Origin: Gemmatimonadaceae bacterium
GTDB taxonomy: Bacteria; Gemmatimonadota; Gemmatimonadetes; Gemmatimonadales; Gemmatimonadaceae
Direction of reading: 5' to 3'
DNA: 64,000 nucleotides
NCBI GenBank assembly: GCA_051859245.1
Contig: JBHYGA010000004.1
Coordinates: forward strand, 480,001-544,000
Part shown: positions 1-64,000 of the stretch, piece after piece
How positions within the stretch are numbered: the first letter of the stretch is position 1
Layout: the number at the start of each line of letters is the position of its first letter
Translations under genes and position numbers: made by a program
Notes under the pieces: model-generated
Seen by the model: only the letters and a program-made list of their open reading frames with translations
Databases searched by the model: none
Told to the model about the DNA's origin: nothing

Positions 1-474
1 CTGCACCTGCTGTTCCTCGCGGTAGCCGCCGGGCTGTGCCTGCTGGTGCTCCCGGCGCCGTTTTGGCTCGCGATTGGCCTCGCGCTCGCACTGGCCGGCA
101 CCGTGGCGCCCAACACCTTGCCCACATGGTGGCTGCTGCTCCTGCTCGGCGTGAGCCAGTACTGGCGAGACCAGAGCGCGATAGACATTGTCTATTATCT
201 GTTGCTCGCCGGTTTGCATTTCCTTCACGTGCTTGGCAATTTTGCGAGGCTGGTTCCCTGGTCCGGGCGTCTGCAGCTGGCAGCGATCGTTCGCCCACTC
301 ACACGCTTTGTGCTCGTACAAACGGTAGTTCAGCCATTGGCCTTTGTCGCACTGATCGTTTTTGGCGACACTCGCGGCGCCATACCTTGGCTGCCGATCG
401 TTGCTGCGACGGCGATCGCTTTTCTGGCTGCCGTGCTGTATCGCGGGCGTCGGGCAGCGACGACCGTCAGTTGA
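1..474 (+). CDS. Hydrophobic membrane protein, 5'-truncated by window edge
   Basis: Frame 1 is open from base 1 to TGA at 472-474; several hydrophobic segments. Confidence 0.6.
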   Translation: MHLLFLAVAAGLCLLVLPAPFWLAIGLALALAGTVAPNTLPTWWLLLLLGVSQYWRDQSAIDIVYYLLLAGLHFLHVLGNFARLVPWSGRLQLAAIVRPLTRFVLVQTVVQPLAFVALIVFGDTRGAIPWLPIVAATAIAFLAAVLYRGRRAATTVS

Positions 475-790
475 GCTGCACTGCGATGCGTTGCTCGATC
501 GTGCGCCGTGGCACTGCACCCACGATCTTGTCTACGACCTCGCCGTTCCTGAAGAAGAGGAGCGTCGGCAGGTTACGCACGCCGTAACGCGCGGCGGTTT
601 GCGGATTCGCGTCGACATCGAACGCGAGGATCTTCACGCGACCCGCATACTCCTCGGCAAGCGCGTGCATTACCGGTTCGATCAGCCGACAGGGCGCGCA
701 CCAGTCAGCGCCGAAATCGACCACCACCAACCCATGGTGCTGCTCGACCTCGTGTGAAAAGTTGGCGTCTGTAATTGTTGCAGCGTTCAT
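467..790 (-). CDS. trxA: Thioredoxin
   Basis: DFGADWCAPC active site, YGVRNLPTL cis-Pro region, ~107 aa from ATG at 790. Confidence 0.93.
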   Translation of the reverse strand: MNAATITDANFSHEVEQHHGLVVVDFGADWCAPCRLIEPVMHALAEEYAGRVKILAFDVDANPQTAARYGVRNLPTLLFFRNGEVVDKIVGAVPRRTIEQRIAVQLN

Positions 791-1058
791 CGTGAGTCTC
801 GTTAGGATAGGCAGCACCGTCGGTTCGAGACGAACCTCGCCGATGTGCGTGGATGGATGTGTTCTTTGTGAGAAGTGCTGAACGCATTACCCGCTGCGTT
901 AGAAATACTGCGACGCATCCTCCGGCGGCATCGGCGCCGCCATGACGGTGACTGCGTTGAGCCCGGCCGCAACACCGATGACGGACGGTCTGGAAAGAGA
1001 TCCACGTGTCCGCTGGTGATCACCCATCGCATGCGTTGGCTCGCACATCACACCTGGC

Positions 1059-1763
1059 TCACGCCCGCCGCTGCGAGGTAATCAGCGACGCCAGGACCAG
1101 AATGCCCGTACCCGCGAGCAGCGTCACACCAAGCTGCGCTCGCCCATTGGCCACGATGATGGCCACGAGTGCCCAGATCACCGTGAGCCCGTACCACGGC
1201 GCCCGCGGCAGCGCCCGCTGCACGAGCACGCCCACCAGGAGCGCCAGGGTAATCCCGATCAGCGCCCAGCCGATGCTGCCCGTGAGCAGGCCGTAGCCGG
1301 CGGTTGTGCTGGCCAGCGACACGAACGTGGCCGCGGTGAGCCAGCCGGCGTAGATCGCCAGCGGCGCTCTGAGCCACCACCGATCGGCGTCCGGTGCGCG
1401 CATCAGCGCCGCGATAGCGGTCGCGGCCATCGCGATAATCAGTACGGTGGCCCAGATCGGGCTGCGGTTGGCCACGGCGAGCCACGGTGTGCCCAGCGCG
1501 AGACTCGCAATGAGTGGCGTGCGCACACGGTCCCATGCCGGATCGGTGCGACGCGCCCACACGCCGTACACGGCCGAGACGAGCAGCCACCCGTAAATCA
1601 GCCCCCAGATCGAGAACGCATAACCGGCCGGCTGCACGGGCGGGTTGATTTGCGGAATGGGCAGCTGATCACTGGCAAACCCGCTAAACGGCGAGGTGAA
1701 CGCGGGCGAGGCCACGAACGTAAGGGTGACAACGAGCGTGAGCCACGCTTTGAGCTGAGACAT
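1059..1763 (-). CDS. TspO/MBR-like tryptophan-rich sensory membrane protein
   Basis: PAGYAFSIWGLIY and IYAGWLTAA motifs, multiple TM helices. Confidence 0.7.
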   Translation of the reverse strand: MSQLKAWLTLVVTLTFVASPAFTSPFSGFASDQLPIPQINPPVQPAGYAFSIWGLIYGWLLVSAVYGVWARRTDPAWDRVRTPLIASLALGTPWLAVANRSPIWATVLIIAMAATAIAALMRAPDADRWWLRAPLAIYAGWLTAATFVSLASTTAGYGLLTGSIGWALIGITLALLVGVLVQRALPRAPWYGLTVIWALVAIIVANGRAQLGVTLLAGTGILVLASLITSQRRA

Positions 1764-1832
1764 GAGACAGGGTCAAGGAAACCGGCCACGTAAACCGGCC
1801 ACGGCGCGCGTGCGGAAAGCACGCAACCGCTC

Positions 1833-2294
1833 TTACACCCCAAACTGCCGCAGGTGGTGATCCAGATGTTTCCAGGCCAACTGGCCCCACTGCGCGCTGG
1901 TGAGCGGACCAAACAACGGATGCGCCGGCCACGACGTTCGAGATAGTTCGGTGCCGAAACGCTCGATCAGCCCGAGAATCTCGCCACGCTCGGCGCCCCA
2001 TTCCGCGGGCGCGCGCGCCAGCAGCTCCGGTGCCGTTGGCGCGCTCTTTGGAAACGGCAGCACATTCAAGGCGAGCCACTTCACCACGCCGAGCCGAGCC
2101 AGTGGAATGTGTTTCGAGGCACAGGGCAGATCGCCGTAGGCCATGCGCAAGGCATCGGCACAATGGGCGAGCATTTGCGGGGCAGACATGCGGCCCCACA
2201 ACGGCGCGCGCTGTGGGGTGAGCTGAGCAACACGCGCAGCGATGTCAGCGCGTGTACGCGGGTCGGCGAGGGTGGGCATCACGGCAATCTGCAC
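1833..2294 (-). CDS. DinB-superfamily protein (DUF1569-like)
   Basis: WGRMSAPQMLAHC, HPLFGPL, KHLDHHLRQFG motifs. Confidence 0.85.
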   Translation of the reverse strand: MQIAVMPTLADPRTRADIAARVAQLTPQRAPLWGRMSAPQMLAHCADALRMAYGDLPCASKHIPLARLGVVKWLALNVLPFPKSAPTAPELLARAPAEWGAERGEILGLIERFGTELSRTSWPAHPLFGPLTSAQWGQLAWKHLDHHLRQFGV

Positions 2295-3502
2295 GGGTGC
2301 GCAAGGGCCGTAAGCAACGGAGCCGGGCTTGTCTCGCGCGGGCGCTTGAGCGCCACGCTGGCAAGGAACGCTGCCGGAACGACGGCGGAGAAGCCGAGCG
2401 CCAGTGTGATCGGGAGGCCAACCGCTGGCTGCACGCGTCCGAGCAAGGCGTACAGTGCGCCGGCGATGGCCATGGTCACGCCGAGCACCAGCCCAGAGGC
2501 GGCGGCTTCATGTCCTGGAGAGAGCTCCTGCGCGGCGTGCACGAGGATCGGGATGTGCGCCAGAAGCAGCGCGCCGGATAACGCAACGAGCACGAAATAC
2601 CACACGCTCCCCGGTGGCACGAGCAGGATGCCCTGCAGGGTGAAAAAGGCGGGCGCCAATGTACCAACGATCAGTGGCGCGGTTGCAAAGCGTCGCGCTG
2701 CCGCGCCTGCCAGCACATTGCCGACCGCCGCCGAGGTACTGAATGCGGCGAGCGTCCAGCCGATGAGCGCCGAACCCGACGCCTGATCCTGTGAATACAC
2801 GAGCCAGATGGGCACGCCGTTCGTAAACGCCAGCAGGGCGAGTGACGCGAGCGCACCCGCCGCGGTGAGCAGCCCAACCGGTCCCCGCAGCAGACGGAGC
2901 GCGCTGAAAGGCTCAGCGCGAGACAGCCGGTGCTCCGTATTCGACCGGCTTCGTTTGGGTCCGAACCGATAGAGTGCGACCGCGACGAATACGGCGGGAA
3001 CAAGCATCCAGCCCGCCGAAGATATGCCATAGTGCGAGAGGAGCGCGAGGGTGATGAGCGGACCGATGGCCGATCCGAGCATTCCGCTGGCAGTGAAGAC
3101 CGAGAGCCCCAGACGGCGATGCTCCGCGTCAAGCTGGCGGGTCATGAGGATGCCGGCCGGATGCAGGGCGGCGGAGCCCAGGCCTCCGACCAGCAGGACT
3201 GCCAACAAGAGCGTAGACGAGGGCACCAGCCCCACCAACCCCACCAGCATCGCGCCGAGCAGCAATCCCACGGTACCAACGATTCGGCCGCCGAAACGAT
3301 CGGCGAGGTTGCCGAACACCGGCTGCGGCAGCGAGGAACTCACCGCGAAGGTTGCCACACAGAGCGCAAGTTCCGGCCCGTCCAGTGCGAATCGTTGCGC
3401 CAGGCTTGGCAGGAGCGCTGGTAGAACGCCCATCAGTGCGTCGTTCGTGAGATGGGCCGTGGCCAGCAACCCTGTGGTGCCGACCGTGCCGAGAGTTTTC
3501 AT
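2279..3502 (-). CDS. MFS transporter (Fsr/fosmidomycin-resistance-like)
   Basis: AHLTND, QPVFGNLADRFG, GLGSAALHP motifs; ~12 hydrophobic segments. Confidence 0.85.
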   Translation of the reverse strand: MKTLGTVGTTGLLATAHLTNDALMGVLPALLPSLAQRFALDGPELALCVATFAVSSSLPQPVFGNLADRFGGRIVGTVGLLLGAMLVGLVGLVPSSTLLLAVLLVGGLGSAALHPAGILMTRQLDAEHRRLGLSVFTASGMLGSAIGPLITLALLSHYGISSAGWMLVPAVFVAVALYRFGPKRSRSNTEHRLSRAEPFSALRLLRGPVGLLTAAGALASLALLAFTNGVPIWLVYSQDQASGSALIGWTLAAFSTSAAVGNVLAGAAARRFATAPLIVGTLAPAFFTLQGILLVPPGSVWYFVLVALSGALLLAHIPILVHAAQELSPGHEAAASGLVLGVTMAIAGALYALLGRVQPAVGLPITLALGFSAVVPAAFLASVALKRPRETSPAPLLTALAHPCRLP

Positions 3503-3514
3503 GGCCGGGGTCGC

Positions 3515-4597
3515 TCAGGCGACGTGCGCGGCTGGCGGGTAGTCGATATAACCGCGCGCCCCGCCGCCGTAGAGTGTGGACGGATCATGAGGCTGGAGCG
3601 GCAGCCCGAGCTGCAGCCGACGCGGGAGGTCCGGGTTCGAGACGAAGGGCTTTCCGAACGCGACTGCGTCTGCGGTCCTGCTGTGCAGGGCGGCTTCGGC
3701 GGACGGGCCGGAGTATCCGCCGTTGGCGATAACCGGGCCGCCGAATCGGGCCCGCAGCAGCGGCGTGAGCCGTGGCAGCTGAGGCGCCAGATCGAGCGGT
3801 TCGACCACGTGCAAATAGGCGAGGCCGCGATGCGCGAGCCGGCGTGCCACAAGCGCGAACGTGGCGGCGGGATCGCTGTCATGCATGTCGTTGTAGGGGT
3901 TGTACGGCGAGATCCGCACGCCAACCCGATCGGGTGACCACGCGCTGGAGACGGCCTCGACTACTTCCACGAGCAGTCGGGCGCGATTGTGCGCCGTGCC
4001 GCCGTACTCGTCCTGGCGCAGATTGCTGCCGTCGCGGATGAACTGGTCGAGGAGAAAGCCGTTACCGGCGTGCAACTCAAGGCCATCAAAACCCGCCGCA
4101 TGCGCACGCCGCGCCGCCCGCGCAAACGCTTCCACGATCAGGGGCAGCTCGTCTGCCTCGAGCGCGCGCGGGGTGATCAGGTCACGAGGGCCCTGCGGTG
4201 TGAACGCCGAGCCGGCCGGGAGCACGGCGGACGGCGCTACCGGCAGTGCGCCAAATGGTTGCAGCAACGGGTGTGAGGCTCTGCCGGCGTGTCCGAGCTG
4301 GACCACGATGCGCCCGCCCGCCTGATGCACATCGTCCACAACGCGTCGCCATCCGTCGACCTGCGCCCGGGAATGCAGCCCGGGCATGTTCGCGGCGGCC
4401 TGCCCGCGGGCTTCCACCTGCGTCATCTCGGTGACGATGAGGCCGGCCGAGGCGCGCTGGGCGTAGTAGGTCGCCATCATGGAGGTCGGGACGCCGTCCG
4501 GGGTGGCGCGATTTCGCGTCATTGGCGCCATGACCACGCGTGAGGGGAGATGGATCGCGCCAAGGTGCAGCGGCGAGTGAAGCATGGTGTCTGGCAT
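3515..4597 (-). CDS. nemA: Old Yellow Enzyme family alkene reductase (NemA-like)
   Basis: VMAPMTRNRA, YYAQRASAGLI, GFDGLELHAGNGFLLDQF, GYIDYP; start at ATG 4597 after GGAG. Confidence 0.9.
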   Translation of the reverse strand: MPDTMLHSPLHLGAIHLPSRVVMAPMTRNRATPDGVPTSMMATYYAQRASAGLIVTEMTQVEARGQAAANMPGLHSRAQVDGWRRVVDDVHQAGGRIVVQLGHAGRASHPLLQPFGALPVAPSAVLPAGSAFTPQGPRDLITPRALEADELPLIVEAFARAARRAHAAGFDGLELHAGNGFLLDQFIRDGSNLRQDEYGGTAHNRARLLVEVVEAVSSAWSPDRVGVRISPYNPYNDMHDSDPAATFALVARRLAHRGLAYLHVVEPLDLAPQLPRLTPLLRARFGGPVIANGGYSGPSAEAALHSRTADAVAFGKPFVSNPDLPRRLQLGLPLQPHDPSTLYGGGARGYIDYPPAAHVA

Positions 4598-4751
4598 ACA
4601 GGACTCCTTGCAAAGTGTGTTTAAAACCAAATGTGTGTACAACACGCATAAGTGTAAAAAAAGGGACGCGGTTGGACCGGTCGCCTTCTCCACGCTCGCA
4701 AATGAGCTCTGGGAGGCGCAGCTGCGCGCCGCTCCCGAAGTCCATTTACGC

Positions 4752-4776
4752 GTTGTAAACATTATTTGTTTCCAAC
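4752..4776. promoter_or_regulatory. Inverted repeat, candidate operator upstream of nemA
   Basis: GTTGTAAACA-N5-TGTTTCCAAC (9/10 arm match) in AT-rich intergenic DNA; second imperfect palindrome at 4631-4649. Confidence 0.45.
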
Positions 4777-4844
4777 ACACATGTCAACCCGGTAGGCCAG
4801 CGCGCTGCCCGGCACAACGTCGCCCCGGGCAGCGCGCGGCCAGG

Positions 4845-5297
4845 TCAGTGCAGTACACGCGCGAACCGCGGCCGATCGTCCATGAGCGACTCGCCAAGCA
4901 CCACCGCGTGCCCCGTGGCGCTGACCAGCGACGTGGGACGGCCGCGGTGGTCTTCCTTGGCGGGATCCACCAACTCGACCACAATCACACCGCGCCCGCT
5001 GAGTTCCTGGGCGAGCACGGAGATGGCCTCACCCCGCCGCACGCGCACCACCACCGGCGTGAACTGCTCGATCACCTGCATGCGCGACGACGAATCAGAG
5101 GTCGCAATAGCCACCCGCACCATGGTGTTGCGCTTGAACTCGCGTGGTGAGACGTGCACTTCGATGGAGTCGTTCACGGAGGCGGCCACATTGGCGCGCG
5201 GCGTGGTGTGCGTTTCCTGATGCGCCGGCGTGGTGCGTGCTGATGACAAAAGCAGTGCGCTGCCTGCGGCCAGAGCCACCATCAGTTGATGCGTCAC
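4845..5297 (-). CDS. Secreted hypothetical protein, copy 1
   Basis: Signal-peptide-like N-terminus; 139/150 aa identical to the 10747-11199 ORF. Confidence 0.75.
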   Translation of the reverse strand: MTHQLMVALAAGSALLLSSARTTPAHQETHTTPRANVAASVNDSIEVHVSPREFKRNTMVRVAIATSDSSSRMQVIEQFTPVVVRVRRGEAISVLAQELSGRGVIVVELVDPAKEDHRGRPTSLVSATGHAVVLGESLMDDRPRFARVLH

Positions 5298-5306
5298 AAC
5301 AACTCT
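4846..5306. repeat. Left copy of ~460 bp diverged direct repeat (partner 10748-11208)
   Basis: Colinear nucleotide similarity over the whole gene and a few bases upstream. Confidence 0.9.
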
Positions 5307-5330
5307 CCTATGCTTGAGAAAAAACGCGAT

Positions 5331-6491
5331 CTACCGCGACAACGTGGCGGGCGTGAAACGAAGCCTGACTAGTACCGGTGCACCGTCTTCATCTACACGA
5401 ACGCCGGCGGCGGCGGAACGACTCACTGCCATCAGGTCAAGGCTCACATCCGCAGGCCACTCCGCTCTCGCAACCAAGGCACCCTGAGCACTGAAGATAT
5501 CGGCCTGCTGAGGTTGCCCGCGCGCGACGTGCTTGATAACCCACAGTTCACCTTCTGCCGAGAAACCAATCTCTCGAATCGGAGGTTTTGCGCGTGGCAC
5601 CTTCCATTCCATTTCCCTGCCAGTCTTGTTGAATCGGCGTGCCCATTTGTCGATGTCATTCAACGCACTGTCCCGTTCCACTGCGGAGATGCTTACGGGT
5701 GAGGTAGTCCCTCGAATGGGTGCGCGAAGGGCGCCGGACGCATCTCGCACCGTGATCGTATACGACGAGGTCAATGCGGTTGCGATTTCACCGCGAGGTC
5801 CAATGGCGAAGAGCCATCGTGCGCCGAAAGGCGACGCCATCATGTTGCGCACTGCGCCGCCAGGCACCTTTCCTTCGATCACGAGCTGCGGAACCTCGTC
5901 AACGCGTGCGCCGAGAAGCGTGTCATCAGATTGCGCAGCACCGCTCTTCGAGAGCACAGACTGCGAAAATCTGTTCTGACCGTTGAGTGGGGGAAGGGGA
6001 GAGGTGTGTACAACGCCGCTGGCGAGTACGCGTACGGGAGACAGTCTTGAATCCGACTGCGTGGGCATTGCGACGGTTGAGCTAAAGCGAAGTCCCTCCG
6101 GCGTCACTCGGAAAACACTGTAACGTCGTCCAGCTAGCTCACGAACCCACACGTCACCATCTGGAGAACGTGAAATGCAGCAGGGCAAGGACAGCTGGCC
6201 AGGTCCTCGCCCGGCCCCGCCGAACGCGCGGACCAACTTGCCGTCGGGTGATACAATTGCTCCAGAACCGCTCGTTAGGTCGACCGCCAGAATGCCACCG
6301 TCTGCAGTGAGCGCCAATCCACTAACGAGAGTAAACGCGAGCGCTTCGCGAGTGTCAGAGGCGCCACCCACACTCCATTCGGTCGTTGCTCGTAGAACGG
6401 TGCTCTGTGCCGCAGCCGGCACGGCCGCTGTGGCGACACCCCCTGCAAGAGCCGACGCCGAGAACACTACGATCGGTAGTTTAGAGCGCAT
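5331..6491 (-). CDS. Secreted 6-bladed beta-propeller/NHL-like protein
   Basis: Signal peptide ending AAAQ; FGGAGRGPGQL repeat motif; C-terminal GVRVDEDG. Confidence 0.7.
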   Translation of the reverse strand: MRSKLPIVVFSASALAGGVATAAVPAAAQSTVLRATTEWSVGGASDTREALAFTLVSGLALTADGGILAVDLTSGSGAIVSPDGKLVRAFGGAGRGPGQLSLPCCISRSPDGDVWVRELAGRRYSVFRVTPEGLRFSSTVAMPTQSDSRLSPVRVLASGVVHTSPLPPLNGQNRFSQSVLSKSGAAQSDDTLLGARVDEVPQLVIEGKVPGGAVRNMMASPFGARWLFAIGPRGEIATALTSSYTITVRDASGALRAPIRGTTSPVSISAVERDSALNDIDKWARRFNKTGREMEWKVPRAKPPIREIGFSAEGELWVIKHVARGQPQQADIFSAQGALVARAEWPADVSLDLMAVSRSAAAGVRVDEDGAPVLVRLRFTPATLSR

Positions 6492-6630
6492 AAGTTCGAA
6501 CTCCTGAAGTCTGCAAGTCGATTGAAAAATGCTGGCGCACTCAGCTGCGCGGCGGATGGGTGCGATCCATGTCCGCGACCGAATCGAACATGATTGTAGC
6601 ATCGTTCAATGCTATGACCGTGGAATGGGA

Positions 6631-6852
6631 CTATTCGTCCATAACGCAGTAGCAGCGTTCTGTAGTGCAGCAGGCATATCCCGAAGTGCAAGTGATCTCA
6701 CATTTGAATCCGGTAATGACTGTAATGTTGCACTTCGTTTCTCCTGGCTGGCCAAATTGACAATCTGGTGCATCAACGTTAACGGGTCTCATCTGGGTGA
6801 AGTGGAAACCAGACGCCAGAACAAATGCGAGGCTGCTTGCGAGTCGTAGCAT
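6631..6852 (-). CDS. Small secreted cysteine-rich peptide A (8 Cys)
   Basis: Hydrophobic leader; C-x9-C-x9-C-x3-C-x5-CC-x4-C-x-C; AAGGA upstream. Confidence 0.75.
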   Translation of the reverse strand: MLRLASSLAFVLASGFHFTQMRPVNVDAPDCQFGQPGETKCNITVITGFKCEITCTSGYACCTTERCYCVMDE

Positions 6853-6974
6853 TGCAGATTCCTTGGATGGAAAGTGTCCTAGTCAAACGCATCATAGACG
6901 CGACACCGGTATCGGCCATCGAACGTTTCGTTCGAAGTGAGCCGACACCGGGCTATCAATCGCTTGTCCAAATA

Positions 6975-7223
6975 CTACATGTCTGGCTGTCCACCAATGC
7001 ATTTGCATCCGATGTCAGGAACGCTTCCGCAGCAAGCGTAGCCAGAGCTGCACGTAACCGAACAACCGGCGCCGATCACCTCATAGCTACACGCCGAGGC
7101 GCCCGGCCCTCCTGAAATGCACGAGGGCTCATCGAGCGCGTGTGCGTCGGCTGGACTGCTCAACGCACTAGCGACCACAATCGTGACGGTGGCAACGAGC
7201 CTAAGAATCGCGGAGATCTTCAT
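6975..7223 (-). CDS. Small secreted cysteine-rich peptide B (8 Cys)
   Basis: Sec signal ending ADA/AHA; C-x9-C-x8-C-x3-C-x5-CC-x7-C-x-C; GAGGT RBS. Confidence 0.8.
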   Translation of the reverse strand: MKISAILRLVATVTIVVASALSSPADAHALDEPSCISGGPGASACSYEVIGAGCSVTCSSGYACCGSVPDIGCKCIGGQPDM

Positions 7224-7335
7224 AGTGCACCTCGAAGGAAATGTGACCTACTCTGCGCCACCCAAGGAAGAGTGACACACCATGTCGGGGGTCTTTTTCG
7301 ACCGACGACATACTGTTGAGACGGTGGACATACTC

Positions 7336-7964
7336 TCACTTTCTGGCCACCGATTCAGAAGCACGAATCTCACTTTCGATCAGTTTTCGCAGCACTTCAA
7401 GCGAAGGAGCACCCTCCACTCTCCATTCATTGACCAACACGTTCGGTGTTCCGGCGACGCCTAGTCGAGCTGCAGCGACAGAGTCCTTCTTGATACGCGC
7501 TTCTGCCGTCGCTCTCGAATCAATGCACAAGGTGAACTTGTCGAGATCGGGCACTCCCACTTGTTCTGCCAGTTCTTGCCACTCTATTTTGCCAATTGAG
7601 TCCTGAGCAGAAAACAGTCGGTCATGGTAGGCTTCAAATTTCCCTTGCTCATTGGCGCACTCTGATGCGATTGCCGCACTACGTGCATGCGGATGAATTG
7701 CGTCAATTGGCACGTGCCGATATTGTATGCGCAGCTTTCCGGGATACTCAGCCATCATCTCTCGGAAAACTCCACGACAGTAACGAGGCCGTCCGCACTA
7801 CCGATCGGACTCCCCAACTCGGCGTACTGCTCCCAGTCTCTTACTCTCTTCGGCTCAAGAGCCTTACTCGGATCAGGTTTTCTGACAGCCACAACGACAA
7901 GAACTACCGCGCACGCTGTAAGGATCACGGTCGTGACCGCCTCGAAGACAGCACGTAGTTGCAC
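7336..7964 (-). pseudogene. DsbA/thioredoxin-like oxidoreductase, frameshifted with CxxC segment missing
   Basis: N-terminal TM plus GSADGLVTVVEFS in one frame; MAEYPGKLRIQYRHVP...GVAGTPN in another; junction near 7758-7765. Confidence 0.8.
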
Positions 7965-8062
7965 GCTACACTCCTGCCACAGGTGATTTAGGCTTGGGAG
8001 GTCAGCATATGCGCATCGACAAGAGTTGCGTGTATCCCCATCGGACATAGTTGCTGAAAAGT

Positions 8063-8308
8063 CTACACCCAGATCATCGTGTCAAAGCCAACGGGACAAC
8101 TCCCGTCTGCTGACACCGAAACGGTATCTGATGCCGAGACGGTAACTCCTACCGGGGCGCATACTACTGATCGTGCTGGCTCACGAGCGCTCCCAGGTTC
8201 TGCGGCAGTAGCACCGCATCCAAGGCAAAGCAGCAATGTTGAAATGCAGACTCCCTGCACCAACCGACGAGATTTCGATTTCTGAACTGAGTTGCGAACT
8301 GGACGCAT
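8063..8308 (-). CDS. Small putative lipoprotein/peptide
   Basis: Basic N-region, hydrophobic core, LCLGC lipobox-like; ends SCPVGFDTMIWV; AGGAG RBS. Confidence 0.55.
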   Translation of the reverse strand: MRPVRNSVQKSKSRRLVQGVCISTLLLCLGCGATAAEPGSAREPARSVVCAPVGVTVSASDTVSVSADGSCPVGFDTMIWV

Positions 8309-8444
8309 GTGTCACTCCTTGTTTGAGGTGGAGTGACATGCATGTCGCGGAAAAAGGCGACAGGAGATATCCTGATCGGCCAGAGTCTATCCCAAGCGGA
8401 CAACATTTTTCTCGTCCAGATCAAACGACGTCAACCTTCCGAAA

Positions 8445-9746
8445 ATGAACCAGCAGACTTCGTCGCGTGGACTGATGATGGGTGATATCTCGAGTCAACT
8501 ATTACGGTCTGCTCCACTTGGGAATGACGGCTCGCTTGCGGCGCTGCTTGTGGCGGTGTCGCTGATACAACAATCCCCGCGTCTCGACCCGCTTCCGCGT
8601 AACGTATTAGAACGGGTGAAGCCAGAGATTGAAGCGTTACCGCCGCAGCACGCCGCGAAATTCGCGGTGCATCCTGCCACGAACTGGCTTAGACTCGTGT
8701 CATTAGCTGACTCGCTCGGTGCCTTCGACATTGCACGCGTGCTGTTGGATGAGATTGAGCGCTTGCTCGACGCGGCGCTGGTGGAGACGAAACGCACCGG
8801 GCGGACAATCGGGGGCGATCCGCATGCGACACAAAATCTGCGCGCGATTGTGTTGGCTCGACGAGGACGTCTTTCCAGACAAAGTGGTGATGTCGAATCT
8901 GCCGCCGCTTGGTACCAGTCGGGCTTGCTTTGTACGCGCGGTCTCCCCACTGACGAAGGTTGGGCGACATGCACATTGGGCCTGGCAACCTGTGCGCAGG
9001 CCGCCGGGAATTTTCCTGAGACGATCCGATTGTGTCGAGCGGTGCTCCGTAAGGGATCTGCGATTGCTACGCATAGTCTCTTCGGCGCGCATCTCACGCT
9101 GGCCGTCTGCTATCGCCGTCAGCGTAAGCTCAATCTTGCACTACGACACGCCTGGAAAGCATTCGATCTGGCGGACGAGCCCGACGACCGTCGATGGCAG
9201 TGTTTAGTCAATGTAGCTGAGATTGCTCTGCAACTTGGTTACGCTGCAGCCGCGCGTTCGGGATTCCTCGCGCTGCTCTCACATCCTCAACCTGAGCGCA
9301 ACCGCGTTCCCGCGCACGTTGGACTTCTCTCGTGCGAACTATTGCTTTGGGAAAATAGTTCTCGACTTGATGACAGTGTAGTCCGAGCTCGAATCGAAGC
9401 AGTATTTCTGGATGCAAGAACATGCCTGCAGCCTTACGAGCGAATTAAAGCGCTGCTTGCAGCGCTTGAGGCGGCTGTAAGCATTGAATGGACCGCGCAG
9501 GTCTTGCGACTAGACTCTCTCGTGCAACGAGAACTTTCCGAAGCCGCACGGAATGGTTCACGATTTCATGAGTTTCAGTTCAGGCACGATGAGCTTCGAG
9601 CATGTTTGTCAGTTCTTCCTACGGCGACAGCAGCGCCGAGTGCCACTCAATCACGACGTCATTCAGAGAGCGGGAATCTCCACACGAAGCAGATCGTTTC
9701 GCGATTGACCTCGTTGATGCCGCTGGGTGCAGATGACTCCGAGTAG
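8445..9746 (+). CDS. TPR-like helical repeat protein
   Basis: Repeated amphipathic helices with TPR-type A/G/L spacing (GDVESAAAWY, GNFPETIRLC, LNLALRHAWKAF). Confidence 0.65.
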   Translation: MNQQTSSRGLMMGDISSQLLRSAPLGNDGSLAALLVAVSLIQQSPRLDPLPRNVLERVKPEIEALPPQHAAKFAVHPATNWLRLVSLADSLGAFDIARVLLDEIERLLDAALVETKRTGRTIGGDPHATQNLRAIVLARRGRLSRQSGDVESAAAWYQSGLLCTRGLPTDEGWATCTLGLATCAQAAGNFPETIRLCRAVLRKGSAIATHSLFGAHLTLAVCYRRQRKLNLALRHAWKAFDLADEPDDRRWQCLVNVAEIALQLGYAAAARSGFLALLSHPQPERNRVPAHVGLLSCELLLWENSSRLDDSVVRARIEAVFLDARTCLQPYERIKALLAALEAAVSIEWTAQVLRLDSLVQRELSEAARNGSRFHEFQFRHDELRACLSVLPTATAAPSATQSRRHSESGNLHTKQIVSRLTSLMPLGADDSE

Positions 9747-10653
9747 AAAGCATGTCGCTCGAATGCGCAGCAGAGTAGGCGGCACAACAATTTTGGGTTT
9801 AGGTCTGCCAGAGAGCGTTCAGCGGGAAATCGAGAGTTCGACTCCACACGAAGTGCATGTCAGAATAGCGGGCAGCATTCAGGAGCTCGTTTTCTTGGCG
9901 GCCAATACTCCCGCCCCTGTCTTGCTTTATGCGATTCCAGATCCCATGGATCAGCGAGGACTAGTCACGCCACAAAACGCAGACGACATTCACGCGGCGC
10001 TTCGCGGGCCTCTTCGCAAGTTTCCGGCGGTCGCGGCGTGCTACATAACGAGCCCATTAAGCAATGCGGCGCAGTTTCGTGGGCTCGAGCACGTGCAATT
10101 GGTGGTGATGCATCCATCGGGCGCAGTCGACCCGCTTTGGCGCGCACTACAGAAAGCACTTCTCTCAAGCATCGCAAGCGAACTCCTTGACTCAGTTCGC
10201 GGCGTGAGATCCGCTCTTATTCGACGCGTGATGGCGTGCACACTGAGTCGCGTTGATGAGGACCTGGACATACCAAAAATCGCGCGCATTTTGTTCATGC
10301 ACGAACGAACGTTGCGTCGTCGACTTCGCGCCGAAGCCTCGGATGTCACTGCGAGAGAACTCGTTGTGTGGTCGCGGTTGCTCTTTGCGGCCTGGCACCT
10401 GCGCCAAGAACGGTGGTCAATTCTCGACGTCGCGAACGCGCTCGATTTTTCGGCAGCGTCCAATCTTCACCGCCAAATGCGCAGGTACACGGGATTTACA
10501 CTAAGAGCACTAAGATCGTCGGATCCCGTCGCGAAGGTCGCGAGTTCGTTCGTAGCTGCAGTAAATGATCGCTGCAACAACGGCCATCAAGAGGGACTGG
10601 GAGATTCCGCCCTACTCAGTGGACCCACTTCCTCACGGTATTCAACTATCTGA
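9727..10653 (+). CDS. AraC/XylS-type helix-turn-helix regulator
   Basis: IARILFMHERTLRRRL and SILDVANALDFSAASNLHRQMRRYTG double HTH; start uncertain. Confidence 0.8.
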   Translation: MQMTPSRKHVARMRSRVGGTTILGLGLPESVQREIESSTPHEVHVRIAGSIQELVFLAANTPAPVLLYAIPDPMDQRGLVTPQNADDIHAALRGPLRKFPAVAACYITSPLSNAAQFRGLEHVQLVVMHPSGAVDPLWRALQKALLSSIASELLDSVRGVRSALIRRVMACTLSRVDEDLDIPKIARILFMHERTLRRRLRAEASDVTARELVVWSRLLFAAWHLRQERWSILDVANALDFSAASNLHRQMRRYTGFTLRALRSSDPVAKVASSFVAAVNDRCNNGHQEGLGDSALLSGPTSSRYSTI

Positions 10654-10746
10654 TTGCGCTGTCGAGACCTCGGTCAACAAGCTGTGACTGTGAATGACCG
10701 GCATCGGTGTTCACCAGGCTGTCTGTTCCAGAGGCAAGGGCACCGC

Positions 10747-11199
10747 CTAGTGCAACACCCGCGCAAACCGTGGCCGGTCGTCCATGAGCGACTCGCCGAG
10801 CACCACCGCGTGCCCCGTGGCGCTCACCAGCGACGTGGGACGGCCGCGGTGGTCTTCCGTGGCGGGATCCACCAGCTCGACCACAATCACCCCGCGCCCG
10901 CTGAGCTCCTGCGCGAGCACCGAGATCGCCGCACCGCGGCGCACCCGCACCACCACCGGGGTGAACTGTTCAATCACCCGCATCGGTGTGGCGGAATCGG
11001 ACGTGGCAATCGCGACACGCACCATGGTGTTGCGCTTGAACTCCCTCGGCGAGACGTGCACTTCCACGGAGTCGTTCAACGACTCGGCCACCAGGGCGCG
11101 CGGCGTGGTGTGCGTTTCCTGATGCGCCGGCGTGCTGCGTGCTGATGACAACAACAGTGCACTGCCTGCGGCCAGGGCCACCATCAGTTGATGCGTCAC
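10747..11199 (-). CDS. Secreted hypothetical protein, copy 2
   Basis: Near-identical paralog of 4845-5297; GTG start at the equivalent position. Confidence 0.75.
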   Translation of the reverse strand: MTHQLMVALAAGSALLLSSARSTPAHQETHTTPRALVAESLNDSVEVHVSPREFKRNTMVRVAIATSDSATPMRVIEQFTPVVVRVRRGAAISVLAQELSGRGVIVVELVDPATEDHRGRPTSLVSATGHAVVLGESLMDDRPRFARVLH

Positions 11200-11430
11200 A
11201 ACAACTCCCGCGCTCAAGGGTAGAGAACGAACTGTCGCAAAATGCGAATCGGACCACTCACACAAGACGTGATGTTTCCTACGGTAGCGCCACAACACGG
11301 GTTTCCGCGAATGGGAGCAACTTTGCACTCACATGATTGACGACCCACGTTGTGGCATCCATGCTTTACACACGCGCGTGCGCGCGTGGCGAGCCCATCC
11401 ATTGCCGCGCACAGTACTCCACTCCGTAAA

Positions 11431-12384
11431 ATGACCGTCACTGCACACGACGCACCAAGCGAACAGCAACGCAACACACGCGCTCCACGCAGCGCGTGGC
11501 GTCGTGCGCAGCTGTACATGCGGGTGGTGTTGATCATGTGCATTGTCACCGCACCGGCGCTCATCACGCGACGCGATAACGGCGAGTGGCAGAAGCTCAC
11601 ACGGAATTCCGTACGCGGCGACGCTACACTGTCAAACGCATCACCGCTCCGTGCGGGTGATCTGCAGGTGCGCACTGCGCTCTATCTCGCCGCGCGTTCA
11701 CCGCACATGGATGAACTGTTGCCGGAAGGCGATGGTGGCACCGTGTTCGTTGATTCGCTTCCCGAATTGGGCGGACGCGCCTTTGTACGACGTGCGTCAA
11801 TCGTGATTGCGATGAATCACAGCTGGCAGCGCGGCATCGAATCCACGGAGATGCATGAGCGCGCACACTTGCTGCACGATCACGTTGGTGAACTGGCGGC
11901 GCGAATCATGGCTGCACTGCCGTCGCCACGCGCCGATGAATACGCCGCCACCAACAGCGGGGAACACTTCGCCGAAATGGCGAGCAGTGCGTGGGACCTG
12001 TTGCACGAGGGACGCGAAGAGCGCGTGGGCAAAACACCGCGCGAACGGCTGAACGCTCTTGAAGCGCGCGTGCCCGGCACCTCGGGATTTGTGCTCTACT
12101 ATCTGCGTCATCCCGCGTTCGCTCGGCAGTTCGATGCCGCATCGCTGCGCGCGGGCGCAGAAGCAAACATTTTGCCGCTGCGAAACGAGTGGGAAGGCAT
12201 CTGGGCGGAACTCGACGCGCGCAAACTGCCAGACGGCACGTTACAACGATGGCCCGTGCCTCGCATGAGTGAATGGGTTGGTCGACAGCAGACGATGCTG
12301 CGCTCACAAGGTGGTCCACTCAATCACGCCATCGCGATCAGCTTCTGGCCGAGTGCGGTGGTGTTGAAACTGCTGGGTAACTGA
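11431..12384 (+). CDS. Membrane-anchored zincin-like metallopeptidase
   Basis: HERAH (HExxH) followed by YAATNSGEHFAE, resembling MtfA/M90-type peptidases; N-terminal TM. Confidence 0.6.
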   Translation: MTVTAHDAPSEQQRNTRAPRSAWRRAQLYMRVVLIMCIVTAPALITRRDNGEWQKLTRNSVRGDATLSNASPLRAGDLQVRTALYLAARSPHMDELLPEGDGGTVFVDSLPELGGRAFVRRASIVIAMNHSWQRGIESTEMHERAHLLHDHVGELAARIMAALPSPRADEYAATNSGEHFAEMASSAWDLLHEGREERVGKTPRERLNALEARVPGTSGFVLYYLRHPAFARQFDAASLRAGAEANILPLRNEWEGIWAELDARKLPDGTLQRWPVPRMSEWVGRQQTMLRSQGGPLNHAIAISFWPSAVVLKLLGN

Positions 12385-12392
12385 GGTGTGAT

Positions 12393-13904
12393 GTGAAAGG
12401 CTTCCAGTTGTTCGGCGCGTTGCTGCTCGCGATGTTGCCGGTGGTCGCGAGCGCACAAACCGTGAGCGGCACACTCGTGCGAACCGACGGCAGTGCCGCG
12501 TTCGGCATTCAGATTGTTGCGGTGGAGTCGAGTTCGCAGCGTGTCGTCAGTCGCACGATCACGGGTAGTTCGGGGCGGTTTCGCCTGAGTGTCTCGCCCT
12601 CGCCAGTGATATTGCGCGCCGTTCGTATTGGGCATCTGCCAGTAGAGCTCGCACGACTGCAGCTGCAAGACAGCGAACAGCGTGCCGTGCGTCTTGTGCT
12701 CACCGACAATCCTATTCCACTGCGGCAGTTTGTGACCAGCGTTTCGCGCCGCTGCGAGCAGAGCAACAGAGCCGCGCCCGAACTGGTTGAACTGTTTTCC
12801 GATGTGCGCACCGCGCTCACCGCGGTGCGCCTGTCGTCAGTGGACAGTGCGCCGTACGGGCAGGTTGCGCTCATACAGGAACTGCAGGACAGGCGCGGCG
12901 TACCGCTCGCCGAACCGTTTGTGCAACTGCTCACTGGCCCGAGCAAGCGACCGTTTCAGGCGATATCGGCACAACGGTTGCGCGCGGAAGGCTACCTCGT
13001 GCAGGAACGCGATAGTGTTGTGTACCACGTGCCCGACACCGATGTGCTGGCGTCTGATGAGTTTCTTGAAGATCACTGCTTTTCGCTGGTGCCCGGACCG
13101 GACGCACATCCGGAATGGATCGGCATTCGGTTTGCACCATCAAAGCCGGTGCGCGGAAAGGCCGGTATCAGAGGCACGTTCTGGGTGGAGCGCGAATCGC
13201 GTCTGCTGCAACAGCTCGACTTTCTGTACGATGGACTGCCGCGTGCGTTTGACACGTACGCGCTGGGCGGAAGTGTCGAGTTTTCGGTGTTGCCTGACGG
13301 TACGTGGTTTGAAAAGAAGTGGCACACGCGCATGGCGCGCACGACGGCGCGCTTGCGACCGGGCAGTCGATTTGCCGTGAGCGAGGTCTATGTAGACGGT
13401 TTGCAACGCGTTGGCGGCGAGGTGCTCACGCTGTCACGTGGCGAGCAGGTGCTGTACGTGGGCAATGAGCGACTCGCCGAGATGCTGGCCACACAGGCGT
13501 CAGCAGATGCTGACCCGCAGGCGGTGCATTATCTCAACGACGCCGAGATGTTCGCGTCTGTGTGTTCGGAGTACGTGAACAGCACACCACGAACGTCGCT
13601 CATTTCGGGCACGGTATTCGACGGACGCCGCGAGCGCGTGGTGGGCGCGACGGTGCACGCCGTATGGAGCACGTGGCGACGGGTTGTGAACGACGTGGAG
13701 CAGTGGACCGATCACACGCTCGATGTCCGTTCCGGGACCAATGGTTTCTACCGCCTCTGTGGGGCGCACCGCGATGTGAAGATGTCGCTGTGGGCCGCCG
13801 TGGACCTCCGGGAGTCGGCCACGGTACAACTCAGGATTCCTGTGAACGTGGATCGGGTGCGCGTAGACTTGACGGTTCCAGACGGCCCGGAGGGTAGGAA
13901 CTGA
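12393..13904 (+). CDS. Secreted carboxypeptidase-regulatory-like domain protein
   Basis: Signal peptide, AQTVSGT Ig-like N-domain, PDTDVLASDEFLEDHCF core, second Ig-like domain with GFYRLC. Confidence 0.75.
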   Translation: MKGFQLFGALLLAMLPVVASAQTVSGTLVRTDGSAAFGIQIVAVESSSQRVVSRTITGSSGRFRLSVSPSPVILRAVRIGHLPVELARLQLQDSEQRAVRLVLTDNPIPLRQFVTSVSRRCEQSNRAAPELVELFSDVRTALTAVRLSSVDSAPYGQVALIQELQDRRGVPLAEPFVQLLTGPSKRPFQAISAQRLRAEGYLVQERDSVVYHVPDTDVLASDEFLEDHCFSLVPGPDAHPEWIGIRFAPSKPVRGKAGIRGTFWVERESRLLQQLDFLYDGLPRAFDTYALGGSVEFSVLPDGTWFEKKWHTRMARTTARLRPGSRFAVSEVYVDGLQRVGGEVLTLSRGEQVLYVGNERLAEMLATQASADADPQAVHYLNDAEMFASVCSEYVNSTPRTSLISGTVFDGRRERVVGATVHAVWSTWRRVVNDVEQWTDHTLDVRSGTNGFYRLCGAHRDVKMSLWAAVDLRESATVQLRIPVNVDRVRVDLTVPDGPEGRN

Positions 13905-14434
13905 TGCGAATGGCAACACTCTCGGCGGCGTTCGTGGCGTTGGCATACACCGCGTTGCCGGCGCAGTCAGCTGGGGCGCAACAGGTGGGCAACACGGAAA
14001 CGATCTGTGCCCTCAAAAGCGGCCCAAGGGCCGGCGAGCGCATGCGGCTTCGCGGCAGCTCGGCGTCGCTGCCAATCGGATCGCCGTGCGGCGACGGTGA
14101 AGGTAGCACCGGCGTGGTGGTGGCCAAGGATGCCATTTCCGATGGGCCGGGCTCGAACGCAACCCGAACCGTGCATCGCACGTGTCTGATTGACTACGGG
14201 CCGCGCGCTGGGCAGCGCGTGAGCGGTGTCACGCCGGCACGATTGGGCGCACCGTGCCGCCTTCGCGACGGCAGCACCGGCGTCATCGTGGAAGACCCGC
14301 CCCGACCAACCAGAGAAAACCCGCCGCTCGGCGGCATTCCGGTTACCCCGGGACGCCCGAACCCGCAGGTACGTCCTCCGGCCAATGCTCCCCGTACAAC
14401 TCCGGTCCGCATGAGCCACAAATGCTGTGGCTGA
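13904..14434 (+). CDS. Secreted protein with two Cys-containing internal repeats
   Basis: Signal peptide; C-x4-GPRAG...G-x-PC...GSTGV repeated twice; Pro-rich tail. Confidence 0.65.
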   Translation: MRMATLSAAFVALAYTALPAQSAGAQQVGNTETICALKSGPRAGERMRLRGSSASLPIGSPCGDGEGSTGVVVAKDAISDGPGSNATRTVHRTCLIDYGPRAGQRVSGVTPARLGAPCRLRDGSTGVIVEDPPRPTRENPPLGGIPVTPGRPNPQVRPPANAPRTTPVRMSHKCCG

Positions 14435-15998
14435 AGCTCGCTTCTGAGCGACTGCCAATGTACGTCTCCACGGCTTCCCAGTAGCCCTGATCGTCTCGCA
14501 CTTTTTTGCAGTGCGCGCAAATCGGAATAAGACCGGTCAGCGTGCGTACTTCGGACAGTGCGTTGCGCAACTCGCCGTTGGCTGATTCAAGCTCGCGGTT
14601 CGTGCGCGCGAGCAACGCTTCGCGCTCTCGTCCTTTGCGGTTGTAGTGCGCCAGCATGCCGAGCACGGCAACGGCGGAAATGAGCGACACAGCGCCCAGC
14701 GCTACCACGAGTCGACCGCGCGCAATCACAGCCGACTGCACACGCTGCTCCGCTCGCAACCGCGCATTTTCCTTCTGTTCACGTTCCGTTTCGGCCCGTG
14801 CCTCGGTGGCGGCAATGCGCTGCGCGGTGGATTGATCAAAGATCGTATCACGCAACGCCTGATTCGCGCGCAAGTGCATGAGCGCGGCCTTGGAGTTGCC
14901 GGCACGTTCTTCGAGATCGGCCAGGCGTGCGAGTGCATCAATCGTGAGGACACGTTGCGCCACGCTGCGCGAGAAGGCCACGGATTTTGTGAGTGCATCA
15001 ATACCGCGGTCACGATCGCCGAGCACACCGTAGGCTTCGCCGAGGTACAGCAGTGAACGGGCCTGACCACGTACGCTGCCGCGATCGGCGGCCACGCGAT
15101 ACACCGATTCGAGCAACGGCAGGGCCTGCGCGGCGCGTCCGTTTCGCACGTACAACAAGCCTTGCGACACGGTATTGAGTGACCACGCACTCGTGGAGTC
15201 AGTGCGCGTCATGATCGAGTCGGCACTGTTGTACGTGGCGATCGACTGATCGATGTACTGCTGTGCGGTGTTAAAGTCGCCCATGTCAATGTGCAACATG
15301 GCGAGGGCGTTCAACGCATAACCTTCCGCGATCGGCTGCTTGTGTTCGCGCGCCGCGTCGACGGCTTGTTTGAGCAGCGGCTTGGCGCGTTCAAACTGAT
15401 GCCAGTCGTGATAGGTCTTGCCAATGTTTGTGAGCACGACCGAGACGCCCGTCTGCCCCGCTTCCTCTCGCCGAAGCGTCAGCGCTTGCATGAACGCATC
15501 AATTGCCGGTTCGTAGTACCCAAGTTGGTAGTACGACGAACCGAGACTGTTGAGCACGCGTGCGAGTCGCTCCACATCGCCGATGGCTTTGCTGGCATCG
15601 CGCGCGTGTCCAAGATGCGTGAGTGCGCTGTCGTAGCGATTGGCCATCCAGTGCAGCAAGCCGAGATTGTTGTGCGCCGCGCTCATGGTCGGCAAATCCT
15701 GAGCCCGATCAGCGAACTGAATGGCGCGACGGTAGTTCTCCAGCGACTCGTTCACGAGGCCCGCGTCTTCCTGCATTTCGGCGAGCGCGCGGTACGCCTG
15801 CCCGAGCGGCTTCGCGTTGCCGCCGCCGATGAGCGAATCGATAGTGTGCGAAAGTGCGCGCACGGCCGCCGAATCGATGGGCTTTTGTGCATGCGTGACG
15901 GTGGCGTTCGCGAACATGGCGAAGGCGAGCGCGAGCAAGCAGCGGCTGATCACGTGGCGGGGCAAATGCAGGGAAGGAAGCACAGATGAGGTCGACAT
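14343..15998 (-). CDS. Periplasmic TPR sensor with TM helix and C-terminal Cys/His zinc-ribbon-like domain
   Basis: Signal, TPR repeats (NNLGLLH, NSLGSSY, TNIGKTY), TM, coiled coil, LIPICAHCKKVRDD...SHSICGSC. Confidence 0.8.
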   Translation of the reverse strand: MSTSSVLPSLHLPRHVISRCLLALAFAMFANATVTHAQKPIDSAAVRALSHTIDSLIGGGNAKPLGQAYRALAEMQEDAGLVNESLENYRRAIQFADRAQDLPTMSAAHNNLGLLHWMANRYDSALTHLGHARDASKAIGDVERLARVLNSLGSSYYQLGYYEPAIDAFMQALTLRREEAGQTGVSVVLTNIGKTYHDWHQFERAKPLLKQAVDAAREHKQPIAEGYALNALAMLHIDMGDFNTAQQYIDQSIATYNSADSIMTRTDSTSAWSLNTVSQGLLYVRNGRAAQALPLLESVYRVAADRGSVRGQARSLLYLGEAYGVLGDRDRGIDALTKSVAFSRSVAQRVLTIDALARLADLEERAGNSKAALMHLRANQALRDTIFDQSTAQRIAATEARAETEREQKENARLRAEQRVQSAVIARGRLVVALGAVSLISAVAVLGMLAHYNRKGREREALLARTNRELESANGELRNALSEVRTLTGLIPICAHCKKVRDDQGYWEAVETYIGSRSEASFSHSICGSCGPELYGEHWPEDVPAGSGVPG

Positions 15999-16073
15999 GG
16001 GAGCGACAAGCTAACCAGAGTATCGGCAGCTCGGTGTATTGCTACAGGTCCTTTGGCAGTGCAGGCTTAGCGT

Positions 16074-16679
16074 ATGACAGCTGAATCATTGTGGACCAGT
16101 AGAGACGACGCGCCGTGGCAATCGGCACTGTCGCGGTATAGCGCCACCATCGCGTCTCAAGGAGTGGCGTCGCTCGCCGAACACGATCGCTGGTACCACC
16201 ACGAACTGCCGTTGGCGCTGCAGTCGCGCACACCGTCGTACGCGACGCACGAAGAACTGGTGCGCCTGACGGAGTGGAAGATGGCGCGCGGTGTGTGGCG
16301 CGCGCGCAATCTCGTATTGGTGCGCGGGAATAACGCCGAGCTGGTACAGGCGGTCACGCGGGACGCGTTTGCGTTGGTGCCGCACGAGAGTGCACCAATC
16401 GCGAAGGTGGCCGAACTGGCGGGTGTTGGGCCGGCCACGGCGTCGGCACTCCTGGCGGCGTATGCGCCCGCCCTCTATCCGTTTTTCGACGAACTCGTGG
16501 CGCACCAGATTCCGACACTCGGCCCGGTCGCGTTCACGCCGGCGTACTACAAACGGTATGCGCAGGCGATTCGGGAGCGGGCCGTCGAACTCGGTGGGGA
16601 CTGGACTCCTGCGCGCGTGGAGCGGGCGTTGTGGTCGTACGTTGGGGGCAAGGCGGGCGTCGCCACCAACAACAGTTAG
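16074..16679 (+). CDS. HhH-motif protein, DNA glycosylase-like
   Basis: LAGVGPATASALL helix-hairpin-helix; ELVRLTEWKMARG; VERALW. Confidence 0.65.
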   Translation: MTAESLWTSRDDAPWQSALSRYSATIASQGVASLAEHDRWYHHELPLALQSRTPSYATHEELVRLTEWKMARGVWRARNLVLVRGNNAELVQAVTRDAFALVPHESAPIAKVAELAGVGPATASALLAAYAPALYPFFDELVAHQIPTLGPVAFTPAYYKRYAQAIRERAVELGGDWTPARVERALWSYVGGKAGVATNNS

Positions 16680-17020
16680 CTCGGCCGCCCGCTTCTGGGG
16701 TCGTCGTCGCGCGGCCCATGACCCTCGGGTGGCGCGGCCCGCTTTTCCGTCAGCACCTTCGTGAGAAACCGCTGCCCCTCGGCCAGCCGTTCCACCTCGC
16801 GCGCCATGTCTTCCATGGTATCACGCATGGCATCGGCGTCAGGGTCAAGTGGCTCAAGGGGCGCATACGGCATTCCCGTGCCACGTGGGTACAACGTGTT
16901 GGGATTGATGCCGCGCTCGATGAGGCGACGCGTCCACTGGGCGCGCTCCTGCAGTCGCCCGTACCATGCGCCCGTCATGGCGCAGCCGGCGAGCATCGCA
17001 ACGATCAGGATGAGCAGCAT
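16676..17020 (-). CDS. Small single-TM hypothetical protein
   Basis: N-terminal TM; EVERLAEGQRFLTKVL coiled segment. Confidence 0.65.
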   Translation of the reverse strand: MLLILIVAMLAGCAMTGAWYGRLQERAQWTRRLIERGINPNTLYPRGTGMPYAPLEPLDPDADAMRDTMEDMAREVERLAEGQRFLTKVLTEKRAAPPEGHGPRDDDPRSGRPS

Positions 17021-17088
17021 GTATCAGTGCGAGGGAGAAGGACGACCTCTTCACGATAGCCAATCGCGGAAGCGAACAGGTAGCAGAT

Positions 17089-19515
17089 GTGCAAAATGAC
17101 ACAAGGCTGGTATTGATGGTGGCTTATCATTATCCTTACCGGATGACGCGTTTTCGCTCTTTCGTGCGCTTCCTCGCGATCGGCCTCGCCACCGCGCTGC
17201 TCGTCTCGCCGTTGTCGGCGAACGCGGCGCAGGCGCAGGGCGCTCGGCATTTGCACGGCGTGCTGGAAGACTCAGCGTCCGGCCAGCCGCTGCGCAGCGC
17301 GGAGGTTTCGGTGGAGTGGGGCGCCGCGCCTGGTGTGGTGCGACGCGCACGCAGCGATACGCACGGCCACTTCGATTTTCGCGACCTGCCGGCCCAGCGA
17401 GTGCTCGTGCGGGTTCGGCTGCTGGGTTATTCGCCGGTACAGCGTACCGTGGATCTGAGCGCCGATGATGTGCTCGTCAAGCTGGTGATGAGCCAGAGCA
17501 CCGTGATGCTCAATCAGGTGGCGATCACCGCGGATACACTCGTTGACGCGCTCGAACGCGTGGCCGCCATTACCACGCTCGACGCGCGCGCGCTCGACGC
17601 AACACGCGGCCAAACGCTTGGCGAAACGATCAAGAACCTGCCCGGTGTGTCGGTGATTCAGTTGGGGCCAAGCATTGCAAAGCCGGTGATTCGTGGACTG
17701 AACTCGCAGCGTGTGCTCGTGTTGAACGCCGGCCTGCGACAGGAAGATCAACAGTGGGGCACGGAGCACGCGCCCAATCTCGACAGCTTTGACGCGGATG
17801 CTGTGAGTGTGGTGCGCGGTGCGGCCACCGTGTTGTACGGCCCCGACGCACTTGGTGGCGTGGTGCGTGTGGATCACGCGAACGTTCCCGATTCCGGACG
17901 CATGCGTGGTGATGTGGCGATCAACGGGTTCACCAACAGTCGGCAGGGTGCGATGTCGATTGGCGTGCAAGGTGGCGGACTCATGTTGCCGCTCGTGGGT
18001 CGCACGGGCTATCGCGTACGCTTGACATCGCGCGTGGCAGGCAACGGTGCGGCGCCCGACTATTTCCTGTCAAACACCGGCTTTCGCGAACTCAACGGCA
18101 GCGCCACGCTTGGTGTGCAGCGCAACTGGGGTACGAGCGAACTGTTGATCAGTCGTTTTGCCACCGAGCTCGGTGTGTTGCGTCAGGCGCACGCGGGAAG
18201 CTTTGAAGACTTGCAGCGCGCGATGACTACGCCGCCAACGGACTCTGCGTTTTCATACGACATTGGCAGTCCGAATCAGCGTGTTGAACATACCACCGCG
18301 CGGTGGCGCAATACGTTCACCATGCGCGATGCGAGTGAGCTCGAAGTGGTGTACGGTTTTCAGTACAATCATCGACGAGAGTATGACGGACATGGGCCAC
18401 TGCGCTTTCAGAATGTGCCCGCGTTCAACCTGAAGCTGTTTACGAACTCGCTCGATGTGCGGTGGCGACACAGTACCTGGAACGGCTTGTTCGGCACGAT
18501 TGGTGCGAGCGCGATGATTCAAGGCAATCAGACGCTGGGCAAAGCGTTCCTGATTCCCGGCTTTGATCTGCAGCAGGGTGCGTTGTACGCGCAGGAAGAG
18601 TGGAGCGCTGGTCGCTTTTCCATTACGGGCGGCGCGCGCGCAGACATTTTTTCGCAGACCACGCTCGCGTTCGCTGATGCGGGTATTCGCAGCCCGGCGG
18701 GCACAAAATCCTGGACCGGATTTTCCGGTTCACTTGGCACCGCGTATCAGCTTGGTGACGGATGGAATGCCTCGCTGCGTGTGGCGCGCGCGTGGCGTCC
18801 GCCCACGGTGAACGAGCGATACGCGCAGGGTGTGCACCACGGCACCGCGCAGTACGAACTGGGTGATGCCACGCTCGTTGCGGAACGTTCGCTCGGTGTG
18901 GAATCGGGTTTGCGATACGCGGGGCGTGCGCTATCGCTCGATCTCGCCGCGTACTACAACACGATTTCGGATTTCATCTATCTGCAGCCGCGTGATCCGG
19001 TATTCACGTTGCGCGGCGCGTTTCCGGCGTACAACTACGCGCAGGCCGATGCACGGTTGCGCGGGGTGGAACTGGCGGGGACGTGGAGTGCGCGCGAGTG
19101 GCTGGAACTGCAGAGCACGGTGAATGTGGTGCGTGGTGTCAACCGCGAAACGGATCAGCCGCTATTCGATATGCCGGCGGATCGTGCGCTGCTGCAAGCG
19201 CGCATTGTGGGACAGCATGCACAGCTTGGCTCGTGGCACGCCGGGCTGGGTACGCTGCTGGTACGCAAGCAGGACGGTGTGCCTGAGGGCACGGTGTACA
19301 CGTTGCCCACGAATGGGTACGCGCTGATGAATGCAGAACTCGGAACAACGGGTCTGCGTGTCATGGGGCGTGCCATTGATGTGTCGATGTCCATGAACAA
19401 CGCACTCGACACACGGTTTCGCGACTACCTGAGTCGCTATCGGTTGTTCGTCAACGATGCCGGACGGGATGTCGTGCTGCGTGTGCGTATTCCGTTCAGC
19501 AATCAATCCCTGTAA
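17089..19515 (+). CDS. TonB-dependent receptor
   Basis: Signal, N-terminal Ig-like domain, plug (KPVIRG, VVRGAATVLYGPDALGG), beta-barrel, RIPF near C-terminus; true start may be 17143. Confidence 0.93.
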   Translation: MQNDTRLVLMVAYHYPYRMTRFRSFVRFLAIGLATALLVSPLSANAAQAQGARHLHGVLEDSASGQPLRSAEVSVEWGAAPGVVRRARSDTHGHFDFRDLPAQRVLVRVRLLGYSPVQRTVDLSADDVLVKLVMSQSTVMLNQVAITADTLVDALERVAAITTLDARALDATRGQTLGETIKNLPGVSVIQLGPSIAKPVIRGLNSQRVLVLNAGLRQEDQQWGTEHAPNLDSFDADAVSVVRGAATVLYGPDALGGVVRVDHANVPDSGRMRGDVAINGFTNSRQGAMSIGVQGGGLMLPLVGRTGYRVRLTSRVAGNGAAPDYFLSNTGFRELNGSATLGVQRNWGTSELLISRFATELGVLRQAHAGSFEDLQRAMTTPPTDSAFSYDIGSPNQRVEHTTARWRNTFTMRDASELEVVYGFQYNHRREYDGHGPLRFQNVPAFNLKLFTNSLDVRWRHSTWNGLFGTIGASAMIQGNQTLGKAFLIPGFDLQQGALYAQEEWSAGRFSITGGARADIFSQTTLAFADAGIRSPAGTKSWTGFSGSLGTAYQLGDGWNASLRVARAWRPPTVNERYAQGVHHGTAQYELGDATLVAERSLGVESGLRYAGRALSLDLAAYYNTISDFIYLQPRDPVFTLRGAFPAYNYAQADARLRGVELAGTWSAREWLELQSTVNVVRGVNRETDQPLFDMPADRALLQARIVGQHAQLGSWHAGLGTLLVRKQDGVPEGTVYTLPTNGYALMNAELGTTGLRVMGRAIDVSMSMNNALDTRFRDYLSRYRLFVNDAGRDVVLRVRIPFSNQSL

Positions 19516-19535
19516 CACGAAGGAGCAACACAGCA

Positions 19536-20105
19536 ATGCAACAGAACGTACGTGGATTTGTGTACAGCGCCGTCACGGTCGCCGCACTCATTGGCGCCGC
19601 GGCCTGCGGTGATTCGTCAACGGCACCTGGTGGTGAGCAGGAAGTGATTTCGCGGGTGACGCTCACGCTCACACCATCGGGTGGTGGTGCGCCAATCGTG
19701 ACGTACATCGACGACCCGGATGGAGCCGGTCCGCAGGCGCCGGGAGCGCAGGTTGGTGCGCTCGCCCTCGCGCGTGGCGCTGTCTACACGGGTGCGGTGA
19801 AGTTCGAGAACCGTCTGGTGAATCCGCCGGAAGACATCACCGAAGAAGTGGAAGAAGAGTCGAACGAGCACCGCGTGATCTACACGGTGACGGGTGCGGG
19901 ACTTGAGATTGCGAACTACGACGTGGATTTGCAGGGGCGTCCGCTTGGCGTCACGTTTACCGCCGTGAGCGGTACACTCGCCGGAACCGGCGCGGTGCGC
20001 GTAGTGCTGTGCCACTACGGCGAGTCACCAAAGCCGGCAACCGCCACCAGCTGCACGGTGGACACCGATATTGACGTGGCCTTCAACTTCAGCATCTTGA
20101 ACTGA
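19536..20105 (+). CDS. Lipoprotein accessory to the TonB receptor
   Basis: AAAC lipobox; EQEVISRVTLT and acidic DITEEVEEESNEH motif; co-oriented directly downstream. Confidence 0.7.
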   Translation: MQQNVRGFVYSAVTVAALIGAAACGDSSTAPGGEQEVISRVTLTLTPSGGGAPIVTYIDDPDGAGPQAPGAQVGALALARGAVYTGAVKFENRLVNPPEDITEEVEEESNEHRVIYTVTGAGLEIANYDVDLQGRPLGVTFTAVSGTLAGTGAVRVVLCHYGESPKPATATSCTVDTDIDVAFNFSILN

Positions 20106-21574
20106 TGCGCACGCTGGCCGTCACCCTGCTCCTGTTCGGCGCCTCCACCGGCGCCGCAGGGCAGGAAGTGTACGGCACCCTGCGTGCGAGCAGCAATGAA
20201 GCACCCGTTGCCGGCGCAATCGTGCTGGCACTGCGGGCCACCGATCAGAGCCAGCTCGCACGCACCATTACGGGAGATCGCGGCACGTACAGTCTGCGAT
20301 TTGAACCCGACTCGGTCACGTTGCGCGTGCTGCGCGTAGGACAGCGCCCCTTCGAGCTCGGCGCGCTGCGTGTGAACGAGGGCGAGCGCATTGAACGCAG
20401 CGCCGTGCTGCCCGATGCGCCCGTTGTTATTCAGACCATGACCACGCGTGTGTCGTCGCGCTGCCGTGTGCGTCCGGAAGGCAGCGAAACGGTGGCGCAG
20501 TTGTTTGATGAAGCACGCAAAGCGCTGGATGCATCGCGGTTGATCTCAAGCGATGGTGCGCCCGTTGCGCGCTACCTGATGTTCACACAATCACGCAGCG
20601 TGCGCGGCGCGGCGATCGGATTGCCGCAGCAAACGGTTCGCACCACCAGTTCAACGTCACCGTTTCGCAGCGTGGCGCCGGAATCATTGTCGGTAGCGGG
20701 ATACGTGACCGATGAATCAGACGGCAGCACACTCTACCGCGCACCAGACGCGCGAGTGCTCCTCTCCGACGAGTTTCTGTCGCAGCATTGTTTGCGACTG
20801 GTGAACGGCTCGCGCGCCGAACCACACTTGATCGGCGTGGAGTTTGAGCCGGCCACACGCTCCCGTGATCTTGTGCAGGTGCGCGGCACACTCTGGATGG
20901 ATCGCAGCACCAAGGAACTGCAGCGCCTTGATTTTGTGTACGTCGGGCTTGATCCGGCGCTCATGCGAGCGAATCCCGGTGGCAGGGTAGAGTACACGCG
21001 TCTCGATAACGGGGTGTGGTTTGCGAGTTACTGGGAGATTCGTATGCCGCGCTACTCCATGCGCGCACAGCGCAGCGAACTCAACATGCAGGCGGCCGGA
21101 TCACGCCGCGACATCGTCGTAGAAGGTGTGCAGGTCACAGGCGGTGAAGTGCTCGGCATTACCACCCGCGCCGGTATGTTGTACACACGCGGCATTCCGG
21201 AAACGTCAACAATCGGCGTATCGGATTTGTCGGCCGAAGAGTCCGCGTGTGCCGATGCGTCTGCCTCGGGTACGCTTGCTGGCGTGGTAGGTGTGGTGCA
21301 GAACAATGGGCGCAATGCAATTGCCGCGGCCACGGTACGCGCTGAATGGAAGCAGGAGTTCCGGCGCGTGGGGAACGATCAGTGGGTGTGGCAGAACCGT
21401 ACGCTGTCCACCGTGACCGATGACACGGGCTACTACAGTTTATGCAGCGTGCCCAAACAACAGTTAATCACGCTGCAGAGCACGTATGAAGAGCGTGCGA
21501 GCCGCAAGGTGTCAGTGCGCGTTCCGCAATCACGCGCGCAAGCGGTTGTTAACCTGACGATTCCGGATCGCTAG
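20105..21574 (+). CDS. Secreted carboxypeptidase-regulatory-like domain protein (paralog of 12393-13904)
   Basis: Same architecture; PDARVLLSDEFLSQHCL; GYYSLC. Confidence 0.75.
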   Translation: MRTLAVTLLLFGASTGAAGQEVYGTLRASSNEAPVAGAIVLALRATDQSQLARTITGDRGTYSLRFEPDSVTLRVLRVGQRPFELGALRVNEGERIERSAVLPDAPVVIQTMTTRVSSRCRVRPEGSETVAQLFDEARKALDASRLISSDGAPVARYLMFTQSRSVRGAAIGLPQQTVRTTSSTSPFRSVAPESLSVAGYVTDESDGSTLYRAPDARVLLSDEFLSQHCLRLVNGSRAEPHLIGVEFEPATRSRDLVQVRGTLWMDRSTKELQRLDFVYVGLDPALMRANPGGRVEYTRLDNGVWFASYWEIRMPRYSMRAQRSELNMQAAGSRRDIVVEGVQVTGGEVLGITTRAGMLYTRGIPETSTIGVSDLSAEESACADASASGTLAGVVGVVQNNGRNAIAAATVRAEWKQEFRRVGNDQWVWQNRTLSTVTDDTGYYSLCSVPKQQLITLQSTYEERASRKVSVRVPQSRAQAVVNLTIPDR

Positions 21575-22735
21575 CGACTTTGGCGCGTCGTCCGGCACTG
21601 CGAATGAGTGCGATGCCGCCAAGTGAAACCACGGCGCCAACAACAAACGGCCACGACAGATTGGTGAGCGAGACCACGCCGCTCGCGCCAAACGGGCCGA
21701 TCACGCGCCCGAATGACGCCGCGCTCTGATATTCGCCCAGTGCGGCGCCGCGTTCGTGCGGCCCCGAGAGGCCGGCAATCAGGTTGCCAAAGGTTGGATT
21801 CAGAATTGCCGAACCCAGTCCAAACACACCGCGAGCGCCACGAGCAGAATGCTCATGGTGCCCGACACGGGAATTGCGATCATCCCCACGGCCACCAGCA
21901 CAATGCCGATTTGCGCGAGCACATACGCGCCAAACCGTTTGGTGAGTGGTGCGGTGAGCCACACCTGCACGACCACACTCACAATGCCAACGAACATGTA
22001 CACGAGCCCGAGTGTGCGCGGCCCCATGTTCATGGTTTGTGCGGCCCACAGTGCGAGTGTGCTTTGCAACATGGCCACGGCAGCGATGACCACCACGGTG
22101 GTAAGCAACACCTGTCGCATGCCATCGCGCTTGAAGTACGTGCCGAGTTTTGGTCGTGGCTTGGAACGTGTGGTGGCGCGCACTTCATCAGACAGCGATT
22201 CGGGCAATCGGAAGAACGTGAGCACGAGCGCAATGAGCGACATCACGGCGGCGCCCCAGGCCACACGAACGAGGCCATCGCCGGCCGCGTCATTGCCGGC
22301 GAGCAGGCCACCAAGTGCCGGGCCGGCAATGAAGCCGAGTCCGAATGCGGAGCCAAGCAGTCCGAGCGCTTTGGGGCGCGTGGCGTCGGTGGTGATGTCG
22401 GTGGCGTAGGCGTAGGCGGTGGCCACGTTGCCGGCGGCGAGGCCGGCGGCAATGCGCGAAACCGCGAGCTCAAGACCGGAATCAGCAAAGGCCAGCATCA
22501 TGGATGCAACGGCGTTGCCGAGCAACGTGATTAAAAGCACGGGCCGTCGGCCGATCCGGTCCGACATTGTGCCCCAGATCGGTGACCCGACCAGTTGGCC
22601 CAATGAATACAGGCCGAGGAAGAAGATCACCGACGCCGGGTCCACCCCGGTGCGTTCCGCGTAGAACGGAAACACCGGAATGATCATGCCGAAGCCGATC
22701 AGGTCGAGAAAGACGATGATAAAGAGCGTGAGCAT
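21549..22735 (-). pseudogene. TetA/DHA1-like MFS transporter, frameshifted
   Basis: FLDLIGFGMIIP, GTMSDRIGRRP, GLGFIAGPALGG; last TM helices continue in another frame after GTGTGTTT at ~21822-21829. Confidence 0.85.
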
Positions 22736-22825
22736 TGGTGCGCGAAGGGTAGCGAGGCCAACTGTTTCGCGCGACCGTGCGTTTACAAGCGAGCTCAATC
22801 ACTTCCCCGCAGGAATCACACCTCC

Positions 22826-23434
22826 ATGACTCGTCGCGCCTCCAGGCCGTCCTCTTCACGTGCGCGCCGCGGCGTGACTCCAGCCCCTCTGGGCGCGCCC
22901 TTAGCGTCACTGCAGGCGTTGGAATCGAGTCGTGGAGGAGAAAATGCTTCTGTACTGCTCGATAAATGGCGCGATAGCGTCGACAAATCGGAGCAGGTGT
23001 TCACCGCGTCCGTGGCGTACCTCTCCACCGGCAAGCCAGAAGGCTTCACCAAAGACGAGCGCTGGTTTCTGCTCGCGTTGCTCGCCGAGGCAGTTGATGA
23101 CGAGGAGCTCGGGCCGGCCTGCGAGGCGCTCGAGGAGCGGCTGGAAGAGGAAGCGGCAAAGTGGCCGGGTGATCACGACGACGAACCTGATGATTCCAAG
23201 CTGCGCGAGCTGTCGCCCGTGTATCTCACCATGTCCGACGCGTGGTCGTCACTGCGTCTGGCTATTGAGGTGAACTTTTTCACGACGATTGGTCTGCCGG
23301 AGGCCGCGCGCGCGTTGGTAAGCGACGGCAACGAATGGGAACGTGCACTGCGTGACGGTGAGGCGACACTTCTGGGTGTGCCGCGCATCGTGCTCACGGC
23401 AGACGACGATCCATTCGGTATCTTGATGAAATGA
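22826..23434 (+). CDS. Acidic hypothetical protein
   Basis: 202 aa ORF; ATGA overlap with the exonuclease start. Confidence 0.6.
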   Translation: MTRRASRPSSSRARRGVTPAPLGAPLASLQALESSRGGENASVLLDKWRDSVDKSEQVFTASVAYLSTGKPEGFTKDERWFLLALLAEAVDDEELGPACEALEERLEEEAAKWPGDHDDEPDDSKLRELSPVYLTMSDAWSSLRLAIEVNFFTTIGLPEAARALVSDGNEWERALRDGEATLLGVPRIVLTADDDPFGILMK

Positions 23435-24315
23435 CCGACTTCGAACTCCTCGCGACACAACTCGAAACGCACGCCGACTATCGCGTACTGCGTCGACTGA
23501 AACCCACGGAGCGATTTGTTGCGCCATCGCCGGATCATCAGCTGCGACACGCGCTCATTGTTGATGTAGAAAGCACGGGCATCGACAAAAGCACCGACGC
23601 GATTATTGAACTTGGTGTGGTGCGCTTTACCTACGACGCGGTCACAAGTCAGCCGGTTGAAGTGATCGCCGCCGAGTCGATGCTCGAAGATCCGGGTCGC
23701 AGCATTCCGGCCGAAGTGGTGGCCCTCACCGGCATTACCGACGACATGGTGCGCGGACAGCGCATCTCTGATGTTCGCGTGCATGAACTGCTCGATGGCG
23801 CGGGTATTGTGTTCGCGCACAACGCGGCGTTTGATCGCGCGTTTGTGGAGCGACGGTTTCCGGCGTTTAAAGATGTGTACTGGGGCTGCACGCAGCGCGA
23901 CATCGATTGGCGCGCACTCGGTATTGGTTCACATTCGCTCGAGTTTCTGGTGTACCGTCATCTTGGTGCGTTCTTTGACGGACATCGCGCGGTCGACGAT
24001 TGTCGTGCCACGTTAGCGTTGCTTGAAAAGCGCACGGCAGACGGCACGTTGCCCATGGCCAAACTGCTCGACGCGTGTCGCATGCCGCGTGTGAAGGTGA
24101 GCGCGGTGGGCAGTGCGTTTGACACCAAGGACATGTTGCGCGAGCGCGGGTACCGATGGAGCGGGAACGATGGCCTGCCGCCCAAAACGTGGTGCAAGGA
24201 GATTCCGGAGTCGCAGCTGGCGGAGGAGCGCGAATGGCTGCGGAGCATGGTGTACGCCACGGGCCGCGGTGAGCCGAGTGTGGAGAAGGTGGATCTGAAG
24301 CGTCGCTGGACGTGA
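23431..24315 (+). CDS. DEDDh 3'-5' exonuclease (DnaQ/epsilon-like)
   Basis: IVDVESTG, AHNAAFDR, HRAVDD motifs. Confidence 0.9.
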   Translation: MTDFELLATQLETHADYRVLRRLKPTERFVAPSPDHQLRHALIVDVESTGIDKSTDAIIELGVVRFTYDAVTSQPVEVIAAESMLEDPGRSIPAEVVALTGITDDMVRGQRISDVRVHELLDGAGIVFAHNAAFDRAFVERRFPAFKDVYWGCTQRDIDWRALGIGSHSLEFLVYRHLGAFFDGHRAVDDCRATLALLEKRTADGTLPMAKLLDACRMPRVKVSAVGSAFDTKDMLRERGYRWSGNDGLPPKTWCKEIPESQLAEEREWLRSMVYATGRGEPSVEKVDLKRRWT

Positions 24316-24433
24316 TGCGGTAGCGATTTTAGGAGCGCGGGGCGGGTCATCGTACCCTGTCACGGAAGAGCTTGTCCGGTGAGGTTACACTCGTGCGCAC
24401 CATACGGGTATGCACATCACCTCACGATTCCCG

Positions 24434-25066
24434 ATGCTTCCGATTTCCCCCGATATCTGGACGATCCGAGCGATGCTCGTTGGCCGCGTGTACGTGTTAC
24501 GCGACGCCGACGGGCTCACGCTCGTGGACGCCGGTTTGTGGGGGCGCGGCGGCCGTATTCTGCAGGCGCTCGCACGCGATGGTTTTCCGGCCGAATCAGT
24601 GAAACGCGTGATCCTCACGCATCACGATCTCGATCACGCGGGTGGCCTCGACACGGTGTTGCACGCCACGCGCGCCGAACTGATCGCGTCACCGGTCACC
24701 ATGCAGCGTTTGCGTCGCGGCACGCGTGCACTCGCAGGTGCAACGCGCGCGGTGACCGACGGCATGATATTGCGCGACATTCTGGGCGGGCTCGCGGTGA
24801 TTGAAACGCCGGGTCACCGACAGGGGCATCTCTCGTTGTGGCAACCGGAGCGTGGTGTGCTCATTGCCGGTGATGCGGTGATGACGGGTGCGCTGTCGAG
24901 TGTGGCGCCGTGGTTGGCGCACGATCGCAGTCAGCTGGCGCACGATCTCGATCGATTGTCGCGACTGGCGCCGCAACTGGTGTTGCCGGGGCACGGCGGT
25001 GTACTACGACGCGGGGCCGGTGTGTGGCTGTCGTCGCGTGCGGCTCGGATTCGCGGGGCGTACTGA
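24434..25066 (+). CDS. Metallo-beta-lactamase fold hydrolase
   Basis: LVDAG, THHDLDHAGG, TPGH, IAGDA, LPGHG. Confidence 0.88.
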   Translation: MLPISPDIWTIRAMLVGRVYVLRDADGLTLVDAGLWGRGGRILQALARDGFPAESVKRVILTHHDLDHAGGLDTVLHATRAELIASPVTMQRLRRGTRALAGATRAVTDGMILRDILGGLAVIETPGHRQGHLSLWQPERGVLIAGDAVMTGALSSVAPWLAHDRSQLAHDLDRLSRLAPQLVLPGHGGVLRRGAGVWLSSRAARIRGAY

Positions 25067-25149
25067 GCGAGGTTGTACCAGGTGCAGGTGGAGGGCACGG
25101 GAAGGCGCGAAAAGCTCGAAGGGCCCTCCACCTGCACCCAAGCCAATCT

Positions 25150-26739
25150 TCACGACACGCGAAAACTTCCCGACGGCCGCTCCGGCACAACATCCGGCGG
25201 CCACACAATATCCTCGACCTCGGCGTGCATCCACGCATCCGCATGCAGTGGCTTGCCCACCGGAAATGCATCCGCCGCCGCGAACTCCTGCGTGATACGC
25301 GTCGCCTCCACACTCTCCGCGTCGCTCGCCGTAAGACCAACCGGCAGCGCAATCACAAAGCGCGCACCACTCCCCTGCGCGGCATCGGTCACGTACGCCG
25401 TGCCACCGTGACGTTCGGCCAACGTGCGCACCACGCTCAGACCAAGTCCGCTGCCACCAACCGTGCCGTCGCCGGGATTCAAACGCTCAAACGGTTCCCA
25501 GATGCGCGGACGTTCAGACGCGGGCACACCCGCGCCTTGATCATCCACACGAAACTCCACCGCATGTTTGGCACCGCTACCAAGTTCGAGCGTAATCGTT
25601 TGTCCAACCGGTCCGTACTTCACCGCGTTGTCGAGCAGGTTAAGCAGCATTTGTCGCAGCGCACCAGCGTCTACAAACGCCAGCGCCGCTGACGGCAATC
25701 GCGTACGAATCGTCACGCGTCGCGCAGCCGCAACCGGAAGGAAACCCAGAATCACATCGCGCGCGAGCTGCGCCACGTCGGTGACTTCACGCGCAAGTGG
25801 CAAGGCACGTCGCTCTGATCGCGCAAAACGCAGAATACTTTCCACGAGATGCCCCAGTCGTTCACTCTCGCGGTTGATTACACCAATCCAGCGCTTGGCC
25901 TGCTCCGGCGATTTGGCGCGATCGAGCAACAGCGTTTCGCTGAACATGCGAATCTGCGTGAGCGGCGTGCGCAACTCATGTGAGACGGCCGACACAAACT
26001 CGTCTTGCGCCTGCACCAGCTGTTGCTGTTGGCGAAGAAACAGCGCAGCACTTGCTGCGAACGTGGCCGCGAGTGCGAGCAATCCAACCAATAACCAACG
26101 CCCGGAGCCGGGCATGGCGCGCGCAATGATGTCATCCGCGACTTCGCGGTGCAGGCGCACGCCGACGTCAAGACAGTCGGGCAACGTGCGATACGAAAAC
26201 TCGCCAAGAACAGATGACCCTGCGAACTGCGGTATGTCGTAGCTCTCGTCACGAAACCGAACCACACCTCGGCAATCACGCACTTCAAACGCGAGCACAT
26301 TGTTGAGCGACGCCGGATTTGGAATGGCCAGCGAACGTCCATTCTTACCCACATGCACGCCCATGGAGTTGGCCGTGTCCACCGGCCACGGTACTCCACC
26401 GAACGTGGGCGGCAACAACTCGATTGAGCGACGTACGGTGAGCGCGAGCTGCGGAATCTGATCCGCGCCCTGCATGGCAATCGCGCCGCTGAACGCGTCG
26501 GGCGCGCGCAGTCGCAAGTGCTCCGCAAACTGCCGCGCGGCAAACATGACCTGTGCGCCGAGCGCCTGTTGCATGTTGTCGCGCTGCGATTGCCACGAAC
26601 GAATCGTGGCCACTACCGCAATGCACACCACCAGCACGGTGGCGAGCAGCGCCCCAACCGCCAGCCGTGCCGCACGGTGACGCGAACCGGCGGCGCCAAC
26701 GGTTGGCTGTTGCGTCGAAGCTGCGCGCTCCGTTGTCAC
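25150..26739 (-). CDS. Membrane sensor histidine kinase
   Basis: Two TMs, SHELRTPL H-box, NLLDNAVKY, DQGAG, GSGLGL. Confidence 0.93.
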   Translation of the reverse strand: MTTERAASTQQPTVGAAGSRHRAARLAVGALLATVLVVCIAVVATIRSWQSQRDNMQQALGAQVMFAARQFAEHLRLRAPDAFSGAIAMQGADQIPQLALTVRRSIELLPPTFGGVPWPVDTANSMGVHVGKNGRSLAIPNPASLNNVLAFEVRDCRGVVRFRDESYDIPQFAGSSVLGEFSYRTLPDCLDVGVRLHREVADDIIARAMPGSGRWLLVGLLALAATFAASAALFLRQQQQLVQAQDEFVSAVSHELRTPLTQIRMFSETLLLDRAKSPEQAKRWIGVINRESERLGHLVESILRFARSERRALPLAREVTDVAQLARDVILGFLPVAAARRVTIRTRLPSAALAFVDAGALRQMLLNLLDNAVKYGPVGQTITLELGSGAKHAVEFRVDDQGAGVPASERPRIWEPFERLNPGDGTVGGSGLGLSVVRTLAERHGGTAYVTDAAQGSGARFVIALPVGLTASDAESVEATRITQEFAAADAFPVGKPLHADAWMHAEVEDIVWPPDVVPERPSGSFRVS

Positions 26740-26753
26740 GTGAGGCGTATCAG

Positions 26754-27419
26754 TCAGGCGCCCATAGACGAAAGGCCACCACCATGCACCAATGCCGCAA
26801 CGCGTGCGCGCGAACTCACATCAAGTTTCTCGAGCACTTGCTCCACGTGATTGCGCGCGGTGAATCGCGAAATGCCGAGGGCCTGCGCGATTTCTTCATT
26901 CGTGAGCCCATCGGCAACCAGTCGTGCAACACTGGCCTGACGCGGCGTGAGTTCAAAACGCTCCGACAACATGCTCTCAATTTCCTGCGGATCTCGTGGG
27001 GCCACTGCGCCAGTTGCAACCGCGCGTTCACCTGTTGTTTCGGTGCGACCCGTAACCGATGCACGGCGCAACTGCGCATTCACACGCGCCAGCAGTTCCA
27101 TCGTGCCAAACGGTTTGGTCACGTAGTCATCCGCGCCCAGACGAAAGCCCTGCAGCTTGTCGGCCTCCGCACCGCGTGCCGAGAGAATGAGCACCGGACA
27201 CCAGCACTCGGCCTCGCGCACTTGGCTCAGCACACCAAACCCGTCGAGCCCGGGCAGGCCGAGGTCGAGAATCACCAGATCGGGCACGCGACGTTTGATC
27301 GCCATCACGGCGTGTCGTCCGTCGCGCGCCAGATCTACTTCGTGCCCTTCAATCTCGAGATTCGCCTGGAGTCCTTCGGCGATATCGATGTGATCTTCTA
27401 CCACCAGTATGTATGCCAT
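26754..27419 (-). CDS. Response regulator (receiver + LuxR-type HTH)
   Basis: VVED, ILDLGLP, GADDYVTKPF; LTPRQ...GLTNEEIAQALGIS...KLDVSSR. Confidence 0.92.
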   Translation of the reverse strand: MAYILVVEDHIDIAEGLQANLEIEGHEVDLARDGRHAVMAIKRRVPDLVILDLGLPGLDGFGVLSQVREAECWCPVLILSARGAEADKLQGFRLGADDYVTKPFGTMELLARVNAQLRRASVTGRTETTGERAVATGAVAPRDPQEIESMLSERFELTPRQASVARLVADGLTNEEIAQALGISRFTARNHVEQVLEKLDVSSRARVAALVHGGGLSSMGA

Positions 27420-27477
27420 GACATCAACCTACGGATGGGTGGCGGCGGTCTGACGGGTCACTCGACCCATCGGGGCG

Positions 27478-27563
27478 ATACGACGTTGCATGCGACGTTT
27501 TCAGAGCGATGCGACGTTTGATGCGACATTTTCAGAGCGATGCGACGTTTGATACGACGTTTT
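27478..27563. repeat. Short tandem repeat array upstream of the response regulator
   Basis: Six copies of TRCGACRTT; 31 bp unit TGCGACRTTTTCAGAGCGATGCGACGTTTGA present twice (27491-27552). Confidence 0.85.
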
Positions 27564-27575
27564 GAGGCTGGAGCC

Positions 27576-27932
27576 TTATTCGTCCGTCAGAAACACGCTC
27601 AGCAGTCCGCTCACTACGCTCACGATGAGCGAGCCAAGCAGCGCCGAGATAAAGCCGTCTACGGTAAACGCAATGCCAAGGGATCCGGCCAGCCAGCTGG
27701 TGAGCATGAGCAGCAGCGCGTTCAGGACAAAGGTAAAAAGTCCAAGCGTGAGCACCTGCACGGGCAGCGAGAGTACGGTGAGCACCGGCTTGATAAAGGC
27801 GTTCACCACGCCGAACACCAGGGCCACGCCGAGCAGTCCGGGCCACGATCCGGTGTAGTCGATGCCGGTGAGCAGATACGCGGCGACCCAGAGCGCGGCG
27901 GCGTTGGCGATGAGCCGACCAATTGCATTCAT
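27576..27932 (-). CDS. YvlD/phage holin family 4-like membrane protein
   Basis: VNAFIKPVL..LSLP..LTLGLF..VLNA motif; 4 TMs. Confidence 0.85.
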   Translation of the reverse strand: MNAIGRLIANAAALWVAAYLLTGIDYTGSWPGLLGVALVFGVVNAFIKPVLTVLSLPVQVLTLGLFTFVLNALLLMLTSWLAGSLGIAFTVDGFISALLGSLIVSVVSGLLSVFLTDE

Positions 27933-28123
27933 TGAGTATCGAACGGCGAGAGGAACGTGTTCGAGAGCACTCGGCGCGGCCGGTGTCTCGCTCCGCATGA
28001 CGCTAGTGAGCGTGTGGGCGCTCCGATAGATGGGCTCGCCACGAAGTTTGCCCGTGGCGAGGGGTCGAGAGGGGGCCGCGCGTCGGATGATCCCCGACAC
28101 GATGCGCAGAGATCTCCCGATGG

Positions 28124-29125
28124 TTGCAGGTCTGCACCGAGCCGACAATACAGGCCATGCATGGAGAACCGACCTCAGCCGCGCGCGCACCCACAGGCCC
28201 AATCCTGGTCGCCTGTAACGGTGCGTCGTGTGCCGACGGACTGTTCGGTGCGGCCCGCGTGGCGGCGGCGGCGCTCGACGCGCGCGTGGAAGTGATCCGT
28301 GTGTGCGAGCCCACGCCGCTGGCCCCCGCATTCGGTGGTGGGATGCACGCCGCACCCGAGCTCGACGCCATGCGCAAGCGGTTGATCTTTGACGAAATGC
28401 GGCGCATGGTCTCGGTGGAACCGATGGCCGATTCGTCCTGGGTGGTTGACGTACAACTCGGCGCGCCGGCCGAAACGCTGGCCAGTGCCGCCGACGCACG
28501 CGACGCGCGGTTGATGATCATGGGGATCGGTCGCCACAATCCACTCGACCGCTTGCTGGGTACGGAGACCACACTGGCCACCCTGCGGCATGTGCGTGTG
28601 CCGATCATGGCCGTAGGCCACGGATTCAGTAGCGCGCCGCAGCGCGCGGTGGTGGGCATGGATTTTTCGCCGGCCAGCATGCGTGCCGCACGTATTGCCA
28701 TGCAACTGCTGGGCGAAAGAGGACGCATGACGCTGGTGCATGTGCGCCCGCGTTTTGACTATCCGAGCGAAGAATGGCGCGCCTGGGATCAGGAATACGC
28801 CCGCAGTCTGGCGCCGCTCTTTGCCGACGCGGTGGCGCAGCTGGCCGCGCCGCGCGGTGTCGCGGTTGAGACGGCAACCGTGCGCGGTGATCCCGCCGGC
28901 GCGCTGCTGGCGTACGCGCAACAATCCGGCGCGGATCTGCTGGCGTTGGGAACGCAGCGACACGGTGTGATTGAACGCCTGCTGATTGGATCGGTGGCCA
29001 CGCGTGTGCTGCGCAATACACGCATTGCCACAATTGTCGCGCCGTCGCCGCAGGCTGCAGGAACGGCAACACCGGTGGCGGCAGACAGCGCACACGATCC
29101 GTGGCGCGCCCAGCCGCACGGTTGA
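28124..29125 (+). CDS. Universal stress protein, tandem USP domains
   Basis: LMIMG...RLLGTET; VVGMDFS; DLLALG...RLLIGSVA. Confidence 0.88.
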   Translation: MQVCTEPTIQAMHGEPTSAARAPTGPILVACNGASCADGLFGAARVAAAALDARVEVIRVCEPTPLAPAFGGGMHAAPELDAMRKRLIFDEMRRMVSVEPMADSSWVVDVQLGAPAETLASAADARDARLMIMGIGRHNPLDRLLGTETTLATLRHVRVPIMAVGHGFSSAPQRAVVGMDFSPASMRAARIAMQLLGERGRMTLVHVRPRFDYPSEEWRAWDQEYARSLAPLFADAVAQLAAPRGVAVETATVRGDPAGALLAYAQQSGADLLALGTQRHGVIERLLIGSVATRVLRNTRIATIVAPSPQAAGTATPVAADSAHDPWRAQPHG

Positions 29126-30139
29126 TCAGAACACGCGCAAGTTGAAATAGCGACGCGGGTTTTTTCTGATATCCTCGAGCAGTGCCCGCAGCTCGACCAC
29201 CGCAGAATCGCTGTTGCGGTAGAGACGATCATCGTTCATTAACAAGCCCAGCGTGCCGTTGCCGCGATTGAGCTTGGTAAACGCGGAATCTGCATTCGCC
29301 ACCGCGTGCTCAAGCTGCACCTGCGTGCGACCAACATCTACAGAGAGCGTGCGCAGCTGCGTGGTGGTGGCCAGCAACTCCTGCGACGCTTTTTTCACGG
29401 TGTTCACGATATCCGTGATTTCGCCGCGACTCGTACTCGCGTCAATGCGGCGCGCAACCGAATCAATGATGGCCGCTGCCGCGGAAAGATCGGCAATACC
29501 GCGCTGCACATCGGCACCAACGACATCGAGATTCTTTGATTGTTTGGCGACCGTGCGCTGCAACTCGCCGGAGAGTTCGGCCAGACTGCGAATGGTGCTG
29601 CGCATTTCCTTGGCGGCGTCGTCATCAAACGCGGTGCGAACGCGGTCCGCAACTTCTGCGACGTCACCGGCGATACGGCCGGCCACCGTGGTGAGTTGTG
29701 CAATGTCGGGCAGCAGCGCACCAGGCAGTGTATCGCGCGCACCACTTGCTTCCGTGATGGCGGCGCGCAGTTCACGATCTACCGGCAACCCATCAGCGCT
29801 CAGAATTGTGGCTTGCCACTCGCCAAACAAACTCGACGAGACGAAAAGAACGACGGGATTGGTTGGCAGCTCTACGCCTTCGTCGAGCGCGAAGCGCACC
29901 ACCACCCATCCGGAATCACCAAGCGCAATCTGATCCACGCGCCCTGTTTTTACACCGCGAATCACCACGGCGCTCCCGAGGCTCACGCCGCCCACATCAC
30001 GCACACGCGCGTGCAACTTGTCGCTCTTGTCGCCGATTGACGACTGATTGACCCAGAGCACGGCGGCGATCATCACAAAGATCACCACCAGCACGGTGGT
30101 GCCGACCACGGCGTCGTTGACGCGCTGTTTGCTCGTCAT
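29126..30139 (-). CDS. mlaD: MCE/MlaD family protein
   Basis: N-terminal TM, GGVSLGSAVVIRGVKTGRV MCE motif, GTLGLLMND, DIRKNPRRY. Confidence 0.85.
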   Translation of the reverse strand: MTSKQRVNDAVVGTTVLVVIFVMIAAVLWVNQSSIGDKSDKLHARVRDVGGVSLGSAVVIRGVKTGRVDQIALGDSGWVVVRFALDEGVELPTNPVVLFVSSSLFGEWQATILSADGLPVDRELRAAITEASGARDTLPGALLPDIAQLTTVAGRIAGDVAEVADRVRTAFDDDAAKEMRSTIRSLAELSGELQRTVAKQSKNLDVVGADVQRGIADLSAAAAIIDSVARRIDASTSRGEITDIVNTVKKASQELLATTTQLRTLSVDVGRTQVQLEHAVANADSAFTKLNRGNGTLGLLMNDDRLYRNSDSAVVELRALLEDIRKNPRRYFNLRVF

Positions 30140-30939
30140 TGCAGAGTTCTCCCGGTGAGCCACACTAGGGCCCAGAATGCGTCGAGCACAAGAATCATCA
30201 CTGCCGAAATCACGACCGCGCGTGTGGCGGCTCCACCAACACCTTGCGCACCGCCCTTGGCATTGAGGCCCGCATAACAGCCAATGAGTGACACCGCCGT
30301 ACCAAAACTCGCCGACTTCACCAATCCGTAGCGCACATCAAACTCGGTGAAAAACAGGCGCACGCCTTTCACAAACTGCGCCGTGCTCACGTCAATCAAC
30401 AGCAATGCTGCCAACCAGCCACTCAACACACCAACGAGCATGGCCGCAGCCACCACAATCGGAAACATGAGCGTGCCGGCGAGCACGCGCGGCACCACGA
30501 GATACGCGTACGGATCGTAGGCGAGTGTTTCCAGTGCGTCGATCTGTTCCGTCACCTTCATGGTGCCAATTTCGGCCGCAATGTTGGCGCCCACACGACC
30601 GGCGAGTGCCAGTCCGGTGAGCACCGGCGCGAGCTCCATAGTGATGGTTTTCTGCACCAGCGTGCCCACAAAGTACGGCGGCACCAGATCACCCACCGAG
30701 TAGTCGGCGAGCATGGCCAGCACGATGCCGGTAAAGAGCGCGATGAAAATGCCGATTGGAATGGAGTCCACGCCAAGCACACGCGCGTGCAGTGACGCGT
30801 GTGGCCACCACGTGGCGGTGTCTGGTACCGCGCGCGCCGTTTCACGCACGAATCGCGCGGCGCGACCGATGGCCTCCATGCCTCGGCGCACCACACCACC
30901 CGTGCGCGCAACAAATGACACGCTCGTGGTCTGCGTCAT
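30136..30939 (-). CDS. mlaE: MlaE family ABC permease
   Basis: ELAPVLTGL, GRVGANIAAEIGTMKVTEQIDAL, LVVPR. Confidence 0.92.
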   Translation of the reverse strand: MTQTTSVSFVARTGGVVRRGMEAIGRAARFVRETARAVPDTATWWPHASLHARVLGVDSIPIGIFIALFTGIVLAMLADYSVGDLVPPYFVGTLVQKTITMELAPVLTGLALAGRVGANIAAEIGTMKVTEQIDALETLAYDPYAYLVVPRVLAGTLMFPIVVAAAMLVGVLSGWLAALLLIDVSTAQFVKGVRLFFTEFDVRYGLVKSASFGTAVSLIGCYAGLNAKGGAQGVGGAATRAVVISAVMILVLDAFWALVWLTGRTLQ

Positions 30940-30988
30940 GACAGACGACCCGCTCGGCGGTGACAATGCATCGCTGCAAATTGCGTGA

Positions 30989-32290
30989 TCACCGCGCGAC
31001 AAGCCATGTGCCGAGGATCAATCCGGCACCACTGGCCAGCGCGAGGGCAATCAATCCAGTGCTGGCGCGCTTCTGAAACGCACGCGACCCCAGGGTGAGG
31101 GTGAGCGTGAGTTTGAGCAATGTGTTGGCAAGCAATCCCACCGCAATGGCCGTGGCGGCCAGCTGACGTTTGGATGCGTCGGCGCCGAGTCGCGACATGG
31201 AGAGGGTGAGTGCGTCCATGTCGGTCAGGCCAAGTGCGGCTGCCGTTACGAGCACGCCGGGTGTGCCAACGGTTTCCTGCAGCCACGCGATGATGAGCAG
31301 CACCACCTGAAAGGCGAGCGCCATTTGCACAGACTGCCAGAGGCCGAGTGGATTGCGCACGCCGTTGCTGCTGGTGGTGGTGGCTGGTGTGTTCGTTTGC
31401 GCTGTGTGTGTGCTGCGCGATTCACGCAACAGAACAAACGTCACGATGCCCGCACCCACAAGAAACGGTGGTGCAAGAAAGGGCAGCACCGCACCACCAA
31501 CATTCGGCTCGAGCAACGAGGACACAATGATCACGCGCGGCACGAGCACCGTGCATGCGGCCACCACACCAAGGCCCAGCGGCTCGGCATACTCCGGTTC
31601 GTTTTTACTTTTGCGACTGAAGTGCAGCGTGACGGCAGTGCTGGAGACAAATCCGCCGAGCAATCCGGTTACGCCATAGCCGCGTTCGTTGCCCACCACT
31701 TGCCGTGCGACATAGCCGGCAAAGTTGAGTCCGGAAAAGAGCAGCACTACAATCCACAGTTCACGCGGACGAATCGCGTCGTACGGACCAAAGCTGCCAC
31801 TCGGCAGCAGCGGCAGCACCACGAGCGCGAGCACGGCGAACTGCAGCGCGGCGCGCATTTCATGTTCGTCAACTCTTTTGAGCCACCCCTGCACGCGTGA
31901 TTTTTCAATCAGCGCGAAGGCCATGAGCGCAGTGAGTCCGCTGGCGAGTGCGAGCCAGCCGAGTCCGGCCATGGTGCCTACCGCGAGCACGGCAAGCGCC
32001 GCGGTTTCGGTGGTGCCGTCGGTGGTGGCGCCGGGGCGTCTTACGGCCATGATGTAGGCTGACACGCTGAGTGCGGCGCCGCCGGCCAGCAGCGCGCCCG
32101 CGGCCCAGAGAAATCCACTGGTTAACAGGAGTCCCGCCACGCCGCCGAGTCCGCCGAGCAGGGCGAAGGTGCGTACACCGGCAAAGCGGGCGTCGGGGCC
32201 GCTGGTGTGTCCCGACCACTCGCGCTCCACGCCCACCGCCAATCCGGTCAGTGTTGCGACAGCAAGGTTGGCGGCGGCGTCCAGGTCCAT
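30989..32290 (-). CDS. MgtC/SapB family membrane protein (DUF4010-like C-terminus)
   Basis: GLAVGVERE, AGVRTF, GTTTE, GGFVSSTAVT, GLTDMDA. Confidence 0.88.
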   Translation of the reverse strand: MDLDAAANLAVATLTGLAVGVEREWSGHTSGPDARFAGVRTFALLGGLGGVAGLLLTSGFLWAAGALLAGGAALSVSAYIMAVRRPGATTDGTTETAALAVLAVGTMAGLGWLALASGLTALMAFALIEKSRVQGWLKRVDEHEMRAALQFAVLALVVLPLLPSGSFGPYDAIRPRELWIVVLLFSGLNFAGYVARQVVGNERGYGVTGLLGGFVSSTAVTLHFSRKSKNEPEYAEPLGLGVVAACTVLVPRVIIVSSLLEPNVGGAVLPFLAPPFLVGAGIVTFVLLRESRSTHTAQTNTPATTTSSNGVRNPLGLWQSVQMALAFQVVLLIIAWLQETVGTPGVLVTAAALGLTDMDALTLSMSRLGADASKRQLAATAIAVGLLANTLLKLTLTLTLGSRAFQKRASTGLIALALASGAGLILGTWLVAR

Positions 32291-32393
32291 GTGGGCAGGA
32301 TCGGTCGCGGTGCCTCGCGCGGCAAGGGGGAGTCGCCCTACACCATTGCGGGAACTTGTCGCGCGGCATATCCTTTCATCCGGATAATCAAAT

Positions 32394-33356
32394 ATGACAG
32401 CCCCCGCGCGCTCCCTCGTTCACGATCGACTCGCCACCCTGGCCGACGCTACGCGCTGTCGGCTGCTGCTGGCTGTGGACGGGCGCGAGCTCACGGTTGG
32501 GGAGCTGTGCCAGGCGCTGCAGCTGCCGCAGAGCACGGTGAGTCGGCATTTGCGGGTACTGGTCGACGCGGACTGGACAATGTCCCGAGCCGAAGGCGCC
32601 AGCCGCTGGTACAGCCTCTCGGCGCTGCTCGACGAACACGCCCGCGACCTGTGGACACTGGTGCGCTCTTCTGTCGAAGTGACGCCGGCCGCGCTGCAGG
32701 ACCAGGCGCGCATTGAGGCCGTGATTGCTGAGCGACGGGCACGGTCGGAGGCGTTTTTTGCCGACGCGGCCGGAGAGTGGGAGACCACACGCACTTCATT
32801 GTATGGCGCGCGCTCCGACCTCGCCGCCACACTCGCCCTGCTCGATTCACGCTGGATTGTGGGCGACCTCGGCTGCGGCACCGGTGTGCTCAGCGCGGCG
32901 CTGGCGCCGGTAGTGCAACGTGTGGTTGCTGTAGATGCGTCGGCTGCCATGCTCGAGGCCGCGCGTGCGCGCACCACAGCGTTTGACAACGTGGATGTGC
33001 GCGAAGGCACGCTTGAAGCGTTGCCGCTCGTTGATGCTTCACTCGACGTGGCCGTGTTGATGCTGGTGCTGCATCACGTGGCCGAACCGCTGCGTGTGCT
33101 GCGCGAAGTGCGACGTGTGCTCAAGCCCGGCGGACGTGTGCTGGTGTGCGACATGCGCGCGCACGAACGCGAAGAGTATCGCGTGATGATGGGACACGTG
33201 TGGCTCGGTTTTGACGAAACCGTGATGCAGGAGTGGTGTGTGCAAGCCGGGTTCGCGAACGTGCGCTATCTGCCGCTGCCGGTGGATACCTCGGTGAGTG
33301 GTCCGGCGATGTTTGTGTTAACGGCGGAAGCCGATTCAGAAGACTGTATCGACTGA
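32394..33356 (+). CDS. sahR: ArsR-HTH + SAM-methyltransferase domain regulator (SahR-like)
   Basis: LPQSTVSRHL HTH, DLGCGTG SAM motif; directly upstream of ahcY. Confidence 0.85.
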   Translation: MTAPARSLVHDRLATLADATRCRLLLAVDGRELTVGELCQALQLPQSTVSRHLRVLVDADWTMSRAEGASRWYSLSALLDEHARDLWTLVRSSVEVTPAALQDQARIEAVIAERRARSEAFFADAAGEWETTRTSLYGARSDLAATLALLDSRWIVGDLGCGTGVLSAALAPVVQRVVAVDASAAMLEAARARTTAFDNVDVREGTLEALPLVDASLDVAVLMLVLHHVAEPLRVLREVRRVLKPGGRVLVCDMRAHEREEYRVMMGHVWLGFDETVMQEWCVQAGFANVRYLPLPVDTSVSGPAMFVLTAEADSEDCID

Positions 33357-33369
33357 CTGTATTGATTGA

Positions 33370-34953
<1,584 letters not shown>

Positions 34954-34982
34954 TGAGGTCGGTGGTGCAAGGTGTGATGGAT

Positions 34983-35020
34983 GCAGCGCGGTTGCCATGT
35001 GGCGGCCGCGCTGTATTGTT
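34983..35020 (+). terminator. Hairpin after ahcY, terminator-like
   Basis: Stem GCAGCGCGGTTGCCA/TGGCGGCCGCGCTGT followed by ATTGTTT. Confidence 0.6.
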
Positions 35021-35117
35021 TGCGATGCGGTCTTTTCGCATCCGGAAAGTGTCCCGCGCTCGGCGAGCAGTTCATCTGCAGCCATCCGTTGCGAGGGTAC
35101 GTTCGGTCATTCATGCT

Positions 35118-36488
35118 ATGCCCACCGCTGCTCGTCCCACACTCTCCGTCGGCGGAGCAAAGGTGCCAAAGCACAAGTTGAGGGACGGCCGAAATCTGAT
35201 TAAAGGCCTGGCGGAGCTTGGCTCTGCTCTCGGCTACACAGTGAAGGAAGAGGTTCCGGTGGTCGTCAGACGCACTAGGCCCCCTGCAATCGATATAGCT
35301 TGGTTCCGTGAGGAGGGACAAGATTTTCCACTAATGATCTTCGAGGTTGAGAGTCGCGCAACCAACTCGGCAGCTAATAACGCTGTGAAGGTATTTGGGC
35401 AGCCGAACGAGCGATTCCAGAAGCCTCTCTTCTTCTTTCACTTATTCCTCTCCTCTGGTGGCGAGACATCAAGGCTTGAGACTCTCCGTTTCCAGTTCGG
35501 GTCGCATCACTACCGCACTTACTCCTTAGATCAACGCGACTCAACGCTCTTAGTAACCGATGTCCTGTCACATCATCGCCGCCTTAGCAGACAGCTCGAT
35601 ATTGAAAGGTTGGCGTCGGCACTGAATGGCGACTCTTGGCACGACGTTGAACTCGACGTCGTGCTTAAGCATGCTGAAGCTGAAGGCTTTGACGCGCGTT
35701 TTCTCATCAGGTATTGCGAGCTAGGCAGAAGCATACCGCACTTCCGAGAACACTATCTTCGCCTAGTGGAGGAACTAGGGGCATCGGACCTAGATACGCC
35801 AGCATCGTCGAACTACGACAGTCATATCGGATACTGGTGGAATCAGCCGCTCCACATCGGATTGCTAGCGGTTCACCGACCAGACAAATGCGACTATCTT
35901 AACTCGCTCCAGCACTGGCAGAAAAATTCATCGGGTCTCACGCGAATAGGACCGCACTTCGGTTTGTCGCGCGATTACGATGATTTCCTGCTGGGGATTG
36001 CGCCGGCGTTCCTGGCTCTACTTGCGGCGCTGCTGTCCTCGGTGCCCAATGCTGGTCGCTATGTTGCAGATCTCTACCGCCCATTGCTTGATCACCTGCA
36101 ACAAGCGCCTATGGAAGCATCGTTTGGTCTCGCGCTGTGGCTCCTACAAGTTGCCGCGTCCATGCGGGACGCCGAGCGATACGAGTTCGCTAGGAAGTAC
36201 GTAAATCATCGCGGGGGCGTTTCTGCGAGTCTGATTTACAATCCGCCAAGTCTTGTGCAGTTCTCTGAATTCGATGAGGCGTGGAGCGAGGCAATTAACG
36301 AGCCTTCCGATCCCGTTCCATCGATGGCCGACTATCTGCGACGCTTGCAATTGCAACATTTTGGCGGCCCTACGTCTGACGACCTGCTCACTTCAATCGT
36401 TATGGATGTCCTAACCGATGATAAGTTCCTTCTTGGGTGGGCGCCTCGAGTTCTGCGGGCGCTCCACTCGAGAGGAATTTCAGCATGA
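35118..36488 (+). CDS. Hypothetical protein with N-terminal PD-(D/E)xK-like nuclease motif
   Basis: E..V...IDIAW...MIFEVES pattern; long helical C-terminal region. Confidence 0.6.
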   Translation: MPTAARPTLSVGGAKVPKHKLRDGRNLIKGLAELGSALGYTVKEEVPVVVRRTRPPAIDIAWFREEGQDFPLMIFEVESRATNSAANNAVKVFGQPNERFQKPLFFFHLFLSSGGETSRLETLRFQFGSHHYRTYSLDQRDSTLLVTDVLSHHRRLSRQLDIERLASALNGDSWHDVELDVVLKHAEAEGFDARFLIRYCELGRSIPHFREHYLRLVEELGASDLDTPASSNYDSHIGYWWNQPLHIGLLAVHRPDKCDYLNSLQHWQKNSSGLTRIGPHFGLSRDYDDFLLGIAPAFLALLAALLSSVPNAGRYVADLYRPLLDHLQQAPMEASFGLALWLLQVAASMRDAERYEFARKYVNHRGGVSASLIYNPPSLVQFSEFDEAWSEAINEPSDPVPSMADYLRRLQLQHFGGPTSDDLLTSIVMDVLTDDKFLLGWAPRVLRALHSRGISA

Positions 36489-36596
36489 CGAACGTTCGAG
36501 GCGGCGGGATCTGCGCGGTCCCTCTCAATCTTACGTTGACTGCTTGCATTCGCGCTTGGATCTAGCGTGCACAATCACGAAAGACCCCCGCGGTAT

Positions 36597-37571
36597 TCAT
36601 CTTCTGCACAGTGCGTTGGGAACGTTCGCATCGACAAAAGCTTGGAGTTCGTTCATCACTGGCAGCTGCCGAGCGGATTCTAGCTCCACAACCATTGTTC
36701 CGGCGCAGCACTTGCGAGCGGGTCTCCCTGCAGCGGCTAGCGGCTGTAGGTGGACGGGATGCTCATTTGGAAGCACCGCACAACAGTGCTCAGATAGCTG
36801 CGTACAGGCGATATTTACGTTTGGATTGTGCGCCCTCAAAGCCGTAATCACTTCTGGGCGTGGAGTGCCGAACTTGCCTCGGCCGATCGAGAAAACAACT
36901 GACTTCGGCTGTACCAGTTCGCACACGAGTCTCACAAATTCGTCACCGGAGCTATTCGCTGCGCCGCCGTGGTGAGGGAAGACGAGGATAGGCGCACGAA
37001 AATCAGAGTCGGACGTACGATTGGCGAGAGCCACGGCATCGATGTCGGCGGCAAGGAGGATCGCGGGAACCGAATCAAAGTCAATCCTCACGCTTGCGCT
37101 AAGCGTATTGGTCGTGATCCGCTTTCCATGGCGGTCAAAACTTCCTACGCCCTCCAGAACCAGGTGCGCTGGGGGGGAGACGATGCAAAGCTTCACACGG
37201 CCGAGCGTTAGATCGTCGCGACCTCCACTCGCGAGGCCGACTGCGAGCTTCGCTTGGTTCAAACCAAGTGCAACCTTCAAGGAACTCCACGTCCCTGTGT
37301 CCTTAAAACTGTCCTGATTCACGTGTACACAGCCAACCCGGAAACGGTCAGCACTCAGAACCGCGATGGCGCCACCGATATGATCGTGGTCGGCGTGAGA
37401 CAAATAGATCGCATCAATCTTGTAAATGCCTGCAGCGTCAAGAAACTCGAGAAGAGTGCTTCCAGGCCCAGCATCCACAACAACTAGTCCCTCGTCAGAT
37501 CTTACGACCGCGCAGTTGCCATGCCCAACATCGAGAACGGTGACGCTAGCTCCGTTTGGTTTCGGATTCAT
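36597..37571 (-). CDS. ComEC/Rec2-like metallo-beta-lactamase hydrolase (soluble)
   Basis: LDVGHGN, VDAG, SHADHDHIGG, AAD, PHHG; no TM segments; Cys/His-rich C-terminus. Confidence 0.85.
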   Translation of the reverse strand: MNPKPNGASVTVLDVGHGNCAVVRSDEGLVVVDAGPGSTLLEFLDAAGIYKIDAIYLSHADHDHIGGAIAVLSADRFRVGCVHVNQDSFKDTGTWSSLKVALGLNQAKLAVGLASGGRDDLTLGRVKLCIVSPPAHLVLEGVGSFDRHGKRITTNTLSASVRIDFDSVPAILLAADIDAVALANRTSDSDFRAPILVFPHHGGAANSSGDEFVRLVCELVQPKSVVFSIGRGKFGTPRPEVITALRAHNPNVNIACTQLSEHCCAVLPNEHPVHLQPLAAAGRPARKCCAGTMVVELESARQLPVMNELQAFVDANVPNALCRR

Positions 37572-37576
37572 TATCG

Positions 37577-38248
37577 CTACACCTCGCGCCATTCAGCGAA
37601 GTACAAGTCACTCGATGTCACTGCCCCCAAATTCACTTCAGCAAGTAGGTGGTCAGCTCCACCGAGGATCGCACTCTGTATGTTCGGTGGAAGATCCCGA
37701 AGATGAATGGAAATCAGTTTCTGTGGATCCCATCCCGGCACGACCACCATGCAGTCTTCGCTGCCGCTCACCGAATCATCGAGATCTTCGATGCGAACGA
37801 GCGTACGCCAAGGCCGACGATGCTCAGCCACTCGACCCTCGATCTCAGCGATGCAGGTGTTGATCGCGGCAAGCAGCGTCTCGGGACTGAGCTCCGCTGT
37901 CGGAATCACAACGGGGATGAACTTGCGATGAGGACGCAGATCCTCACTCAGGTCATCGGTCATTCGGGAGCAAAGAATTGCTGGCACTCCTGCCGCATTC
38001 AGGCCTGCCACAATCAAGCCGCCATCTACGGAAGCGTAATTCTTCTTCCGAAGGTGATAGTCGCATAACACGGCTGCGTTAGCGGAGGCACGCTTTCGCA
38101 GGTCGTCAACACCACGTACAGGGGCCTCAACTTCAATAGCAAGCAAATAGCTATCTTTGACGAGCTCTCCGAGAGCATCACGGCTATCTGGTTGATCGTC
38201 AACGATCAGAACCTGTTCGATTGTGTGTCCCTTCAAGGCAAGATTCAC
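37577..38248 (-). CDS. Receiver-domain protein with unknown beta-rich C-terminal domain
   Basis: VLIVDD, VLCDYHL phosphoacceptor, PAILCS; GTG start 1 nt after the kinase stop. Confidence 0.75.
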   Translation of the reverse strand: MNLALKGHTIEQVLIVDDQPDSRDALGELVKDSYLLAIEVEAPVRGVDDLRKRASANAAVLCDYHLRKKNYASVDGGLIVAGLNAAGVPAILCSRMTDDLSEDLRPHRKFIPVVIPTAELSPETLLAAINTCIAEIEGRVAEHRRPWRTLVRIEDLDDSVSGSEDCMVVVPGWDPQKLISIHLRDLPPNIQSAILGGADHLLAEVNLGAVTSSDLYFAEWREV

Positions 38249-38249
38249 T

Positions 38250-40310
38250 TTAGGCTCCCATAATCGGCAGCTCGATTCGAAAAGTTGCTCCCCCAAGTTC
38301 CCCTGCGGCTTCAGCGGAGACTTTCCCGCCCAAGTCCTTGACCGTATCTCTGACAATTGTAAGCCCCAATCCGGTACCGCTCGCGCGTGTGGTCTCTCCC
38401 GGAAGCCAAATCGAGCCAAGAGAGATGCCAGTGATGCCCGGGCCGTTGTCCAAGACCTCAATCACGCAGCTTTCGCCTAGTACGTGTGTTCGCAGCTCGA
38501 TAACACGCTCTCCGATGCCTGCCAGCTCAAAAGCATTTACGCAGTTGTTGATCAGGTTCGTAACGAGGGACTCTAACGCGGCCTCCGTTCCTTGATAGTA
38601 CGGAGAAGCGATAGCTAATGTTTGACGAACCTCGACGTCACGCCCCTCGAGGAATGGAGTAAAAGTCTTGACCACTCGGGAAACAACTTCGTGAACATCA
38701 ACCCGTCCGCGTCGACGCTTGTCACGCCGGACTAGACTCAGAGTTGCAGATGCGAGCACGGAAAGTGCGGAAACCGCACGCCGCACAGACTCAACTGGTT
38801 TCTCGAGTATCGATCCGAATCTTTCGCTGAGTGCTTTTTTGCCCCGCCTCTCAATAGTATTGATAGACGCCTCAATAACTTTGAGTGGATTGCCAGCACT
38901 TTCGTGAGCAAAAGTCGCTGCCGTAATACCCGCTGTACTTAGAGTGCGATAGAGCTGCACCTCTTTGTGAAGAGTCTGAATTTCCTTCTTTCGCGCACGA
39001 TCATACCTTTCGAATGCGGCAGAAAATCGCTCGCGTGTACGCGCAGGCGCTTTTTGGATGGCAAAATCGACTGCCTCTTTCGCTTTCGAGCTTCGTGTGG
39101 GGGCCTCAGTGCGTCGTCTAGCTCGTCTCTCCTCCGCGTCTTGCATTCTACATCGCGCCATCCATTCCAAGCAGTCTATGGCAAACCGACGGAGTTCGAG
39201 ATAGTCGGGTCCCTCGATCAGTCCACTTCGGTCGGTCTTTTGCACCAGTCGACCTTGAGTATCGGAAACCACAACTCGACCGATAGAGTTATTCGTCGAA
39301 GGCCGCTCTTCTGGGCTGCGTACTCTGCGAAGATTCATCTCCAACCAATCGTTGGTCGGGCCTCCGTACGGACTAACTCTTAATCCATTCTGATAGAGAT
39401 GCACGCCGCCGAACTCTTTGAGCCAGACTCTGACTTCACTAAGTGTGGACTTTCGTAACTCGAACGAAGCCGATGTTAGAACGAAAGACCAGAGGTCGAA
39501 GCTTGCGTCGGGGCAGCGGTAGAGCTCTCCCTCGCTAGCGGAACTGAGTTCGCTGTGTGCGGCCTCGTAGAGCGGCTTGCCACGAAAGTCCACAACTCGT
39601 GCTCGTGCTATTCCGCCTTCAAGTGTTGCGACAAGGTGATAGTCCGCGTCTCCGAAGTAGCGCTCTGCCACCAGCCGCGAGAACTCGGCGTATTCCGGAG
39701 CTTTGAGTTCCGGACGAAATCCTACGGTCTGGTCGTCAAAAGGATCTGCGAGCAGCACAAGCGCCCTAGCTAGTCGACGAACCTCGTGCGCACCTACGGG
39801 ATTTCGAAGGTTGCAGAGCTCGATGTGAGTCCCGTATCGTGGCGAAACTGCCAGCTGTTGGTGCAGGGGGAGCAGAACATCATCCACGAGTGACGCTTCA
39901 TCGAACTTCTGCCAATCCAGCGCTAAGGAAACCTCGGTTGGACGTCCCGCGCGTGAAACCGACGTCACAATCGCTCGAGTGCCAAGTCGAAGCGCCGCGA
40001 GCCTTCCTAGGCCTTTGTTGCCCGCTGGAACGCGGCCTTTCGTGGTTAGTTGCGAGATCGACTTGCGTGAGCTTCCAAGAACAAGCCAACCGTCGATAAT
40101 GTCGTCAGATGTCATCCCGATGCCATCATCAGAGATGATGATGGATCCACCGGGCTTGAGTGTGTCGCGCAGCTCAATTACGCATCGCGACGCGTCGGCA
40201 TCGTAGGCATTCTTGACCAACTCGAGGACGCCTTGGTCAAGGCTTGGATTAAGCTCCTCACCTAGACGACGCAATATCTCGGTAGAAAAGCGAAAGCGCG
40301 CTTCTTTCAA
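38250..40310 (-). CDS. GHKL (MORC/HSP90-like) ATPase fused to a histidine kinase
   Basis: ELVKNAYDA, DDGIGM, GNKGLGR; then FAHES H-box, NLINN, DNGPGI, GTGLGL; TTG start overlaps the MTase TGA. Confidence 0.88.
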   Translation of the reverse strand: MKEARFRFSTEILRRLGEELNPSLDQGVLELVKNAYDADASRCVIELRDTLKPGGSIIISDDGIGMTSDDIIDGWLVLGSSRKSISQLTTKGRVPAGNKGLGRLAALRLGTRAIVTSVSRAGRPTEVSLALDWQKFDEASLVDDVLLPLHQQLAVSPRYGTHIELCNLRNPVGAHEVRRLARALVLLADPFDDQTVGFRPELKAPEYAEFSRLVAERYFGDADYHLVATLEGGIARARVVDFRGKPLYEAAHSELSSASEGELYRCPDASFDLWSFVLTSASFELRKSTLSEVRVWLKEFGGVHLYQNGLRVSPYGGPTNDWLEMNLRRVRSPEERPSTNNSIGRVVVSDTQGRLVQKTDRSGLIEGPDYLELRRFAIDCLEWMARCRMQDAEERRARRRTEAPTRSSKAKEAVDFAIQKAPARTRERFSAAFERYDRARKKEIQTLHKEVQLYRTLSTAGITAATFAHESAGNPLKVIEASINTIERRGKKALSERFGSILEKPVESVRRAVSALSVLASATLSLVRRDKRRRGRVDVHEVVSRVVKTFTPFLEGRDVEVRQTLAIASPYYQGTEAALESLVTNLINNCVNAFELAGIGERVIELRTHVLGESCVIEVLDNGPGITGISLGSIWLPGETTRASGTGLGLTIVRDTVKDLGGKVSAEAAGELGGATFRIELPIMGA

Positions 40311-41602
40311 CGTCTGCCTCCCCAAATTGGGACAGAGCCAAGCGATCCTACGGTGAGGTGCCGACAGCGAATGACTGAGTCTAACCAACGAGTGGTCCGA
40401 GGATCCTTAAGCGTCGTGACCAATCTCCGGCAAGCGCTCAGCGATCGATCGTGCGGAACTACTACCAGCATATGATTCTCAACCGCCACAGGCTGCTCGC
40501 CCTTCACTATGGTGGCGACAGCACGATGAACGTCTCCCGGCCGTGAGGTTCTGCGTACCGCGACAAACGGAGGCTGTATTAGCGTGCCCATAAAGCGCCG
40601 TTTCGAAGCGGGTTGGGTAATTTCCCCCCATCTAGGTGCGCTCTTGGGCGTTAGATAGGGCTGCCACTTTCCACGATGCGGCGCGCGATACTCGACGACT
40701 GATCCCGTGCGAACCCTGTAGAGGTCACTGACTGTCAGCGTTTCGCCTTCTGAACTAGCCCTCACCCAGACCGCACTCGAACTCTCGCCCTGTCCACGGA
40801 TCGCGTGGAGTAGAAATACGTGCACGTCTGTTAACGAATCAAAGAGACCGTATTCTATCGTATCAACTCGGCCGGCAAGCGATTCAAGCTGCGCGCGCCA
40901 CGCTGCGTATCGCGAGCCGCTTCGGAGTACGTCAGGAAGTACGGCTACCATGCTGGTGCCTGCCCGCGCTTTCCTGAAGATAGATTCGGTGAACATAGCA
41001 GCAGAACTGACCTTCCCACGCCCCCACGAACAGTCACCTGGCGCCTCAATGTCGGTGAAGGGCGGATTCAACACGATATGCGTGACGTTGCTAAGATCGG
41101 TCTGTGCAGAAATTCCGTCGCCTCTCCGAATATTTGGAAACACGTCCTTCGGAAGAGCACACGCAGAGTTCACGCCGACACGACTAGCAGCCGCAATCGC
41201 CAGTCGCGCGCGGGCCGCCCCGACAAAAGGCTCATGGAGGTCAGTTCCTCGAAGCTGGTGGCCCCATGTGTTGATCGTGTCAATCAGGCCGCCCGTTGAA
41301 GTCAGCAGGTGACGACTGCACGCAATGAGGAGGTCTCCAGCACCACATGCTGGGTCCAGAATGACAGAGGCCGGGTTCAACTTGCGTTCAAACATCGAAA
41401 CGACGAGCTCCGCGAGAGTTGCACCAGTAAAGAATGCGCCCGCAGCCCTAAGCTCGCGAATCGGTACCAGTCGGCGGAGTTCTCGACCAGCGTGTCCGTC
41501 TAGAGTTGCCTCAATAGCACCTTTGTGAGCGTCGCCGTGCCTCGCAAAAATTTGCTCGGCTAGATGCCACATCTCTTTCGTAGCGGGCCGAAAAGCTTTC
41601 AC
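40307..41602 (-). CDS. N6-adenine DNA methyltransferase (gamma-class order)
   Basis: GAFFT (motif X), ILDPACGAG (motif I), VLNPPF (motif IV), C-terminal TRD-like region. Confidence 0.88.
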   Translation of the reverse strand: MKAFRPATKEMWHLAEQIFARHGDAHKGAIEATLDGHAGRELRRLVPIRELRAAGAFFTGATLAELVVSMFERKLNPASVILDPACGAGDLLIACSRHLLTSTGGLIDTINTWGHQLRGTDLHEPFVGAARARLAIAAASRVGVNSACALPKDVFPNIRRGDGISAQTDLSNVTHIVLNPPFTDIEAPGDCSWGRGKVSSAAMFTESIFRKARAGTSMVAVLPDVLRSGSRYAAWRAQLESLAGRVDTIEYGLFDSLTDVHVFLLHAIRGQGESSSAVWVRASSEGETLTVSDLYRVRTGSVVEYRAPHRGKWQPYLTPKSAPRWGEITQPASKRRFMGTLIQPPFVAVRRTSRPGDVHRAVATIVKGEQPVAVENHMLVVVPHDRSLSACRRLVTTLKDPRTTRWLDSVIRCRHLTVGSLGSVPIWGGRR

Positions 41603-42299
41603 TTGAGTTTCGCGAGTTGTCGTAGTTCGCTCCTCGCGCCACGTAAATGTGGCGGTCGAAGCGTGATCCGGAAAACTTCGCGAACGGCACTAGCAGCCCG
41701 CCGACTGCGGTATGCATTGATCGCGGGATTTGCGTCGGATCAAACGTCTTGCCCTGCGTCGTTTGGAACCTTGAACAGCTCATCTGGGTCGGGCACAAAC
41801 TTCATGAACGCGACCGATTGCCTCATGCACATAAAATCCACTGCAAGAGAGCAAACGATAAAGACAAATATGCGCCGTAAGCGGGCTCTGCAAAACCCTA
41901 CCACACGCACTCGACCGACTGAAAGCCGCAAAGGATGGCAGGCCGCGACGGCCGAGTGCAAGGCCGGCATCCCATGGATAGGCAAGGCGTCCAATTCATA
42001 TGTCTGGCCCTGGCTATGGGATGCAAACACAACGCAAGCGTGGGGGAAATGTCGGAGATGCAACCTTCAGCCCGACTCGCCACAACTAAATGCCCATTTC
42101 GAACAGAAGTTAGAAATGCGCTCTGTGTTCGCGCCACAACCACAGCCCGATGGTCGCACGCCTTGAGGGCGTTCAACATCGTGGCAAACTCGCAATCACC
42201 GCGGTTCGCCGACCAAGTCACATGCCCGCCCTCACATACGCTGTCATAGTGGGCGGCCGTATCAATTCACGCGTCTTCTCTCGCGCCTCACTCTTCGAG

Positions 42300-42560
42300 C
42301 GCCCAAGGGACGCCGGCCACGGACGCGACGTACCGTCTGCTGCATCGCCCTGCGGCATCAAATCGCGGGGCAACTTCTGCGAATCTCCCGACGCCATCTA
42401 CGCCAACATGACGATCAGCGTGGCGTTGTTGCGCAGGACTTCTGGCACAATCTTGTCGTACGTGTCGCGGTTGGTGTGCATGGTGGTGTTGCTGGAGTTC
42501 CAGTCGAGCGCGCCGGTGCCATTGCTAGGTGCCTTGGCACACACGAACGAGCGGCGTGCT
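42300..42560 (-). pseudogene. C-terminal fragment of an M28/carboxypeptidase-Q-like peptidase
   Basis: SFVCA...HTNRDTYDKI...NNATLIVMLA, in-frame TAG, then MASGD..KLPR; no N-terminus. Confidence 0.6.
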
Positions 42561-42605
42561 TGTTGACGCACAACAACGAATGACCGAACATGACACTCGG
42601 CGGCA

Positions 42606-43148
42606 TCACCGCGAACGAACCCAAGGTTCGTCGCAACTCGCAGTGGGTGTGCCGCGAATGCCGAGTTCCGTGGGTCGAGGCGAGCTCGCGCCTGCGCCAA
42701 CCGTGTACGCAACTCGCCCGCGCGCGTCGGTGAACGATACCGCGTCTCTGAGTGTGACCAGCTGCGATACGGCTTGCTTGCCCACCCGCGCCGGATCGTA
42801 GCGCCACCTCTTCAGAGTTTCGAGCAGGAGCGTCGCATACTCCTCCGATGTTGTGCGCATTACTTTCGCTGAACCCTTTCGCACCTCACCCGTGGAGTCG
42901 ACTACGAACTCGACGTCCACGCGCACGCAGCGCAGCCCGGACGGCGGCTGGAAGTTTGGCGTGGAAGACTTCTTCAGTTTGGCAGGTTTGTCTACGGCGC
43001 ACTGGCGATATACAGCCGCAGTGCCAAAGCGAAGCGTGTCGGTGACAGGTTCGCAGACCGCTGATGTATCAGCAGATTGGGCGCGACCAGGTGTAGCGGT
43101 CACGATTGCAGCGACGAGTGCCGTGAACAGGTGTCGAGTGCGAAGCAT
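42606..43148 (-). CDS. Secreted TonB C-terminal-like domain protein
   Basis: Signal peptide; VEFVVDSTG and WRYDPA motifs. Confidence 0.7.
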   Translation of the reverse strand: MLRTRHLFTALVAAIVTATPGRAQSADTSAVCEPVTDTLRFGTAAVYRQCAVDKPAKLKKSSTPNFQPPSGLRCVRVDVEFVVDSTGEVRKGSAKVMRTTSEEYATLLLETLKRWRYDPARVGKQAVSQLVTLRDAVSFTDARGRVAYTVGAGASSPRPTELGIRGTPTASCDEPWVRSR

Positions 43149-43349
43149 ATCTGAGTTACCGTGTGCAGAGTGAATCCGAATCTATCGAACCGCACCAGCG
43201 GCTCGCTTAGTGATCGGCAGAGCCAGGCCGTGCGCGCGATCATCTGAATCAAGTGCAATAACCGTCAGGCGCGTGGAGTCGATCGCGATCCAGTTGAAGA
43301 GAAAGCGCCAGTTGCTTGCGCCGGGTCGCTGGTCGGGCCACCGCACTCC

Positions 43350-43427
43350 GTATTGATGAGGTCGGTAGCGCAAGGTGTGATGAAGGCAGCGCGGTTGCCA
43401 TGTGACGGCAGCGCTGTATTCTTTGCG
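43350..43427 (+). repeat. Copy of ahcY stop and downstream hairpin region
   Basis: 71/78 nt match to 34947-35024 by manual alignment. Confidence 0.92.
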
Positions 43428-43789
43428 CGCAATGCAGTTTTTCTTCGAGAAGCTGAGCATGCTCAGAGGAAAAGGTGCGATGACACGTCACTTCGCATTC
43501 GCGGCCCGCTCGACATGAATCCGTCTTTGAGGATCGTCACACGGTCTGCGCGGTTGCAGCTAGGCGGCTTCTTGTGCTTTGGTTCAATGTTTGCAGCAGA
43601 AACGCTTCGCACTGCGCACTTTTGCTTGACGGGATAGATGATTGGTGCGAATGTTTTTCGGTTTCGTCGCCTCAGCAGTGACGCGGAATATGCAGCGACA
43701 ACGTCCGACGCAAACCGCCACCTGCGGTGATCGCCTGCTGTGCAGATACTCGTTAGCATGACTTCTCGAATCGCTCGCTTCAGAGGGAT

Positions 43790-44440
43790 ATGCGCAAGAA
43801 ACGATCAGTTATTTTCGCGAGTACTCTCAAGCGTTTCGTTGAGTCCGCCATCCTGCAGCATCCAATCGTCGTCCTAGGCTCGATGGTTGGGGCCTTCGGG
43901 ATGCTCAACGTACTGGATTCGATAGTAGTCGCGCACCTTGGTACTCCCTGGTCAATGATCCCCGCGTGGATGTACCAGCTGCTTGGAGTCTTTCGCGCCG
44001 TGGTCAAGCCGATGTTCGATACACTCGCGCACGTGCTCGGCATTACGATTTCTCCCGCGTGGCGCGATTACTTCACGATGGGCATAATCGTGGGCAGCAT
44101 GCGGTTTCGTTCAACAATGCACATTCGGCGCGCAGTGTTGACAGACCAGCTCACTCGCTACGACGAGCCGATCTTCGGACGTACGATCACCGTCACGAAG
44201 GCTTCCGCAATCCCGGCTTGGTTTGTGTTCTTCTGTTCGAGAGTTAGCTATGCGACTGCCTTCTGGCCCGCCAAGCTATTCGGTGCGGTGTATCGCTATC
44301 TCACAGGGCAGATGCGTACCGGCGGCGCCGGAGCCAAGAAGGCACAGGCACAAGACCAACAATACCTCGTCTTCTTCGGTGCCATCATATGGTTCCTGTT
44401 CATTCTTCTCGCGTTGGCCATTACCCGTGCGTCTCGATAG
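43790..44440 (+). CDS. Hypothetical membrane protein
   Basis: GAGGG RBS, 216 aa, several hydrophobic segments. Confidence 0.65.
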   Translation: MRKKRSVIFASTLKRFVESAILQHPIVVLGSMVGAFGMLNVLDSIVVAHLGTPWSMIPAWMYQLLGVFRAVVKPMFDTLAHVLGITISPAWRDYFTMGIIVGSMRFRSTMHIRRAVLTDQLTRYDEPIFGRTITVTKASAIPAWFVFFCSRVSYATAFWPAKLFGAVYRYLTGQMRTGGAGAKKAQAQDQQYLVFFGAIIWFLFILLALAITRASR

Positions 44441-44680
44441 TCGCTTGGCGGCATCACCTTCGGCTGCGGTCGCAACTTCGAATCGACAGTCGTCGTCGGC
44501 GCGCCGTCTAGCTCACCTCATGCAGAGGAAAGTTGGAGTCTTGTGAAGAAGCCAGAAGCCGTGTCTGTCATGCCGCAGGCCAACGACGCCTGCTGCCGAC
44601 GAGCTTAAGATCGGTTGCGGTTGTGGGAGTGCTAGCAGCGAAGCTCACCTTAAGCAGGAGACCTCATTTTTTGAGTAGCC

Positions 44681-45448
44681 ATGGATAGCGATGTAAAGCT
44701 GATCTCAGACTTGATTCATGGGCTAGGACTTACGCTTGCCACAGGCGTCGTGCTGATCGCCTTGATCGTAACGTTGGGTTGGCAGTACTTGAAAACGAGT
44801 GTTGAGAAGCGCGCCATTGCGGCGATCGACCGTGAACTGGATGCTCATCGTCAGCAACTCCAGCTTTCGGCCGACAGTGTTCGGCTCGACTTCCAACGAC
44901 GACTCGCCGATTTTGGGCTCTACAACGAACAGCGACATCGGTGTTATCGCCGACTTTTTCGCAGAGCGTTGGAAGCAGAGGGAGCACTTGGTAGTCAAGT
45001 TGGTGGCTTCATAGCTACGGACTTTTCAAATGCAACAAAGGATCAAGTCGCCGAGATCCTCGAACGGGCGGGAACCGCTGGGGAGGTGCGTGACGCGATT
45101 CTTGGCGTGTGGGAAGAGGATCGTTCTGCCGCAGATCGCCTGCTCGATGACGCGTTAAGACGGGCGCGGGAGCTTCGGGCACATCAATCATTTCAACGGT
45201 TCAAGAACGAGTTGCTCGTAAGCGATCTCTATGTTTCACAGACCGTTCGAGAATCGCTCATCCGTCTGAACCTTGTGCTTGCGTCCCTAAGCGCCCACAT
45301 CATGGTGCCCGACGACAGTGGAGTAAGGCCATTCGAACTGAAACAACAGGCATCCATGATGACGGCTGAGCTTAGAATCGCGATGGCAAATGACCTGTCG
45401 CGTGGAGACTATGGCGTTCCCGTCGACAGAACACTGCCGCGCGCGTAA
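44681..45448 (+). CDS. Hypothetical protein, N-terminal TM plus helical domain
   Basis: 255 aa ORF with TM at residues ~14-34 and coiled-coil-like segment. Confidence 0.7.
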   Translation: MDSDVKLISDLIHGLGLTLATGVVLIALIVTLGWQYLKTSVEKRAIAAIDRELDAHRQQLQLSADSVRLDFQRRLADFGLYNEQRHRCYRRLFRRALEAEGALGSQVGGFIATDFSNATKDQVAEILERAGTAGEVRDAILGVWEEDRSAADRLLDDALRRARELRAHQSFQRFKNELLVSDLYVSQTVRESLIRLNLVLASLSAHIMVPDDSGVRPFELKQQASMMTAELRIAMANDLSRGDYGVPVDRTLPRA

Positions 45449-45644
45449 CAGTTGATTGTACGACGGCTCGCACGGCTTGCTGCGTGCATCCTGTTGCAGC
45501 GCTCTGCAGCGAGCCTCGTGCGCTACACGGCGTGCGATTTGGTTCGTGTTGATTTGATCAAGCTTTTCGACATTATGGCACAAACGGTGTGGTGTTCATG
45601 CGGTTCTTCGCATACGTCGCCTTTCGAAATCATCCGGTGTCTGA

Positions 45645-46742
45645 ATGACTGACGTCCACTTCGCGAGACGAAGTCTTGCCCTTGTTGCACTGCTTGTCTT
45701 CGCTGCATGTGGGACCACCAACAGTGATACCGATTCCGAAGCGCCGCGCTTGGTCGAGCTTGAGGAGGCGCTCGCTGCGGGAACGGTGCTGCGGCTGGGC
45801 GCAGCGGACGGTCCGCAATCCATTGGCGCGGTGATGGCCGCGCGGATTACGCCGGATGGGTCACGGATCGTTGTGCTCGATCGCGAGCCGCCATATCTGA
45901 AAGTGTTTCGGCGTGACGGCACTCCGGAGGGGCAGTACGTCGCGCGCGGAAGCGGTCCGCAAGAGATGTCTGAAGTGTCCACCATGGCCGTTGATAACGA
46001 ACGAGCCTTTATCGTTGGTCCGTATGCACTGCTGGTGACGACACTGGATGGGTCAGTCAGCGAGAGAGTTGTGCCGGACTTTCCGCTGTTCGATATCGGC
46101 ACGGACTGCGCCGGACGCGTGATCGGCTACGGGCCGCGCGGCGATCCTGAACCACAGTTCCTGCACCAGCTCGCCGTTGATTCCACCGTGGCGGTGACTC
46201 GCTCAACGCTGCAGGGTCAGCGGACAGAACGCATGGCGTGGGGATTCGGACGATCGAGTGTGGTGCGTGCCTCGGCCGGCAGCGTGATCAACCACCGTGA
46301 AGAGGGCTTCAGTACGCCTGTGTTTCTGTCTTGCGACGGCGACACCTCGGCGCGGGGCTGGTCGTGGGCAGCGGCCGAGTTCCCTTCGAGACGGGACGCG
46401 CAGCGAGGACAGGAGTTGCGCGACGGTTCTACCGCTCAACTCACGTTTGACGCGACCGTGCCGATTAATGTGGGGGCAGCCGAGCTCGCCAACGGACGGC
46501 TTTTGTGGCTTGAGCAGCGGCTGATGTTCTCGGGCAAGAGGGAGATGGACGTGCGGTTGGACTGGTTTCTGGCGGATTCTGCGGGGCTGCGGCGTGGGTA
46601 CACATCCCAGTCCTATGTGCTCCAGGATGTCGGCGCTGGTTTGATGTTGATTTCGACGGACGAGCCGTGGTCACAGGTGTTGTTGGTCCCCGCTGACGCG
46701 GTGGAGCAGCTGCTTGGCCGAGGTTCGTGGAAGGCACGCTGA
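45645..46742 (+). CDS. Beta-propeller-like lipoprotein
   Basis: FAAC lipobox; ARGSGPQEM motif. Confidence 0.65.
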   Translation: MTDVHFARRSLALVALLVFAACGTTNSDTDSEAPRLVELEEALAAGTVLRLGAADGPQSIGAVMAARITPDGSRIVVLDREPPYLKVFRRDGTPEGQYVARGSGPQEMSEVSTMAVDNERAFIVGPYALLVTTLDGSVSERVVPDFPLFDIGTDCAGRVIGYGPRGDPEPQFLHQLAVDSTVAVTRSTLQGQRTERMAWGFGRSSVVRASAGSVINHREEGFSTPVFLSCDGDTSARGWSWAAAEFPSRRDAQRGQELRDGSTAQLTFDATVPINVGAAELANGRLLWLEQRLMFSGKREMDVRLDWFLADSAGLRRGYTSQSYVLQDVGAGLMLISTDEPWSQVLLVPADAVEQLLGRGSWKAR

Positions 46743-46902
46743 CCCGTCGTTTTTGGTGTTTGTTCGGATATTTGCTATATTTATGGAATCGGCCAGTTGC
46801 GGGCATTCGACTCGCCGCACCCCCACCTGCCAGGCCGCTCCTTGTAGGGGCGTGCTCACTACGCCGTCAATAACTACTCCCGTCGCCAGACTCAGCGCAC
46901 GC

Positions 46903-47919
46903 ATGAACGACCTGATTCTGTACACCACCGACGATGGGCGCAGTCAGATCAGGCTGCGGGCCAAAGACCAAACCGTTTGGCTAACGCAGCGCGAAATGGC
47001 GGAGCTGTTCAATGTCAGTTCCGACAACGTCGGCGTGCATCTCAAGAACATCTTCGAGGACGGCGAGCTAAATCGGGCGGCAACTACCGAGGAATCCTCG
47101 GTAGTTCAAACCGAAGGCAGCCGCGAGGTGCAACGTCCAGTCACGCTCTACAACCTCGACGCCATTCTCGCGGTCGGCTACCGCGTGCGTTCGCCGCGCG
47201 GTGTGCAGTTCCGTCGCTGGGCCTCAGTCATCCTCAAGGAGTTCCTGACCAAAGGCTTCGTGATGGACGACGAACGCTTGAAGAATCCGGATGGCCGTCC
47301 GGATTTCTTCGACGAGATGCTGGAGCGCATCCGGGATATACGCGCCTCGGAAAAGCGTTTCTATCAGAAAGTGCGCGATCTCTTTGCGCTATCCATCGAA
47401 TACGACAAGACCGACTCCGCTACACAGCAGTTCTTCGCGACGGTGCAAAATCTGTTGATCTTCGCAGTGACGCAAAAAACGGCGGTTGAACTCATTACCG
47501 CTCGTGCTAATCCCGACGATCCGCACTTCGGTCTGCTGGCGTGGAAGGGCGACAAGGTGCGCAAGGCCGACATTGTCGTCGCGAAGAATTACCTCACCGA
47601 AGACGAGATCGATACGCTCAACCGGTTGGTGGTCATCTTCCTCGAAACCGCCGAGCTGCGCGCCAAGAGCAAACAGGAAACGCGCATGGCGTTCTGGAAG
47701 CAGAACGTAGATCAGATCATCAGCTCGAACGGATTTCCGCTGCTCACGCACGCGGGATCTGTCAGTCACGAACAAATAGAAGCGCGCACAGGCGAGTTAT
47801 ATCTCGCGTTCGATCAGCAGCGCAAAACTCTCGAGGCGCAGAAAGCTGATGAGCAAGATGCAGCGGACCTGGAAGCGCTGGAGTCCACCATCAAGCGGCG
47901 TACGAAGCAACTACGCTAA
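46903..47919 (+). CDS. rhuM: Virulence RhuM family protein
   Basis: TVWLTQREMAELF, YNLDAILAVGYRVRSPRG.QFRRWA, IRDIRASEKRFYQKV, AKNYL. Confidence 0.92.
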   Translation: MNDLILYTTDDGRSQIRLRAKDQTVWLTQREMAELFNVSSDNVGVHLKNIFEDGELNRAATTEESSVVQTEGSREVQRPVTLYNLDAILAVGYRVRSPRGVQFRRWASVILKEFLTKGFVMDDERLKNPDGRPDFFDEMLERIRDIRASEKRFYQKVRDLFALSIEYDKTDSATQQFFATVQNLLIFAVTQKTAVELITARANPDDPHFGLLAWKGDKVRKADIVVAKNYLTEDEIDTLNRLVVIFLETAELRAKSKQETRMAFWKQNVDQIISSNGFPLLTHAGSVSHEQIEARTGELYLAFDQQRKTLEAQKADEQDAADLEALESTIKRRTKQLR

Positions 47920-47949
47920 GCGGAGCAGGCGCAAGTTCATCGCTGCCTT

Positions 47950-48594
47950 TCAGCCGATCGTAGCGCGCAGACCCACTCCGAAAGTCGCGGTCCACGGGCG
48001 AAACGCGCGTGGACCACTCACGGTCTTGATCAGACCTAAGTTTGTCGTGAGTCCAATGCGGCTTCGAGCGGGAATGCGAAGCGACACGCCCCCAGAAACG
48101 GCTATGCCGTTTTCAGAATACCGCGCAGCAGCGGTCGATCTTTCCGCCTCATGTCGGGCGTGACCAGCGCCAGCGTTGAGGGTGAGACTTTGCAGAGCAG
48201 GCAGCGAGTACTGGCCGATCAAGAGCACATACTTGCTAGACTGATTGTACTCAAAACTGAACTGCTGAAACATTCGCCCCGCGATGCCGATAGCCAGTCC
48301 TTGCCCCAGCTTCACCCCAACCACGGCCTCAACCGCTGGTCCTGCAGCTCGAGCATTCGACGGACAGCCCGTGCAGTTTGCCGGCTGAACATCCCATGCG
48401 ACGCCCACCGATGCAAAGGCACGACCCTCCTCAGCAGTCGCCGATTGGGCCCGCAGAGGTTTGTCACTAAGCATCAGCGCCAACAGCGGAACGAAGAGAA
48501 AGCCGACCACCTTCAATGCCAGCGCGCGGGATAGCGAGGCGCGGTGACCGAATCTTGACGCGAACGTAGCGCTCAGCTCGTGACCTGTCGCCAT
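47950..48594 (-). CDS. Putative outer-membrane beta-barrel protein
   Basis: Signal peptide, alternating amphipathic beta strands, CTGC near mature N-terminus. Confidence 0.55.
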   Translation of the reverse strand: MATGHELSATFASRFGHRASLSRALALKVVGFLFVPLLALMLSDKPLRAQSATAEEGRAFASVGVAWDVQPANCTGCPSNARAAGPAVEAVVGVKLGQGLAIGIAGRMFQQFSFEYNQSSKYVLLIGQYSLPALQSLTLNAGAGHARHEAERSTAAARYSENGIAVSGGVSLRIPARSRIGLTTNLGLIKTVSGPRAFRPWTATFGVGLRATIG

Positions 48595-48744
48595 GGTAAC
48601 TCCCGTTGACGCTTGTGTTGGAGAAATCTTTCTTCAGCTTCTCGCTGACCCTTACGCAGATGGCGCAAAAATTCAGTAGGCTAGCTCCGTCGAACGCTCC
48701 GACTTTCCGTGGTGGTTTGTCGTCGGCAGTCATCGCGTAGATGC

Positions 48745-50847
48745 CTACCGACCTGGCCGCTGGTCGAAGCAAGTTGCTCCTGAAACCACACTGATTTCCT
48801 GCGGCACAAATGCGATCCCCGATGCCGCGTCTGTTACCTTGAGCAGAATCGTAACGGCGCCGGAGGCAGGGGTTCCGAGGCTTAGCGAGGAACCGGTGCT
48901 CTGCAGCATGGAGTTCACATACCACTCGTATGCATAGGGCTCGACTCCATTTGCGGCTCCGGCAAAATAGTTGCAACTAGAGTTCGGAGGAACTTCCGTG
49001 GCGCCGGATATTGTTGCGGACATGGGAGGCGGAGGTGGTGGATCGCCAGGATACCCCCTCTCTGTGGGATAACATTGCTGCGGAGAGGAGCAGACCAGTA
49101 CTGACATCTTTCGTGGATCGTCGGTGCCGAGCACCTGGTCAAGCACGGACATTTCCACCGTCGAGCGATACGGCATGTTGTCGAATGCCGGTAGAAACCG
49201 TATCGATCTCCTCGACTGCCAATACGTGTTGCCGGAGCCATCAGAGATGGCTCCTTCCACCGCATTCGTGACAATCTGCTCTGGCTTGCCGACCCATTGG
49301 GCAGCATAGGAACCGGAGCCGCCAAAACCCGCTGGTGGCGAGTTGATCACAGCGGATGCCCGCACAAAGGGATAGTAGTCCTGCGAGTTTATGGTGTTCG
49401 TGTAGTGGACTAATAAGCCTTTGAGCTGCGACACGCATGGACCACCGACTGCTGCGGAGACGTTGACCATTGCCATGCGCCATGAGGGTGCTCCCCCGCA
49501 CTGCGCACCGGTCGAAGTTTTCATGATTTGATCCATCACCTGCCGAGCGCTGAACGATGGGAAACGATGCCGGACGAGCGCAGCGACTCCACCGATGAAG
49601 CCGGTGGACGCAGATGATCCGTTTATGCTAAGAAGACCGGGCACGAGTCCCACGGTCGCGAGCGCGGTGTAGGCGACAACGCCGGATTTGCTGCCATAGT
49701 CGTACATGTTGGACGGCCGGCTCCCGTCACTGTTTGCCCCACTCACTGCCAGCACCTCCTCCTTCGAGGCTGGGAACACTGCGGTGTTGATTTGAGGACA
49801 GTTTCCCCCAATCGGACACGTTCCCGCTGCACCGACAAACACCACATCGCGTTCATAATGGTGATAGTCAATCACATCGCTAAGGAACTCAGAGAAGTTG
49901 GTCCCGGGTACGAATCCGAAGGCCATTATAACTACGCCTGCCCCGGTGCTGGCCGCGGTATCAACTGCTACTCCTGAAATAAATCCATTGGGTGAAGTGA
50001 CGGCGTTGCCCTGTCCGACTGAAATGAGGCTCGCACCGTACGCAACGCCAACACTTCGTGTGCCATTCATCGGACCAACTGCGAGAGATGCGATACGAGT
50101 GCCGTGAGAGCAACTCGGATAGCCATCTTGGACCACTTCAAGGGTGCGTGGGATTGGTCCAGATGAGAACCCGGAGCCAAACTCGCCGTCTCCCCAACCC
50201 AAGCCGGTGTCAACCATTCCCACCTTTACGCCTTGGCCAGTCGCGAGCTTCCAGCCATTCGGGACGTTCATCCCGTCAGCATCGTAAGTGGAGGCTACCA
50301 GATCCCCACTCGGCAGTAGCAGGGTCGGATCAGAAAACTGCGAATCACCACCACTGCTACCGGACTCACAACCGTCTCCGCTCGCCAGCGAGATCCGAAA
50401 GTAGGTGGGTTCTACGTAGTCGACGAACGGAAGCTGGCGGAGCCGTGCGAGGGCGCCGCGGCTGCCCAACTTGATACGGACAACAGGATATCGCAGCGAG
50501 TCAATCGCAAGAATCTTTACTTCCCGTTCTTGCCTTACTGCCGAGAGCGCGAGCTTCCATCGCTGCTGCGAAATTGCAATTCGCCCACGCACCATGCCGC
50601 GTGCCGTACCGACCTCCTTTAGTCCAACAATAACGCTACTGTCGATCTGAGAGCTCAAAATCCAGATGATGGAGTCCGATAAACTCCTCCGGTCGCCTTG
50701 GCCTGAGATTTGAGCGACTTGCTGGCCATCAAGGACGTTAGCGCTAAGCTGGGGGTCTGCAGAGGTAGTGGTATCGGGGCGACATGCGGACAGCAAACAG
50801 AACAGGAACAGTACCCACACTTGCGACGCACGTAGAAGCCAATTCAT
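48745..50847 (-). CDS. S8 subtilisin-like serine peptidase lipoprotein with C-terminal PKD/Ig-like domain
   Basis: LSAC lipobox; VDTG (Asp), SHGT (His), AAG, NGSSAST (Ser); poly-Pro linker. Confidence 0.82.
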   Translation of the reverse strand: MNWLLRASQVWVLFLFCLLSACRPDTTTSADPQLSANVLDGQQVAQISGQGDRRSLSDSIIWILSSQIDSSVIVGLKEVGTARGMVRGRIAISQQRWKLALSAVRQEREVKILAIDSLRYPVVRIKLGSRGALARLRQLPFVDYVEPTYFRISLASGDGCESGSSGGDSQFSDPTLLLPSGDLVASTYDADGMNVPNGWKLATGQGVKVGMVDTGLGWGDGEFGSGFSSGPIPRTLEVVQDGYPSCSHGTRIASLAVGPMNGTRSVGVAYGASLISVGQGNAVTSPNGFISGVAVDTAASTGAGVVIMAFGFVPGTNFSEFLSDVIDYHHYERDVVFVGAAGTCPIGGNCPQINTAVFPASKEEVLAVSGANSDGSRPSNMYDYGSKSGVVAYTALATVGLVPGLLSINGSSASTGFIGGVAALVRHRFPSFSARQVMDQIMKTSTGAQCGGAPSWRMAMVNVSAAVGGPCVSQLKGLLVHYTNTINSQDYYPFVRASAVINSPPAGFGGSGSYAAQWVGKPEQIVTNAVEGAISDGSGNTYWQSRRSIRFLPAFDNMPYRSTVEMSVLDQVLGTDDPRKMSVLVCSSPQQCYPTERGYPGDPPPPPPMSATISGATEVPPNSSCNYFAGAANGVEPYAYEWYVNSMLQSTGSSLSLGTPASGAVTILLKVTDAASGIAFVPQEISVVSGATCFDQRPGR

Positions 50848-51187
50848 CAGTTTCTCGTAGAAACCTGTATGTGATTTACATCTGACAGTTCGAGCGGAGT
50901 TCCTTCATGTAGCGTCGCGCGGATTACTCACTCGCTGCACTTGGAAAAAAGCTCTTTGTATATCGCCGCTAGAACAACAGGCCGCTATTAGCCCGCGGGG
51001 GTATTGGTACGATCGGGCGGCCTGTGAACCGTTTGCCGCCGCCTCCATATGACACATCACAAACTGGTGCCTCATTTTGTTGCCTGCTACGTCAAGAGCG
51101 AGCGAGCACGGGGGTGATCCGAATAGTCGTCCTCTTGCTCTGTGTCAAAGAATGAGCACCGCGGCAAGTGCAGCAGCTGCCATCCTA

Positions 51188-51664
51188 GCGACGGTGCAGA
51201 ACCTGTTGATCTTCGCCGTGACGCAAAAAACGGCGGCTGAACTCATTACCGCGCGTGCCAATCCCGACGATCCGCACTTCGGTCTGCTGGCGTGGAAAGG
51301 CGACAAGGTGCGCAAGACGGACATTGTCGTCGCAAAGAACTACCTCACCGAAGACGAGATCGATACGCTGAACCGATTGGTGGTCATCTTCCTAGAAACC
51401 GCCGAGCTGCGCGCCAAGAGCAAACAGGAAACGCGTATGGCGTTCTGGAAGCAGAACGTGGATCAGATCATCAGCTCGAACGGATTCCCGCTACTCTCGA
51501 ACGCGGGTTCGGTCAGTCACGAACAAATGGAAGCGCGCACGGGCGAGTTATATCTCGCGTTTGATAAGCAGCGCAAACCACTCGAGGCGCAGAAAGCAAA
51601 TGCGCTAGACGCAGCCGACCTCGAAGCGCTGGAGTCCACTATCAAGCGACGTATCAAGCAATGA
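51188..51664 (+). pseudogene. rhuM: 3' half duplicate of rhuM
   Basis: Colinear with 47437-47910 from ATVQNLLIF to IKRR; N-terminal half absent. Confidence 0.88.
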
Positions 51665-52026
51665 CCAATCCGTTCTTCGGCAGTTGGCGAATTGTGGAGA
51701 TGGAACTCTGGGGCGCCGACTACCTCGATCTTGTGGTCCAGGCGCATATCACGTTTGAATCCGATCGGCACGGATCGTTTCAGTTTGGTGCCGTGCGCGG
51801 AAGGATCGACTATCGGACAACCGATAGTGGAGAATCGCCGAGAGTAGATTTTTCGTGGGAGGGATTCAACGACGCCGACCGGAGTTGTGGTAGAGGTTGG
51901 GCGGTCATCACAAATGAGCAGTTGATCGGACGTTTGTTCCTCCACAACAGTGATGATTCCGCATTTGTCGCAGAGCGAACGTCTGACGCCGACCGTCGTC
52001 GGTCGCGTTCACGTCGCAAGTCGTAA
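51661..52026 (+). CDS. Small beta-barrel-like hypothetical protein
   Basis: GSWRIVEMELW, FSWEG.D..GRGWA; ATGA overlap with the rhuM remnant. Confidence 0.7.
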   Translation: MTNPFFGSWRIVEMELWGADYLDLVVQAHITFESDRHGSFQFGAVRGRIDYRTTDSGESPRVDFSWEGFNDADRSCGRGWAVITNEQLIGRLFLHNSDDSAFVAERTSDADRRRSRSRRKS

Positions 52027-52065
52027 AGGGCGATTTCGAAGGCTAATATTCTAATCGAAGCCACA

Positions 52066-52497
52066 ATGGACCCACGTACCATTCTGCCGCATCGATATCC
52101 ATTTCTGCTGGTAGACACCATCGATGACGTCGAGCGCGGAAAATCCGCGCGCGGCACAAAACTGGTGACGGGATCCGAGTGGTTGGTGATTGGCACAACC
52201 GGCGCGAACACACGGCGCGCCATGCCACATCTGCTCATCGTGGAAGCACTCGCGCAGCTGTCCGCGGCGGTGATGCAAGGACTGGTCGATAGCGAAGGCG
52301 CGATCGGCTATTTCATGGGCATCAACAACGCGCGCTTTCGCGGAGAGGCCGTGCCGGGTGACGTGATCGCGCTCTATGTGGAGCTGCAACAGTTTCGACG
52401 CGGCATCTGCAAGACGCACGGCGTGGCGAGCGTGAATGAAACGCAGGTTGTGCGGGTGGATATCACGTCGATAATTCGTAGTGCATCGACTGCCTGA
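52066..52497 (+). CDS. FabZ-like hot-dog fold protein
   Basis: LPHRYPFLLVD, MP..LIVEALAQ, ARFR..VPGD; canonical GHFP absent. Confidence 0.8.
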   Translation: MDPRTILPHRYPFLLVDTIDDVERGKSARGTKLVTGSEWLVIGTTGANTRRAMPHLLIVEALAQLSAAVMQGLVDSEGAIGYFMGINNARFRGEAVPGDVIALYVELQQFRRGICKTHGVASVNETQVVRVDITSIIRSASTA

Positions 52498-52646
52498 CTC
52501 AATCAGAATCGACTTGAGTTCATTCCCGAATAGGCGATGCACAATATGCGCGGGTTTCTGAAAGAAGCCCGGTTGTCGCAAGGCTGCTCGCCAACCCGAT
52601 CGGGATCGGTTAGGATCAAGTAGATCACACTCTGCCCGAGCACACC

Positions 52647-52829
52647 ATGGCCCATCCGACCGCGAAGGATCTGCTCCAAGAAGCTGTCGACCATCTCCCG
52701 ACGGATGCCTCGGTTGAGGAGGCCATGAAGCGCCTGCTCTTCCTCGCGAAGATCGAACGCGGGAAGGCCGACCGCGAGGCGGAACGGCTGGTCGAGCACG
52801 ACGAGGTCAGGCGTCGCCTCGCTCTCTGA
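52647..52829 (+). CDS. Antitoxin-like small protein
   Basis: LP.DAS.EE...L..LAKIERG.AD...RLVEHDEV pattern typical of RelE/ParE partners. Confidence 0.6.
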   Translation: MAHPTAKDLLQEAVDHLPTDASVEEAMKRLLFLAKIERGKADREAERLVEHDEVRRRLAL

Positions 52830-52942
52830 TGCGGAGCGACGTGCCTCTATAACGCAGTCGATCAACTCTCCGCGTTCCCTGACTCCGAGCGCATCGTGCC
52901 GGAGCGCGGCAACCCAACACTGCGACAACTCGTGCGACCGCG

Positions 52943-54064
52943 CTATTTGCTTCGGCGTGTTAGCGAGTGCAGGTGAATCGTCTCCACATCGTCCTCGTCG
53001 CGATGCACACCGAGTACGTAATCGCGACCGATCTCCATCACGCGCAGGCCGGCCGGCAACTGCGCGCGCGCGACGGGCACTCCGCTCACGTCGTAGACCG
53101 TCCACCGATTGAGGTCCACCGGCCAACCGTATTCGCGTACCCAGATCAGGCCCGTTGCATCACCAACCAGTTCTTTGAAGGCGGGCAAAACTGCGGGCAA
53201 TGGTACATCAGTGACTGCCTCGATCCACGCTGGCGACGAGCGCGGGGATTGCGTCGCCATGCGTACAAGGCTGTCGCGAATCTTGCGGTGTTCGCCACTC
53301 GTGAATCGGTGACGTGGTGCACGCAGACGGATAACGTTTACTCGCTTGCCATCGGCGTCGAATACGAGCAGGGAGTCGCCCGATATTTCGCCAGCGACCG
53401 TGTGCGTTGTGGTGCTCCCGACCACCACAGTGTTACCGAATGGCACGATCATCGCTGAACTTCCGTCTCGCGACGCATGCTGTTCGGTAGACCGGAACGA
53501 GCCGAGCGTGGACAAGCGGTTCCCTACGAGCAGATGCAGATCGGTGGGCACGTGGAAGATCTGCCTGGGTTGTTGCTGCACTCGACCACTCGCGTACACG
53601 AGCCACGCATCAGCGCGTGCGTATTGGAATAACGGCCTGCCCTGGAGGTTCATGTGCTCGATGAGCGGGGTCAACGCAACAGAGCGAACGAACTTTCCGT
53701 TGCGATCGAACACCTGCTCCGTGCGCGACAATAAGTCGAGTGCACCAATACTCCCGTCCTTCTTCCAGTAGGCCTGGCTGAGCGAACGAAACTCGCCCGG
53801 CCCCGACCCGCTGCGTCCAAACGTCGCCATCACGGCTCCCGTTTTGGACATCAGGTAGAGACGCTGCGAGCCATTGTTGGCGATCAGCAGCGCACCATCA
53901 TCGCGGCGCATGACGGATCGCACGCGCAACAGCACGTCTCCGCCGGGTAGCTCGTTCTCGATGACTTGTGTCGGCCGCGCGTCGACGATCCACTGTACCG
54001 GCTGCGCGTTGAGCGCGTTGCACAGCAGCGTCGAAGCGGCAAGTTGCAGCAAAGCGGATCGCAT
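52943..54064 (-). CDS. Secreted 6-bladed beta-propeller protein
   Basis: Signal peptide; FGRSGSGPGEF; GLIWVR; GVHRDEDDVE. Confidence 0.75.
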   Translation of the reverse strand: MRSALLQLAASTLLCNALNAQPVQWIVDARPTQVIENELPGGDVLLRVRSVMRRDDGALLIANNGSQRLYLMSKTGAVMATFGRSGSGPGEFRSLSQAYWKKDGSIGALDLLSRTEQVFDRNGKFVRSVALTPLIEHMNLQGRPLFQYARADAWLVYASGRVQQQPRQIFHVPTDLHLLVGNRLSTLGSFRSTEQHASRDGSSAMIVPFGNTVVVGSTTTHTVAGEISGDSLLVFDADGKRVNVIRLRAPRHRFTSGEHRKIRDSLVRMATQSPRSSPAWIEAVTDVPLPAVLPAFKELVGDATGLIWVREYGWPVDLNRWTVYDVSGVPVARAQLPAGLRVMEIGRDYVLGVHRDEDDVETIHLHSLTRRSK

Positions 54065-54166
54065 GAAGGCTGATCTGGGAACGTGAAGTTCGGTGGGCTG
54101 CGTGCGGGCGGGCCGGCTGACGTTTCGGCGAGATGTTGCAGACGATGCTATGCGGTGTGCACGGTA

Positions 54167-54220
54167 GTGAAGCCGGAATGTCTGTTCAAGTCGGAACAGT
54201 ATTGGTACTGATGAGGTCGG
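54167..54220 (+). repeat. Degenerate copy of the ahcY 3' end (att-like)
   Basis: 48/54 nt match to 34909-34962 by manual alignment. Confidence 0.9.
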
Positions 54221-54244
54221 CGGAGACCTGTGTGGCACCTTGAT

Positions 54245-54265
54245 TGTACATACGATGTGCGTACA
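54245..54265. promoter_or_regulatory. Palindromic operator candidate of brnTA
   Basis: TGTACATAC-N3-GTGCGTACA between TTGATT and TTTAAT hexamers just before the start. Confidence 0.55.
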
Positions 54266-54273
54266 TTTAATGA

Positions 54274-54567
54274 ATGAGTGCACCTCGGTTCGAGTGGGAT
54301 CCGCGGAAGGCGGCCCAGAACTTGAAAAAGCATGGCGTCGCCTTTCCGAAAGCCCAAACTGTTTTCGAGGACGAGGACGCGTTGTTGATCCCTGACCCGG
54401 ATCACTCGATCGACGAGGACCGCTACATCCTACTCGGCCTGAGCGGCGCCCTTCGGGTGCTTGTGGTCGTGCACTGCGAACGCCAGGAAGGCGATGTGAT
54501 TCGCCTCATTTCCGCGCGCAAAGCGACAAAGCCTGAGCAGCAGACTTATACCGATCGGAGGCTGTGA
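54274..54567 (+). CDS. brnT: BrnT family toxin
   Basis: FEWDPRKA..NLKKHGV.F, EDRY..LG, IRLISARKAT. Confidence 0.92.
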   Translation: MSAPRFEWDPRKAAQNLKKHGVAFPKAQTVFEDEDALLIPDPDHSIDEDRYILLGLSGALRVLVVVHCERQEGDVIRLISARKATKPEQQTYTDRRL

Positions 54568-54797
54568 TGCGTAAACAATACGATTTCGCTCACGCGAAGA
54601 AGAATCCGTACGCGAAACGCTTGAAGAAGCCCGTCACCATTCGGCTCGACGAATCGACCGTCGCCTACTTCAAATCACTCGCGGACGAAACGGAGTTGCC
54701 GTACCAAAGCCTGATCAATCTGTACCTGCGAGACTGCGCGGCCTCGGGACGACGACTCTCGATGACATGGCGGGCGTCCCGCGCAGGTCCCGCATAA
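54567..54797 (+). CDS. brnA: BrnA family antitoxin
   Basis: MRKQYDF, VTIRLD, PYQSLIN.YL; coupled to brnT. Confidence 0.9.
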   Translation: MRKQYDFAHAKKNPYAKRLKKPVTIRLDESTVAYFKSLADETELPYQSLINLYLRDCAASGRRLSMTWRASRAGPA

Positions 54798-54855
54798 CAC
54801 GCGTTGCTGCAGACAAGGGCATTGCGGTGCGCTTGTAACGGCCCCTCTCCGCGCC

Positions 54856-55437
54856 TCAGCTCACCGCCACGAAGTCCGTCGCCGAAAACCCTGCAGGAAA
54901 CTCCTGCGCTTCGAGCTCAGCGAATCCGGTACCAATCGCCGCAGGGTTGAGCGACAGCGCCGAGACGAGCGCTGCGTGCCGGTCGGTTTCGAACGTGTAG
55001 GCGCCACCTTCACCCGCGTCGGCTCGCAGGATCTCTTCAATCTTCATCGCGTCAGCCGGTCTGGTGAACGCGCGCGCGAGGGCCCGGGCATCGCCGCCCT
55101 GTTCCACCATGGCCGCGTCGTCCTCATCAAGATCGAAGTGCGACGGATCGGAGATGTACTCGTCCACCAACTCGCCGCTCTCGTAGAACGCATACATGAG
55201 CACGCTGTCATCGTGGTTGATCACGGCCAGCGCCTCACAGTCCATCGACCCGGAGTACAGCTCGGCCTGCGCGTGCACGAACTCCGGATCGTCGGACTCC
55301 TCACCGCCGTCGAACACGACGATCGAGCCGTTGCGAGCGGACGAGATCCGAGCGGTCCGGCCGGATTGTTGCGCGATCTGCACGACCGAAGCCTGATCGG
55401 CGGTGCGCAGCGTGAGGTTGGCGTAAAAACGGCCCAT
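54856..55437 (-). CDS. Acidic hypothetical protein
   Basis: ~193 aa; HDDSVLMY..Y..GELVDEY.SDP. Confidence 0.7.
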   Translation of the reverse strand: MGRFYANLTLRTADQASVVQIAQQSGRTARISSARNGSIVVFDGGEESDDPEFVHAQAELYSGSMDCEALAVINHDDSVLMYAFYESGELVDEYISDPSHFDLDEDDAAMVEQGGDARALARAFTRPADAMKIEEILRADAGEGGAYTFETDRHAALVSALSLNPAAIGTGFAELEAQEFPAGFSATDFVAVS

Positions 55438-55493
55438 GGGTTTGCGTCGGGGTGGGAAAAGAAACTGGTCGTTCAAAATGAAAATCGGCGAAC

Positions 55494-55982
55494 CTACTTT
55501 TTCAGTACGTCGGTCAGCAGCATGCCGCGCACGTCCTGAATGTCATCAATGCGCCACCGGTCGTCGTTGCGCTCCTGATCGTTGCGCAAAAGGTACGTGA
55601 TGGTCCAACTGCGCTCCCCATCAGTGAACGTCACCGGCACCCACGCTTTTTCGGACCGCACTTTCGCGTCGCCGATCGTGAAGCTGGTCGCGCCCTGGCT
55701 CCCGCTAAACGGATCGATCACCATCGGCGGCTTCGTCGTGGACTCTGCCGCACGCCCGAAAAAGTCGAATAAGGTGCGACGAAATCTTCGGGTAAGGAAT
55801 CGCTCCTTTTTGTCCATGCCGCTCGCGGTGAACGCCCGCGTACCCGCCATGTGCAGCTTGAGGAACTCGCGCACCGGGCGCTCCGCATAATCAATGAGCC
55901 CGGCGCTCGCGATTGTTGGCGCGAGTGCCAGAACGATTACGCTTGTGCCGGTGAGTTGCAGCCAGCGGCGACGGGTGAGCAT
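55494..55982 (-). CDS. Exported hypothetical protein (Tat-like signal, NTF2/DUF3828-like)
   Basis: TRRRWL twin-arginine leader; DPF...Q and WRIDDI motifs. Confidence 0.6.
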   Translation of the reverse strand: MLTRRRWLQLTGTSVIVLALAPTIASAGLIDYAERPVREFLKLHMAGTRAFTASGMDKKERFLTRRFRRTLFDFFGRAAESTTKPPMVIDPFSGSQGATSFTIGDAKVRSEKAWVPVTFTDGERSWTITYLLRNDQERNDDRWRIDDIQDVRGMLLTDVLKK

Positions 55983-56069
55983 GCGTTAAATGTACGTCAC
56001 CTGCGTTTCAATCGTCGCAGCGCGCATTCGCCGCAGCGCGTTCGCGACTCCCTCCCGAAGACCCCCGCC

Positions 56070-57713
56070 ATGATGTTGACCCCACACGTGCCCCTTCATC
56101 GCTCTGCACGCCTTTGGGCGCTTGCCAGCGCCATCCTGTTGGCCGCCTCGCCCATTGCATCGCCAGTGGCCGCGCAGGAGCTGCAGACGCACGCGGAACG
56201 CTCGGGCTTTACCGAGTACACGCCGTACGATTCGATGATGAAGTACCTGCAGCAACTCCAGGGAATGAGCCCGGAAGTGCGCATGGGCATTTACGGCAAG
56301 AGCTATCAGGGACGGGAGCTGCCCTACATGGTTTTCTCGCGTCCGGCCGTGAGTGAGCCGTGGGAGGCCTGGTCGCTGGGACGCCCGGTGGTCGTCCTGA
56401 ACGCCAACGTGCACGGCGGTGAGCGCACGCTTCGCGAGTCACTGCTGATTCTGATGCGGGAGATGGCCACGCCGGGCACGGAGGCTAACGCCTATCTGGA
56501 TAAGGTGGTCATTGTGGTGGCCCCGCAGATCAATCCCGACGGCTTTTCTGCGTCCCCGAACGGGACGCGTGGCAATGCCTGGGGCGTTGATATGAACCGG
56601 GACTGGGTCAAGCGCGAGCAGCCGTCCATGGCCGCCTACGCCCAGAACGTGATCGGTCGCTGGATGCCCCACATGTTCGTGGACGGGCATAACGGGGGCT
56701 CGTTCCCGTACCAGCTGACGTATCAGTGCCCTTCGCATGCGGAGCCCGACCAGCGGATTACGGAGCTGTGCGACAAGGAGATCTTTCCGGCCATCGACCG
56801 TCGACTGGAGGCGGTGGGCATGGACACGTGGTACTACCAGAACGGCTCCCGCACGCGTTGGAATGGCGGCGGCTCCGATGCTCGTATCGGCCGCAACTTT
56901 GGCGGCTTCGCCAACATGGTAGGCATCCTCTTCGAGTCGCCCCCGGGTCAACCCATGAATGAGGGCGTGAAGGCGGGCGTTTTGGGCTACAAGGCAGTGG
57001 TGGAGTACGCCCGCGACAACTCGGCCAAGCTCATGGACATTGTAAACCGGGCGCGGCGTGAGACGGTGGAGATGGGTCAGCGCGCAGAGGGCCAGGTTGT
57101 TGTGGAGATGGAGTATCAGCCACAGCCCTACCCGGTCACGTACGAGATCGGCGTGCGCGAGGACGGCGTGCTCAAGCGGGTGAAGGTCACCCACGATTCC
57201 ATGATGACGCGCCCGGTGGCCACGAAGACCAGACCGCGCCCCTACGCGTACATCCTTCCCCGCGAAGCGGTGAACGCGGTGGCAATGCTGCAACGCGCTG
57301 GCGTGACGGTCGAGCGTTTGCTGGAGCCGATGCAGACCGATGTGGAGTCGTACGTCATTGAGAGCGTGAGCTTTGAGCAGGCGTATAACCACGCCGCGGC
57401 CGTGCGGCTCAAGTTGGCCGACACGACGCTGAAGCGCACCGAGACGTTCCCGGCGGGGAGTTACGTGATCCGCACCGGACAGATGATGGGCCGGCTGGCC
57501 GCCCATATGCTGGAGCCGGAGACGAATGACAACGTGTTCTACTGGAACACGATGGACGCGTGGATTCCGCTGTCGAGGCTGATGCCGTCTCGGCCGAGCC
57601 GGCCGGACCCGGAAGAGGGATTCCCGGGCGCTCAGGCGGCGCGGCCGCCGCTGGCGCCGGTCTACAAGGTGACGCGTCCGCGCGCGATTCCGTCGCGGAT
57701 TGTGGAGCCCTAA
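56070..57713 (+). CDS. M14 zinc carboxypeptidase family protein
   Basis: Signal peptide; NVHGGE, NPDG, DMNRD, VDGH. Confidence 0.88.
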   Translation: MMLTPHVPLHRSARLWALASAILLAASPIASPVAAQELQTHAERSGFTEYTPYDSMMKYLQQLQGMSPEVRMGIYGKSYQGRELPYMVFSRPAVSEPWEAWSLGRPVVVLNANVHGGERTLRESLLILMREMATPGTEANAYLDKVVIVVAPQINPDGFSASPNGTRGNAWGVDMNRDWVKREQPSMAAYAQNVIGRWMPHMFVDGHNGGSFPYQLTYQCPSHAEPDQRITELCDKEIFPAIDRRLEAVGMDTWYYQNGSRTRWNGGGSDARIGRNFGGFANMVGILFESPPGQPMNEGVKAGVLGYKAVVEYARDNSAKLMDIVNRARRETVEMGQRAEGQVVVEMEYQPQPYPVTYEIGVREDGVLKRVKVTHDSMMTRPVATKTRPRPYAYILPREAVNAVAMLQRAGVTVERLLEPMQTDVESYVIESVSFEQAYNHAAAVRLKLADTTLKRTETFPAGSYVIRTGQMMGRLAAHMLEPETNDNVFYWNTMDAWIPLSRLMPSRPSRPDPEEGFPGAQAARPPLAPVYKVTRPRAIPSRIVEP

Positions 57714-58168
57714 GACACCGCGATCCCGGTAAGCTTCGCGTTTGCGGCCTTTTCCATATCGAGAATTTTCGAGAGCAGATCGTGTGCCTCGTCGTTCTTG
57801 AGCTGCTTGGCCCACTCGCGAAGCGTGCCGTAGCGCGCAATCTCGTAGTGCTCGACGGCCTGTGCGGCACCGATCAGACACGCTTCCAACGCCTCGCCAC
57901 TGGCCTCCTCCATAATGCCTTCGGCCTCTTTGATGAGGCCTTCAATGGCGTCGCATTTTTCGCCCTCAGACGGCTGGTCAATTGAGGCGAAGACCTTCTG
58001 GAGGATCTTGACCTGCTCCTTCGTCTCCTTCAGGTGCTCTTCAAAGGCCGATTTCAAATCAGCTGAGGAGGCCGCTTCGATCATCTTGGGCAGCGCCTTG
58101 ACGATCGCTTTTTCGGCGTAATACACGTCTTTGAGCGTGTGATGGAACGCTTCTGCTTGAGTTTTCAT
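57710..58168 (-). CDS. YciE/YciF ferritin-like protein (DUF892)
   Basis: LKDVYYAEK, HLKET, AQAVEHYEIARYGTL. Confidence 0.92.
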   Translation of the reverse strand: MKTQAEAFHHTLKDVYYAEKAIVKALPKMIEAASSADLKSAFEEHLKETKEQVKILQKVFASIDQPSEGEKCDAIEGLIKEAEGIMEEASGEALEACLIGAAQAVEHYEIARYGTLREWAKQLKNDEAHDLLSKILDMEKAANAKLTGIAVS

Positions 58169-58366
58169 GAGTCGATCCCCAGACGAGAAATAGTGCGACG
58201 GCGGCCGAGCGCATCGCGCCTACGGGAAGAGGCCACCGACACATCGAACATGGGGCAGGCGGGCGCGTAGAGCTATCCAACGTTGGAGCGGTTCTCTGCT
58301 AGTCCGAGTGGACAATAGGCGTTGTCAGCGCCGAGCTCTTCCACAACCGACCAGTTGCTCCAGTTC

Positions 58367-58403
58367 ATCGATCGCAGTATCGTTGTACGATACGCCTATC
58401 GAT
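58367..58403. promoter_or_regulatory. Palindromic operator candidate of the AbrB-VapC module
   Basis: ATCGAT-N4-GTATCGT-N3-ACGATAC-N4-ATCGAT. Confidence 0.6.
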
Positions 58404-58412
58404 GAGGTTCCG

Positions 58413-58619
58413 ATGTCCGTCGTCACCGTATCGCCGAAGTTTCAGGTGGTCATTCCGCGCGAAATCCGGGAAGCGTTGCGTCTGGAGCCCGGACAGAAAG
58501 TGCAAGTGCTGCAGTATCAGAATCGGGTCGAGTTCATTCCGGTTCAGGCGATGCGCAAGATGCGCGGGTTTCTGAAAGGCATCGACACGACCGTGCCGCG
58601 TGACCGGGACCGCGTGTGA
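58413..58619 (+). CDS. vapB: AbrB/MazE-type antitoxin
   Basis: VSPKFQVVIPREIREAL.L.PG. Confidence 0.88.
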   Translation: MSVVTVSPKFQVVIPREIREALRLEPGQKVQVLQYQNRVEFIPVQAMRKMRGFLKGIDTTVPRDRDRV

Positions 58620-58993
58620 ATCTGATCGACTCGTCGGCGTGGCTCGAATACTTCGCCGGGAGCAGACAGGCGTCGCATGTGACGGCCGCCATCGAAAACA
58701 TCGGGCGCCTGTTAGTCCCCACGATAGTGCTTGTGGAAGTCACGCGGCGTGTCATGCAGCAGCGAGACGAAGACGCCGCATTGCAAGTTGCTGCCGTGAT
58801 GCATCAAGGCCAGATCGTAGCGCTCGACAGCGGGATTGCATTGAGTGCGGCGCATTTTGGCGTCGTCCACAAACTGCCCTTGGCGGACAGCATCATTTTC
58901 GCTACCGCGAAGCAGTTCGACGCCACCATTTGGACGTTCGATGCCGACTTCAAAGACCTGCCCGGCGTGAACTACTTCGCCAAATCGAAGTAG
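58616..58993 (+). CDS. vapC: PIN-domain toxin
   Basis: IDSSAWLE, LADSII.ATA, WTFDADF; GTGA overlap. Confidence 0.92.
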   Translation: MNLIDSSAWLEYFAGSRQASHVTAAIENIGRLLVPTIVLVEVTRRVMQQRDEDAALQVAAVMHQGQIVALDSGIALSAAHFGVVHKLPLADSIIFATAKQFDATIWTFDADFKDLPGVNYFAKSK

Positions 58994-59052
58994 CGTGGGC
59001 TCGGAGTTCCAAGCTGAGCACGCTATTCCGCGGCGGTGCGCCAGCAACGCAC

Positions 59053-62000
59053 TCACCCCGGCGCCAACTTCGCGCGCAGTGCCGCCACACGCTCGCGCGC
59101 GGCGCGCACCACGGGCTCTTGCTCCGGTTCTGGCATTGTCCAGTCGGCGAGGAAGGCGTCGTAGTAACGGATCGCGCGGCGCAGATCGCCGCGCGCGTCG
59201 TACAGCTCGGCCAGCCGGCGCCTGGCCGTGGGAAAGTACACGGCATCGAAGTCGCCGAGGCTGGGAGAGGTGAGCGCCGCCTCCATCCAGATAATCGCCG
59301 AGTCGGGACGACCCGCGCGATCGTGCATCATGCCCATGAGAAACGCTTCTTCCGGGTCGGCCGACGCGCGTTCCGCGATGGCGAGCCGGAGGTGCCCGAT
59401 CGCCGCATCGTGCTCATCTGCCGCCATGGCGAGGTAGGCACGTCCGCGCGCCTCCGCGAAGCGCCGGAGAGGAGTGCGCGGCAGCTGGTCGCGCATGGCC
59501 GTCTCAAACGCCAGGCGCGCGATGCTCGTATCACCGGCCATTGCGGCGGCCAGCAATATGGGTGGCCATGGTCGGGAGTCGGCCGGAACGGCCTCGAGCA
59601 CAGCGGGCGCGGTAGCACGTCGCAGTTGCACTCGCGCTTGCGCTACATCGCCCCAGAAGAACACACTCGCAAAGGCCGAATCCGCGGTCGCCAGCATCAC
59701 GGCAACGCCGGGCGGTGCTCCAGCGGTCGCGGCCTTGTGCATGGCGGCGAGATAGCCGGTCGCCTCGCGCGGGCGACCACGCTGCGCAGCCCACCCGGAG
59801 AGGAATGCGTTCGTCAGTCGCGCCTGCCGACCTGACTTCGGCGCCTTGGCCAGCTGACGCGCCTCCACCACGGAACTGTCGAACAGTCCGCGCGCGTAGG
59901 CCTGCCACGAGCGCGCCTCCCAGAGATCAGCGTTGTCGGGCAACCGTTCGGCGAACAGTTGGGCGACGCTGTCGATGCCCGCGGTGTCGCGAAGTGCGTA
60001 GAGCACCTGGAGCAGGTTCGTGAAGTTGGAGCCTGATGCGCTGCGGGTGTTCAGCGAGCGACGAAGCGCCTGGGCCGCATCTTCATATCGACGCAGGTCG
60101 ACGTAAATGACCGACAGATTGTTGAGCGCGGTGGAGTTGGTGGAGTCGCGGCGCAGCACTTCTTCATACGCCGACGCCGCCTTGGTGTAATCGGGCTCTG
60201 GTCCGCGCGTGTAGTAGTAGCCCTCGGTGAAGGCCCGCTCCTCGTCGCTCAGCCGGTCCTTGTAGCGCATGGCATTCTCCAACGCCTGCGCCGCTCTCGG
60301 TGTGCGAGAACCCGAGTTGTTGAGCACTACCGCAATGCGCCGCCAGGCCATGGCGAACGTGCTGTCGAGTTCGACGGCGTCCTGCAGGAGCTGCAAGCCT
60401 CGGGTGTCATCGCCACGCGCGCCAAGGAATTGCGTTGCCTCCACGTATTTGCGCAGCGCCGGCAGCGACGCGGTGGTCACGCGTTCGAGCGGATGCGTAC
60501 GACGAATGCCTTTGAGCGACTCACCAACGCGTTCGCGAATACTGCGCGAGAGTGTGCCAACGGCGTTCACGAGCGTCTCGTCGCTCTCGGCTTCTTCGCG
60601 AAACGTTGCGAGTTCGGAGCCGTCGAGTGGCGAGACAAGTCGGGCGGAAATGACGTAGGTAGTGCCGAGCCGCACGATCTCACCGTCCACCACGGCGCGC
60701 GCGCCTTCACGCGTGGCGATTTCGCGGGCGAGTTCATACAGCACGATGCTTTCGCGCGGACGCTGCATACGATCGAGAATGTCCCGCACACTCGCGCGCG
60801 TCAGCACCGACAGGTTGGCCGACTGCGCCAGATCGGTGCGCAGCGCTTCCGCGACGGTGGTGCCGATGAGTGAGTCGTCGGCGGGCGGTCGGAAGTCGGC
60901 CACCACAATGGTCTCGCGCTCGCTGAACTCGCCCTTGGCCATGAGTGACGCCGCGGGCCCGACGCCGAGCGCACGTGTGGCGACAAAACCGCCGACGAGG
61001 AGCACGAGCGCACCGATGGCCACGGCTCCGGCCCGCCAGGTGCGCGTCCACGAAACGTGTGGACTGGCGCGCAGGGCAATCGTGGCCATCGTGCCGGCGG
61101 CCCGTGGTGTGCCACCGGGCGTAAAGGTGGGCGTGGCGGCGGCCGCGCGATGCGCGGTGCGATGGACCCACCACGTGCCAATCACGGCCGGCAGTCCGAG
61201 CAGTGCCACCGAGGCGGCCGCGATCAGCGCCCAGTCGGGGAGGCCGATGAATGTGGTGGCGGCGTAGACACTCAGGAGCAGGAACACCGAGATGGCCGCC
61301 CACGTGGCGAGGGCACGGGCGAGTCGCACGCGTCGTGCCGGTGCCCGCACAGCCCCGGAGGCGCTGCCGCTATGCGAGGCGTCGAGCGCGCGGACAATGC
61401 TCGCTGCATCCTGCGGGCGGTCTTCCGGACTCTTCGCGAGGCATTGCATGACCACCGCCGCGAGATCCGGAGGCAACGACGGCTGCAACTCGCGGATGTC
61501 CCTCGGCGGCTCACCGAGATGTGCGGCCAGCACGCGCGCCGGTGTGCGTCCAGCGAACACCTGTTGTCCCGAGAGCAGCTCATACGCCATTGCGCCGAAC
61601 GCGTACAGATCGGCGCGATGGTCGAGCTCGGGATCAGCGGCCGCCTGTTCGGGCGCCATGTAGGCCGGCGTGCCGATGGCCATGCCCGCCTGCGTGAGCG
61701 CCGTGTTGTTGCCCGCGGCGCGCGAGGCGGAGATGGCCTTCGCGATGCCGAAGTCGGTGACCGTGGCGCTGCCGGCGGAGAGCAGCACGTTGTCGGGCTT
61801 GATGTCGCGGTGCACAATGCCGTGGCTGTGTGCGTAGGCGAGTGCGCGCGCCACGTCTCGGAGCAGCCCCAGGGCTTCATCCAGCGGCACGGGGCCGCGC
61901 AGCATGCGCTCGCGCAGCGACTCACCGTCAACGTACGGCATGGAGAACCACGGCAGCCCGTTGGCGTCACCTGAGGCGAGTACCGGCACCACGTGCGGAT

Positions 62001-62217
62001 GCTGCAGCTTGGCCGCCATGAGGACTTCGCGCTTGAAGCGTTCGACGCTGAGTCCCTCGAGCAACTCGGGGGCGAGCACCTTCACCACAACCTGCCGATC
62101 GAGCGATCGCTCGCGGGCCAGGTAGGTGCGGGACATGCCACCACCGCCGAGTTCCGACTCGAAGGTGTAGGTGTCGGCAAGCGCCTGCTCCAAACGAGCT
62201 CGGAAGGCGTCAGTCAT
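59053..62217 (-). CDS. Ser/Thr protein kinase with TM segments and TPR repeats
   Basis: LGGGGMS, VVVK, HRDIKPDN, DFG, GTPAYMAPE; C-terminal TPRs. Confidence 0.95.
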   Translation of the reverse strand: MTDAFRARLEQALADTYTFESELGGGGMSRTYLARERSLDRQVVVKVLAPELLEGLSVERFKREVLMAAKLQHPHVVPVLASGDANGLPWFSMPYVDGESLRERMLRGPVPLDEALGLLRDVARALAYAHSHGIVHRDIKPDNVLLSAGSATVTDFGIAKAISASRAAGNNTALTQAGMAIGTPAYMAPEQAAADPELDHRADLYAFGAMAYELLSGQQVFAGRTPARVLAAHLGEPPRDIRELQPSLPPDLAAVVMQCLAKSPEDRPQDAASIVRALDASHSGSASGAVRAPARRVRLARALATWAAISVFLLLSVYAATTFIGLPDWALIAAASVALLGLPAVIGTWWVHRTAHRAAAATPTFTPGGTPRAAGTMATIALRASPHVSWTRTWRAGAVAIGALVLLVGGFVATRALGVGPAASLMAKGEFSERETIVVADFRPPADDSLIGTTVAEALRTDLAQSANLSVLTRASVRDILDRMQRPRESIVLYELAREIATREGARAVVDGEIVRLGTTYVISARLVSPLDGSELATFREEAESDETLVNAVGTLSRSIRERVGESLKGIRRTHPLERVTTASLPALRKYVEATQFLGARGDDTRGLQLLQDAVELDSTFAMAWRRIAVVLNNSGSRTPRAAQALENAMRYKDRLSDEERAFTEGYYYTRGPEPDYTKAASAYEEVLRRDSTNSTALNNLSVIYVDLRRYEDAAQALRRSLNTRSASGSNFTNLLQVLYALRDTAGIDSVAQLFAERLPDNADLWEARSWQAYARGLFDSSVVEARQLAKAPKSGRQARLTNAFLSGWAAQRGRPREATGYLAAMHKAATAGAPPGVAVMLATADSAFASVFFWGDVAQARVQLRRATAPAVLEAVPADSRPWPPILLAAAMAGDTSIARLAFETAMRDQLPRTPLRRFAEARGRAYLAMAADEHDAAIGHLRLAIAERASADPEEAFLMGMMHDRAGRPDSAIIWMEAALTSPSLGDFDAVYFPTARRRLAELYDARGDLRRAIRYYDAFLADWTMPEPEQEPVVRAARERVAALRAKLAPG

Positions 62218-62373
62218 GCAGCGGTGGGGGTCATTGCTGCAGAATGTACAGCAGGAAGTTGCCAATGTCGAAGAGCAGCGCGACCGGCTGGCACCTATCG
62301 CTGAACTCTCGCTTTCATCTCACATCTCTTCCACCACGATGACGCTTCTCGACTCTCGCGCCACCTGCAAGCA

Positions 62374-62916
62374 ATGAGCATCGATCCCCGCTCGCTCTGG
62401 GACTACGTGGGTGACGAGCACCCGGCCTTCGCGCAAAAGGCCGGGCCCGGGCAGGAATCGGTGTGGGATTATCCTCGGCCGCCGCGGCTCGAGCCCGACT
62501 CGCGTGAGATCGTGGTGAAGGTCGGTGACGTGGAGATCGTGCGCACCACGCGCGCGCTCCGCATGCTCGAAACCGCCAGTCCGCCCACCTTCTACCTTCC
62601 GTTTGCCGACGCGTCACCGGAGGTGCTCGTTCCGACGGCCGGCGCCGGTCGCTCGCACTGCGAATGGAAGGGCGCGGCCAAGTACTGGTCGCTGGTGGTG
62701 GGTGACACGCGCCTCGACGCCGTGGCGTGGTCGTACCCCGAGCCGAACGCGCCGTATGCGGCGTTGCGCGATCATTTCTCGTTGTATCCGGGGCGCGTGG
62801 CCTGCTTCGTGAATGGGGAGCGCGTGCAGCCGCAGGAGGGTGGGTTCTACGGAGGCTGGGTGACGCACGAGATCGTGGGGCCGTGGAAGGGCGGGCCGGG
62901 TACGGGCGGCTGGTAG
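62374..62916 (+). CDS. DUF427 family protein
   Basis: ESVWDYPRPP, CEWKG.A.YW, AWSYP.P, FYGGW. Confidence 0.9.
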   Translation: MSIDPRSLWDYVGDEHPAFAQKAGPGQESVWDYPRPPRLEPDSREIVVKVGDVEIVRTTRALRMLETASPPTFYLPFADASPEVLVPTAGAGRSHCEWKGAAKYWSLVVGDTRLDAVAWSYPEPNAPYAALRDHFSLYPGRVACFVNGERVQPQEGGFYGGWVTHEIVGPWKGGPGTGGW

Positions 62917-62957
62917 GGCAATCACTTCCGTAGCGAAGGGGCGCGCGCTGCGATGAA

Positions 62958-63386
62958 TCACACGACGGGTGAACGCCACCGCAGTCCCGGGAAGCGCGCG
63001 AAATCCTTGTCGGTCGATATCCACTCTGTGCCGTGTTCAATCGCGAGCGCGGCATGATAGGCATCGGCCACGAGATTCCCGCGCACGCCGTCATGGTTAC
63101 ATAGTGTAAGGAAAATCTCCCAGTGTCGCTCCCCGGGCCGCAGCGCGACCACCCGCGGATGCTCCCGCAGCGCGCTCACGTACTGGGCTGCGGCGTCCAT
63201 CGGCATTGGCGGATCAAAGACGCGCGGGTTGGTGAGCACACGGAGTACGCCAGAGAGCACCAACTCGGAGATGCCGACGGGTTCCTGCGCGGCGAGCGCA
63301 TCGTCGAGCCACGCGCGAAACTCGGCGTGGCGCGGCGCGTCGTCACGCGCGGCGTACACGAGCACATTGACGTCGGGCGAGATCAC
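62958..63386 (-). CDS. vapC: PIN-domain toxin
   Basis: PDVNVLVYA, DAYHAALAIE, STDKDFARF. Confidence 0.92.
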   Translation of the reverse strand: MISPDVNVLVYAARDDAPRHAEFRAWLDDALAAQEPVGISELVLSGVLRVLTNPRVFDPPMPMDAAAQYVSALREHPRVVALRPGERHWEIFLTLCNHDGVRGNLVADAYHAALAIEHGTEWISTDKDFARFPGLRWRSPVV

Positions 63387-63628
63387 GGCCCGTCGTTATC
63401 CATGAGCGCGAGCAGTGCAGCGTTGTTGTCGAGATCGACGCCAGGGCGTAGTCCATTGCCACCACGAAACACCGGAATCACGGGTGTGTGCGCTGGCGCT
63501 TCACGGTCCGCGAGGACCGCAGTCCGCAACGCGTCCTCGATGAACTCGTTCAACGACCGCCCGGCGCGCGCGGCGCGTGCCTTCGCTTCCCGAAGCAGGT
63601 GATCATCGAGGCGGATAGTGGTTCTCAT
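63383..63628 (-). CDS. vapB: Ribbon-helix-helix antitoxin
   Basis: MRTTIRLDDHLL..AK..AA..GRSL..FIEDALR; GVDLD. Confidence 0.88.
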   Translation of the reverse strand: MRTTIRLDDHLLREAKARAARAGRSLNEFIEDALRTAVLADREAPAHTPVIPVFRGGNGLRPGVDLDNNAALLALMDNDGP

Positions 63629-63647
63629 ACATCTGAACACTACAAAG

Positions 63648-63663
63648 TGACATTAAAATGTCA
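63648..63663. promoter_or_regulatory. Palindrome upstream of vapB
   Basis: TGACATT-AA-AATGTCA perfect 7 bp arms, ~20 nt before the start. Confidence 0.55.
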
Positions 63664-64000
63664 ACCAACAGTCTCAATATGGAGTCAATAACTCCATAAA
63701 TCATCGCAATATGGAGGTAGAGGAACAGCGACCAAGTGCGCCCCGCGGACCTGCGCAGGCTCAAGGCATTCGTCGACGAATACTCCGAGTGCACACCGTG
63801 GCTACTGTATCGCGGCGCGCAGCGTCTTGAGATTGATGGCGTGAGGTGTTGGCCGGTGGCGCAGTTTCTGGCCGAGTTGGTGCCTGGCGGGTGGCCGGGC
63901 TAACCAGAGGACTCGGGCGCGCGAAGGTGATCTGACGGGTTTCCCATTTCGAGGCGCTCGAACAGTGCATGATCGAAGATCGGGGCCTGAACGCTATTCG

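Follow-up and report, generated by a model that had tools for sequence, protein, structure and literature searches.

Four genes packed closely on the minus strand of a Gemmatimonadaceae genome raise the question of whether they form a defence system and, if so, how its nuclease would be kept under control. The genes lie within a stretch of 64 kb, here called the window, which was analysed as a whole. The initial annotation had proposed a phosphorelay-gated defence system consisting of an adenine methyltransferase, a GHKL-type histidine kinase, a receiver and an MBL hydrolase, facing a nuclease-like convergent gene. The present analysis retains this reading in part: co-occurrence of the four genes, the absence of a DNA-binding output and a modelled contact between receiver and hydrolase are in its favour, whereas the convergent partner had to be given up and the claim of an unrecognised combination to be toned down. 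We consider it rather likely that the genes represent a restriction-modification (R-M)-like defence cassette whose nuclease is under protein-level control of a His-Asp phosphorelay.

A compact cassette within a foreign genomic island

The cassette begins with the gene for an N6-adenine DNA methyltransferase (MTase; 40307..41602, minus strand, 431 aa), followed on the same strand by those for a dual-GHKL histidine kinase (38250..40310, 686 aa counted from the TTG at 40310), a receiver protein (37577..38248, 223 aa) with a CheY-fold REC domain and a C-terminal beta-barrel, and a ComEC-type MBL-fold hydrolase, the predicted nuclease effector (36597..37571, 324 aa). MTase stop and kinase start have a TTGA at 40310-40307 in common, a single nucleotide (38249) separates the kinase TAA from the receiver GTG at 38248, and five nucleotides (37576-37572) lie between the receiver TAG and the MBL ATG at 37571. 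Coordinates, overlap and gaps were thus exactly as initially annotated. In family alignments, the catalytic residues of MTase, kinase, receiver and MBL hydrolase are invariant. A convergent hypothetical gene on the plus strand (35118..36488; database start at about 35163, 441 aa) is located outside the cassette.

The cassette and this one unrelated gene occupy a low-GC genomic island of about 7.3 kb (approximately 35030..42282), which extends from ahcY to conserved downstream DNA. Both flanks match relatives, and among the matches listed none of 30 relatives has one inside the island, in agreement with the proposed boundary directly after ahcY. One relative harbors different accessory genes at this site. 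The island has a GC content of 0.556, compared to a genome mean of 0.620 (sd 0.013), and a value this low occurs in only 0.06% of 4625 equal-size segments of the genome; the block is therefore more AT-rich than its surroundings, as had been claimed. We conclude that the island is horizontally acquired and compositionally foreign.

No tRNA genes were found in the 64-kb window, and an Rfam scan of positions 34800-43600 gave nothing at E ≤ 0.01. Scanning for promoters and terminators was uninformative, as such sites were rarer than in shuffled sequences. The ORF upstream of the MTase gene matched no Pfam family. A recognised restriction endonuclease family is missing from the cassette, which is therefore not a classical type II R-M system.

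The four genes are conserved together across phyla

A survey of the cassette comprised 80 loci that were found using the kinase. Receiver and MBL hydrolase were each encoded in 79 of these loci and the MTase in 76, and gene order and strand were kept in 74 of the 76 loci carrying the MTase, with median intergenic gaps of -4, +2 and -2.5 nt. The expected co-occurrence was therefore borne out in most of the 80 loci, and the four genes are a fixed, translationally coupled cassette. Their products also co-diverge (Mantel r 0.79-0.85 over 66 loci), the observed value being reached by none of 999 permutations. No fifth conserved gene was found, the biggest cluster in the flanks covering 6 of the 80 loci, and neither was a small conserved ORF within 900 bp of either cassette end (biggest cluster, 4 loci).

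According to the host record titles, the cassette spans more than ten phyla at a kinase identity of about 50-56%, and the receiver family alone comprises 392 clusters (50% identity) at E ≤ 1e-30. It is also carried by a conjugative Burkholderia plasmid, where it lies beside TA modules. Kinase homologues were absent from 50,697 phage genome records. In our best explanation, which we hold to be reasonably likely as a whole, the cassette is a horizontally mobile, self-contained four-gene unit that is R-M-like and predicted to act in defence.

The same distribution bears on a different reading, in which the cassette would be a selfish addiction module of R-M-like type, the methylase guarding the host against the nuclease after loss of the module and the kinase and receiver only timing establishment, with no dedicated sensing of phages. 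The frequent presence of the MTase, usually with a 4-nt overlap with the kinase start, and the adjacent TA modules on the conjugative plasmid are in line with this, as is the finding that in the sole plasmid copy lacking the MTase the MBL gene is interrupted by IS982 (n = 1), which also fits our best explanation. However, at one locus (L004) kinase, receiver and MBL genes are all intact although the MTase is absent within 8 kb, an exception that counts against our best explanation as well, and two invariant ATPase modules plus a full phosphorelay would be costly for mere timing. As addiction would, in addition, be compatible with defence, we regard this reading as quite unlikely.

With respect to the defence context, 150 of 152 immediate-flank ORFs were scanned with PADLOC (E ≤ 1e-5). 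Matches were obtained for 24 of them, 8 of which were the cassette's own or substitute MTase or MBL pieces. The independent matches amount to 16 of 142 flank ORFs in 16 loci, and, as there was no control set, no enrichment is claimed. Most immediate neighbours of the cassette are not defence genes.

A gamma-class MTase and a kinase with a MORC-like N-terminus

The MTase displays the motif order of the gamma class, with motif I (DPACGAGD) followed by NPPF, and has a conserved C-terminal domain. Its assignment as an NPPF adenine methyltransferase was confirmed by Pfam (N6_Mtase, 1e-6) and by the invariance of N179-P180-P181 in 33 sequences; in profile searches against PDB, M.BseCI was the best match (1e-11), followed by type I HsdM. 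Comparison to PADLOC and NCBIfam resulted in sub-threshold matches only. Besides LmuA-MBL (3e-10), these included mad2 as the best PADLOC match of the MTase (4.4e-12), with an NCBIfam MAD2 score of 23 bits against a cutoff of 720. As PADLOC matched no further mad gene in the cassette, membership in MADS (mad1-8) was rejected.

In the long kinase ORF, Pfam identified HATPase_c_3 at residues 51-163 and HATPase_c at residues 601-708. The protein consists of an N-terminal MORC-like ATPase, a conserved middle part, a DHp domain with the H-box (H469), and a CA domain. In profile searches against PDB, residues 446-685 match ZraS (2.3e-17) and residues 28-158 match MORC2 (2.7e-6), with MORC3 also matched, and the FAHES H-box (H469/E470) and the ATPase residues are invariant in 20 sequences. 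The two Bergerat-fold ATPase modules, the H-box and the MORC-like N-terminus recognised in the initial annotation were thus all recovered. The GHKL domain further resembles the N-terminus of BbrUII/HgiDII (69.9 bits, cutoff 550). No 19-residue segment of MTase, kinase or MBL hydrolase exceeds a Kyte-Doolittle value of 1.6 and no transmembrane segment was found in the kinase, in accordance with the claim that kinase and MBL hydrolase are soluble.

The receiver is predicted to contact the MBL hydrolase

The full-length receiver was modelled with a pLDDT of 94.2, and its N-terminal domain aligns with 1sd5_A over 118 residues (Z 13.2, rmsd 2.5). DD17-18 and D63 are invariant and S/T94 is present; Ile111 is found where the canonical Lys precedes Pro112, with Arg/Lys 2-6 residues earlier. 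Pfam Response_reg matches the receiver only weakly (E 0.02), and a match, even a weak one, was obtained for just 23 of 40 receiver members. Given the missing canonical Lys and the weak Pfam matches, phosphorylation of the receiver is not certain. The C-terminal domain of about 85 aa is predicted to form a beta-barrel built from five strands and a single helix (model pLDDT 90.8). Its fold matches are weak and OB/CSD/EF-P-like (best Z 5.7, rmsd 5.0, 74 residues aligned); Foldseek gave best E values of at least 0.055 and nothing at E ≤ 0.001, and ESM Atlas gave no usable match. No HTH family was matched among the 40 members and the predicted C-terminal domain is not a wHTH, which upholds the earlier description of a receiver without DNA-binding domain.

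In the MBL hydrolase, the motifs SHADxDH and PHHGG are invariant, as is a C-terminal Cys cluster (C256, C263, C289 and C322). Pfam Lactamase_B was matched at 8e-14, and the best profile matches in PDB are the MBL domains of ComEC/Rec2 (3e-19), with which the protein shares the HxDxDH and PHHG motifs. Unlike ComEC, it is a stand-alone protein with no membrane channel or OB domain and with the extra Cys cluster; membrane or competence domains were absent as judged by Pfam and hydropathy. The description as a soluble ComEC-like hydrolase was, therefore, appropriate. DNA nuclease activity has been reported for the MBL domain of ComEC, and from the likeness to ComEC the hydrolase of the cassette is likewise predicted to be a nuclease.

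That the nearest solved relatives of the MBL hydrolase are competence proteins, and that the phosphodiesterase CbpE and Apyc1 occur among its weaker PDB matches, might also point to a non-defence signalling operon involved in DNA uptake, repair or degradation of nucleotide signals, which would be mobile by chance; the small number of defence genes among the immediate neighbours is in line with this. However, the hydrolase has none of the membrane or competence domains, linkage to a DNA methylase is near-constant, the cassette is patchily spread over phyla and resides in a foreign island, and paralogous kinases adjoin EcoRII, Vsr, GIY-YIG and C5/N6 methylases (see below). We consider such an operon very unlikely.

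Complex modelling of the receiver-MBL pair, which had been assumed to interact functionally, predicted a contact with a score of 0.83 in three runs, compared to 0.44 for the best of three controls. Of 157 solved complexes, 116 attain the mark set for this score, as do 2 of 215 mismatched pairs; since the alignments were our own, these counts apply here only approximately. At least 97% of the contacts are common to the runs, and the pLDDT of the partners is at least 87. In the predicted complex, the receiver touches the MBL hydrolase solely via its C-terminal domain, near the metal motif, contacting residues 36-42, 62-75 and 93-104. The interface residues of the receiver C-terminal domain are more conserved than its remainder (0.57 vs. 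0.45, permutation p 0.03), whereas the MBL interface is no more conserved than the remaining MBL protein (0.52 vs. 0.54, p 0.66). The modelled complex supports direct gating of the putative nuclease by the receiver at the protein level, and a contact next to the metal site fits the proposal that phosphotransfer gates the MBL hydrolase.

Proposed mode of action

In the favoured explanation, the MTase would modify resident DNA. The MORC-like ATPase would replace a sensor domain, so that the kinase would answer a DNA- or infection-linked cue. Judging from the invariant residues, the kinase would then autophosphorylate at H469, and receiver residue D63 would take over the phosphate. The beta-barrel of the receiver may bind the MBL hydrolase beside the metal-binding HxDxDH loop, as modelled in silico. 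With the barrel at this position, phosphorylation would take the nuclease from a held to an active state or the reverse, and the active nuclease would degrade invading DNA. The convergent gene would have no role. We tentatively propose a nuclease licensed post-translationally by the phosphorelay, in which the kinase provides a MORC-like sensor, the receiver clamps the active-site rim of the ComEC-type nuclease as an adaptor and, once phosphorylated, frees or activates it, and the co-translated methylase serves for self-marking or target specificity.

Relation to known systems

The initial annotation did not recognise the combination as a named system. This still holds insofar as no named system matches; however, Ambrosia and a group of kinases described in 2021 share the design. 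Ambrosia (AbrR-AbrA-AbrB-AbrC-AbrD) is an anti-phage system validated in P. aeruginosa in a 2025 preprint (bioRxiv 10.1101/2025.09.30.679545), and the following refers to the part of this source available to us. Like the cassette, Ambrosia has an N6-adenine MTase followed by an HK/HSP90-like ATPase, a receiver and a nuclease, the likeness of the kinases being architectural only. Defence requires the receiver Asp, AbrA methylation gave phage no protection, and reporters replacing AbrA or AbrD were induced upon infection. The Ambrosia receiver AbrC is a REC-wHTH protein read as transcriptional, whereas the receiver of the cassette ends in a beta-barrel; the effector AbrD is a type IV HNH nuclease instead of a ComEC-type MBL protein; the HipB-like XRE regulator AbrR has no conserved counterpart beside the cassette; and Ambrosia is reported in Gammaproteobacteria only, compared to more than ten phyla. 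Judged by architecture, the cassette is probably an effector-swapped relative of Ambrosia.

This relationship raises the possibility that the cassette works as Ambrosia does, i.e., that the two-component pair mainly controls expression and that the nuclease attacks DNA marked by its own methylase in a type IV-like manner. As AbrA methylation did not protect phage, the notion that methylation marks self may be wrong here, and this result and the infection-induced AbrA and AbrD reporters, as given in the available part of the preprint, speak for such a mode of action. So does the weak OB/cold-shock likeness of the receiver C-terminal domain (Z ≤ 5.7), as this fold often binds nucleic acids. It is, however, at odds with a receiver lacking a wHTH or any other recognised output domain for DNA binding and predicted to bind the MBL hydrolase through its C-terminal domain, with the lack of a conserved XRE or small regulator gene beside the cassette, and with a ComEC-type rather than type IV HNH nuclease. 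An Ambrosia-like mode of action therefore appears unlikely.

In 401 Pseudomonadales genomes, a profile search yielded matches in 37 genomes at E ≤ 1e-18. In a sample of 12 paralogue loci, with 41 neighbouring proteins scanned, we found methylases of the C5, N6_N4 or Eco57I type together with EcoRII, Vsr, GIY-YIG and REC-containing proteins that are 350-420 aa long; the Ambrosia set of XRE, REC-wHTH and HNH proteins was absent from these 12 loci.

Dual-GHKL HATPase_c_3-HK fusions with cognate receivers beside R-M genes have been described by Bellieny-Rabelo et al. (2021; PMC8011034). According to the accessible part of this paper, the HEF_HK/Response_reg_2 elements resemble the cassette in having a soluble kinase of HATPase_c_3, H-box and HATPase_c, an adjacent divergent receiver and an R-M context; they are linked to paraMORC ATPases, and C5 methylases are stressed. 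Unlike in the cassette, Lactamase_B, beta-lactamase, MBL or N6_Mtase are not mentioned in that part of the main text. Membership in these families was rejected, since PF19191 was found in 0 of 20 kinases and PF19192 in 0 of 40 receivers at E ≤ 1. Detocs (DtcA-DtcB-DtcC; bioRxiv 10.1101/2023.01.24.525353), as far as covered by the available portion of the preprint, also uses a His-Asp phosphorelay that switches an effector and not transcription. Its components are a kinase with a TPR sensor, a receiver serving as buffer and a PNP ATP nucleosidase carrying a fused REC domain, and it lacks a methylase. In the cassette, a MORC-like N-terminus takes the place of the TPR part, only one receiver is present and the MBL effector is a protein of its own, putatively held by the receiver as an adaptor. 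Finally, the match of the GHKL domain to MORC2/MORC3 and the R-M-like context are reminiscent of the MORC/paraMORC proteins of R-M systems (Iyer et al., 2008; PMC2292703), but in the cassette the GHKL domain forms one protein with an entire histidine kinase, and the part of that paper available to us mentions no receiver, two-component system or lactamase.

If the favoured explanation is true, the cassette would be a very widespread defence module, occurring in hundreds of lineages and more than ten phyla. In it, DNA methylation would be linked to a phosphorelay whose direct target is a nuclease and not transcription, a signalling logic not yet demonstrated for any R-M-like system, and the theme of two-component immunity set by Ambrosia and Detocs would be broadened. 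A tractable bacterial model would also become available for how a MORC-type ATPase turns a DNA-linked cue into a chemical one. Specific residues for mutation are offered by the predicted receiver-MBL interface.

The convergent gene

The convergent gene had been regarded as a nuclease-like partner of the cassette, based on its IDIAW...FEVES motif. If so, its D...ExE...K protein would be a second nuclease cooperating with the cassette, a reading to which the location in the same island and the invariant acidic/Lys motif might point. However, none of the 80 cassette loci encodes a homologue, so that the gene was rejected as a fifth member, and its convergent orientation means that it is not co-transcribed. 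Family, PDB and PADLOC searches gave nothing meaningful for the protein. We find a five-gene system hardly credible. As to the motif, its presence and its conservation within the protein's own family were verified, but the nuclease identity found no backing from fold or family. The family of the protein is small, comprising 33 members, and Pfam recognises no domain in it; the only ESM Atlas match of the protein is to an unnamed hypothetical cluster, and D44, E61, E63 and K76 are invariant in 16 sequences.

Layout and genomic setting of the cassette

As the initial annotation had claimed, and as coordinates and junctions read directly from the sequence bear out, four genes lie tightly packed on the minus strand: an MTase ORF (40307-41602; Pfam N6_Mtase, 1e-6), a kinase gene (38250-40310; 686 aa counted from TTG, with Pfam HATPase_c_3 N-terminally and HATPase_c C-terminally), a receiver ORF (37577-38248; sub-threshold Pfam Response_reg match, E 0.02) and an MBL hydrolase ORF (36597-37571; Pfam Lactamase_B, 8e-14). 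The TTGA at 40310-40307 is common to the MTase stop and the kinase start, the kinase TAA is followed after a 1-base gap by the receiver GTG, and the receiver TAG after a 5-base gap by the MBL ATG. Kinase and receiver starts are each preceded by a GGAG-like motif. Screening for hydrophobicity in 19-residue windows revealed no TM-like segment in the MTase, kinase or MBL, in agreement with the description of kinase and MBL as soluble.

Both flanks match in thirty relatives, the left one through ahcY to about 35028 and the right one from 42283 onward, and among the matches listed none covers 35028-42283 (27 weaker matches are not part of this listing). On these matches the block starts right after ahcY, and it is also AT-richer as proposed: GC of the 7.3-kb island is 0.556 versus a genome mean of 0.620 (sd 0.013), a value as low being reached by only 0.06% of 4625 windows of the same size. 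The genome contains the cassette once. At the same site, between ahcY and conserved downstream DNA, a congener (G002:C8:26000-36300) carries DUF3800, RES-domain and DUF7019 genes, so the site is a variable spot that behaves as a hotspot. Immediately right of the island, a stretch of ~270 bp (42283-42550) has copies of 78-85% identity elsewhere in the same genome (C4:551903-552167, C4:23920-23988) and in many relatives; this piece, for which no Rfam match was found, is a dispersed repeat or part of a multi-copy gene. Further downstream, a RhuM-family gene is located at 46714-47919 on the plus strand (Pfam, 2e-106), of which ~47438-47911 recurs at 92% identity on the same contig.

The island also harbors a convergent hypothetical gene (35118-36488, plus strand) that had been regarded as a PD-(D/E)xK-like part of the system. 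Its product belongs to a small family (33 database matches, about 445 aa, no Pfam domain); as a database entry measures 441 aa, the start is probably near 35163. Close to the N-terminus, 16 members share invariant D44, E61, E63, N73 and K76, and one strongly hydrophobic 19-mer/helix occurs near residue 291. The family profile found nothing in PDB or PADLOC, and tblastn detected a homologue in 0 of 80 cassette loci. The gene shares the island and is unrelated to the cassette.

Conservation of the four-gene unit

A kinase profile run against one-genome-per-species contigs yielded 174 related stretches, of which we retained the 80 best. According to the record titles, these come from Planctomycetota, Latescibacterota, Gemmatimonadota, Verrucomicrobiota, Acidobacteriota and Spirochaetota, and further Bacteroidota/Rhodothermales, Chloroflexota, Armatimonadota, Actinomycetota and Alpha-, Beta- and Gammaproteobacteria; the kinases are roughly 45-56% identical to that of the window. 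The co-occurrence expected of the four genes was found when these loci were searched with the window proteins by tblastn: receiver and MBL were each present in 79/80 and the MTase in 76/80, the single receiver/MBL miss being a 2.8-kb contig that ends within the kinase. Median intergenic gaps are -4, +2 and -2.5 nt. Where all four proteins are near full length (66 loci), their pairwise identity matrices correlate at r 0.79-0.85 (reached by 0/999 permutations), because whole cassettes share descent. When 822 flank ORFs of 90 aa or longer were clustered, no family extended to more than 6/80 loci; among ORFs of 45-160 aa lying up to 900 bp from a cassette end, none extended to more than 4. Together with the co-occurrence, this indicates that the system consists of exactly four genes.

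Protein identities and the predicted receiver-MBL complex

Identities were sharpened by comparing family profiles with PDB sequences. The two ATPase modules ascribed to the kinase were both recovered, residues 28-158 matching human MORC2/MORC3 (2.7e-6; MutL weaker) and residues 446-685 the DHp and CA modules of sensor kinases (ZraS, 2.3e-17). For the MTase the closest matches are M.BseCI (1e-11) and type I HsdM, and for the MBL, already described as ComEC-like, the MBL domains of ComEC/Rec2 (about 3e-19), with CbpE far behind (2e-9). In hand-picked diverse subsets, both ATP-binding sites and H469/E470 are invariant among 20 of 120 listed kinase matches, D18 and D63 among 40/79 receiver ORFs, N179-P181 among 33/71 MTase ORFs, and H59, D63, H64, D176, H200, H201 and four cysteines among 35/78 MBL ORFs (one row left out for an in-frame stop). 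The cysteines (C256, C263, C289, C322) fall within MBL residues 256-322 (~36606-36806), where C288 and H309 are near-invariant, which suggests a putative structural metal site. ComEC MBL domains are not known to have such a site.

The full-length receiver was modeled at a mean pLDDT of 94.2. Residues 1-140 adopt a CheY fold (best VIA match 1sd5_A, Z 13.2, rmsd 2.5, 118 aligned; dozens of other receivers at Z 11-12; Foldseek TM to CheY 0.70, normalised by target), atypical in having Ile, not Lys, before the conserved Pro; only 23/40 family members give a Pfam match, weak at best. Folded alone (pLDDT 90.8), residues ~136-223 give a small five-stranded barrel with a single helix, weakly resembling EF-P/eIF5A/cold-shock OB-like domains (best Z 5.7, rmsd 5.0, 74 aligned; Foldseek E ≥ 0.055). 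A wHTH is clearly ruled out by this model, consistent with the earlier view of a receiver lacking a DNA-binding domain. Among 1.84 billion representatives, the receiver profile matched 1555, 775 and 392 clusters (50% identity) at E ≤ 1e-3, 1e-10 and 1e-30; each of the best 150 matches measures 175-241 aa, which makes a stand-alone protein of two domains the usual form.

With the receiver as partner and our own alignments supplied, the MBL gave complex scores of 0.83, 0.84 and 0.83, and controls 0.00, 0.44 and 0.00. The runs had at least 97% of contacts in common at a partner pLDDT of at least 87. In the tool's calibration, which applies only roughly here because own alignments were supplied, the score mark was reached by 116/157 solved complexes and 2/215 mismatched pairs. 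Modeled receiver contacts all lie within the C-domain (141-152, 169-176, 199-208, 223) and include the near-invariant R148, W173, N206 and G208; those of the MBL (36-42, 62-75, 93-104, 279, 284) flank the metal motif H59-x-D61-x-D63-H64. Conservation at the receiver interface exceeds that of the remaining C-domain (0.57 vs. 0.45, p 0.03); the MBL interface is not above the rest of the MBL (0.52 vs. 0.54, p 0.66). The C-domain is predicted, by model confidence and not by measurement, to bind the MBL beside its active site.

Relation to known systems and possible mechanism

The analysis shows a fixed four-gene mobile unit with intact catalytic motifs, a CheY-fold receiver without DNA-binding output and a ComEC-type MBL. 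PADLOC and NCBIfam matched no named system to the cassette proteins (hits: mad2, 4e-12; LmuA-MBL, 3e-10; the GHKL part of BbrUII/HgiDII enzymes). NCBIfam MAD2 scores 23 bits on the MTase against a cutoff of 720, and MADS shares with the cassette only a distant methylase. The combination accordingly has no name in these collections, as initially stated, but its kind is already in print. According to its preprint (bioRxiv 10.1101/2025.09.30.679545), Ambrosia consists of an XRE regulator, an N6A MTase, an HK/HSP90-like ATPase, a REC-wHTH protein and a type IV HNH protein, protects P. aeruginosa PAO1, loses defence in every domain mutant including receiver D60A, has reporters induced upon infection, and is reported only from Gammaproteobacteria. 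The cassette, in contrast, is without the XRE regulator and the wHTH receiver; the likeness is one of architecture.

In the mechanism we favor, the MORC-like module would supply the trigger, the kinase would phosphorylate receiver D63, and this phosphorylation would alter the activity of the MBL, beside whose active site the C-domain is predicted to bind; the MBL may cut DNA and methylation may spare the host. The main rival follows Ambrosia: control would be transcriptional, or methylated DNA would be the target of the nuclease. It is kept alive by the statement in the same preprint that AbrA methylation is not protective for phage, whereas the lack of both a wHTH and a regulator gene, together with the predicted receiver-MBL contact, argues against it. 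Readings as an addiction module or a non-defence unit are possible at low odds. The cassette is real and ordinary-looking but widespread, and we consider it an effector-swapped and output-swapped variant of a published kind, with a putative defence function; what is new is that modeling supports a direct coupling of receiver and nuclease.

Bellieny-Rabelo et al. (2021; PMC8011034) described HATPase_c_3 + HEF_HK + HATPase_c kinases with Response_reg_2 receivers beside type II R-M genes; its main text, as far as available, does not mention MBL, lactamase or N6_Mtase, and cassette kinase and receiver do not match the HEF_HK or Response_reg_2 families of these elements. Iyer et al. (2008; PMC2292703) linked paraMORC ATPases to R-M systems, with no mention of receiver, two-component or lactamase in the accessible text. 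In Detocs, the phosphorelay acts on a fused effector (bioRxiv 10.1101/2023.01.24.525353), and a DefensePredictor figure legend mentions a system containing HATPase and REC domains that is predicted but unvalidated. The literature covered describes no MTase, GHKL-HK, REC and MBL system; the supplementary tables of Ambrosia and DefensePredictor, outside this scope, could bear on it.

Ambrosia itself was not found in 401 Pseudomonadales genomes, in which at least 12 paralogous dual-GHKL kinases were found (full-length E 1e-43 to 1e-79 against the kinase family profile). Their neighbors encode C5, N6_N4 or Eco57I-type methylases, EcoRII, Vsr, GIY-YIG and REC-containing proteins of 350-420 aa, indicating that the dual-GHKL module is a recurrent, swappable R-M-associated unit. 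In loci L117-L127, each paralogous kinase is followed by a 350-470-aa protein, several with N-terminal REC, and paired with EcoRII (L117), GIY-YIG (L118), Vsr (L121, L125) or C5/N6_N4/Eco57I-type methylases; taken together, these make up a modular superfamily of R-M-linked two-component cassettes. In one Pseudomonadales genome, the MBL cassette is accompanied by a paralogous dual-GHKL kinase of 755 aa at another locus (G031:C1:722000-737000), which is located between an HTH-SNF2-NOV_C helicase, a nucleotidyltransferase, an unassigned 362-aa protein, a C5 methylase and a DUF1156 methylase-like protein.

Cassette variants and mobility

Where the usual MTase is missing, a contig end cuts the locus (L061), a divergent Eco57I-type methylase takes its place (L060), or no methylase occurs within 8 kb (L004). 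In a Spirochaetia locus (L030, 1446-8004), it is replaced by an upstream 1079-aa N6_N4 methylase-like protein and a 1150-aa SNF2 helicase (PADLOC HmaA/BrxH/DrmD-like) whose stop overlaps the kinase start. The MTase lies on the opposite strand in 2 of the 76 loci with one (L053, L057), and three copies look degraded (L006, L054, L058). No kinase homologue was detected in 50,697 phage records. A conjugative Burkholderia plasmid also carries the cassette, which there adjoins ParDE and whose annotation goes no further than 'type I R-M subunit M / ATP-binding protein / response regulator / MBL fold metallo-hydrolase'. A Pseudanabaena plasmid copy (NZ_AP017563.1, 107703-121772) is without methylase, and its MBL is split by an IS982 transposase; this single disruption fits toxicity of the nuclease when the methylase is absent.
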